In this document: positions 1 to 64,000 of the stretch, in pieces
Position numbering within the stretch: the first letter of the stretch is position 1
Layout: each line of letters begins with the position of its first letter
Assembly (NCBI GenBank): GCA_964016885.1
Contig: OZ024746.1
Span: 80,042,001 to 80,106,000 of the forward strand
Reading direction: 5' to 3'
Length of the DNA stretch: 64,000 nucleotides
Origin: Eledone cirrhosa
Taxonomy: Eukaryota
The notes under the pieces: generated by a model
The model's database searches: none
What the model saw: only the letters and a program-made list of their open reading frames with translations
What the model was told of the DNA's origin: nothing
Program-made: the position numbers and the translations under genes

Positions 1-122
1 TAAATTTAGATAGATCCCTTTATGTGGTCATTTGAAAATAGGCTGCAATAAAAATTATTCCCATTTTTGAAAATTTCATGACTTAAATGATGTACAAAAA
101 ATGGTAAAAGAAAAGAATTATA

Positions 123-245
<123 letters not shown>

Positions 246-246
246 T

Positions 247-314
<68 letters not shown>

Positions 315-318
315 AATA

Positions 319-802
<484 letters not shown>

Positions 803-819
803 ATATATAATTATATATA

Positions 820-1893
820 TATATCATAAAACATGTCTATAGAATCACCACATAAAATATATACCGTTTCCTCTCCCAATTAGCATAATTAACCATATAA
901 AAAATCAATTAGACCAAGCTATAAGAATAAAAGCTTCTATGAAGAAATCTCCGACAAATAACCGAAAGCAGCCTCTTCGCGGCGGTTACCACGGAGTATT
1001 TATCGAATATTTCGACAGCATGTATAAATCGACCAGATATACAGTCAACTAAACAGAATTAGGTGTAAAATAAACTAGGAGAAAAGTGTACATATTTAAT
1101 TACCTCTACCATGGTTTCGTCCACATTTTAAGACATCCGATAACATGGGATATCTAGAGCTTCGGATTCTTCAAGAGTTAGCTCAAATTTAGACAATTAA
1201 TTTTCCAAAGTGATCGCGCCAAGAATACATTAAAAAATGGCTAAGAATCGTGACGTGGCAGCGGTCAAGTTAGAAAGGATGTGATTAGTTGCTTACGGCT
1301 GGTAGGCTTTTTGCTAGAAAGCGCAGCCCAATACAGCCAAATTGTATCTCAACCTAACGGGAGATTATTACATATAAAGGTTTACATATATATATATATA
1401 TAAAGTCATAGATATATGTGTCTTGCAACGGGTCACGTTGTGGCTCAATGAAGAATTAATAAATTAAATAATCAGAGCTATATATCATAAAACATGTCTA
1501 TAGAATCACCAGATAAAATATATACCGTTTCCTCTCCCAATTAGTATAATTAACCATATAAAAAATCAATTAGACCAAGCTATAAGAATAAAGGCTTCTA
1601 TGAAGAAATCTCCGACAAATAACCGAAAGCAGCCCCTTCGCGGCGGTTACGACGGAGTATTTATCGAATATTTCGACAGCATATATAAATCGACCAGATA
1701 TACAGTCAACTAAACAGAATTAGGTGTAAAATAAGCTAGAAGAAATGCGTACATATTTAATTACCTCTACCATGGTTTCGTCCGCATTTTAAGACATCCG
1801 ATAACATGGGATATCTAGAGCTTCGGATTCTTCAGGAAGTTAGCTCAAATTTAGACAATTAATTTTCCAAAGTGATCACGCCAAGAATACATT
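820..1893 (-). mobile_element. Direct repeat of about 410 bp (820-1230 / 1480-1893), pseudo-LTR-like, hammerhead-bearing
   Basis: Two near-identical copies starting ATCATAAAACATGTCTATAGAATCACC. The second copy has an intact hammerhead core on the minus strand. Confidence 0.7.
1763..1840 (-). ncRNA. Type I hammerhead ribozyme
   Basis: Minus strand: ACTTC-CTGAAGA-aTCCG...CGGAc-GAAAC-catg-GTA-GAGGT. Helix I ACTTC/GAGGT, helix II TCCG/CGGA, palindromic helix III ACCATGGT. Confidence 0.7.
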
Positions 1894-2265
1894 CAATATA
1901 TATATATATACATTGGTAGAAATCCGTAGTTGAGAGATCAAGGAAAACAGTGCTCGATCTGTTGGCAGAGAGCTTCTTTAATGTAAACAAAGTTTCATAC
2001 ACTTAACATGTATGTGCTTCCAATGAATGGTTTCCTGGTTCAGTTATGGCCACCGCTGTATAAAGGAAGAGGCACTTTTAAATTGGCCCTTTATTCGGGC
2101 ACGTGCACATAAATATGAAAAAGGAAAGTTGATGTCTCTAAGCATAATCTCACTCCTAATAGTAGGGAGTATATTCGATGCAGAGGAAGTAATTATGTGC
2201 TGTAAACTGTTTGTATATGATTTTATCAAATTTTCGTGAAGAAACTCAGGGTTTATCATGTAGAT

Positions 2266-2965
2266 CAAAGGTTCTCAACGAGGGCATATGCGCCCCGGGG
2301 GCGTTTCGGAACTCCAGGGGGCGTTTGGGAGCAAGGTTGCGTTAGGGGGCGTTTGGGGCGGGGGGGGGGGGGGGCTGGAAGGCTCTTTATTTTGGTAAGT
2401 CTTATAAGCCATATTTGTATGTCTTTGAGACAGCCAGTGTGAATGCATTTGAATGAGCTTGCAGACAAGACAGCATAACTATAGTCTGACCGCAGCTGCG
2501 AGCAGGTGTGCAGGCATGTCCGGTAATTGAGACGTTAACCGGTAATTGAGATCCTAAAAATGGAAAAACCCACAGTCAACTGGGTCAAAGACACTTTGAG
2601 CGCAGCCATTTAGAATCTTATCTTTCCTTCACCGATAACAATGTATTTCATGTCTGAAATTATTGACTCAACCGCAACGAGTTAACACTATGTAGATCTA
2701 TTTTATTCCCTATTGTATAAATAATATTTCAAATAAAAAAAAGAAAAGAAAAAACAGAAGCGTGTAGCACACACATCTAGGACCACATACAACACATAAT
2801 CAGATAATACACAGATCTTTGGAATATTGTTAATCAATTTTTTAGTAATTTACTGATATAAAAATCAGTAGTATATTGAAAAATGGAAAAATAGGGTGGG
2901 GGGAGCGTTTCGTGATTTCGAGGGACAAAAGGGGGCGTTTGGCCTAAATGGGTTGAGAACCTGTG
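2266..2965. mobile_element. Non-autonomous hAT-type DNA transposon (about 700 bp)
   Basis: TIRs CAAAGGTTCTCAAC / GTTGAGAACCTGTG. 8-bp TSD ATGTAGAT (2258-2265) / TTGTAGAT (2966-2973). Subterminal GGGGGCGTTT repeats at both ends. Confidence 0.75.
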
Positions 2966-2985
2966 TTGTAGATAATTTGTTGTAT

Positions 2986-3030
2986 GTCGGCTGAAAAGTT
3001 CATAGGCTGACCAAGATACTTATGGAATGA
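2986..3030. mobile_element. Mariner-like terminal fragment (related copy at 25396-25432)
   Basis: GTCGGCTGAAAAGTTCATAGGCTGACCAAGA versus TACGAGGTTCGGCTTAAAGGTTCATAGTCTGAC. A TACGAGG start is typical of mariner TIRs. Confidence 0.4.
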
Positions 3031-3138
3031 CCACATTAGAACCAATGCAGTTATTAATAAGAGTTGAAATTAATGGATACAAGATTTCACAAGATTTCAT
3101 TACTCCTGCATGAATGTTTCAGCCCATCCTTGTGTATA

Positions 3139-3186
<48 letters not shown>

Positions 3187-3191
<5 letters not shown>

Positions 3192-3454
3192 ATACTTTGG
3201 GAGGGTCATGAAGAGATCACAGAATGTGTGACGAAAGAACTTTGACAATATATGAACAATCGTCTGGTTGTGGAACCAACCAACCAACCGGAAATTTATA
3301 AATTCCTAAATTTATAAATTTGATTTATAATAAATTGAAGTGAAAGCATGGTGCGTGTGTTTCTTATTGGCAACATGACCCTCCCAAAGTATAACAATAT
3401 CGGTTTCAACACACGTTTTCAGATAAAGAATCTTGCTAAATAAATTCAGAAACG

Positions 3455-3457
<3 letters not shown>
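3187..3457 (+). mobile_element. (TA)n-embedded insert with inverted arms; related to 36306-36640, 40876-40958 and 14250-14280
   Basis: TGTTATACTTTGGGAGGGTCATG ... CATGACCCTCCCAAAGTATAACA inverted pair. Hammerhead-like GTCA-(c)TGAAGA...GAAAG-aa-CTT-TGAC. Confidence 0.6.
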
Positions 3458-3542
<85 letters not shown>

Positions 3543-3559
3543 TATATGAGAGAGAGAGA

Positions 3560-3591
<32 letters not shown>

Positions 3592-3610
3592 CTGAGAGAG
3601 TGGTGCTTGA

Positions 3611-3709
3611 GAATAGTAATGAATGAAATAAAGACAAAAACATACAACTAAAATGAAAAAACAAACTAATGGGTTATATATATATATACACAGACACATA
3701 TATATATAT

Positions 3710-3804
<95 letters not shown>

Positions 3805-3868
3805 ACCCATTAGTTTGTTTTTTCATTTTAGTTGTATGTTTTTGTCTTTATTTCATTCATTCCTATTC
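3611..3868. repeat. Inverted repeat with 66-bp arms around a (TA)n spacer
   Basis: 3611-3676 is the reverse complement of 3803-3868 with 1 mismatch. Confidence 0.85.
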
Positions 3869-3921
3869 ATACATACATACATACATATATACACACACAC
3901 ATATATATATACACACATATA

Positions 3922-4003
<82 letters not shown>

Positions 4004-4017
4004 CATATATATGTGTG

Positions 4018-4079
<62 letters not shown>

Positions 4080-4249
4080 TGTATGTATGTATGTATATAT
4101 ATATACAAACAAGAAACAACATAGAAGAGAGACAGCAGAAACATGTTTTAATTTTCTTTTCACGCTTCAATAATGTTTCGATAATGAAAATGCCGACTGG
4201 AAGACATTCTAATATAATATATCTCATCTTATCTTATCTCATTGCATCA

Positions 4250-4308
<59 letters not shown>

Positions 4309-5127
4309 TTATCTATCTATCTATCTATCTTTCTCAGTCTTCCCTCCTTCTTTCTCACCCTCTCCCTTTCTCTCTATCAGTCTCCCCTCCTTCTCTCTCT
4401 GTCTCCCTTCTCTCTCTCTCTCTCAGTCTCCCCCTCTCTCTTTCTATGTATCTATCTATCTATTCATCAATCTATCTACATATTTCTCTCCCCCTCTCTA
4501 CCACTCTCTCTCTCTCCCTCTCTCTCTCTCTCTCTCGTCTCTCACACACACACACTTTCTTTCTCCCGTTCTGATAGAATCTTTCCTTTTCAGATTACTC
4601 TGAGAATTTAAGCAGTTATGAATATAATTGCCTCGGTTTTTAGTCCCTGCTGAAAAAGCCTCTGATTTATGTATGGAGCGCTTCTAACAAGAGATTCTCA
4701 AGTGTTCTGATGAGCAGGTGATATATACAACGTAAAGTGATTATCATACTCGCGCCGAATGATTGAAACGTGTGAGCAGGTGTACTCGCTGTTTAATTAC
4801 TGGACGCGTCTTTAACCGATAATTACCACTTGTTAGGGGAAACTACGAACATGACTATTATCTATTATTATTTGAAAAATGGGTAGGAAATTCTGTTGGA
4901 ATCTAAATGATTCTTCGCATTCTTTTTTTATTTTTACTAGTTTTACTACATTTTAACTACTTTTTTTTTTCAATTCTAATACTTTTTCTTATTATTTATT
5001 TTTACTATTTTTGCTATTAATACTTTTTACTTTTAACTCATTTCAGCGTTCGGCTTTCAGCCTTTAACATTTAGCATTCAACCATCATCTAATTCTCTTA
5101 TTTTCTCTCTTTCTTTCCTTCTGCCTG

Positions 5128-5178
<51 letters not shown>

Positions 5179-5180
<2 letters not shown>

Positions 5181-5783
5181 TGGCTGCCAACTCGTTTTCG
5201 AGTACGGCCACTACTTTATATCCATGTAGGAGAACCCCTACCGATGCGCTGAACGAGTGTGACTTTTTAGTCCAGCCAGCGACTTGAAAACTCTGGTACA
5301 AACACTACACTTGTGACAATTACTGACACATAGTGCTGGGCCCATGGTACCATGTGACGACAAGTGCAGAGAGATCTCCAGATATAAAGCAATGCCTGTG
5401 CCGTGAAGCTTTTATAGTGAGCAAAGGCACTGCACAAAGCCAGTCCCACTCTCTTAACCAAGATGATATTTACCAAAAAGAAGAACAAGTCAACATCATT
5501 GGATACCATCAGGGTTGCAGGTGTTATATCAGAGTTTTCCTTCTCCTAGAATTCTGCCTTGACAAAGGCTAAGGGGTCATCTCTCCCGGTGATTTTGGAT
5601 GGCCATTGACTCTTAAGAGCTCCTTTGCCCTTTGACAGGTTTTGTTTTTAGTCCTGCAGGATGTCCAAAGTCACCCTCCTCACCAAGAAACCTTGGTGGG
5701 GTTGCCAGTTTAGTCGCCAACGACCCGACCATGGGACAGGTTGTACTGGGATACATGTTACCAGTAGCACCAACTGGTGACCT

Positions 5784-5786
<3 letters not shown>
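5179..5786. mobile_element. Probable RTE-related retroelement UTR or SINE fragment
   Basis: GAGTTTTCCTTCTCCTAGA...GCCTTGACAAAGGCTAAG resembles RTE-clade 5' UTR sequence from memory. Higher-GC island flanked by (TA)n. Confidence 0.35.
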
Positions 5787-5828
<42 letters not shown>

Positions 5829-5842
5829 ATATATATAAATAC

Positions 5843-5898
<56 letters not shown>

Positions 5899-6305
5899 AT
5901 TGTACATGTATATGTGTGTGTGTGTATTTATGTGGGTGGGTGAGTGTGTGTGTGAGTGTGCGTGTGTGTCTGAGCGCGCGTACGTGTATCAGCGGAATTG
6001 TAACACACTCACTTGTGCAGTAAACAAGAGGTGTGGGTTCGTCTCACATATGCGCTGATGTCCATCTTTTTCCGTTCAGTGGGTTTATACGCCCCGTTAT
6101 TCTTATTGCACTATTGTATTGTATTTAGTCTAAGTTGGGGTGAAGTCTTCTAATTCAATATATATATATATATATATATATATGTATTTAATCATATATA
6201 TTAATGTATTTAACTGCTCGGAAATGCCCCTTTCTTGGAGCTGATTTATTGTAAACGACTGAGAGTTTAATCTCAAAATATAATATAGTATATATATATA
6301 TATAT

Positions 6306-7515
<1,210 letters not shown>

Positions 7516-7518
<3 letters not shown>

Positions 7519-8025
7519 ATGTTATTATTAATATTCGAAAAACTCAGATTACATTTATTGTATTCAGCCACGTAGGGTGAAACTTTCTTTTTTATTTCAA
7601 TTTGGCAAAGCCGGCCATTTATCGCTCGTATACAGGAAACTAACTGGCCAGTCTGCTGATATGCAAATCTGGCTGATCAGTGGATCTGCTAATATGCAGA
7701 GCTTACTGATCTGCCAGTCTGCTAATATGCAAATCAGGCCGATCAGTCACTGTGTATTTTTGAAAATAGTATATATTTTCACTAGCTCTGACAGTTTGGC
7801 AGGTCAACAGTGAGCTATACTAATGAAGGGTGATACCCAGAAACATTAGTGGCTACAGTTCTGTTCGCATGCCAACATAAGAGTAAGAATGAAATGTTCA
7901 TTCTACTTACATGGCTATAAAATTGAGGCTTGTTTGCAAAATTGCAAACGAATCGAATATTATTATTAATATTCGAAAAACTCTGATTACATTTATTGTA
8001 TTCAGCCATGTAGAGCGAAATTTTT
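7516..8025 (+). mobile_element. (TA)n-embedded insert with about 70-bp terminal direct repeats and a degenerate hammerhead
   Basis: 7516-7585 matches 7955-8022. CTAATGA-aGGGT-gat-ACCCa-GAAAC at 7820-7844 (G5>A). Confidence 0.5.
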
Positions 8026-8043
8026 ATATATATATATATATAT

Positions 8044-8164
8044 TTAATATAGAGAGGCCTTCCTGATGATTTCTCCCGAATAAAACAGTTCTAGTCCTGT
8101 TGAAGCCATTTCTATATTAAATATTTATACTCTGCTATGTATTGAGTACCTTACTACCGATAAA

Positions 8165-8167
<3 letters not shown>
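8044..8167 (+). mobile_element. Family F2 element with mutated hammerhead (8059-8105)
   Basis: CTTC-CTGATGA-tttctcccgaat-AAAAC-ag..ct-GTT-GAAG (G12>A). F2 tail TACTCTGCTATGTATTGAGTACC. Confidence 0.75.
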
Positions 8168-8212
<45 letters not shown>

Positions 8213-8460
8213 AATTTCTTTCTCGGTGAGTGTAAATAACTGTTTTCTTGGTGTCTTCTTGCTGCTGATGTCAGCCACGGAAAATTACGAATCACATGAT
8301 ATTATATTCAAGTGAGAAATCAGATCTTATTGGTTCGAGTTAAAATTACCGTTGTGGCCAAAATGTTTCCTTCTTTATAAGTGATACACTACTCAATCAC
8401 TAATATCATACACACACACACACATACATACACACACACACGCACACACACACACGCACG

Positions 8461-8531
<71 letters not shown>

Positions 8532-8635
8532 TTTCTGTTATCATTATCAAATCTACAGCCATTAAAATTCTATGACTTCGTTCAACCAACATACTTCTCT
8601 ATCTTCTTGATTTGTTGGTAGACAGTAAGCCAGAC

Positions 8636-8703
<68 letters not shown>

Positions 8704-8737
8704 TAGACAGATTAGACAGACAGGGTGATAGATAGAT

Positions 8738-11700
8738 ATATTTTTTTATTTGCCACAAGGGCGCACAAGAAAAGAGGACAATACAAAGACATGCCGGGGA
8801 TTTTACATACAGTCGTGTAAAAAATATAAAAACAAACCATTACAACAATCGAAATCCCCAATAGGGGGGAAGCACCAGAAATGGGTTGTTTAATACCCCG
8901 TCGATAGAACAACCCTCAACTTCAGGAGCGTGTTGTGCAAGTGCTCCTTTATTCCTTTTGCTCTCTTCTTCAACCTACAGGCTTATAAACAGAGAAGGCC
9001 CAATCACTCGGGCCATTTTCGCTTCATTCACCCACCTTTATTTACTGTAAATTTACTGTGGTGCAGTGCCTCTCTCGCCACTCTGATTCTCCTTCTAAAG
9101 TGATACTTAAAGAAGAGAATCAATTGTTGTCAAGAGAGAAAGGCATCTGTCCTCAGTCCTCTCAATCTCGTCCACTATATAACTTCTTTCACCATAGCCA
9201 CCATACAGAGGAAAACCGCCTCTCTTTCGTTTTTGAAAGAGGCTGGCGGTTTGATCCTTACTATGGACTCGGCAGTCAACTGGATTTGTCCCATACGCGA
9301 CAGCAGTTGTTCTGCATAGTTCCACAGGTCGGTTACGCTCGGGCAGTGTACAATTGCGTGGAGGACTGTTTCAATGTCCATGGAAGTTATCCATAGGTCC
9401 CGGGCGGAAATTCCTACCAAACAGACTGGTGAGCTCATCGTCGTCGACGCCTAGAGTCTCCCAGAGCACGTCGTCGCCCTTGTAAAGTACAATCCCTCTA
9501 TAGAATGTCGAAGTGGAGTCTCCACTGATTGCTGTACCCGCTTGCCAGAGGACTGTGAGCGCCTGAGCGCATTCAATGGACGTCAGCGAGACGAGCTGTG
9601 AGAAAGCCTGTCTCACAAACGGTGCCTACACCGGTTGGGGGTCGGTGAGGAATACCTGGAGATGCTGCAACCTCAGCGCATGTTTGCGCATCATCAGCCA
9701 CGGCATTCCCAGCCCTCCGTTGGAAGGGTGCTGACAGCAGACGGATCTCCTCAGCAGTGGAGCCTGCTTCTTCCACACAAACTGGAAGAGCATGCATTCC
9801 ATCTTGGCGAGGTGTTCACGGGAACAAGGCACGACAGTTAAGCGGTTGTAGATGACGGACGCTATGAAAGTGTTCGCCACCTTCGCTCGACCTTTCAATG
9901 TCAGTTTGTCCGGGTTTAGTTTTGCTCCCGTTAGCGTTTCGTATTCTTTCAGTAAGTTGCCGATCACCCCGATTTCCGAGGTGCTCGACACCATTACCGT
10001 CACGTCGTCGACATAAGCCGACTCCGCTTTGCGCAGTCCCAGTTCTAGAGGGATGCCCTGCAACATCTCCGATTTCCGAAATAGTGGCTCTAGAATCAAT
10101 ACATACAGAATGGAGGAGAGAGGGCACCCCTGTCGAATGGAACGCGTGATTGCTAACGGCTCCGATAGGTAGCCGTTCACCTTGCCCCTCGAGCAGATGC
10201 TGGTGTGGATCGCCTCGATCCAGCCTCTGAAAACGGGACCGAAACCGGCCGCCTTGAGAACCGCTTCCAAGTATCGATGGTCGACCCTATCGAATGCCTT
10301 AAACTGATCCAAATTGAACAGAGCCCGACCGAAGCCGGGTTTACTACCCACCATCTCTATGATGTATCGCATGAGGTGGAGGCTGTCGTGTATGGACCTG
10401 GTCGGGATTGCACACGTTTGCGCTTTCCCTACCAGGTTCTCGATCACAACCGCCAACCTCGTCGCAGGCACCTTGGCCAAAATCTTTAACTCTGTGTTGA
10501 GCAGAGTTATGGGCCTGAAGTTATTTATTTCGTCCCCTTTGTTCTCGTCTTTCCTGATCAGCGTTACTACGCCCTTGCCTCCCGTTCTGCTGCCAATTGC
10601 AGTAGACGGCTTCGAGGACGCCAGAGAACAAGTCCGGCATGCCTATGTAAAACTCATAGGGTAGACCATCTAGACCGGGTGACTTGCGTTTCTCGAAGCG
10701 GCCCAGAGCGTCCCGTATCTCAGTGTCCGTGATCAGTCTTTCGCAGAACTCGGCGTCCGTGTTCGAGAGACGCGGCAGGCCGTTGAGGTATGAACTAAAG
10801 TCCATTGCCCCATTCGCTTCACCGTCCTTCTGCTCAAACAGTCGCGCAAAGTGCTGCTAAAAGACCGCGCACATTTGCTTGGGGTCAAGTAGCACGCGTC
10901 CGTTTTGGTCTTTCAAAGACCGAATTGTGGACTTCTTGCCACTTTTCGCCTCCGCCACTCGGGCCCAGTTGACAGCTTTCGCTCCTTCGTTTCCAGAGCA
11001 CGTGTTTTGCTTCTGACCACGCAGCCCTCGTGTTTCGCATCGAAGAACTGGTCCAGTGCCGTTCTCGACGCTAACACTCTAGCCGTGTTGCCACTTCTAA
11101 GTGCCTCCTCTACCTTGGCTACTAGTTCTCTTTCTATTTTGTTTTTCTCTAAGGCTAACTCTCTGCTAAACCCTATCGATTCTATTCTAATTGCTTTCTT
11201 GGGAGATTACCATCATTTATTGTTGACGATGGCTCCCGTTAACTGTTGCTTGACTAGTCTACTTATCCGTTCAGTTCACTGTAAACTTTACGTGCCGGCA
11301 ACGACACGTTCAGCTTCCAGTATCCGAGTCCTTGTCTATGTATTCTATCACGGTTGACTAAGCAGACGACTAATTTGTGATCTGAATAGGCAACCATGTG
11401 CATTCGTGGACAGCTTAACATCTCCTTGTCCTTTCTCTAATGAAGAACCTATCTAAATACGATCTAGATGTCCCACTGCGGTTTGCCCACGTCCACTGTG
11501 GTGTAGTCGGAAAATCCAGTCGATACCTATCGGCCAGTTGGTATTGGCCGATTAAAGTTTTGAGGCTGTTGCACCCCCTCTACTGGGACATGCTCCCACA
11601 TAGTGCCATCGTACATCTAGGATACCATTCTAGTCCCCCACTAAAAGTAAGGAGCGAGACGTTCCCAGAAAAGTCTCGAGACGCTTAAAGAAGTCTGGCC

Positions 11701-12140
11701 GGGATTGCGATTGCCCGGTCGGGGCATAAACGGCCACCAGTCTGCAGGCTCCACCTCCAATACTGTTCACGTCTAGGACTACCAGTCTACCCTCTGGGTC
11801 CAAGTGTACTAGCTGTACTTCGACGTCCAGGTTCTTTCGAAACATGACAGCCACTCCCCCTCCACCTCCTGGCTGACAGAGAGATGCGTAAATCTCAAAG
11901 TCGTCGAAGATGGGGGTTAGTTGCTGCTTGTTGTTGATCTTATGGCTATCACATCCATACCGTGTGACCTAAGGTCGTTTAAAAGTTGGCCCTGTTTCCA
12001 GGGCATCCCTAGGCCACGCACATTCACGCTTCCAACTCGTAAACTAGCCATGTTGATGAAGAAGAGTTGGAGAAAAAGAACGAAAGGTGCACTTACCTTT
12101 TCGTTTCCTGGAGATCGGGTTGTTCAATCTCCATTCGGTT
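8738..12140 (-). mobile_element. 5'-truncated Tx1-clade non-LTR retrotransposon (copy A)
   Basis: ORF2 remnants plus a 3' UTR ending CCTTGTGGCAAATAAAAAAA directly into (ATCT)n. Paralogous to 27269-32700. Confidence 0.9.
8975..12051 (-). pseudogene. Disrupted ORF2 (APE endonuclease + reverse transcriptase) of Tx1-like LINE
   Basis: MASLRVGSVNVRGLG N-terminus; LVAVYAPTG; GKSPGLDG-like; DQFKAFDRVDH; SIRQGCPLS; AYVDD. Frameshifts and internal deletions. Confidence 0.9.
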
Positions 12141-12795
12141 AACTCCCTATTAAAAGTCGACGTTTCGAACAGAAGTCCTTCAATGCTAGTGTGAAATTAC
12201 TTTTTAATTGATTTTTATTCTAATGTTCGAGTGACCCGTGTTTCGCAAAAGGCACGACTCAAAGCCAGCTGCCGTTATATAATGTCCGTCGCAATTTATA
12301 GTAATTAAACTGGAATTACACTTTTTCATTTGTTTATGCGACATAAGTTGATACTAAACAAATGCTAGTATAAACGCCCACAGAATATTCGAATCATGAA
12401 TCTACATCTACATCCATTACTAAGAACGGTATCGCCAGTATTCATTACTTAATAACTGTACATACATATATTATTTACTGATTCAGCCTATGATATTTAA
12501 CTTACAAATTAGGTCGCTGTCTATTTCCGGCCAGTAGAATCCCTTACTCTTTCTGTTTTAATCTGAATAGAGTTGCTGTTTAATACACTCAACAATTTAT
12601 CAACTAATGGGTTCATATTTTATCCAAACAACAATCCTATTCACTTCTATACTACGAGACAATGAAGAAGGTTCTGTTTGATCGCTAAATAACTATAATT
12701 AAATACTAGCTGACGCCGTGGAAATACCAGTTTAATTAGCAACAGCCATCAAGGATTAAAGATCAATATGAAATGTTAAATGTTTTATTCATATA

Positions 12796-12843
<48 letters not shown>

Positions 12844-12937
12844 GTGGAACACTGGAAGGTAATATCCGTAGTGGTAGAGCACTCAGTCCACGGGACGAGT
12901 TAGGTAGAAGTGGTTACACAACAGTTAGTTCACCATA

Positions 12938-12977
12938 CCGAGAACAATGGTTTCACCTTAGCGGATCCTCAGCTCGG
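12938..12977 (-). ncRNA. Minimal type I hammerhead ribozyme (PLE pLTR)
   Basis: CCGAG-CTGAGGA-tCCgctaaGGt-GAAAC-catt-GTT-CTCGG on the minus strand. Confidence 0.75.
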
Positions 12978-13149
12978 AATGGGCAGGGTTATAGGAACAG
13001 GAAGGACAGCCGTACGAACGCGCATGCGCAGAAATCCGGTCACTTCACACAGGCAATACTAGACTGCGTGCGAGAGGTGTAAAGGAGATAACTGCGAAAG
13101 TCCGAGAAGTTTTTAGGTTGAAAATAAAATTACAAAGAATCAGTCCGGA

Positions 13150-13658
13150 GCCTTGTAGTTATGCAATAGGTGTTTGGCGACGTGTGGACAACGTGTGAAA
13201 AATTAATTTCTCGTGTCTATTGCGTAATCTCTTTAGAATAGTTATTCGTTCGTCAATACGTAAGCCACACGTCGGATTTCCCCTTGCGTATGGCTTGGAC
13301 TTAGTGATGGCTTTCCATTGAATGGAATCTATACGTGAGTCCTTGAGGGACCATACGTGGCTCCCGAGTTTCGTGGATGAACGTCTGTCCGGGTACCTGA
13401 AGGTAGACTGGTGGTTAGGAAACGTTCCTTAAATCGGCCCTCCGCCATGCCCACATAGGATTTGACCTCCTGTGGTTCGTTTGGTCGGTTGGAAGTGACC
13501 ACAGCTTCATAAATTACAGCTGGTGTGTTGCATTGCTGTTGAAGGGGGCAAGCTTCAGGCTTACGGCAAGAGCACCCTGGTGGGGTGTTGCTCCTAGGGC
13601 TGCTGGTGATGTGGGCCTTCATGTTCTTAGCGCAGGAGTATCCTAGTTTAACCGACAC
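13150..13658 (-). pseudogene. GIY-YIG endonuclease C-terminal region of a Penelope-like (Neptune-type) element
   Basis: KLGYSC..NMK, CSCRKPEACPLQQQC, VIYEAVV...SYVGMAEGRFKERF. The mirrored arm reads WKAISKSKPYA..TCGL..ERKTIL..LNTR..CPH..KHLL. Confidence 0.85.
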
Positions 13659-14030
13659 AAAGTTAAACTAGGATACTCTTGGAAAGCCATCAGTAAGTCG
13701 AAGCCATACGCAAGGGGATATCCGACGTGTGGCTTATCTATTGACGAACGAAAAACTATTCTAAAGAGATTACGCAATAGTGATTGCCTAAACACGAGAA
13801 ATTAATTTTTCACACGTTGTCCACACGTCGCCAAACACCTATTGCATAACTACATGGCTCCGGACTGATTCTTTGTAATTTTATTTTCAACCTAAAAACT
13901 TTTCGGACTTTCGCAGTTACCTCCCTTACACCTCTCGCACGCAGTCTAGTATTGCCTGTGAGAAGTGACCGGGTTTCTGCGCATGCGCGCTCGTACGGTT
14001 GTCCTTCCTGTTCCTATAACCATGCCCATT

Positions 14031-14070
14031 CCGAGCTGAGGATCCGCTAAGGTGAAACAATTGTTCTCGG
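14031..14070 (+). ncRNA. Minimal type I hammerhead ribozyme (inverted pLTR copy)
   Basis: CCGAG-CTGAGGA-tCCgctaaGGt-GAAAC-aatt-GTT-CTCGG with palindromic helix III ACAATTGT. Confidence 0.8.
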
Positions 14071-15824
14071 TATGGTGAACTAACTGTTGTGTAACCACTT
14101 CTATATATATTGTCATATATTGTTATATATTTAGGGATAGTAATGTTGACAATATTGCCAATAAAAAGAAACACGTACCATATCATTTTCACTTTATCTT
14201 TATCTTTATCTTTATCTTTATCTTTATGCTCGTTATTCATTTGTTTCTCAAAGTTCTTTCGTCACACATTTTGTGGCCTCCTCTTTACCCACCCCCATCT
14301 CTCTCTACCCTCCTTCTCCCTACCTCTCACTCTTTCTCTTTTTCTCTCTCTCTCTTTTCTTATGTTCATGTAATTACATACTCTTACCATCGCCTTTCCA
14401 TCTGGACCGACGTTTTGTATGAAATATACAACAGTTTTAACATAAAATAAGAACACCACAGTGACCAAGGAAACTTCAGCTTGGCCGGTTGACCTGCTAA
14501 AAATAGCTACCTAAAGGGTATATTGGTAATGTAGTTCCAGATAAATCTGTGTCGGAAAACTTACACGATTGGAACAAGATCAGATCTACCTTGTGTCTGT
14601 CACAAATTTATCATTAATATACATCATATTTCACTCTATAAAACCGTCTATTAAGACGACTGGTTTTGTCTTACACCTTTATATCGCCTATTTAAATCCA
14701 GATTTCCATCGATTAATGAGTTTAAAATCAAACAAAATGTCAACATCCATAATAAATTCTGTCTATGCCATATGATGTGTATCATCAACAAGAGAAGGAA
14801 AAAAATGGAAAAGAAAGAAAACACAGAAAAAAATCCATCTCGAGTAAAATAAATATGGCAGCGACATCAGTTCCAGAGGCAAAAGAATTACATACAATTG
14901 AATGGTCACTTCCTTTTCCTATTGTTTGCCGCTTCTTCTCTTTTGTAAATTGTATTTTTGTGGTCTCATGGCAAAAGAGAAAAAAAAATCATAACATATA
15001 AAGAAAAAAATTCTCTATTATTATTTATTTCCAAGTGTCACTTGAAGAGGGAGGAACGGGAAGTGAAGGAAGAGAAGTGAGAAAGGAGAGTGAAGACCGA
15101 GGAGACAAAAAGTAAAGTGGCATGATTGCCGTTGATTCAATTGTCACAACTACAGCGCAAAAGTGAACATATTTATTTGCAAAGAGTTGAGGAGCTGTCT
15201 GGACTTTGGCAGTCTCCCATTTTCTTTATATTCTATTGCGTTTATTTATATATTTATATGAGTATAAATTGCATTTCTTTATTATTTTATTTTTATTATT
15301 TGTATTAGGAACTTTTTCGTTGCAAATTAGAAGAAATTACATTTTCCTTATAGTTTTATTTATTTATCTATCTGTTTATTTTTTCCTCTAGTATGAACGA
15401 GTTGCTTCCAGCTCCGTGTTATATGAATGATTATCAAAAACGAGGCCATAGTAGTAGAACCGTTAGGCTGTTGCCACGTTATATTTGATTGATATGGTAG
15501 AAATAACCTTACGGTATTTAGATACGTCTTCTTAACGTTCTGGGTTCAAATCATGCTGGAGGTCAATCAAACATTTCCTTTCACCCTCTTGGGCTCGACA
15601 AAATAAATACCAGTCAACTAAGGGGTCGATTTAATCGACTATTTCAATTTCCACAAGGCATTGTGCTAAATATGGTAAACGCCATTATTAATCATCAATA
15701 GTAATTTTATTACATGTCATTATTGCACAATCGAATGCAGATCTGGCTAACCTTCTCTATACTGGCTAGTAATCTGCTTAACTAACCATCTTTCTCTCCT
15801 CTTGATTAGTTTATTCGCTTTTCA

Positions 15825-15928
<104 letters not shown>

Positions 15929-15949
15929 TATATACATTTTTTCTTCAAA

Positions 15950-16195
15950 CATACATTTTAAACTTAGCTCCGTTTAATTGATTATCTGTCTAGTTAATTT
16001 CTACGGACAAAAAGGAAAGAGTAGGTAAATCTTATCTGACTGTTTCTCACAAAGGAAAGTCTGTGACATTTATCTGTTATTTCTTCAAAGTTACATTTTA
16101 AACTTAGCTCCGTTTAAATGCTTATTTATTTAGTTAATTTCTACGGACTAAGGAGGAGAAAGATTGGATATATTTTGTCTGACTGTTCTTCAAAC
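15950..16195. repeat. Diverged tandem duplication (about 120-bp unit)
   Basis: TACATTTTAAACTTAGCTCCGTTTAA...TAGTTAATTTCTACGGAC...TCTGACTGTT occurs twice. Confidence 0.7.
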
Positions 16196-16245
16196 CTATA
16201 ATTTTATATATATATATGTATATGTGTGTGTATGTGTGTGTGTGC

Positions 16246-16293
<48 letters not shown>

Positions 16294-16369
16294 ACGTGTG
16301 TCTGCGCGCGTGTGTGTGTGTGTGTGTGTGTGCGTGCGTGTGTGTGTGTGTGTGTGTACATATATACAT

Positions 16370-16894
<525 letters not shown>

Positions 16895-16923
16895 CACATA
16901 CATACATATATATATATATATAT

Positions 16924-17466
16924 CAAAGGTATATATTGAGTTAGAAACTCAAAATAGTCTCTTACAATAAAATAGCTCTAGGAAAGAGATTTTTCCGAGC
17001 CGTATATCATAATTGAATATAAAAGAGAGATAAACACAAACATATACATATATGTGTTCAAATCGTAAGGGGCCGGGTTCGCTAAGGTGAAAAAAATACT
17101 AACTATGGACAATAGGGTTTGCCAGACTCAATTTAAGAATAAATCAAGAAAATAAATACAAACCGGAATTGTGGTAACTACCAATCACCCAGACAGCGTT
17201 TGGCTATGCTGTTTCGCAAATTAATTGTGAAAAGTATTACCAATTCTTGCTCGTGAGTGGGTGAAAATTAGTTATCTCCTCACTTCTAAGAATATCAAAC
17301 AACTGAATAGTGTGCGTAAATATAATAACGCACATGGTATCAGAATTTAGCGTGTCTCACAAACTCGCACCACTAAAAATAGCAGCCAAGTTTCCGGTCC
17401 CTTACGATTTGAACACATATATGTATATGCCTGTGTTTATCTCTCTTTTATATTCAATTATGATAT
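16924..17466 (-). mobile_element. Element with 73-bp inverted arms and an internal degenerate hammerhead (17185-17264)
   Basis: Arms 17003-17075 / 17395-17466. Minus strand: TCACCCA-CTCACGA-GCAA..TTGC-GAAACAGC..GCTGTC-TGGGTGA (G5>C). Confidence 0.75.
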
Positions 17467-17791
17467 ATATATATATATGAATTCTATTTGGGAAATGCAG
17501 ATAAGATAAAAAAATATTTACCTATTTACTTAGACTGTCCCTATTGCAGTTTCATTGAACAGTCTCAAATCACCAAGGATTGAAAATCTCAAATAACCAA
17601 GGAATAATCGGTATCAAACAAGAAAGGATTCAACTGAGTTCTCCTCTACCAGTGATAATTTCGAACGGGAGGAGAATTGTCACGTGATTATTGTTCTACA
17701 GAGGGGCAGCGGTATATGGACAATGGCAGTCCAATTCAGCCAAATACTTTACTTGACCGTAAGAGAGTAATTAATTCACACACACATCCGC

Positions 17792-17902
<111 letters not shown>

Positions 17903-18988
17903 CGCGTGTGTGTGTGTATATGCTGACATATGTCTGTTTTCAAAAGGATGTATTTTGGTAGCGCTTTATGGTATGCGCACATATATAAAAATCGACGTTG
18001 GTATGCACTTTGTGCATTTCTCATTTTCTGTTACATCGTCAAAGGGGAAGCAACAAGGGTCTATCAAAATCGTTTATTCGTGTTTGTTTGGTTTGTGACA
18101 GCAATTCTAGCTAAAGCATAACAGAATTTGGTCGTCGCATAAACAATGCACTTGGACGACCACACACGCAGTGCCAGGGACTGGCTCGGGCGCTTCTGTT
18201 TAAAGCCTTGACTACCACCCCCATCCGACTTCAATGAGGAGCAACGGCGTATCCAAGCTAAACAAATTCGTGACCCACAATCTTACTGATCCACCTCCCG
18301 CAGGACGTCCGTCCGACTTCAATGAGGACCAACGGCGCGAGCTAGTGGGAGCCCACTCACGCCAGTGATCACATCAACTCTCCGAAGTGTTTAAGGCATC
18401 GAAAAATCAAAAACAACCATCCTCAATCACTTGCATTCAACATGGAAGGTATCCAAGCTAAACAAATTCGTGACCCTCAATCTAACTGACCGTAATCTTG
18501 AATCTCAAGCAACAACTACGGACTTCTCTGATCTCCTACTATCACACAACCAGCACGCTTTGTAGAGAGAGTGAAAAAAAATTCTATCTACTGTGGTATG
18601 TTAAATGGTTGTTAAATGTTTGTAACGAGTAACAGTAGTGTGCATGCGCATATAAACCGGCTTCCATCATGTCACCAGCTTTATATTATTCATGCGATTC
18701 ATCCGAACTAAAGAATGTCCAGTCGAACAAACAGTAGAAAACTGAACGTTATCTGATCATGAACTGTGTAACTCATTCAGCGAGATTTGATATTTCACCG
18801 ATACTACTTAATTACACGTTAAATTGCTCTCATTTCTATCGACTTGGTTTGAAGTGGTTAAATATTTCTAAAGCAACGCTTGCTTATCAAGGAGAGATAT
18901 CAAATTAAAACTATTATCAACACTGGAACTAATATCAATAATGTATCATTTGATATTGTGTGTGAATGGAAATGATTTACACACACAC

Positions 18989-19060
<72 letters not shown>

Positions 19061-19242
19061 CTGTGTCTGTAAATGTATGTGTATATATATATATGTATAT
19101 ATACATATATATATACATACATATATACATATATATATGTATATATACATATATTTATATATATGCATATATATATATGTATATATATATGGATGCATAT
19201 ATATTATATATATATATATATACATGTATATATATATAAATA

Positions 19243-19316
<74 letters not shown>

Positions 19317-19349
19317 TATGTATATATATATACTCATACATATATATGT

Positions 19350-19416
<67 letters not shown>

Positions 19417-19427
19417 CTCATACATAC

Positions 19428-19487
<60 letters not shown>

Positions 19488-19519
19488 TCATACATACATC
19501 TATATATATATATATATAC

Positions 19520-19570
<51 letters not shown>

Positions 19571-20097
19571 TATTTATGAGCATATAATTTTATCTTACTT
19601 TTATATTTGACACTCCTTGTGGTTTTTGTTTTATTGCTTATCATTTAGGAATTCTACCATTATCTTGGTCACAGGTGTTAACAGTCACTCTTGTAATATA
19701 TTTTCCTTACATATTATAAATATATAGTCATTACCATTGTTGGGCATTTTTATCATTATTATTATTATTAGGATGATTATTATTATAAAATGTATTATTG
19801 TTTTTGTTGTTGTTGTTATTGTGTGTTATTTTTGTTCTTCTTGTTCAGATTCTTATTATTATTTTATCATTATCATCATCATCATCATTAATACTTAAGT
19901 AGGTATTAGTTTTACCAATACACTTATCTTCACCATCGGCTATAATAATGTCTTCCAGATGATATCTCTTAAGGAAGGAGATATTAAAATAACAATATGG
20001 CACTTACCTTCGGTTGGTAAATTTTGTGTAACATTTATAAATACATACATTTATGTATGTGTGTTTGTATGTATGTATGTGTATGTATGTATGTATG

Positions 20098-20134
<37 letters not shown>

Positions 20135-20217
20135 ACATACATACATACATATATATATGTGTATTTCTATATATCTCTATATATATATATGTACAAACAC
20201 ATACATACATACATATA

Positions 20218-20299
<82 letters not shown>

Positions 20300-20465
20300 C
20301 GAATGTATATATATATATGTATGTATGTATATATATATGTATGTATATATGTATGTATGAACGTATATATGGGTGTATATATATATATATATATATATAT
20401 GAATGTATGCATGTATGTATGTATATATGTATGTATATATGTATGTATGAACGTATATATGGGTG

Positions 20466-20497
<32 letters not shown>

Positions 20498-21217
20498 AAT
20501 GTATGCATGTATGTATGTATATATGTGTGTATGTATGCGCGTGAGAAAGATAGTGAGAGAGAGACATTTATCTTGCTTTATCACACAAACACATATAAGC
20601 ATGTATATATAGATATATGTCTTTGTATGTGTCTGTGCCTCTCTCTCTCTGTCTGTGCGTGGTGCGTGTGTGTGTGTGTGAGTGTGAGTGTACGTGCGTG
20701 TGCAAGCAATATATGGTAGCTATGTCTTTATTAAATAACTTGTTGAGTCATCATGAAAATGAGACATTGAACGAGGAAAACAAAACACACACACATAGAC
20801 ACACGCACACACACACACATACACAAACATACACACACATATATTGACACACACACACATATATATATATTTAGTTTTTTTCAATATAGATATACCACAC
20901 ACACACGCACGCACACACATACACACACACACGCGCACATACGTGGTGACTTTGAAAAATAGTCCAAGTTGAGCTTATAAACCCGTTTATTATTTTAAAT
21001 GCCTCAAAATTTCGGCGTTAGTAAGCAACTACTGAAGTTGAATAATAGCTCTGAAAGACATGTATGCACTGATAATAGGGTGACTGTCATATATATGTAT
21101 ATATGTGTGTATGTGTGTATGTACGTATATGAGTACGGCTATTTTTGTGTTTCAATTTCTATATTAGAACCTTCTTACGTTTTCTAGTAATGCATCTAGT
21201 GTAGGTTTCAATCTATA

Positions 21218-21648
21218 AGGCTGCTAAGTCCATAATTTAATCAACGTTTCTATGTTTTCATGGTTTCATCTTCAAGAGTGTTGCACTGACCACACAAGTG
21301 CAACAATCTCTCGAATGTTCTTCATACATTTACAGCTTGGAACAATTGTAATATACTACACCACATACCGCAATAAATCACCAACTAAAATGAACAATAC
21401 CAACCACACGAACAGTATACACACCACATAAACATATGACCTACGAGGTATAAATCTAACGATAATGTTTGAAGATTGATATTCCTGTAAGAAAGCCATT
21501 ACACTGCAAAATAAGAAAGAACGGCATAAAACTTCATTCGATATATATACCACCAGTAAAAGGGGCAGTAAAAACAAACCAACACCAGTCCTGATAATGA
21601 GACTGTGAAAGTCTAGAAACGTCGATTATATTATGGACTCAGCAGCTG
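21218..21648. mobile_element. Old diverged fold-back element with hammerhead relic
   Basis: 21218-21280 is an imperfect inverse of 21587-21648. AGTC-CTGATAA-tgAGACT..AGTCTa-GAAACGTC-GATT. Confidence 0.5.
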
Positions 21649-22124
21649 TGTTGTTCCAAACAAATTGTAGAAGCCTTGTTAGAAAATACGCAGCGGTTCA
21701 AATAAATAAAAAAATTGAACCTCGCAAACAGTTGTGTCTTTAACAACACAAAAATGTCTTCCCTCATATATATACCTATATGTGTATGTGTATACACGTG
21801 CATGTGTGTATGTGTGTGCGTGTGTATCGCTGAATATAGGCTAAAGATGTAAAAATCATAAATGAAACCGATCCGTTGATGATTGCGAATATAAATACCT
21901 CGTGGTAATTTCTTCGCATGAGTGTCACATGAGCCCCCTTGTTACTCTTTCCATGGTAATTGTACTTAACTAATGATTGGCCTGTAGGAAGTCCTCTATC
22001 CAACTACCCAATTATTCCCTGAATGCGATATCGACAGTCATATCGGACCGAGGAAACAATGTTTCCATTGGTCTTTCCAATTGCTAATACTATCTATCGG
22101 TCGCAACTCCAGGTAGAATGAGCA

Positions 22125-22238
22125 CCGTGAAATAAAGTGTCTTTCTCAAGGACATAACGCATCACCCGGTCCGGGAATTGAACTCACAACCTCTTGATTG
22201 CGAATCCAATTCTCCAACTCCTCAACCATGCGCCTTCA
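22125..22238 (-). mobile_element. tRNA-derived SINE, second family (relatives at 40122-40232 +, 62700-62990 -, 63470-63785 -)
   Basis: B-box-like GAGTTCAATTCC on the minus strand. Body TGTCCTTGAGAAAGACACTTTATTTCACG. Confidence 0.6.
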
Positions 22239-22248
22239 CTAAATGCGA

Positions 22249-22279
<31 letters not shown>

Positions 22280-22356
22280 GTATATGTGTTTGTGCGTGTG
22301 TGTGTGTTTGTGTGTGTGTGTTTTTTTATGTGTGTGTGTGTGTGTTTGTGTGTGTT

Positions 22357-22412
<56 letters not shown>

Positions 22413-22527
22413 TCACGAGTACTCATAACATAGTTCTCAAAGCGATTAAGCGTGACAAATCTATAGGAAGGCTGGTATTTTCGATTACTAGTACAGTTCA
22501 TTTTTTCAAGTTGAGTGAACTGGAGTA

Positions 22528-23218
22528 ACATGAAATAAAGGTTTGAAATCAGAACGCAGAGGGACGTAACTCTATGCTCCGATGCATGATGTCCGACACC
22601 TATCGATATATAGATATAGAAATAATTGTTTCTACTTTTGGACACAAGGCCAGCAATTATATCAGTGTATTACTGGTATTTTATTTTATCGACCCCGTAA
22701 GGATGAAAGGTAAAGTTAACCTCGGCGGATTTGAACTCAGACCATAAAGGGTCATAACTCTATGCTGCAAAGCATGGCGTCAGACCCTCTACCGATACTG
22801 CCAATCCACCGCCCTTAGAGTTTCTACTTTTGGCACAAGGCCAGCGATTACCCCAGTGTATTACTGGTACTTTATTTTATCGACCCCGTATGGATGAAAG
22901 GCAAAGTTAACCTCAGAACATAAAGGGCTATAACTCTATGCTGCTAAGCATGGTGACTGACCCTCTACCGATACTGCCAACTACCGTTTCATGTAGGTAT
23001 AGAAATAATTGTTTCTACTTAGGCACAAGGCCAGCAATTACCCAGTGCATTACTGGTACTTTATTTTATCGACCCCATAAGGATGAAAGGCAAAGTTAAC
23101 CTCGGCGGGATTTGAACTCAGATCATAAAGGGGCGTAACTCTATGCTACAAAGCATGGCGTCCGACTCTCTACCGATACTGCCAATCCACCTACAATCCA
23201 TGTAGGTATAGAAATAAT
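22528..23218 (-). mobile_element. Head-to-tail array of about 3.5 copies of the main tRNA-derived SINE
   Basis: Units at about 22623-22814, 22820-22984 and 23005-23191, plus a partial at 22528-22605. Core GCCTTTCATCCTTACGGGGTCGATAAAATAAAGTACCAG (Deu/Nin-domain-like). Confidence 0.85.
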
Positions 23219-23528
23219 GCGAGCTGGTTGTGGCTGAAAAGATTTTTTTTATTTATTTTAACGTTTCTCAATCAGTGCTAACCTGGGGCTAAACAACAAC
23301 AACAGCGTTTGCAATAACATTATCTAGTATCTGCCTTTCTGACAACTAAATATAGCAACTTTATCATCTCAATCATTTCGTTTTTGACATCTGCTACGCC
23401 ATTATTCTGACAGCAATATTAAATTAACTTCTGTCCACAATAATGATAATACAAAATGAAGCAGCATTCCCTTCACCATGCCCACCCCACCCCCACATTC
23501 ATTGATAGACGGATAGAAAGTTAAATAG

Positions 23529-23616
<88 letters not shown>

Positions 23617-23813
23617 GGGGGGGATGTCTATATATATATTTGTATGTATACATACATATATGTATATACATGCTTATAAATATGTATATAAATGTATAGA
23701 CAGATATCTATCTATCTATCTATCTATCTATCTCTCTCTCTCTATATATATATATATACATAATTATATACATATATATGTATGTATATATACATATATA
23801 TATATATGTATAC

Positions 23814-23847
<34 letters not shown>

Positions 23848-23854
23848 GTATGTT

Positions 23855-23936
<82 letters not shown>

Positions 23937-24260
23937 TACACATACACAAATATAAAATGTATGCATGTATGTATGCATATATATATACACATAAATATAT
24001 GTGTATGTATATATATATATGTGTGCGCGTATGTGAATGCATATGTATCTGTGTGTGTGTGTTACCTCGACAGCAATTTCATTTATTCCACTGTATTACC
24101 TGATAAAGATCTGTTTATGATCGAAATATTGAGGAAAAAAATATAGAAATCACCTTTTTATTTTAGAAATTGCAAATTGCATTGCTCACAGCTTTAAAAT
24201 TTCTGTTCGATATTATATACATATACATGTGTGTGGTGTGTGTGTGAGTGTGTATAGAAA

Positions 24261-24341
<81 letters not shown>

Positions 24342-24404
24342 ATGTATATATATATATATGTATGATTGTATACCTGTATGTGTGTATCTATATCTATATA
24401 TATA

Positions 24405-24466
<62 letters not shown>

Positions 24467-25450
24467 CATATGCATACATGTGTATGTAAGATAATGCTTT
24501 GTAAAGGTCGTCAGGTCGTCAGGTACCTCATTACACTCTCACTATGATATGATATATAATTCTATTTATGTAAATTATTTTAAAATATGTATCAACAGAG
24601 CTTCACAGATGTATCGAATTCTTCTTACTAGCTTACAAAAGAATGTCTACATGAGAGATTCGCAAATATGAGACACTCGGCTCTCAGAGGATGAATTTCA
24701 AAACCCGGGAGAGGAATTTTACCCTAGGGAGGAATTGGTGAGAAATGTTAGTCTGGGAGATATACAAAAAGAGAAAGAAATAGTACACATATTGTATATA
24801 TTAAATGCAATAGCATTATACCCAACTATTAATGTAATCGAGAGTTAACAATTCACAAAATTTTAATAATGTATTTCGCTTATGTGGACTTAATGTTTTA
24901 AATTATTAAAGTATAATGGTGAAAAAATTACTAGATGTCAATTCGAAATGGGGAAGGATTCAGGAAACCATAGGTTACATGGGGAAGAAATTGATCTAGG
25001 TCTCTCAAAACCAATGGTCTTCTTCTCCCACGGGTTTCTGGGTGTGTGGTGGAGGTAGAGTCCTCAAGGACGACTTCCAGCGAGTCCTGTTAGAAGCAAC
25101 CGCCTCGAATTAATCTAGCTGGATACCAAGCGAGACCAGCCGAGCTTATGCATTTTATCTAACCATCTTGCTTGTGATATCTGCCTTTGGTTCCTATCTT
25201 GATTGGATTTGCTTGTATATTCTGTCTAAATACATGTCCTTAGTATCGGAGCTGTGATCTATTAATTTTAAGACGTAGCGTCTCTATCTGGAATGACTTC
25301 TTGATCCCCGATCTACGGACTCTATCGAGTAATGTCACTACAGAGACCCCTAACTTCTATAAAGTCTGCGAATCCAGTGCACGATATATATATATACGAG
25401 GTTCGGCTTAAAGGTTCATAGTCTGACTATAAACGAGTGATGTAAACGAG

Positions 25451-25531
<81 letters not shown>

Positions 25532-25615
25532 TATTACGAGTAGTGGCTTCAGCATATAGGTTTGCATGATTTGTATCATATATAAAATCACAATATATTT
25601 TGAAGACCGTTCATA

Positions 25616-25805
25616 ATAATTGTTTCTACTTTAGGCACAAGGCCAGCAATTACCCAGTGCATTACTGGTACTTTATTTTATCGACCCCGTAAGGATGAAA
25701 GGCAAAGTCAACCTCGGCGGGATTTGAACTCAGATTGTAAAGGGACGTAACTATGCTGTAAAGCATGGCGTCCGACCCTCTACCGATACTGCCAATCCAC
25801 CGCCC
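25616..25805 (-). mobile_element. Main tRNA-derived SINE, full length with TSD
   Basis: A-box TGGCAGTATCGGTAG and B-box GAGTTCAAATCC on the minus strand. TSD TTCATAATAAT on both sides. Confidence 0.85.
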
Positions 25806-25872
25806 TTTCATAATAATGATAGTGATACATAATTATTACAATACTCAGCAACAGGTGTGAAGCAATAATATG

Positions 25873-26013
<141 letters not shown>

Positions 26014-26098
26014 ATTTAATATATATATATATATATATATGTTGATTTAAAACTGCACTATCCACAAGTGTTTTTTAGCCTTCATATCATGTTCTCCT

Positions 26099-26167
26099 AT
26101 TTTATCTGATGAAAACACAAATATTATTGCATGATGATGTTTGTTTTTGAAATGCGCATAATAAAAT
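26099..26167 (+). ncRNA. Type I hammerhead ribozyme (AUA cleavage family)
   Basis: ATTTTAT-CTGATGA-AAAcACAAATATT..GATGTTTGTtTTT-GAAAT-gcgc-ATA-ATAAAAT. Helix I 7 bp, palindromic helix III ATGCGCAT. Confidence 0.75.
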
Positions 26168-26198
26168 ATATGGAACTCCTTTAACCATCTTTTGATCT

Positions 26199-26301
<103 letters not shown>

Positions 26302-26311
26302 TATATATATA

Positions 26312-26399
<88 letters not shown>

Positions 26400-27096
26400 T
26401 AATAATTGTTTCTACTTTTGGCACAAGGCCAACAATTACCCAGTACATTACTGGTACTTTATTTATATTAGTACTATTAGTACTATATATATATATATTA
26501 GTAATAATAATAAGTGTGAAGATCCCGTTAAGGATGAAACCATATATATATATGTATATATATAGAAGCATATGTATGTAGATATGTATGCGTACGTATG
26601 TATGTGCGTGTGAAATAGACACGTACGCACACATACATGCCGTCAAGTTCGAAATATGAGGGTTCAACACCCTTCTCTGTTCATTGTTTATGGTTATGCC
26701 ATAAATGACACTTCAATTTAGTGCAGATGGCTGGATGTTGAGCGGAGCAGGGTGGAAGGGCTGATCGAATCTTGGTGTTAGACCTTAATCCATGAAGACG
26801 GACCAGACGAGATTTTTCAAAGTTTTTTTACCTTCATGGTAGACAGTTCTACATTCTCTACGGTCAGCTGTAAGGGTTTCAAAGGAAGAACGTCTTACGT
26901 TCACAGACTTCTGATTATACTTCAGTTTGTCTTTATATCTGAGTAATGGCCTACATTACGTTCACCATCATGAACCTGACTGTATTACAATACCTTGAAT
27001 GTCTTCAGTCATCCGTATGACATGGCTAACTCATCTAAGTTGGGATTACATCAGAAATGGCTCCATTCCACCGATGTTGCATAAAGTTAAGACACT

Positions 27097-27245
27097 TTAC
27101 GTTCTGAGTTCAAATCCCGCCAAGGTTAGATTTGCCTTTCATCTTTACGGGGTAGATAAAATAAAGTACCAGTAATGTACTGGGGTCGATTTAATCTACT
27201 TTCCCCTCCCCCCAAATTATTGGCCTTGTGCCTATACTAGAAATC
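27097..27245 (+). mobile_element. SINE 3' part with (ATT)n tail, the host site of the Tx1 LINE
   Basis: CTGAGTTCAAATCCCGCC..TTTGCCTTTCATC..GGCCTTGTGCCTATACTAGAAATCATCATTATT. Confidence 0.75.
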
Positions 27246-27288
27246 ATCATTATTATTATTATTATTATTGGCGACCTCGTGACATCGA

Positions 27289-28963
27289 AATGGATTCACT
27301 CAGAATGGACTCTTCCACACCGAACACCACTGACGCCACCACCACCACAACTGAAACTAAAAATAACAATAACAAAAATAACGATAACAACAACAGCAAC
27401 AACAACAATGAGAATAAGAAAACCACCCTGTCTTTTGCCTGAGCAGCAAAAAAGTGCGAAGCAATCCAGGTAACTCAGGAGGAATTAGATGAAGCCAAGA
27501 AAATGGTAAAGAAAGATGGGTACAGGGTCGGCCTCACCCACCCCCCACCCCCACCCCCACACACACACCTAATAAAATGGAGCATCGGCGCCTATGCACC
27601 GTGTCTTCTCGGACGATTAACATAAAATCGCGCCGAGTGGAACGGGCATCCAAGTCCCAAATCCAAAAAGTTTTGGGACATGTGTGGGCCAAAAAAACCC
27701 ACATCAGACGTGGGCAGAAATATGGAACCGTGGACGTGTTCTTTGGAACACCACAGGAGGCCAGAGAACACTCCATGGCCCCATTAAGAAGGGACGACTT
27801 CACACTCGTCCCAAGCTATTGTGGCCAGAGACTCGTGAAGATCAGGGTGACCCACGTTCCACCGGCCATCGAAATTCCCTGGCTGCCGTTCTCGCCGGCA
27901 TCGAGGCCAACACCAAGGTAATCGAAATATTAAAAGAAAAGCAGGAGAACTGGTCTGGATCTGGGATGGAGCTCCTGATCCAAGCGGACCAAAAAAGCAT
28001 TGAGGAGATCTCAGAGGTAATAGACCTCACTGACGGCAGCCACCTCACCGTAATCGTCGAGGGCAGAAGGCCTAGGTGTGTCGTTTGTGGTGAAGGAACC
28101 CACCTAAGGGCTTTCTGCCCTCAGGCTAAAAGGTTGAGGCCACCTCTCTTACCCACCCCAGTGACTCGACCATCAACACCACCAGCAGCATAAATGGCAG
28201 CAACAACTGTAGCAGCAACAACAGAAGCAACTGGAACAGCAACAACCCCAGCAACAGTAGCAAAAACCAACACCACCACCACCCAACGCGCCAGAACTAG
28301 CACCAGCACCTGCACCATCCACCACGCCACAACCAAAATCAACGCCTGTGGAGGGTTTTCCACTCCCCGACCTATCGCAACTGGAAACAGATTGTGACGA
28401 CGAGGAGTGGTAAACGGTATCAGGAAAAAAGAAAAAGAAGCCCAAAAAGAAAAAATCCTCTTCCTTCCCCCTCCAAAAACAAGATGCAGAGGGAAACAAA
28501 TAAACTATCAAATAAACAAGTTAGGACAGCTATGGCACCATCCACACCAGCATCACCAACCCCATCACCACAAATACCAACACCATCACCATCATTAACC
28601 CCAACACCACCATCACCAACACCACAAAAGTCACCAAAAAGCGAAACAGAAACAAACCCACAACAAACGCAAACAAAACAAAACAACCAAAACGATACAC
28701 ACTACACAGCATTAAATTTGAACAACAACCAATTATTACACTACATCCAACACAACACCAGCATCACAGAAAAAGACTACACAACACCCCAAAGGTTCAC
28801 ACCACCTCCACACATACAAATCACTCGCATCACACAGAAAACGTACATGACACTAAAACAAAAATTCCCCAAAGACATCGGAGACTTCCGACAAGCACTC
28901 TCCAGGAGGATTTATAAGGACATCCTTCCGGAGGAGGCCACAAGCAGTGAAAAGGATGGATAA
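27289..28963 (+). pseudogene. ORF1 (nucleic-acid-binding protein with CCHC zinc knuckle), frameshifted
   Basis: VEGRRPRCVVCGEGTHLRAFCP (CX2CX4HX4C), RRM-like N-terminal part, T/P-rich linker and basic patch. Spread over several frames. Confidence 0.8.
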
Positions 28964-29027
28964 ACCATCCTTCCTCTACGAGAAGTAAGGTAAGTGGTCT
29001 TCCCCATCTTTTCCACTCCATTTCAAC

Positions 29028-32000
29028 ATGACCTCACTCAGAATAGGCAGCATAAATGCGCGTGGCTTGGGGTCATCATGGAAGCAGGGCCACCTGCTCA
29101 ACGACCTCAGGTCACTAAACATAGATGTAGTGGCCATCAGCGAGACCAGAAATCCCGAAGCTCGGGCCTTCGCACCGATCTTCGGCGGCTACGATGTGTA
29201 CGCATCTCCCAGCCGTCCTGGATCGGGGGGAGGAGTTGCTGTGCTTTTTTGGAGAGGTTTGGATCTCGCCATACGTGCCATCTTCCTGGACCCAGAAGGT
29301 GAGTTGGTGGTGCTGGACGTGACCAGCGGAGACGGGCAAGCTTTCAGGCTAGTGGCCGTCTATTCCCCGACAGGATCAGGGCGGCCTGATTTCTTCCGGT
29401 GTCTGGAGACCTTTCTTGGAACGTCCCGCTCTTTAGTGTTAGTGGGCGCTGGAACGGGATCTTAGATGCACGCTGGGACTGTGTGGGATTAGCGGATAGG
29501 GGAGGAGGGTGCAAGAGCCTCACCAACCTGCTCAGGCGTTTTGAACTGTCTGACAGGTACCGATTGGATTTCCCGAATGTGCCAATGTGAACTTGGACAA
29601 ATCGCATAGGGTCATCCAGATCATATCTAGATAGAGTATTTTGTAGGGAAATAGATAGGTCTAGCATAGGCTGTCCACAATTCAAGATAGTCAGCTACAC
29701 GGACCACAAATTCGTGATCTGTGTGCTTGAATTAGATGGGCTTCAGAGACGAGGACCCGGCTACTGGAAGCTAAACGCGTCCTTACCAGCGCGCAAGGCC
29801 TACAGAGACCGGATTAGCGAACTAGTTAAGCGGGCGTTGACGGGGGCCATCGTCAACAACAAGTGGTGGTTTGCTCTGAAAAGAGTGATTAGAATAGAGT
29901 CCATTAGGTTTAGTAAGGCTTTAGCAATAGAGAAAAGTAGAGCAGAGGGAGAACTAGTTAGAAAATTAGACGAAGCGTTTAGCAAAGGCATCGCGACCGA
30001 CGTACTTGCGGCGAAATTGGTCCTTGACCAATTCTTCAATGCAAAGCACGAAGGCTGCGTTGTCAGAGCTAGGGTGCGTGCTCTCAGACACGAGGGGACG
30101 AAAGCCGTTCAATGGGCCCGAGTGGCGGAGGCGCGTCGTGGCAACAAAGCCACGATCCCGTCTTTGGTGGACCACGACGGGCGTATGCTACTCGATCCCG
30201 GGCAAATGTGTGAAGCTTCTCAGCGACACTTCGCACAGCTGTTCGGGGGAAGCGGCGGGCCGGATCGAGGGATGGACTTTAGTGTCTACCTCGACGGACT
30301 GCCGCGGATCTCGGCCACTGAGGCGGAGTGTTGCGAAAAGCCAATAACAGCTGCTGAAGTACGGGAAGCAATGACTGGCTGCACAAGGGGTAAATCGCCT
30401 GGTTTGGATGGTCTGCCCTATGAACTTTACGTACAGATGCCAGACTTGTTCGGAGGCCTCTTGGCGGACGTCTACTGCAACTGGCAACAGAACGGGAGAA
30501 TTCCCAGCTCTGTGAGCCGAGGAGCTGTGGCGCTGCTGAGAAAGGATCCGAACAAGGGGGATAACATAGATAATTTCAGGCCCATAACTCTGCTAAACAA
30601 AGAGTTCAAGATTTTGGCCAAGGTGCTAGCAAAGGGGTTGGCGCTTGTCGTTGGTGGTCTGGTGGGAGAGGCGCAGACATGCGCCATTCCCGACAGATCC
30701 ATCCACGACAACCTCCACCTCATGCGATACATCGTAGAGAGGGTAGCTAGGGAACCTGGAACGGGTGGGTCCTTGATCAATTTAGATCAGTCGAAAGCTT
30801 TCGATAGGGTCGACCATCGTTACCTAGCGGCAGTCCTGAGGGCGGTTGGCTTTGGGCCTGTCTTCAGAGGCTGGATCGCTGCCATGCACAGCGACATCTG
30901 CTCTGTGGTGAGAGTGAACGGTCACCTTTCGGAACCGTTCAACATCATGCGCTCGGTCCGCCAAGGATGTCCCCTCTCGTCCCTCTTGTACGTATTGACT
31001 CTCGAGCCATTACTGCACAAACTGGAGACGTTGAGGGGGATCCCGCGCGAACTAGGATGCGGAAGATCCGTGTCAGCATATGCGGACGATGTCACCGTAG
31101 TGGTGTCGAACGCCAAACACATCGAGACGATCGGCACTACACTAAGAGAATACGAAGCGGTGACAGGAGCAATGATCAACCAGGAAAAGTCAGTGGGCCT
31201 GCAGCTCGGCACCTGGAGAAGCAGGTCCATACCGTTCAACAGCGTCGTCGGGCGCTGGACGGACGGACCGGTTAAATTTCTAGGGCTCTGGTTCGGTCCG
31301 GACCTCCAGACGGACAAAAACTAGGACGAGGTGACGAACAGGGTGGCTTCTCTCACCCAGAAATGGGCGGAGAGGAAGCTATCCCTGAAAGGTCGAGCGG
31401 AGGTGGCTAACGCGTACATGGCGTCCGTCATCTACTACCGCCTAACCGTCGTACCTTGTCCTAAGCCCCTCCTGACTGCGCTGGAGCGTTTGCTCTCTCG
31501 CTTTTTGTAGAAGGGACGCGCTCCGATGGTCAGGCGGTCCATCTGCTGTCAACACCCGCTACGTGGAGGGCTGGGCATGCTGTGGCTTATGATGCACAGA
31601 CACGCGCTCAGGCTACGACATCTCCACCTCTTCTTCGACAGTGATCAGGTGTGGTCGCCGTTTGCTAGACGCGTCTTTCCCCAGCTCGTCTCCTTGACGG
31701 AGCTGCAGTCCTGGGTCAAGCGAAGACTGAGAGGGAGCGCTTGGAGACTGGAATGCCTTCAGGCGCTCACAACCCTCGACCAATCGGACAATGTGATCGG
31801 TGGAAACTCCACCTTGGTGTTCTATAGAGGATTAGTGGAGGGGAAGAGCGACGACGTACTTGGGGAAACCCTAGACGTCGACGAAAATCAACTAGCCAAT
31901 CTCTTCGGAAGAACTTTCGGGACGGGGCCTATGGACAACTTCCAGAAAACCCTGGCCTGGCAGTACTACCGAGGAGCTTTGCCAGTTCGGGATAAACTCT

Positions 32001-32446
32001 ACAGGCATGGAGGTGCCGTCAGCCGGGCATGTCCGAGATGCGCGCAGGGTGACGAAACCGTCCTGCACGCACTCATCCAGTTTCCGAGCATTGCTGACTT
32101 GTGGGTTTATGTCGAACATCTGCTGGCGCGTGTAGGACGGATCCAGCTATCAGCTGAGTCCATCGTGAAGATTGCCCCGCCCTCTTCCTTTAGCCGGGAA
32201 GGGCAGGCAGTTTTTATCTGTCTGGTGGCCATGGCGAAAGAGATAGTATGGTGGACACGTTTGAAAGGGCTGAAGACGAGCACTTACCTCTTCGGTGATG
32301 CCCTGATTAACTTTTTCAAATTTTATTTGAAAAGGAAAATCAGGGTAGAGATGGAGGTGCTCTCGTCCCAGCATTTTGTTGGAAGATGGGTGAGAGAGAC
32401 AAGAATGGCCCGAGTGAATGGGCCTACTCTGAGTACGTGTCTGTAA
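29028..32446 (+). pseudogene. ORF2 APE endonuclease - reverse transcriptase - C-terminal zinc finger, with a frameshift and about 3 stop codons
   Basis: MTSLRIGSINARGL, AISET, SYLDR, YTDH, GKSPGLDG, FRPITLLN, DQSKAFDRV, QGCPLS, YADD, CPRC..ETVLHAL. Lesions near 29446, 29588, 31322 and 31508. Confidence 0.93.
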
Positions 32447-32711
32447 ATTAAAGGTGGAAAACTGGGAGAAGGCACTTGCCCTGGTGGTCAGGGTCACTGG
32501 CTTTTTAATGGGCTTTCTCCACGAATGTCCCTCGGAAGCCTCCCCCGTATTGGGGAATATTTTATTGTTTTTTTTTGTTACATCCTCTGTTTTTGTTTTT
32601 TACACGCAGAAATGCCCATTTGTACCGTCCTGTATTGTCCTGTACTGTCCTTAATGTCTACTTTATGTAAACCCTTGTGGTTAATAAATAAAGTATTATT
32701 ATTATTATTAT

Positions 32712-32771
<60 letters not shown>

Positions 32772-32915
32772 ACGACAGAGAGAGAGCAAGAGAAAGAAAA
32801 ATAGAAAGATAGATAGATATCTTTATTCATTTTCTTCTGTTTCTCATACCTCTCAATTTTACACTCACCGCCTATTTATGTTTATTGCATCCTTCAATAT
32901 GTCTCACCCTCCTTG

Positions 32916-32964
<49 letters not shown>

Positions 32965-33152
32965 CTATCTCTATTTCTCGCCGGCTACATACACTTTCTA
33001 TATCATTCTCTGTCAATCGATCTATTTATATTTTCTCTCGCTTACTCTCTCCCCCCTCTCACCCCCTCTCTCTCTCTGTCTCTCTCTCTTTCTCTCTACC
33101 CCTCTCCCCTCACTCTCTGTCTCTCTGTCTCTCTCTATCTCTATCTATCTAT

Positions 33153-33209
<57 letters not shown>

Positions 33210-33314
33210 TTATCTTCCATTTTCTCTTAGTATTTGTCTCTCTGTTTTTATTCTCTTCCGAGAACCCTTCTCTCTCATTTATTCGATCATTCACTCTTTC
33301 CCTTTCAAAACCTC

Positions 33315-33366
<52 letters not shown>

Positions 33367-33567
33367 GCATTCCCACAATATTTGCTTCCATGGAAAACTG
33401 TCTGGTGACCGAAGAGCTTATTAAACCATACGGAATTAAACCACACATGATTGATTAAGCATGACGAAAGGAGCTTTTACAATTACAGCCGAGTTTGTTC
33501 GCCTGAACATGTCTGACAAGCAAGCTGTAACCAATGAAGCTTAATCTCCCCATCCCCCCTCTTTATG

Positions 33568-33651
<84 letters not shown>

Positions 33652-33726
33652 TATGCATATATATATATATACATATATATATATGTACATATATATATAC
33701 ATATGTATATATATATATTTATGTAC

Positions 33727-33892
<166 letters not shown>

Positions 33893-33927
33893 TCATATAT
33901 GCATATATATATATATATATATATATG

Positions 33928-33967
<40 letters not shown>

Positions 33968-34056
33968 CATATATGCATATATATATATATAAATATATAT
34001 ATATATAATCATATATGCATATATATATATATATATTTATATATATGCATATATAT

Positions 34057-34146
<90 letters not shown>

Positions 34147-34627
34147 CTCTCCACCATCGTCTACCTCTCGCTCTCTCGCTCTCTCTCGTTCTCTTTTTCT
34201 ATGTCTCTTTCTCGCTCTATATATATATATATGTATATATTTCTCTCCCCATCTCTCTCTCTCCTTCACACTCCACCACTCTCTCCCTGTCTCCAACTAC
34301 CCCCCACCCCCCACACACTCTCTCACTCTCAGGTGATGGGCAAATGGTGGTATTTATGCCCATAGAATATCACACAGTTTAGCAAACCAACTGAGGAATA
34401 TTCAATGGACGAATAAATCGGCTTGCAGGTGGAATTTTTATAGTTTTATCAGTGGTTTTAGGTGAACTGATTGATAAAACAGTGTTGTGGTTGTGGTTGT
34501 GGTTGTGGTTGTGGTTGTGGTTGTGGTGTATTTAAGACTATATTTATCGAAGCAGATATTCGTGGAGATTGTATGGAAGAAATTAACACTCTTTGCTTCA
34601 CACTCACTTTCTGGTGCTTCTCTTACT

Positions 34628-34676
<49 letters not shown>

Positions 34677-34716
34677 TCGCACACATACACACACACTATG
34701 TATGTATATATATATG

Positions 34717-34754
<38 letters not shown>

Positions 34755-34755
<1 letters not shown>

Positions 34756-35040
34756 GATATTAAACAAATGGAAACTATATTTATAAAACCATATTTATTT
34801 CATTATACATATTTCGGGGATACCATATTAAAAATATGGCATGCCTTCGTCAGATAAAATACAATATATAAACAGTTTTATAAATAATTTTGACGAACCA
34901 TAAATATGAGCGACCATTATGTCGGAAGCTGGTTTGGTAGTATATCGTATATCTACTCCAAAAACTTGTCGAGTGCTTTATATCAGTTATAAAATATTTA
35001 CTTGTTGTAACCCAACAATTTTAAATAAAACTTTTGCATA
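34755..35040 (-). mobile_element. (TA)n-embedded hammerhead element (family shared with 43957-44290)
   Basis: CGATATTAA(A)CAAATGGAAACTATATTTATAAAACC...TATATCAGTTATAAAA is shared by both copies. Confidence 0.75.
34797..34860 (-). ncRNA. Type I hammerhead ribozyme (AUA family)
   Basis: ATTTTAT-CTGACGA-aGGcATGCCATAT..ATATGGTATCCcc-GAAAT-atgt-ATA-ATGAAAT. Confidence 0.7.
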
Positions 35041-35332
35041 TATATATACACTCGCACACACACACACACACTATGTATGTATATATATATGTTTATATAT
35101 ATATATATATAATAGTAATAAACGAAAGATTTATTTCATTATATATATTTCGAAGATGAAAAGTTTTGTGTATAACATAATGCAAAACATGTTCTCCTCA
35201 CACAAAATATATAGAAAATGTATAATTTTTTTCCTGATATACTGGTTGACAGACGAACTGGACAGATCGATGACCATCAGGCATATGATCACAAATCAAC
35301 TAACTCTTTTTCATTGATTATATATATATATT

Positions 35333-35509
35333 TAACGAAGGAAAAGTGGTAAGGAACCAGGTGGACCATAACGCACCAAAGTACTCAATACTTAGGGTAG
35401 TAGAGTGGGTAATAGGAACGAGTAAGACCCTGACGGCTGAGCTCAAGCCGTTTCGACGGCTATTAGCCGTCGAAACGGCTTGAGCTCAGCCGTCGGGGTC
35501 TTACTTGTT

Positions 35510-35512
<3 letters not shown>
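35333..35512 (-). mobile_element. Family F1 fold-back element
   Basis: Hairpin 35411-35513 centred on GACGGCTATTAGCCGTC. Helix III GAAACGGCT..AGCCGTC. Unpaired tail at 35333-35410. Confidence 0.8.
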
Positions 35513-35556
<44 letters not shown>

Positions 35557-35561
<5 letters not shown>

Positions 35562-35721
35562 TAAAGAACGAGGAATCAGTGTGTTGTATCATATCACATT
35601 TATGATATGATGCAATACTGAATCCTCGTTCTTTATAATATTATACCCTGCTCTGCGCGAGCGTCGAGTGCTCAACCGGCATACCGGCTACGGACGCATT
35701 TACCTGCAACCCTACAACAGC
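35557..35721 (+). mobile_element. Short fold-back element with GAGTGC tail
   Basis: ATTATAAAGAACGAGG..CCTCGTTCTTTATAAT arms, followed by an 80-nt tail into (TA)n. Confidence 0.7.
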
Positions 35722-35741
35722 TATATATATATATATGTATG

Positions 35742-35808
<67 letters not shown>

Positions 35809-35819
35809 ATGTATGGATG

Positions 35820-35882
<63 letters not shown>

Positions 35883-35902
35883 ATGTATGGATGTATGTAT
35901 AT

Positions 35903-36017
<115 letters not shown>

Positions 36018-36027
36018 TTTTAATATA

Positions 36028-36086
36028 GATGAGATTCTACAGGACTAGAACTGTTTCATTCATTAGAAATCATCAGGAATCTCATC
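36028..36086 (-). ncRNA. Type I hammerhead ribozyme, 10-bp helix I
   Basis: GATGAGATTC-CTGATGA-tTTCtaatGAAt-GAAACAG-ttctagtc-CTGTA-GAATCTCATC. Confidence 0.85.
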
Positions 36087-36089
36087 AGG

Positions 36090-36138
36090 GATTCCTGATG
36101 ATTTCTAATGAATGAAACAGTTCTAGTCCTGTAGAATC
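36090..36138 (+). ncRNA. Type I hammerhead ribozyme
   Basis: GATTC-CTGATGA-tTTCtaatGAAt-GAAACAG-ttctagtc-CTGTA-GAATC. Confidence 0.8.
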
Positions 36139-36233
36139 TCATCTATATTAAAACTTTTATACTCTGCTATGTATTGAGTACCTTACTTACTGTGGTTACC
36201 TCCGATTCAACCCGGAATAACGTATATATATAT

Positions 36234-36298
<65 letters not shown>

Positions 36299-36647
36299 TA
36301 TATAATTTTGCGAGGTTTTTTATATGAAATCGTGTGTGGAAACAAATATTGTTATACTTGGGGAGGGTCATATTGTTGTAATAATATTGCCAGAATTAAT
36401 AACAGAACACAATCACTCTTTGATTGGTTTTCGCTTCTGTATCTTTTATATCAGTTAATTTATTCGGTCCTCAATGTTTACCATTGACTGACCAACGGTC
36501 AAAAAAACAGATATAATATAGACACAAGCACATATATATAGTCTAACAAAGTTCTTTCGTTGCACATCTACAACATCGTCAGTGGCGCTATTATGGTTCC
36601 TCCTGTTGTATTGTATATCTACGCCATCTTTATTTAATCTGTTTCAA

Positions 36648-36704
<57 letters not shown>

Positions 36705-36824
36705 CACAGATCATCACCATCACTATCATAATGATATATGCCTGGCCAATATGTGAGAACGCTCTCCGATGTGTTGAACCCCTGGTGCATGTCGCCTCAG
36801 TCTTCTCTAGTGTGTGGGTGTAGG

Positions 36825-37170
36825 ACTGGTACATTTTCTATAGACCTAGAAAGGATGAAAGGCAAAGTTAACCTTGGCGGGATTTGAACTCAGATTGGAA
36901 AGGGCCGTAACTCTATGCGTCAAAGCATGGCGTCCGACCCTCTACCAATACTGCCAATCCACCGCCCTTTTAAGGTGCATAATTCTGGTGAATCAAATGA
37001 TTCAGCTTCAAGCCTGGTGACAGTACTGGACTGGTACTTTTTTATCGACCCTGAAAAGAAGAAAGGCAATGTTGAGCGCGTTGGATTTTGAATTGAGAGC
37101 GCAGAGAGCCGAAACAAATACCGTGAGGTATTCTATCAGATGTTCTAGCGACTCTATCAATTCATCTCCT
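36825..37170 (-). mobile_element. Two main-family SINE copies (36825-36967; diverged copy 37015-37170)
   Basis: GGATGAAAGGCAAAGTTAACC..GATTTGAACTCAG..CTGCCAATCCACCGCC. Confidence 0.75.
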
Positions 37171-37332
37171 ACCAAACAAAGATTACACATGGAAAATGTC
37201 GTTTGATTTTAATAACGCACGATGCTAAGAACATGATAGAAATAGAAATTAAATAAAATAGAACAGAAATTCCTGTAAAGTAACCTAAAATTTCAGACAC
37301 TGATAAAATATAGCAAGGTAAACAAGAACAAA

Positions 37333-37407
<75 letters not shown>

Positions 37408-37419
37408 GCACACACACAT

Positions 37420-37458
<39 letters not shown>

Positions 37459-37499
37459 CAGCCACAGACACACACACATATATATATATATATATACAG

Positions 37500-37550
<51 letters not shown>

Positions 37551-37811
37551 TATATATATATATACACACACACACATACACACTCACACATTAATACCAC
37601 TCCTCGCTTAATACACTTACCCTTCAAATCCCCGCCTTCTACTAAAATAAAAAAACTTCACAAAGACTTGATCATAGTTTTATGCTGTCTGTGCAATGAA
37701 TATGTCTTAATGAGTCACACTGCTCAGTGGATAAATGTTGGGGGAGGATGTAATATAGACATATAGATAGATAGATAGAGAGAGATAGATAGATAGAGAG
37801 AGAGAGAGATT

Positions 37812-37855
<44 letters not shown>

Positions 37856-37945
37856 TAGGGACTGATAGATAGATATATAGATAGATATATAGATAGACAG
37901 ATAGATAGATAGACAGATAGATAGAGAGATAGATAGGGAGGATAA

Positions 37946-38009
<64 letters not shown>

Positions 38010-38590
38010 GGGTGGGAGGTGAGTTGCATCAGGTTTATTTCGGATTATCCTAAGGCCAGGCATTGGTGTGACGAGGTTTCCACGTCACAGAAGCGACAAC
38101 AAACAGCAACAACAAAAGCAGCTTAGTGGAGACAATGTCACGAAAGATAACGTTGAGAATAATGTATGTGTGTGTAATGTGTATATACCCTGTATATGTG
38201 TGTGAGTGTGTGGGCGTGGGGAGGGGGTAGTGCGTGGGGGGGGGGGGGGGGGGTATTTATATTATAGTAAGGATTATTGTGATTTGTTTGTTTTTTTATT
38301 TAATACCGTCGAGTGGCCTAAAGGGAAGAAATGTCTGCCTTCGAATCAGAAGATTACAAGATCGGATCTCGTCACGGCTGAGTTATACATTGTTTCTCTT
38401 TTGGAGGGTTATAGATTGACAAGAATCGGTAGAGTTGCTGTCAAAATGCCTTGTGGTATTTGTTTCCGATTCTGAATTGAAAACACGCCTAGGTCAGCTT
38501 TTCTTTTCATACTTACAGAATTGATAGAATAAAGAATCAGTCAAGTAATGGATCGGCTTTATCTTCTAATCTCTCCTACTCCCTCTAATC

Positions 38591-38682
<92 letters not shown>

Positions 38683-38699
38683 TATAAATATATATATAT

Positions 38700-39075
38700 A
38701 TGAATGTATATACAGTGTATTTGGCAATACACTGTATGCTTAATTAAAAGCATTTTAAAGACCTTACGCTATTGTTTTAAAGTAGTGACTATGTCACTTA
38801 CTTCTTTTTTCAGCAAACAAAGGGAGATAAGCTGACAGATCTCTGTTTCGTACTGTTGGTACTCCTCAGAGCTTTGCTGAAAAAAGAAGTGAGTGACATA
38901 GTCACTACTTTATAACAATAGCGTGAGGTCTTCAAAATGCTTTTAATTAAGCATACAGTGTATTGCAAAATACACTGTATATACATTCATACATATATCG
39001 CTATTTCAGAGCACCAATTCTAATTTTGGGACCGAGACCTTTGGCGGTACTCAGTAATAGAGAAGACCCGCCTTA
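38700..39075. mobile_element. Fold-back element (arms 38700-38817 / 38873-38991) with a hammerhead in the loop
   Basis: About 118-bp inverted arms. The loop folds as a complete hammerhead. Confidence 0.85.
38829..38874 (-). ncRNA. Canonical compact type I hammerhead ribozyme (GUC site)
   Basis: AAGCT-CTGAGGA-GTAC-caaca-GTAC-GAAACAG-agat-CTGTC-AGCTT. All three helices are Watson-Crick paired. Confidence 0.9.
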
Positions 39076-39248
39076 CCTAAATACAAAGTAAAAACCTACT
39101 ACAGTCAGTAGGCATCTCTATCAAAACACACCCCCGTCCCACCACCTCCACCCCACCCACACCGCCCCTTTCAATGTAAAGTTATGTTGGTCCCACAACA
39201 TCCAGGCCGAAACAAATGAGATCGTGTAGGTGTCACGACAAAAAACAC

Positions 39249-39585
39249 ACAGTCCACGCTGTAAATGTGGCCGTGTAGGCAACACGGTAAAAACCTCCCA
39301 GCCCCACACTGTAAATGTGGTTGGTGTTAGGAAGGGCATCCAGCTGTAGAAAACCCGCTAGACAGTCCACGCTGTAATGTGGCCGTGTAGGCAACACGGT
39401 AAAAACCTCCCAGCCCCACACTGTAAATGTGGTTGGTGTTAGGAAGGGCATCCAACTGTAGAAAACCCGCCAGACAGTCCTATGCGAGCAAGACAACCAC
39501 TCTTGCCTCAAGTGGGAAAACCCCCGTCCAAACCCATGCAAGCGTGGAACACGGACGCTAAACCTGATGATGATGATGATGATGA

Positions 39586-39588
<3 letters not shown>
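39249..39588 (+). mobile_element. SINE/RTE-type 3' end with (GAT)n tail and an internal tandem duplication of about 112 bp
   Basis: ACAGTCCACGCTGTAA..GAAGGGCATCCA(G/A)CTGTAGAAAACCCGC occurs twice. Ends GGACGCTAAACCTGATGATGAT. Confidence 0.7.
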
Positions 39589-39623
<35 letters not shown>

Positions 39624-39626
<3 letters not shown>

Positions 39627-39761
39627 CCGGATCTAACTGCCGAAACGGCTAGAACTCAGCCGTCGGGGTCCTAGCTCTTTTCATATTAGCCACTTTACTC
39701 TAAGTATTGAGTACTCTGGCGCTTTATGGTCCACCTGGTATCTTACCACGCCCTCTTTGTT
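39624..39761 (+). mobile_element. Family F1 element
   Basis: GAAACGGCT..AGCCGTCGGGGTC, then TACTCTAAGTATTGAGTAC tail, in (TA)n. Confidence 0.75.
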
Positions 39762-39847
39762 ATATATATATGTATATTTATATATATGTGTGTGTGTGTG
39801 TGCGCGCCAACCCAAATCTTGAAAAACATTTATAACCACGAATAATA

Positions 39848-40077
39848 TAATTGTTTCTACTTTTGGCACAAGGCCAGCAATTATCCCAGTACATTACTGG
39901 TACTTTATTTTATCGACCTCGTAAGGATGAAAGGCAAAGTGAACCTCGGCGGGATTTTAAACTCAGACTGTAAAGGGGCGTAAGTCTATGCTGCAAAGCA
40001 TGGCGTCCGCACATAATGCAATATAATTGTTTCTACTGTTGGCACAAGGTCAGCAATTATCTCAGTGTATTACTGGT
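39848..40077 (-). mobile_element. Main SINE copy plus a partial second copy
   Basis: TAATTGTTTCTACTTTTGGCACAAGGCCAGC... at 39848 and 40023. Confidence 0.8.
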
Positions 40078-40613
40078 AGGGCATTCACTGGAAAATTGAC
40101 TGAAGGAAAGACTCGACTAGTTTTGCCTTGTGGTTGAGGTGTTGGGTTCACAATCATAAAGTTGCAGATTCAATTCCTGAACTGAGTATCACGTTGTGTT
40201 CTTGAGCAAGACACTTCATTTCACGTTGCTTTGTCATGACAGAACTGATTTCCTTTATCATTTAAATACTCGAGAAACCTTCTATAGAGGTCAACTAAAC
40301 CCGCATAGGAGTGAGCTGTAAAATTATATTATTATTTTTTTTTTTTGACAAACTTCTTACGTCTTCCATCACTACCACCACTACTACTGCCATCACAACC
40401 ACCTCCACCATCACCACTATCACCACAACTACCACCATCATCATAATCGTAATGGTCATTCTAACTAAAGATAACTGTAGATGTCAGAGTTATCAAAGAT
40501 CCACTCAGATTAGTTCAGGCTCGGCTAAGCATTGTTGGTCTGTTGACATTTTATGCTTTTATGTGTGTGCCCTTTCTCCTTTTGCTGCATCTCATCGTCT
40601 CTCCCCCCTCTCC

Positions 40614-40655
<42 letters not shown>

Positions 40656-40658
40656 GTA

Positions 40659-40830
40659 TATAGAAGAGCTTCTACAGGACTAGAACTGTTTCATTCAGGA
40701 GCTCCCTGATGATTTCTCACGAATGAAACAGTTCTAGTCCTGGAGAAGCTCTTCTATATTAAAACTTTTATACTGTGCTATGTATTGAGTACCTTACTTA
40801 ACGTGGTTACCTCCGATTCAACCCGGAATA

Positions 40831-40833
<3 letters not shown>
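40659..40833 (+). mobile_element. Family F2 fold-back element with hammerhead 40699-40751 (cleavage triplet GTA>GGA)
   Basis: GAGCTCC-CTGATGA-tttctcacgaat-GAAACAG..CTGGA-GAAGCTC. Full F2 tail. Confidence 0.85.
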
Positions 40834-40880
<47 letters not shown>

Positions 40881-40956
40881 ATACTTTGGGAGGGTCATGT
40901 TGCCAATAAGAATCATGTTGCCAAATTCAGAATCTTGCTAAACAAATTCAGAAACG

Positions 40957-41017
<61 letters not shown>

Positions 41018-41459
41018 TGTCTATATATTTATATATTTCCATATATATACTCATGCACATATATATATACACATATAAATTGTGTGTGACGGGGGGGGGT
41101 ATGTATATATGTATATATGTATGTATATAAATGTAAGTATGTATGTATGTATACTTACATACATTATTTATACAGACGTACAGTACTATGTATATATATA
41201 AACACATGCACACATATATATATGCACGTATCGGTTTACCGAACATTTATTATAATGCTCGGTTTGTTTGTTTGTAAACATATATATGTGTGCATGTATG
41301 TATATGTATACATACTACTGTACGTCTGTATACATATATGTATGTACGTATACATACATACATACTTACATTTAAGTAACTGCCGTACTAAGAGTGAGAA
41401 ATGAAATTTCGTTTCATTCTATTCCATGTATGTATATATATATATATATTATATATATA

Positions 41460-41718
41460 TAGTTATTTAATAAACAACATAAGGCAATTATTTCATTTAC
41501 CAGTGGTTTCTTAAAATCAAAAAAAAAAAAATTTTGCTTTCAATCATCAGAATGAAAAAATCCTGGTGATTGAAAGCAACATTTTTTTTTTTGCTTTTAA
41601 GAAACCACTGGTAAATGAAATAATTGCCTTATGTTGTTTATTAAATAACTATTAAGCTCTGTTACTTACATAGAGCACTCTTTTTTCCTGGACTTTTCCG
41701 ACGGAATTACTTCATTTA
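41460..41718 (+). mobile_element. Fold-back (TA)n element
   Basis: 41460-41550 mirrors 41563-41651. 67-nt tail with GCTCT..AGAGCAC. Confidence 0.85.
41491..41557 (-). ncRNA. Type I hammerhead ribozyme
   Basis: TTTCATT-CTGATGA-TTGAAA...TTTTAA-GAAACC-act-GGTA-AATGAAA. Confidence 0.75.
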
Positions 41719-41759
41719 TTATATATATATATATATATATGTACATCCTCGCTCACACG

Positions 41760-41903
<144 letters not shown>

Positions 41904-41984
41904 CTCTCTGTCAATCTATCTACCATTTTGTAATTTCTATCTATCTATCTCTCTATCTATCTATCTATCTATCTAAATAAAGAA

Positions 41985-42025
<41 letters not shown>

Positions 42026-43232
42026 ATTCTATCATTGCCATTATTGTGCTAGTTGTTTTTTGTTTTTTTTTTGGTTTTACGTAACGACGTTTCTCTACTC
42101 TAAGCTGGATGAAAAGGAATGGGGTCGCATTTTATGTGTCCAAGTGGTGGTATTGGGGTTGGGCTGGAGGTGATGGAACGGGCAGATAGATGAGATAATC
42201 CCTCGTGCTCATCATTTATTCATTACACACCTGAAATGGAATTAGCCGTACTTCATCGTAGATATATCGGCCGTGTTCTTTGAAAGGATTAACTTGTCCT
42301 TTCTCCATCTCTATATGCATGTGTGTGTGTTTCTCTCTGTGTGTGTATGTCTAACTATATGTGTGTCTGTGTGTGTGTGTGTGAGTCTGTGTGTATGTCT
42401 ACGTATATGCGTGTGTGTGTGTGAGTCTGTGTGTGTGTATGTCTAATTATATGCGTGTGTGCGTGTGTGTGTTTGTGTGTGTTTATGTCTAAGTATGTGT
42501 GTGTGTGTGTGTGTGTATGTCTAAGTATATGTGGTCATGTGAATGTGTGTATGTGTATGCATACGCCTGTATACGCATATGTGTGTGTGTTTATGTATGT
42601 GTGTGTATATAAGAGAATGTGTGTGTGCTCTACTTACTTGATACGTGTGTGGGGGGGGGCGTATATGTGTTCATGTGAATGTATGTGCGTATATGTAGGT
42701 GTACGCGTATGTGTTTGTATGTGTTTGTATGTATATGTATATAAGAGAATGTGTGTGCATTTGTGTGGGGGGGGGGGTGCTCTACTTACTGGACGACGAA
42801 ATACTGACTGACAGCGAGCTTCTCATTTGCATAAACTGTCACGTGTCATGTGTCACTTTCATTGTCAGTCAAAGAGAGGTCTCTAAAGATCATTGAGTTG
42901 GTGACTGCAGGGTATGGGTGAATCAACAGAGGGGGGATGGGAGGGAGGAGAGAGGAGGATGAGAAGGGGGTGCACGAGAAGAAAGAAGAAGAAGAAGAAG
43001 AAGAAGAAGAAGAAGAGGGGATGAATGAGGTGGGGTTGGTGGGGTCGGGATAAAGAAATGAAGACAGGGTGATGTAGTCGGAACAAAAGAGTGACGTGAG
43101 TGAAAAGAGAGAGGGGTTCAGAAACCGGGGAGGGGACGATTAAAGATATCTAGATTACATAGTATTTTAGTATGCATGCAGATTCACATACTAACACACA
43201 CATACACCCGCACACACGCACATATATATATA

Positions 43233-43329
<97 letters not shown>

Positions 43330-43375
43330 CACATATATATATATACACATATATATACACATATACATATATATA

Positions 43376-43957
<582 letters not shown>

Positions 43958-43997
43958 GATATTAACAAATGGAAACTATATTTATAAAACCATATTT

Positions 43998-44060
43998 ATT
44001 TCATTATACATATTTCAAGGACACCAAGTTAAATTATGGTGTGCTTTCATCAGATAAAAT
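43998..44060 (-). ncRNA. Type I hammerhead ribozyme (AUA family) within element 43957-44290
   Basis: ATTTTAT-CTGATGA-AAGcACACCA..TGGTGTcCTT-GAAAT-atgt-ATA-ATGAAAT. Confidence 0.75.
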
Positions 44061-44286
44061 ATAATATAATATAGATCAGTTTTATAAATAAATATTGACA
44101 TACCCTTAAAGAATGCAACCATTACTGTTGGAAGCTCCCGGATAGTGGAGTTGTAGTTTTAATTATATTATTAGTATTGGATATTTTTATTTTTAATCGT
44201 ATTTTTACCCCAAATATTTGTTGAGTGGTTTATATCAGTTATAAAAATATTTGCTTGTTGTATCCCAACAAATTAAATAGAACTTT

Positions 44287-44320
<34 letters not shown>

Positions 44321-44528
44321 GAGTTTATATTCATAGAAATCTGGGACTTGTCTCTTTCTTCTCACTTTCTGTTGCTTAAACCATTTTGTTTGTTCACCCC
44401 AGCGTCCCCTTTATATACGTGTCCCAACGACTTTTTTTAGCCGTTGTTCGCACCAACCTGAGGTATATGGCCTTTAAAGTGATGAAATGCCTAGGACGGT
44501 TGGAAGGCCACTGATGAAGGACTTACTT

Positions 44529-44581
<53 letters not shown>

Positions 44582-44584
<3 letters not shown>

Positions 44585-45417
44585 GAGAAGGAAGATTCTA
44601 TATGACGATTCGCAGCTGCTTCCTTTCAAAATGATATTGGTTCAAGAATTAACTGAGACAGATCAAGCCACCACAGAGCTGTAGGTGGGCAAATTCTTGA
44701 ACTCCCACTGCAGCTGTTCTTCTGAGTACCGATGAGGCTCATCTCTATATCAATGGTGCCGTAAACAAGTAGAGTTTTCGCTACTGAGCTGAACATAATC
44801 CTCATGAACTCCACGAACAACCACTTCACTCTCCTCGCGTAACTGTTGGGTGTGCAGTTGCCGACATTGGCGTAATCGGCCTATACTTTTTTATGGTGGT
44901 GCAACAGTATCTGTAGCGGTACATTGAAATGTTGCAGAACTTTCTGCACCCCAAACTAGACGATTTAGATACAGGACGGGGCCACAGCTCAGCCAACACG
45001 AAGTTATCTCGGGGTGTTGAGGGAAATGTTTCCTGGTCGTTTGATCTCTTTAAGGGGAAATGTAGGGTGGCTGGCAATGTCAGCAGATTGAAGCCGTTGG
45101 GTCTTTTTCCTTTGGGGATAGCTAAAGGAGAAGGTTTTCCAACATCGTACTCGAACTCTTGATGATTTGAAGGAAGGATCAGAGAGGAAATCGATGCAAT
45201 TCCACCTGAGATGACCTGGAGAATCATCGAGAATATCCGAGAACTATTCCATCAACGTATCGCCAACGACAGCTGCCATTTGTCTGACATAAGTTTTTGA
45301 AAACATTGAAAGAAAGCTGTTTTCTGTACGTTTCAGAAATATAATCAGTTTTTTTCCAGAGAGTTGTTTCTTTTTCAAAATATCTTTTCAAAATGTAGAT
45401 CTTTATACCCCACCCTG
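44582..45417 (+). pseudogene. Decayed Tc1/mariner (about DD37D, maT-like) transposase with right TIR end
   Basis: Across frames: PFKMILVQEL, STDEAHLYINGAVNK, HNPHELHEQPLHSPRVTV, YIEMLQNFL, QDGATA, REMFPGRLISLRG, FFLWG, REEIDAIPPEM. Ends CACCCTG-TA at 45411-45419. Confidence 0.85.
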
Positions 45418-45475
45418 TATATGTATATATATATATATATCCAGGAATTTTACGCGTTCTCTCTCTCTCTCTCTA

Positions 45476-45513
<38 letters not shown>

Positions 45514-45514
45514 T

Positions 45515-45741
45515 TATTTATTAAAATAACAGATTAAAGTTTAAGCAAAGAATCGATGCTTTCACCCTTAACGGGATCTTCTGAAACTCAGAAGATCACG
45601 TTAAGGGTGAAAGCACCGATTCTTTGCTTAAACTTTAATCTGTTATTTTAATAAATATTTGCTCTACGGTTCTTATATATTTGCTATATATCTATCCTTA
45701 TCGAGCCCTCTTTGGATTTTAGTCTTCAAATTTATTATTTT

Positions 45742-45744
<3 letters not shown>
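45515..45744 (+). mobile_element. Fold-back (TA)n element
   Basis: 45515-45583 mirrors 45587-45657. Tail GCTC..GAGC. Confidence 0.75.
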
Positions 45745-45789
<45 letters not shown>

Positions 45790-45791
<2 letters not shown>

Positions 45792-46125
45792 GGGGTAACA
45801 AATAATAGTTAAATGCAGTCCACTTAGGTATAGTCCAGTTACGGTATTCCAGGTAGTGGATGATATCAATGCTTGGCTTGGTTTGACTCAACAAGGCGTT
45901 TTCATAGTGATGCTGCGGGTATGCCGTAATTCCTATGTTGTAAACACTTGGAGTAATAATAAATCAGTAAAGAATGTTGACATGGTTTGCTATACAAAAA
46001 AGGTTTTTTAATCTCATAGCTGACAATTGTTTCTCTGAACTGGTAGGTCTAGAGATCGCTATTCGCTTATTTTCACGTTACTCGATCGCCAATACAAAAT
46101 TATAACCAGTCAGATCTTCGGAGCA
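45790..46125 (-). mobile_element. PLE-derived insert related to 6916-7222, with degenerate hammerhead
   Basis: Shares GTTTGAC(G/T)CAACAAGG, CTTGGAGTAATAATA and ACATGGT..TACAAAAAAG. Minus strand GCT-CCGAAGA...GAAAC-aatt-GTC-AGC. Confidence 0.55.
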
Positions 46126-46505
46126 TGCGAGAATGAAGAGAATACACAGGCAAGAAAAGAATATACAGGCTACTATATGAAGTCGTAATGGCATTCAATT
46201 AGAACAATAACAACAATGCTATTAATAAATTATTTGATGAGACCCTGACATTACTTAGGTGGGGGGTATAATGTATCTAACATTACGGCGTATTACAAGG
46301 GCTAGTCATTTACTATAAGTTACTCGACTCGGCAAAATACACTGTGTATAATAGAATAAGTCGTGACAAAACAGTGGAATGTCTCGCTGACACTAAATAC
46401 TGAAGCGCATCGTTCGATAAGCTCATATCAGTGAGACAAAGCGGTTCAACTGTTACGAATCATTCTATTAAATAATCATGTGTGTAAACACACACACACA
46501 TACAA

Positions 46506-46553
<48 letters not shown>

Positions 46554-46554
46554 A

Positions 46555-46746
46555 CCGGTGGATTGGCAGTATCGGTAGAGGGTCGGACGCCATGCTTTGC
46601 AGCATAGAGTTACGTCCCTTTACGATCTGAGTTCAAATCCCGCCGAGGTTGACTTTGCCTTTCATCCTAACGGGGTCGATAAAATAAAGTACCAGTAATG
46701 CACTGGGTAATTGCTGGCCTTGTGCCTAAAGTAGAAACAATTATTA
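46555..46746 (+). mobile_element. Main tRNA-derived SINE, full length
   Basis: GGTGGATTGGCAGTATCGGTAGAG..GAGTTCAAATCCCGCC..GTAGAAACAATTATT. Confidence 0.85.
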
Positions 46747-47412
46747 CTGCTCCTAAAAAAGATTTTAATTTCAATTTACCTAGCGATCAGCTATTTTTAG
46801 CTGTTGGCGTGCGCATTTGCCAGACAATACGATTTATATTTTGTGCATTGATAAAAAAAATTAATATTTATATACTCATATATATTTAATTTGCAATAGC
46901 AGTAAGACACCATTTAAGCATAATTGGGGTGAATATGAAAACATACAACCAATTTTATGTAACCAGCAAATTTCACACTTTATGAAAATTAACATTTCCA
47001 GCTGATGTTTTCTATTTATTGTAAGCAAATGAACATCTCCAGCAAATATTCATCATGCAATATCCTATATAGACTCTAGTCTATTTCCATACACATACGG
47101 CTTCAGTGAGTGTCACTGATGAAAGACTAACAAATCTTGAAACAGCGTTATTCTCAACCATACTGGCAACTACGTGATATATTCACAGAGGTAAATAGAG
47201 AAAAGTAATTTTTTCGTTAAGAAAAATTACTTTTCGTTGATAGCGAGGTTACTCATATGTTTATTGTATATAAACGTGTAGTATATGTTTATACATGTTT
47301 TCATATACACCACCATTATGCTTAAATGCAGTTTTCTATTTCCTATATGTAAATGAGCATCTCTAGCAAATGTTCACTCAAAATGTTCATATATCTTTTC
47401 ATACTACACCCC

Positions 47413-47462
<50 letters not shown>

Positions 47463-47598
47463 AGGAAAAGCGAAGTAGTTTCAGATGTTCAAGTCCTTTA
47501 ATAATAATGCTGTGATATATATTTCAATGGCGACAGTGGCCACACTGTTCCGTGCGCCGGTGCCGCGACATCGTCAGACAGCTTGTTACATAATAAGG

Positions 47599-47659
<61 letters not shown>

Positions 47660-47979
47660 AGTATCGCTTAATAGTATTTACCAAACTTTTGCTAAGGGAT
47701 TCGGATGACCGTGTCGTCGAGAGTAAACACAGATACTCCATTGATCCAGCGGAAGATCCAGGGTGTGACAGCTGAAAGGAGAAAGGGTTGCACCAAGACT
47801 GCAATGCTACTTCCTTTATCTATGTAATGATGAAAGACAAAGTAGACCTACGCGGGATATGAAAAGAGAACGCAAAGACAAGGGACAGAAATATAAAACG
47901 CTCTGACAACTCTGCCAAATCGACTAACTTATGTATATGTATGTATGCATGCATGTATGCATGCATGTATGTATGTATG

Positions 47980-48089
<110 letters not shown>

Positions 48090-48224
48090 CGACATTACGA
48101 GAGAAAAAATCTGCACGATATCTATCCATTTACTACAGTACCATTTCCTGTACTTTGTCTTCTCCTAAACCTCGTTATCCTTCCTGTATTTCATCTTTTC
48201 TTTTCTATTATTTCCATCTCATCC

Positions 48225-48287
<63 letters not shown>

Positions 48288-48476
48288 CTCTCCTCTCTCT
48301 CTCTCTCTCCTTCTCCCTTTATATATATCAAACACACACAGATATGCTATCTATCTATCTATCTATTTTTCTGTGTACCCTTCATAATATAGTTTTGTCC
48401 AACTTCCCTACTTTTTGCTTAACATTTTGACACACTTTCTCAATGTTGTATATTTCTACAACCGCTTCTCTGTCTC

Positions 48477-48529
<53 letters not shown>

Positions 48530-48530
48530 A

Positions 48531-48595
<65 letters not shown>

Positions 48596-48616
48596 CTATC
48601 TATCTATCTATCTATC

Positions 48617-48663
<47 letters not shown>

Positions 48664-48664
48664 A

Positions 48665-48752
48665 TCCTCCTTATTGAGGACGCCTTTTTGTGTAAACTCC
48701 CCCCTTTGTACTTGTCCCACTTTTGATGCCCTAGTGGCAAATAAAAGAAACA
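48665..48752 (+). mobile_element. Tx1 3'-UTR remnant inside (ATCT)n
   Basis: TTGTACTTGTCCC..GCCCTAGTGGCAAATAAAAGAAAC followed by (ATCT)n. Matches 52566-52645 on the opposite strand. Confidence 0.75.
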
Positions 48753-48783
<31 letters not shown>

Positions 48784-49597
48784 TTATATCTATCTATCTA
48801 TCTATCTATCTATATCTATCTATCTATCCATATATCTCTATCTCTATCTCTCTTTCTCTCTCTATCTATCTATCCTCTCACCCTCTCTCTCGTCTCTCGC
48901 TTACACCTTGTATCTATCTATATATCTGTACCAACGCCACAAAACCACTGCCACAACGACCAACACAAACGACGCCAACATCAATATTAACATCAGCACC
49001 AGCACCACCATCAGCACCAGCACCACAACCAACACCAGCACCACAACCAACACCAGCACCACCATCAACACCAGCACCACCATCAGCACCAGCACCACAA
49101 CCAACACCAGCACCACCATCAACTCCACAAACACCCATCAACACCAGCACCACAACCAACACCATCAACACCAGCACCACCATCAACACCACAAACACCA
49201 TCAGCACCAGCACCACAACCAACACCAGCACCACCATCAACACCACAAACACCATCAACACCAGCACCACAACCAACACCAGCACCACCATCAACACCAG
49301 CACCACCATCAACACCAGCACCACAACCAACACCAGCACCACCATCAACTCCACAAACACCATCAGCACCAGCACCACCATCAACTCCACAAGCACCACC
49401 ACAAGTACAGCAGCACCACTACCACCCCCACCACCACCAACACCACCCCCACCCCCCACCACCACCACCACCACCACCACCACCACCACCACCACCACCA
49501 CCACCACCACCACTAGTATCACCTTCACAATCTGATGTTGTAGTCCTGCAGATATTTATCCTGATATAATCTACATACATGACGATGCTGCACTGTT

Positions 49598-49636
<39 letters not shown>

Positions 49637-49691
49637 TATATATATATACACACACACATATATATACATATATATACCTATATATACACAA

Positions 49692-49765
<74 letters not shown>

Positions 49766-49814
49766 TATATATATACATATTTATACTATATTATATACTA
49801 CATATATATAAAAC

Positions 49815-49919
<105 letters not shown>

Positions 49920-49944
49920 CACACATATATATATACACACAACA

Positions 49945-50003
<59 letters not shown>

Positions 50004-50431
50004 TTATATATTTATATATATAAAACACACATATATATATACACACACACATATTATATATACACACATATATATATATACATATATATATACCTATATA
50101 CTCACACACACACACACATCCCTTTCTCTATACCCTTCCCTACGTGTTTCTTGTTTGAAACCTAAGAGAACTAAAGCTTAGTAACAAAACATGATCAACT
50201 TATCCACCTTAGCAATGCAGTCATCCATCACTTTCTTTTATATTTACACTCATTCTTTATCTTACTTACTTTCGCTATTTGCCTCCCCCCTCTCACCCCC
50301 TCTCTCTCTCTTTCTCTCTCTCTCTCTATATATATATACATATATATATACATATATATATACATACATATATATGTATGTAAGTGTCTATATATATATA
50401 TATACATATATATACATATATATGTATGTAC

Positions 50432-50536
<105 letters not shown>

Positions 50537-50632
50537 TATGTATGTACGTGTGTGTGTACGTACTATATATATATATATATACATACATATATATACATAT
50601 ATATGTATGTACGTGTATGTGTACGTACTATA

Positions 50633-50720
<88 letters not shown>

Positions 50721-50755
50721 CATATATATGTATGTACGTGTGTGTGTACGTACTA

Positions 50756-50791
<36 letters not shown>

Positions 50792-51101
50792 TACTGCTCA
50801 CATTTTTGCCTTTCATTTCTGTTCGACCATTTTGTTTTTGTCCACTTGGCTTCTTTTAATGTTTAATGTGTTTGTTGTTCACATATTGTTGTTATTGTTG
50901 TTGCTGCTGATATTGGTTTTCTTACTGTTGTTGTTGGTGATGATGCTTTTGTTTTTTATGTTTATTTGTGTCTTTACATATTTCGTGACAGTTTTGTTAG
51001 TATTATTTCTTTTTGGTCCTCAGTGTTCATTTTTCCATCTAGATCTTTGTTGTTTTCTAACTCTCCCCCACCTCTTTCACTATCATTCTCACTCTCTTCT
51101 C

Positions 51102-51240
<139 letters not shown>

Positions 51241-51269
51241 TTGTGTGAGTGTGTATGTGTGCGTACGTG

Positions 51270-51308
<39 letters not shown>

Positions 51309-51322
51309 TTATGTATATATAT

Positions 51323-51524
51323 GAGTCCCGGGTTCAATCGGCGGTAGCCACAGTAAGTAAGGTACTCAATACATTAGTAGTGTATAAACATAATGTTTAA
51401 TATAAAAAGGCTTCTACAGGACTATAACTGTTTCATCCAAAAGAAATCATCAGAAAAGCTTGGCTTCCCTAATGATTTCTTTTTAACGAAACATTTCTGG
51501 TCCTGTAGAAGCCATTTCTTTATT

Positions 51525-51527
<3 letters not shown>
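51323..51527 (-). mobile_element. Family F2 fold-back element with minus-strand hammerhead 51410-51459
   Basis: Minus strand TTTT-CTGATGA-tTTCttttGGAt-GAAACAG..CTGTA-GAAGCC. F2 tail at 51323-51390. Confidence 0.75.
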
Positions 51528-51593
<66 letters not shown>

Positions 51594-52232
51594 GCTATTT
51601 ATTACCACGTTACAAATTCTTTATTTACTCCAGAAATAGCCATCGAAATAGCCAGAAATAGTCGTCGAAACGGCTTAAGCTCTGCCGTTGTGGCCTTGAA
51701 CATTTTCCTATATATATATATATATATGTCCGGCTCGTAACGCAAACATATTAAGAAGAGAATCTGTTACTTGGGATCAATGATTGGATGGTTATACAAA
51801 TTTAAGAGTCACAAGCATAACAGGAGAGTGGACCATGTCTGCCTCTGATATCCCGAAAAATCTTCTTCAAATCGTAGCAGTCAATGAAAGCCTATTCCGA
51901 AATGTCTGTTTTTAAGCGACGTATAACAAGTCTCTGATTTAGGTGTTTTTTTTGTAACTCGTAGTGTTAATATAAACAAAAATATATAATCGGCCACATT
52001 CAGCCGTTATACGAAAGTCACTTGAGGGGTGCGAGAGACGACCTATTCACCAGTAAACGAGAAACGGTTACATAATATTTAATCTCAAAAATTTAAAAAA
52101 TATTTGAATCATTGACGCTCTGGACAGACCTCCATTGAAGTTTTTTTTTTACTGAGAAACATTTCGTCATACATATATATGTTATTATACTTTATATTAG
52201 TATATATATGAGTGTGTGTGTGTGTGTGTGTG

Positions 52233-52371
<139 letters not shown>

Positions 52372-52431
52372 ATGTATATATATATAGAGAGAGAGAGAGA
52401 TAATTAGATAAACAGAGAGTTAGATAGATAT

Positions 52432-53030
52432 ATTTCTTTATTTGCCACTAGGGCACAAGAGAAAGGGACAAATACACAGGGGGGAGTTTACATAAATGCG
52501 AGTAAAGAAAAAGGCATAGCAATAAGAATAATATAATAATAAAAATTAGAGAGTTAGATAGATATGTTTCTTTTATTTGCCACAAGGGCATCAAAAGTGG
52601 GACAAGTACAATGGGGTGAGTTTACAAAACAAGGCGTCCTCAATAGGGAGGAGGCAATAACAATATATAAAAATAAAATAAAATATAACAAAAAATAGAA
52701 TTATAACAAAATCCTCAATAGAGGATTTTGTTATAAAATATAACAAAAAATAAAATTTATAACAAAATCCTCAATAGAGAGGAGGCGCCTTGGGGGGTCG
52801 CACACACCCCCGAAAAAGTGTGCAACCCTTTTCCTCAGGAGCACAGAGAAGGGGTGCTCCCTTGGTCTTTCATCTTCCTCACCTATAGTCTGATGTAGAG
52901 TGAAGGCCCATTCACACGGGCCATTCTCGCCACTTTCACCCACCTTTCATAAAAACGACTGGGGTGCAGCACCTCTCTCTCCATCCCGATCCTTCTTCCG
53001 AAATGATATCGGAAGAAACGGACCAGTTGT
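52432..53030 (-). mobile_element. Stacked Tx1 3' fragments (ORF2 end + 3' UTRs) next to (GATA)n
   Basis: Minus strand ...FMKRWVKVARMARVNGPSLYIRL* matches the ORF2 C-terminus of copy B. Two TGGCAAATAAA ends at about 52437 and 52571. Confidence 0.8.
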
Positions 53031-53038
53031 TAGAGAGT

Positions 53039-53115
<77 letters not shown>

Positions 53116-53128
53116 GAATACACAAACG

Positions 53129-53178
<50 letters not shown>

Positions 53179-53498
53179 GAGCTAGCTAGCTAGCTAGATA
53201 GATAGATAGACAAATTGTTGTAGAATCAGAGAGATGAAAAGAGATAAAATGTGACATGAAAACCAAAGACGTTAGAACAAAACCTGGAGGAAGAGGGAAG
53301 GATATGGATCAAGGATCTGAGAGAACTGGGCTGGAAGAAAGATAAAAAGGTTTAGTTTAGTAGAAAAGATGGAAGAGCAAGAGAAGGGGAAGTAACATAA
53401 TATGAATAAAGTATTATATGTATAATTATATATATTTGTGTGTGTAATAATATGAATGAATGTATGTATACATATATATATATATGTGTGTGTGTGTG

Positions 53499-53571
<73 letters not shown>

Positions 53572-53817
53572 AATCTATGTGTATATATATATATATATGT
53601 GTATATAAATGTAAATGTATGTGTATATATATATATATGTGTATATAAATGTAAGTGTATGTGTATATATATATATATGTGTATATAAATGTAAGTGTTT
53701 ATATATATACATATATATATGTATATATATGCATATATATATAAATATATATATGTAGATATATATGTATATATATATGCATATATATATATATGTATAT
53801 ATATATGTATATATATG

Positions 53818-53909
<92 letters not shown>

Positions 53910-53955
53910 TATATATATATATATGCATATATATATAAATATACATAAATATGTA

Positions 53956-54057
53956 CAGGGTGTCACCCAAAAATGTATACATTTACTTCAGCAGCATTCT
54001 AATAAATATTGCATGAGCAGGTGATCAAAGTGTGTATACATTTTCGGGAACACCCTG
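53956..54057. mobile_element. 102-bp Tc1/mariner-type MITE
   Basis: TA-CAGGGTGT..CCAAAAATGTATACA / TGTATACATTTTCGG..ACACCCTG-TA. Confidence 0.75.
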
Positions 54058-54126
<69 letters not shown>

Positions 54127-54400
54127 AGCGAGGAGGGGCAGAATAGAGTATTAGGTAGAGAGAAAAAGAAATCCCTAAGATATATATATATATACACAAT
54201 ACCTGTGCGGGTACATGTACACATTCACATACGCATGAACACACATACACACACACACATATATATATATATAGAGAGAGAGATATATAATTGCATGAAA
54301 TTTATATACATACGCAATTATTTATATGCATATATGCATACATACATGCAAATACATATTCATACATGCATACATTCATTCTTACATGTATGCATACAAT

Positions 54401-54495
<95 letters not shown>

Positions 54496-54628
54496 GCATG
54501 AATATAATTATATTCATATACATACGCAATTATTTATATGCATATATGCATACATACATGCAAATACATATTCATACATGCATACATTCATTCTTACATC
54601 TATGCATACAATCATACACACACACACA

Positions 54629-54737
<109 letters not shown>

Positions 54738-55261
54738 GCATACATGTATATCTATATTACATATTTACATAGGTAGAACCATACTGCACTGCAGTGTAGA
54801 GGCATGACACCGGAAAACATCCAATCCGACCATACAAAAGAATTCACCTTCCTCCATTTATCTTTTGTATGTAAAATGCCGGCAGACATCACGCAAGATT
54901 TGATGAGTTCTACGCTACGAGTGTTATCCAACTCGTCATGGCGCTGTTTCTTTTGGGAATAAAAAAAAATAAAATACAATTTATTCTCTTTTGTTTTCCT
55001 AATAATTTGACATTGAAGGCGAGTTTCGTTTTTGCTATCTAAGGTAATATTATTATATGAACATTTTTAGCATATGTCAATCTTTTTTTTATTATTCTTT
55101 ATGCATGTACGTACGTACGTATGTATGTATGTATGTATGTATGTATGTATGTATGTATGTATGTATGTATGTATGTATGTATGTATGTATGTATGTATGT
55201 TTGTATGTATGTATGTATGTATGTATGTATGTATGTATGTATGTATGTATGTATGTATGCA

Positions 55262-55628
55262 TGTTCTTCTGGTTTTATAATTTCACAAAGTTTTACCAAT
55301 AGAGAGAGAGTCGGTTTCTAACATAGACACAAGACTCTCTCATTGGAATTTACACATCAACTTTTTCCTAACTAGTTGTGTTCTTTCTGTTCCTGTGAAG
55401 CCTAGCTTCTCAAGATTTGTATTGAGGCAGTTACTAACATATCCCAGTGCCCCAATAATCACAGGCATAAATCTGAATGTGTAATCAGGGTAGAGTATCT
55501 GCAGATTTCTCATCAGTTCTGCATAAATATTCTCCTTTTCACTAATCTTTGATATTATATTGGCATCTGCTGGGCAGATAATTTCCACTACTGTGCATGT
55601 TTTCTTCTCCCTGTCCCATATCATAATA
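55262..55628 (-). mobile_element. 3' fragment of an R4/Dong-like non-LTR element (restriction-like endonuclease), inside (ATAC)n
   Basis: IMIWDREKKTCTVVEIICPADANIISKISEKENIYAEL...FMPVIIGALG is a PD-(D/E)xK REL pattern. (TATG)n on both flanks. Confidence 0.75.
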
Positions 55629-55875
55629 TGTATGTATGTATGTATGTACGTACGTATGTATGCATTCATGCTTGTATGTATGCATGTATGTATGTATATA
55701 CGTATGTATGTATGTATGTATATGTGCTTGTATATACGTATGTATGTATGTATGTATATATTTATATATTTATTATGTGAGTACGTATGTTTATGTGAAT
55801 GTATGTGTGTGTGCATCTGTGAATAGATGGATCGATGGGTGTATGTATGTATGCTTGTAAATATATATGTATATG

Positions 55876-55993
<118 letters not shown>

Positions 55994-57351
55994 CACGTAT
56001 GATTAAATGTATTTATGTGTGTACTTGTCCAATTCACACCACCCGATGGCACAAGATAGCTAGAGCTGACGAAGAAACATCTGCGCGTTCTTTCAACATG
56101 CAGTTAAAACCTGCAACTAAAAGCAGTTCAAACTCTTTCAAATTGAATCCTATTGTTTTTAAAGATAAAGTTGAGAATGTTGTGCTTGGTATATAAAATG
56201 ATGAGATATTGATAGCTGGTATAGATGAGCTATTGATAGCTGGTATGGATGAGATATTGATAGTATGGTTTGAACAATTTTAGTCAATGAAAGAGGATGT
56301 ACGCGTTCTTCCAGCCTGCTAGTAGCAGGTTAAACCCTTTCAAATTATTTTCTACCGACATTAACATAACCATAGTGGAGAGAGAATATAATAGTCTTAG
56401 ATATACAAAATGATGTGATGATCATAACTGAAATGTTTTCATCAGAGATCTGCTCGATCTATGATTAAACAACAAACCACCACAACACCACCAACAAGAA
56501 AAATTAATTTATATAAAAATTATAACAGTAATGAAGCTGAAGAATATTAAGTTATGATCGAACACATGATGCTTAGATTATAACGTCCAGATACTTAAGA
56601 ACACTTCTTATATTAATTCATTCATTCACATATTTTCTATTGTGTGTTGTGTAATGTAATGTGTGATTTACATTTTATTCGTTCGTTAGTTTCTTGTTAT
56701 ATCGTTTATACTTAGATGCCGACACTTATATATAAGAGATTGGAAGAAATTTGAGTTTCAACTACTTTCAAAACAGCGGAGAAATATTGAAAGAGTAAAA
56801 TGGAAGATATAGCAGAAGCTTGCCAGAAGGACATCAGTACTTTCTCAATGACACTTTGAAGGATTAAGTGATAAATGAAAATCATATACATCTTGCTTCC
56901 TCTTGAATCTTCAATGGTGAATAGCTTGGAGCCAAGAGTTGGAAACAAAAAGATGTCTTTATAGTGTTAGACATTAAGATCGGTGATAAAATCAAATAAT
57001 TATTTACTGCTAATATCTTCATTCTGATAATACTTATATATCTCTGGCTTCAATTTAACCCATTTTAATGCAAGATTTTCCTGTGTAGAAGAGTTATAGG
57101 TAGTAACCAGTTGTGAATGCTGCGGGTGCATGATGCTTTGAAATGGCTGACTCATTGACAATCGAAATTGGTTTCAACATTAATAACTACTAGCCAGTAG
57201 CCGTGGAAAGAGTTAACAACGTTAATTGGTAGGCAACTCAATAATCTAACAGAATAGGGCCTCCGAACAAAAGCATAAACATAAACAGATTTTCGCCAGT
57301 GAAGTGGAGCACTTCACTTAAATACTGATGCATCTCTCTCTCTCTGTGTGG

Positions 57352-57387
<36 letters not shown>

Positions 57388-57632
57388 CTGTTTTAGAAAG
57401 GCGTTTTATTGTTCTGTGGATTAAGATGGCAGAAAGAAAATATAATGAAGCGAGGCAAAGAAATGTGCACTCTACTTTTCTTTACTTTCTAGCTATATAA
57501 CATCAGTAATTTTTTTTTATATAGATACTTATTTTATTTTTAATCATATTTCTATCAACCTATCTATCTATACATTTATCCATCTCTCTCTGTCTCTCTC
57601 TTTTTCTCTCTTCCTCTCTCTTTTATTCTCAC

Positions 57633-57691
<59 letters not shown>

Positions 57692-57723
57692 CAATCTGTC
57701 TGTTTGTCCATTTATCTGCCTGT

Positions 57724-57807
<84 letters not shown>

Positions 57808-58246
57808 TAAATAAAGAAAGATATCTATCTATCAATATATATCTGTCAGTCTGTCTATCTATCTACCGATCTGCTTATCAATAAATCTATTTATCTATCT
57901 ATACTTCTATCTGTCTGTCTTTGCATCTATCTATCTTACTATCTATTGCTCTATTTGCATATATCTATAGCTACGTGTGTATTTCTATGTATGTATAACT
58001 ACCCTTCTGTCAACCTACCAACCAAATCTATTTCTACTCTCATTATAGATAACTCTAGTTACCTATTTATTGCTGACACTAAATTTAACTGTTATTTTCC
58101 TGGGGATGACATAGATGAGTTATTTATTCTCTACATAATGCTATTTCATTATACCAACTAGTGTACATTCTTCTACATTTATTCAGTTTTTCTCTCATTA
58201 CTACTTGGGTAAGTATGGGAATGTTTACGATATACTGTTAGCTTCA

Positions 58247-58431
58247 TAATTGTTTCTACTTTTGGCACAAGGCCAGCAATTACCCAGTACATTACTGGTA
58301 CTATATTTTATCGACCCCGTAAGGATGAAAGGCAAAGTTAACCTCGGCGGGATTTGAACTCAGACCATAAAGGGAGGTAACTCTATGCTTCAAAGCATGG
58401 CGCCCGACCCCCGACCGATACTGCCAATCCA
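58247..58431 (-). mobile_element. Main SINE with TSD CTGTTAGCTTCATAAT
   Basis: Full-length copy. Duplication at 58236-58250 / 58432-58447. Confidence 0.85.
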
Positions 58432-58517
58432 CTGTTAGCTTCATAATAAGACTGAAACATGTACAATGTTGTCTCCCTTGCTTGAGGAATAATTATATAA
58501 TATTATTAATCTAAAAG

Positions 58518-58706
58518 TGCGGTGGATTGGCAGTATTGGTAGAGGGTCGGACGCCATGCTTTGACGTATAGAGTTACGGCCCTTGCCATTCTGAGTTCAA
58601 ATCCCGCCGAGGTTAACTTTGCTATTCATCCTTACGGGGTCGATAAAATAAAGTACCAGTAATGCACTGGGTAATTGCTGGCCTTGTGCCTAACGTAGAA
58701 ACAATT
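58518..58706 (+). mobile_element. Main SINE with TSD ATTATTAATCTAAAAG
   Basis: Full-length copy. Duplication at 58502-58517 / 58704-58719. Confidence 0.85.
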
Positions 58707-59188
58707 ATTAATCTAAAAGCATCTATCCTCACTGCGGGACGTTATCAAACAGAATGACATCACTCCCACGTGGAACAGTGCTGCTTCACTATGTCCACAT
58801 TATTCAATTGTTTCCTCTGTCATTTAAATTTTTATCACCTTTGCAAAAATAGAACGTGGGCGTGAATGTCCTTTAAGGTGAAGGTAGTGTGTGCGCGTGT
58901 GGTTATGAATGTGTATATATTGAAGATGTTTGCAAGGATTAGACGAATTTGGAATTTGCCTTTTAATGAAAGTTCATGTAAACCCATGCAGTGCACAGAA
59001 ATAAAACAAGCCGCTAAAGTTCAATGTAAGGATATTCTCCAAGGGAATCCCCAATTTGTGAAAATAGAGAGAATCTGAAGGGAGCCTTCCAGCATAGGAA
59101 AATACACACGATTTTATGCTCGGAAACATTTGTAAATGGTTGTAATGAATTGCCGTTTGTAAACTGCATTGTTTTGTTAATTATATAA

Positions 59189-59259
<71 letters not shown>

Positions 59260-59274
59260 CATATGCATATGTAT

Positions 59275-59355
<81 letters not shown>

Positions 59356-59400
59356 AAGTTGACGGACGCTTTAAGCATCCAACACCAATTATATATAATA

Positions 59401-59483
<83 letters not shown>

Positions 59484-59518
59484 TATATGTATATATATAT
59501 ACTATATGTATATATATA

Positions 59519-59576
<58 letters not shown>

Positions 59577-59603
59577 TATATGTATATATATATATATATA
59601 TAC

Positions 59604-59637
<34 letters not shown>

Positions 59638-59687
59638 CCCATGTATATATATATATATATATATACTATATGTATATATATATATAC

Positions 59688-59723
<36 letters not shown>

Positions 59724-59967
59724 ACCATGTATACATATACATATATGTATATATACATATGCGTGTTTACATATGTATATATATATATATATATACTATA
59801 TATATATATGTATATATATATATAACCATGTATACATATACATATATGTATATATACATATGCGTGTTTACATATATATATATATATATATACTATATAT
59901 ATAATAAATTTGACAGTGCACACATGCATATATATATATACATGTACATATGCATATATATATATAT

Positions 59968-60035
<68 letters not shown>

Positions 60036-61149
60036 TGATAAAACATACATATAGAACATATAGAAATATGCACATCATATTATATATTCTAATATATTAT
60101 ATTATATTATATTATATTATACTATATTATATTATATTATATTATATTATACAATATTATATTATACTATATTATATTATACTATATTATATTATACTAT
60201 ATTATATTATATTATACTATATTATATTATACTATATTATAACTGTGGATATATTATACATAGGATTCTCTAGATTTTTCATATTTATACTTTTCTTTAT
60301 TTGTTAATTCATTTATCAATTCCTGTTGTTGTTATTTTTGATGATGATGATGATGGTGGTGGTGATGATGGTGGTGGTGGTGGTGGTGGTGATGATGATG
60401 ATGATGATGATATGGTTTCTGATGCTACTATTGTTATATATTCAATTATTTACACTTTTCAGATTTCCGCCATTTTTTTACTATTTTATTTATATATTTA
60501 TATATGTCCCATTTCATTTTTTATTATTATTATTTATTATTTAATAGTTGTTGTTTTAATTTTTTTCATTTTATTTTTATACTTCTAGGGTTCTTTTTTT
60601 TTTCTTCGGGACAATCATATATCAACCTCTGTACCACCACCTCCACAACTGCCGCCACCACTATCACTACCACTACCACCACCATCACTACCACTACCAC
60701 CATTACCACCATCACCACCATCAACACCATCATCACCATCACCACCATCAACACCACCACCATCTGCACCACCAGAACCCCCAGCACCACCACCAGAACC
60801 ATCACTACAACCACCAATAACACCTACCACTTCACTAATATCGCTTCTACCAGCACCTCTTTTATCACAGCCACTACTACTACCACTACAACCCCTAGTA
60901 TATACCACTAACATCGTTTCTATCAGTACACCATGTATCACTACCACTTCCACCAACAGCACTTACTACCAACACCTATCACCATACTAGCTTCACCTTT
61001 ACGAACACTTCATTTATCACCACCACTACTAGCACCAACGCAAAGAAGTAGGTCTCTAAGTGATCACTCGACCTGCTAGAAATAGCTGGTATTTGTCCCT
61101 CAAATTACACCTTACCTTAGTTTTTAAAGAACCTGAAGGATACATAGGA

Positions 61150-61626
61150 TAAATAGCCCTAGATACAGTGTATCAGAAAAATAGCCCTAGATACAGTGTA
61201 TCAGAAAAACGGGCCTAGATACACTGTATCAGAAAAACAGCCCTAAATACAGTGTATCTGAAAATAGCCCTAGATACACTGTATCAGAAAAATAGCCCTA
61301 GATACATTGTATCAGAAAATAGCTCTAGATACACTGTATCAGAAAATAGCCCTAGATACACTGTATCAGAAAATAGCCCTAGATAAACTGTATCAGAAAA
61401 TAGCCCGAAATACACTGTATCAGGAAAATAGCCTGAGATACACTGCATCAAAAAAATAGCCCTAGATACACTGTATCTGAAAAATAGTCCTAGATACACT
61501 GTATCAGAAAAATAGCCCTACATACATTGTATCAGAAAAACAGCCCTAGATACACTGCATAGATACACTGTATGTGAAAAAACAACCTAGATACACTGCA
61601 TCAGAAAAATGGCCCTAGATACACTA
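61150..61626. repeat. Minisatellite, about 15-16 copies of a 30-31 bp unit
   Basis: Consensus AAAATAGCCCTAGATACACTGTATCAGA(A). Confidence 0.9.
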
Positions 61627-63809
61627 ACAAAAAAACAAAATGGACATTGCTAGAAGAACGTTGATCATAGATCAGCTGGATCAGGGCAGTCCTGAGTTGA
61701 AACACTCTCCATGATAACCATCACCATCACCACCACCAACACAATCTCAATCATCACCATCACCATCACCACCACCATCACTAGCACTAAACAACAACAA
61801 AAACAATAGCCACCACCACTTCTACTATCACCCCATGTTCCCAACACACTAATCCTTCTTTAACACTTTCTAATTTCTTATTGGTTTCACTCCTGTCCCA
61901 TCCCTTCCTTTCCTGACGTCTTCACATCTTCATAAATATAAATTTGATGACCCACCTCTCCACTAATTGATGGCGTTAGTGAGAGAGGGGGCTGTTCTCG
62001 GGTCTTTTTTTTTATATATCACTCTTACCACCACCACTACTGTCACCATCACCGTCACTACCAACCCCATCATCCCCATCCATCACCACCACCACCACCA
62101 CTGTGAACACTAACTCCCACTACTGTTACCATCACCACCACCACCACCATGACAAACATGAACAACACAACACTACCACCGTCACCACTAAGGCTACTTC
62201 TGCCATCATCTATTACCACCACCACCACCACCATTGTCACCTCTACCGCCAACACTACCACCACTACCACCACTACCACTACCACCATTACCACTACCAA
62301 CACTACCACTACCACCACTACAACCACCATAACAACAACAACAACCACTCTCGCCACCCCTCCCCCACAACTACTACCACTGCCACGACCATTACCACCA
62401 CTACCACCACTACAACCACCATAACAACAACAACCACTCTCGCCACCCCTCCCCCACAACTACTACCACTGCCACAACCACTACCACCACTACCACTATC
62501 ACCACCACCACAACAACAACAACCAACAACCAACAACTACAAAATCAAGGCTAGAATGCTTTTGATCATATCTGACCTGGGGCTAAACAAATACAGCAGC
62601 AACAACGCCCAAGGGAGTCTGTATGCGGTCGTTTGGCCAGCAACTAAATCTCTCTACTAATCTTGCCCTGTTGTCCGAATAAATGACATATTAGATAATG
62701 GAATGGATCTCCGTTGGTTTCAACGATGAGTGTTCCAGTGATTCAATCAACGAAACAGCTTACTCATGAAATGAACTTATATAGAGAGATTCAGCTTTAC
62801 ACAGTGTATGCCAAGGCTGACCCTTTGTATTACAGGTACAGTCCATCTGACGGGCTTCCGAACAGTTTCCATCCACCCAGTTTCACTAACAAGGCTATGG
62901 TAAATGGCATTTGCCTAAGATGCCATGCAATGGGATCAAACCCCGGACCTCATATAATTGCGAAGCAAACTTCTTAACCATTCAGCTATGTTGTGTCCAC
63001 TCATTAGATAACGTACCGTTAGATACAACTAAAACATGGGCTAGGTATAGCTAGAAGGCCTTAGAGTTATAGTTATGCTTCATCATTGATTATACAACAA
63101 AAGGTAGGATGGTCACAGTTAGAATATCTCTTCATTTATCTCTCACAAGTGGCTATACAACAACAGCAACAAGAAAAACTACACACTTAAAGCAGCAGCA
63201 GTAGCAACAGCAGTAGCAATAGCAACAGTAACAGCAACAAAAACAGCAGCAATCATGCACCAATGAAAGAATCTCGACATGGTCACCAGATCCACTAGAA
63301 ATAGTAGCCATGTCTCTCTCACAAATCATCGACTAACCATCTTTAAAAATGAAGGATTACACAACACATCTAATGTCTGATTTTAAGATGGGATGGTCAT
63401 GATTGGAATGCCTTCGATTACAACCAACATCACTTTCAGACTACTCGGTGGATATTGTGTATTGGACCACTAATGGTTTCGACGATGAGTGTTCCATTTG
63501 ATTGATCAACGAAATAGCCTGTTTATGAAATTAACGTACAAGTGTCTGAGCATTCCATAATCACGTGTACCTTTAACGTAATCCTCTAGAGAATTCGGCG
63601 TGACACAGTGTGTGACAAGACTGGTCATTTGAATTAGTTAAGACACATTTTTTGCCAGTTGTGTGGACTGAAGTAACGTGAAATGAAATGTCTTGCTCAA
63701 GGACACAACGCGCGCCGCAAGGAATCGAACTCACGACCTCGCGATCGTATGCCCGAATACCCTAACCACTAAGTTGTGAACCTTCAGAAACTACCCCGAT
63801 ACTGCCAAT

Positions 63810-64000
63810 ATAATTTGGCAGTATCTGTAGAGGGTCAGACGCCATGCTTTGCTGCATAGAGCTATGGCCCTTTATGATCTGAGTTCAAATCCAGCCGAGG
63901 TTAGCTTTGCCTTTCATCCTTACGAGGGTCGGTCGATAAAATAAAGTACCAGTAATACACTCGGATATCATTGCTGGCCTTGTGCCAAAAAGTAGAAACA
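63810..64000 (+). mobile_element. Main SINE copy (runs to the window end)
   Basis: TTGGCAGTATCTGTAGAGGGTCAGACGCC..GAGTTCAAATCC..GGCCTTGTGCCAAAAAGTAGAAACA. Confidence 0.85.

Follow-up and report, generated by a model that had tools for sequence, protein, structure and literature searches.

The locus described here lies in a 64-kb stretch of Eledone cirrhosa DNA, hereafter the window, an animal sequence rich in microsatellites, with 172 rows of tandem repeats as well as LINE fragments. On its minus strand, the locus holds a type I hammerhead core of 46 nt (38874–38829), with a stem I of 5 bp and stems II and III of 4 bp each. Stem I (AAGCU/AGCUU) is formed by positions 38874–38870 with 38833–38829 and is followed by the CUGAGGA segment (38869–38863), by stem II (GUAC/GUAC; 38862–38859 with 38853–38850), which closes a CAACA loop, by the GAAA segment (38849–38846), and by stem III (ACAG/CUGU; 38846–38843 with 38838–38835), which closes an AGAU loop. 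All pairs in the three helices are Watson–Crick, and the elements that define type I hammerheads—CUGANGA, GAAA, and UH, ordered around three helices with stem I open—are all present. The cut is predicted to occur after the GUC triplet, between 38834 and 38833, with C17 at 38834 and G5 at 38867.

A strict hammerhead descriptor, requiring 5, 4, and 4 Watson–Crick pairs in the three stems, finds this core as its single match in the 64-kb window, against none in 200 block-wise dinucleotide shuffles, while a loose descriptor gives four matches in the window against 0.005 expected. Rfam yields no match for the hammerhead locus at the gathering score and no hammerhead match at E ≤ 10 over the 501 nt around it; the 16 sub-threshold matches obtained over the locus are of the hairpin and miRNA type, all of them far under the cut-off. 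The RF00163 (Hammerhead_1) model, applied to a stretch of 63 nt, aligns the core in register (model positions 5–41 of 45) with 14 bits versus a cut-off of 34. The first-pass annotation had reported a GUC hammerhead of 46 nt on the minus strand, with a complete core and three Watson–Crick helices; sequence and descriptor agree on this point, and 38829–38874 is a genuine type I hammerhead motif.

The hammerhead is located in the loop of a long hairpin, as that annotation had also recognized, between inverted arms at 38692–38817 and 38873–38998. These arms have 126 nt each, are 95% complementary (six mismatches), and stand 55 nt apart, and the whole hairpin folds at −193.8 kcal/mol (z −28). The long stem previously described is confirmed, although its length of 118 bp corresponds to the portion outside the TA run. 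The proposal that the flanking repeat would leave the ribozyme free holds for its site in the loop, but two bases (38873–38874) belong both to the arm and to stem I.

The two arms belong to two copies of the same sequence. The arm of copy 1 (38692–38817, sense on the minus strand) holds the pseudo-LTR sequence 3′ of the ribozyme, and its tail-less end falls in a TA run. Between this arm and stem I lies a linker (38818–38828, minus), in which UCUC (38827–38824) is the likely orphaned 3′ strand of an outer stem I. The arm of copy 2 (38873–38998, sense on the plus strand) holds the same pseudo-LTR sequence, 5′-truncated just 3′ of the ribozyme and head to head with copy 1. Only this second arm is followed by a tail of element sequence (38999–39027, plus), which is cut off by the neighboring repeat. 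Copy 1 comprises the ribozyme and an arm without a tail, and copy 2 comprises an arm and a tail without a ribozyme; because the ribozyme is found only in the former and the tail only in the latter, neither copy can be made by copying the other.

The tail-less end of copy 1 adjoins a (CA)n and then (TA)n microsatellite (38592–38699, no strand), the likely insertion target. On the right side, the flank has been replaced by an unrelated high-copy repeat (39029–39623, plus), itself 5′-truncated here and ending in (TGA)n(AT)n, and no target-site duplication can be read because this repeat removes the right flank. Neither a second copy of the arm or the ribozyme nor a continuation of the tail past 39027 is found elsewhere in the 64-kb window. 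The tail pattern has no match in genome_contigs and one in metagenomes, a chance match inside a phage-like coding region.

Two of the six arm mismatches give G–U pairs on either strand, with no strand bias, and the three that can be polarized by comparison with contigs are distributed over both arms. The mismatches give no indication that an RNA stem has been selected, and the arms are predicted to have drifted neutrally since insertion. Each arm also carries its own 12-bp hairpin (38710–38737 and 38953–38980), some 15–20 nt before the arm end, plus smaller palindromes; these 12-bp hairpins possibly belong to a structure bound by the RT. A splice-donor-like word (GTAAGT/GTGAGT) lies 25–30 nt after the ribozyme, at chance level.

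Other elements are present in the window. Two broken LINE copies (9381–12033 and 28989–32446) encode endonuclease and RT, are ~69% alike, and have opposite orientations. In the frame at 55340–56002 (minus), the 3′ part resembles what we take to be the restriction-like endonuclease end of an R2/R4-type retroelement, and the segment at 44629–45250 (plus) is, as judged by eye, presumably a broken DDE-transposase-like fragment. A C2H2 zinc-finger-like frame at 5241–5411 (minus) stays under the Pfam cut-off.

The hammerhead belongs to a family that is represented in public sequencing contigs. Four runs of 23 (X1, X4, X5, and X14) were compared with 38690–39240 at 80% likeness. X1 consists of contigs from the same species, possibly from the source sample and hence not independent, and X5 and X14 are two of the 16 runs from other organisms; the library type of X4 is unknown and the RNA nature of X14 is a guess, and neither bears on expression. 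In X1, 7,500 of 16.3 million contigs map to this stretch of 551 nt, which includes the second, unrelated repeat from 39029; the variant rows of this run comprise 97 contigs at 38757, 76 at 38813, and 51 at 38819. The summed depth, which is not to be equated with copy number, goes from 5–7 × 10⁵ (38937–39012) to 2.5 × 10⁵ (38766–38803), and then to 4.2 × 10⁴, 1.8 × 10⁴, and 2.6 × 10³ across 38823–38879. As far as contig depth tells, this drop of about two orders of magnitude toward and across the ribozyme is the shape of 5′ truncation, and the contigs point to a family that is interspersed, multi-copy, and 5′-truncated.

The contigs also hold information on the junctions. Seven of the nine listed contig joints are head-to-head junctions at other break points, with one contig each (38793>38947, 38799>39004, 38818>38968, 38842>39006, 38854>38960, 38854>39000, and 38866>39000). 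The contig with the junction 38842>39006 has 21 hammerhead-like letters and joins the tail at TCAGAGC, a word of 7 nt common to the 5′ end of the ribozyme (38866–38872) and the tail (39006–39012). The hammerhead is contiguous with the arm in the X1 contigs covering 38718–38841 and 38734–38854, and so lies within the pseudo-LTR. The tail (38999–39027) is covered continuously with the arm in contigs of X1, X4, and X5, coverage by X5 being limited to 42 nt at the arm end and tail; X14 covers only 39029–39114, which is the neighboring repeat. Past 39026, single contigs of X4 and X5 continue with letters that differ from those of the window, and contigs have loose ends before 39029 in all four runs.

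One X4 contig represents an unfolded copy, where the strand 5′ of the core extends stem I to six pairs and, after a bulge, an upstream GAGA complements UCUC at 38827–38824; the core of this contig is damaged. The window copy does not hold this outer strand because the inverted arm begins there (38873), and, judging from this one contig, the outer part of stem I appears to have been lost. At 38977/38713, the two arms carry a common base at odds with the majority of the family. A>G differences in X1 were attributed to variation within the family rather than to editing.

The scar at 38692–39027 has several sisters in the same stretch of DNA. The window contains 19 inverted repeats, six of which (3618, 26420, 50361, 50402, 58246, and 59735) were set aside as simple-repeat or SINE pairs. 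In the other 13, one arm ends at a simple repeat and the other continues into a tail, and the tails meet (TA)n after 57–95 nt in 10 of these 13 scars. A strict hammerhead 3′ half-core is found in 10 of the 13 scars versus 0.8 expected, a count in which the half-core scored for scar 12905 is not its true ribozyme (the real ones being at 12972 and 14036). This scar, the largest of them, belongs to another family with the same plan and extends over 12841–14103 (minus), with arms of 424 nt, hammerheads at 12972 (minus) and 14036 (plus), and a tail of 64 nt.

Placement in a loop is not unique to the window hammerhead, because half-cores also sit in the loop at 7086–7223 and 17005–17465. Loop ownership could be read for three plus three scars, the remaining ones being ambiguous or too short for this: the loop is part of the arm without a tail in 7097, 38699, and 41459, and of the arm with a tail in 12905, 17005, and 40658. 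The loop is therefore found in either arm, as expected if each copy is truncated independently. Only in the scar at 7086–7223 does the arm end in TC-like bases, and there it adjoins (TC)n; the arms of the other scars mostly terminate in TA-like bases next to (TA)n. This match between the arm end and the flanking tract is a hint that target and RNA anneal where priming first occurs. The segment at 39625–39760, with a (TA)n tract on either side, holds a hammerhead half-core of the 35412–35514 family and a very small fold-back. Additional cores resembling hammerheads, from several families, are found at 26106, 36095, 40706, and 4707 (plus) and at 34853, 44053, 41550, 51453, and 47577 (minus), some of which are unfolded single copies.

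The largest sister also provides coding evidence. On the minus strand, its region 12905–14103 encodes, in a broken frame, a linker rich in Cys followed by a domain resembling GIY-YIG. A phmmer search with this translation gives 601 relatives at E ≤ 0.001, and the four long relatives that were fetched hold, as judged by eye, RT motifs, then the same linker, and then the endonuclease. GIY-YIG is matched in two of the 18 relatives scanned, under the cut-off, and the Atlas points at 0.94 to a cluster in which 12% of the members carry GIY-YIG, with a second GIY-YIG cluster at 0.92. Pfam finds nothing in 79 short frames, that of the sister scar included, PHROGs find nothing in two frames, and a word-index protein search gives no match for the sister-scar product. 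The element is probably of the Neptune type, a label that rests on the Zn-finger-like linker of the sister scar together with its motifs. Such a linker is described for Neptune and Nematis (PMC8557442). As this sister scar holds both the Cys-linker and the GIY-YIG end, the architecture is tied to a Penelope-like ORF. No RT or endonuclease sequence was found linked to the 38829–38874 family itself, whose membership among the Penelope-like elements (PLEs) rests on its architecture and on the sister family.

Another shared feature is found in the tails. A stem of the form RCTC...GAGY opens 2–5 nt after the arm end in six of the 13 scars (12905, 17005, 35432, 41459, 43376, and 45515) versus 0.12 expected, with a motif defined post hoc on these same sequences and with scar families some of which may be related. 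The outer pair of this stem is A–T in three of them and G–C in three. In a seventh scar (36015), the stem lies across the arm end, and the tail at 38999–39027 holds a degenerate form of the hairpin. This RCTC...GAGY hairpin is a possible signal for the first RT start. A literature search over a collection with few subscription journals returned no publication about hammerheads of cephalopods or about a tail hairpin common to several scars. A recent octopus repeat annotation lists Penelope-like families, and the word hammerhead is absent from it (PMC13282606).

A Penelope-like origin of the hammerhead inverted repeat is held with great confidence, and 38692–39027 is very likely the dead-end insertion scar of a PLE in which two 5′-truncated pseudo-LTR copies (pLTRs) are joined head to head. 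This plan, with a head-to-head pLTR, a tail, and a hammerhead, is already published, and the window scar is an ordinary example of it. An inverted 5′-truncated copy, a tail of 30–40 bp, and a bias toward microsatellites have been described for PLEs (PMC8557442), as has a head-to-head inverted pLTR with an optional tail (PMC3846280), and single and opposite-strand hammerheads come from truncated PLEs (PMC4209133).

The route to the head-to-head scar is probably one through two cDNAs. The element endonuclease would have cut the (TA)n target on both strands, and reverse transcription would have been primed from each target end at two internal RNA sites one tail-length apart. Both cDNAs would have stopped early, one of them five bases past the core and the other just before the ribozyme, and their 3′ ends would then have been joined over a short microhomology. 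This joining of two cDNAs is a step that we infer. Two separately primed cDNAs are the simplest reading because neither copy is derivable from the other. According to this mechanism, the ribozyme would owe its place in the loop solely to the extra length of copy 1, about 55 nt. The placement of the hammerhead in the loop is thus most likely an accident of truncation rather than a special gene for a self-opening hairpin, and the functional design that the first-pass annotation had seen in this layout is disfavored, since independent 5′ truncation of two Penelope-like copies explains the layout and the loop placement recurs in the sisters.

The scar has clear similarities with EN+ PLEs (Penelope/Poseidon, Neptune, and Nematis; PMC8557442, PMC3846280), such as the head-to-head copies, the one-sided tail, the hammerhead in the repeat, and the strong 5′ truncation, with a likely (TA)n target in the window scar and a Cys-linker and GIY-YIG end encoded by the sister scar. 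However, the window copy holds no ORF, no target duplication is readable, and the tails of the sisters (57–95 nt) are longer than the published 30–40 nt. These points count against the PLE reading, as do the protein searches that were empty or under the cut-off and the fact that each alternative junction, as well as the native upstream strand, comes from a single contig, with a damaged core in the case of the upstream strand.

The lizard Poseidon element PAc, from Anolis, has been studied in vitro (PMC11167929). Both target strands are cleaved and extended, with two internal RT starts one tail apart, which explains the presence of one arm with a tail and one arm without it; the start sites lie some 100–170 nt downstream of the hammerhead, similar to the window scar. 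Ribozyme cleavage is not needed in the PAc protein assay. Unlike that of the window copy, the PAc hammerhead is minimal, overlaps the start of the ORF, and cleaves only with the protein (PMC11167929). Moreover, PAc priming is described there without target homology, whereas the window arms end in TA-like bases beside (TA)n, which is a further point against the PLE reading.

As for the ribozyme itself, canonical type I hammerheads (RF00163; Schistosoma Sm-alpha; non-LTR retrozymes, PMC7229834) have in common with the window copy the topology, the full core, G10.1–C11.1, the 4-bp stem II, the A-rich loop, and the GUC site. The window copy differs from them in its score (14 bits versus 34), in a longer stem III, in the apparent loss of the outer stem I, and in the absence of a tandem array. 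The qualification of this hammerhead as a textbook one suits its full core, but not its Rfam score or its apparently lost outer stem I. Like the window copy, the minimal hammerheads of animal PLEs lie in the pLTR, mostly as single truncated copies or opposite-strand pairs, and have a self-complementary stem III that permits a dimer (PMC4209133). Contrary to this minimal type, the 4-bp stem III of the window copy is stable and can close as a monomer, stem II is short, and there is no extra base after A9, before stem II, so that the canonical form of this hammerhead also counts against the PLE reading; its helix III is closer to fungal and protist PLE variants (PMC4209133). From its sequence, the window hammerhead would be of the canonical type, with a stable helix III, and resembles retrozyme or fungal PLE forms. 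Ten phage loci (L001–L010, IMG/VR), located just upstream of coding regions, share the GUAC stem II and the ACAG/CUGU stem III. A kinship with these loci was rejected, since the phage hammerheads are of type III and have unrelated flanks, and the likeness is probably due to convergence.

The predicted cleavage behavior is that of a weakened ribozyme. ViennaRNA gives an active fold of 0.7% for the bare core and of <0.1% for the construct 38815–38885 and for the whole hairpin, because the pairings CUCUG/CAGAG and CUGA/UCAG compete with it. Hammerhead folds are generally underrated by this program, as the controls show: four different type III ribozymes of phages that share stems II and III reach 3–14%. 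Contacts between helices I and II are needed for efficient cleavage (PMC4209133, PMC6155905), and they seem to be lost in the window copy. Stem III is nearly self-complementary, with a duplex at −12.2 versus a hairpin at −1.8 kcal/mol. Slow cleavage is predicted for the window hammerhead, chiefly when Mg2+ is high or when two molecules pair via stem III; the ribozyme is probably crippled, and some cleavage at high Mg2+ is quite possible.

Other explanations for the locus have been considered. Within the same element, the inverted arm could have been made by a single self-primed fold-back, according to a model proposed for head-to-head layouts with palindromic junctions (PMC3846280). The base off the family majority that both arms share, indicative of one template or subfamily, and an overlap of 2 nt at the junction would fit this model. 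However, a fold-back of copy 1 gives no tail, a fold-back of copy 2 gives no ribozyme in the orientation seen, and an additional template switch is required, while the loop is found in either arm among the sisters (three and three), all of which makes self-priming an unlikely origin of the scar. The locus could also be a solo piece of a non-LTR retrozyme—a tandem, non-autonomous element that makes circular RNA—instead of an ORF-bearing PLE. The canonical type I ribozyme, with its 4-bp stem II and an A-rich loop like that of the RF00163 consensus, belongs to a class of motifs found mostly in retrozymes (PMC7229834), which have been reported to derive from PLE pLTRs (bioRxiv 10.64898/2026.07.22.740005). 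Nevertheless, a tandem unit or second copy is absent from the window, none of the nine listed contig joints goes back head to tail, and a tail with head-to-head junctions is a mark of PLE insertion, so a retrozyme is quite improbable here.

A transcribed and selected hairpin, which would open its own loop to yield long dsRNA for small-RNA production or A-to-I editing, is very improbable. The core is intact, the hairpin is very stable, any read-through transcript would form a duplex of about 120 bp, and the ribozyme stems (4 bp of stem I, plus II and III) are compatible with the long stem for a penalty of ~5 kcal/mol. Against this, the stem shows no sign of selection (mismatches in both arms, no strand bias), the window junction is one among several, the active fold is predicted to be rare, and dsRNA would form without cleavage anyway. 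Finally, the capture of a hammerhead by a MITE or by a foldback DNA transposon that has long terminal inverted repeats would account for about 300 nt of non-coding sequence with long inverted arms, TA at the ends, and many copies, but this is hardly credible in view of the unequal arms (a tail on one side), the seven other junctions among contigs, the coverage that declines toward the center, and the unrelated families that show the same plan with hammerheads. Uniform copies with equal terminal inverted repeats are not encountered among the contigs, and this explanation is largely refuted.

Under the preferred reading, a PLE scar made of two truncated copies, the locus is of little importance as such, since it represents a described PLE product of which about a dozen lie in the 64-kb window, and it serves as a warning that ribozyme matches within hairpin loops of such genomes arise by accidents of truncation. 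A broader proposal, which is speculative and held tentatively, is that these scars may record PLE integration, in which a paired RT–endonuclease would prime two cDNAs from the two target ends, which would then be joined by microhomology. In unrelated Neptune-type families alike, the first priming site would be fixed by a short TA match to the target and by the conserved RCTC...GAGY hairpin 2–5 nt further on, and the family would count as an animal PLE whose complete hammerhead can act as a monomer and whose fold-backs might be able to give ribozyme-opened dsRNA. The value of the locus, a modest one, is mechanistic: from the series of junctions and from the tail hairpin common to several scars, predictions at the level of sequence can be drawn for the priming and joining of the cDNAs, and an intact member of this family would be one of the rare hammerheads of animal PLEs in which helix III is stable.
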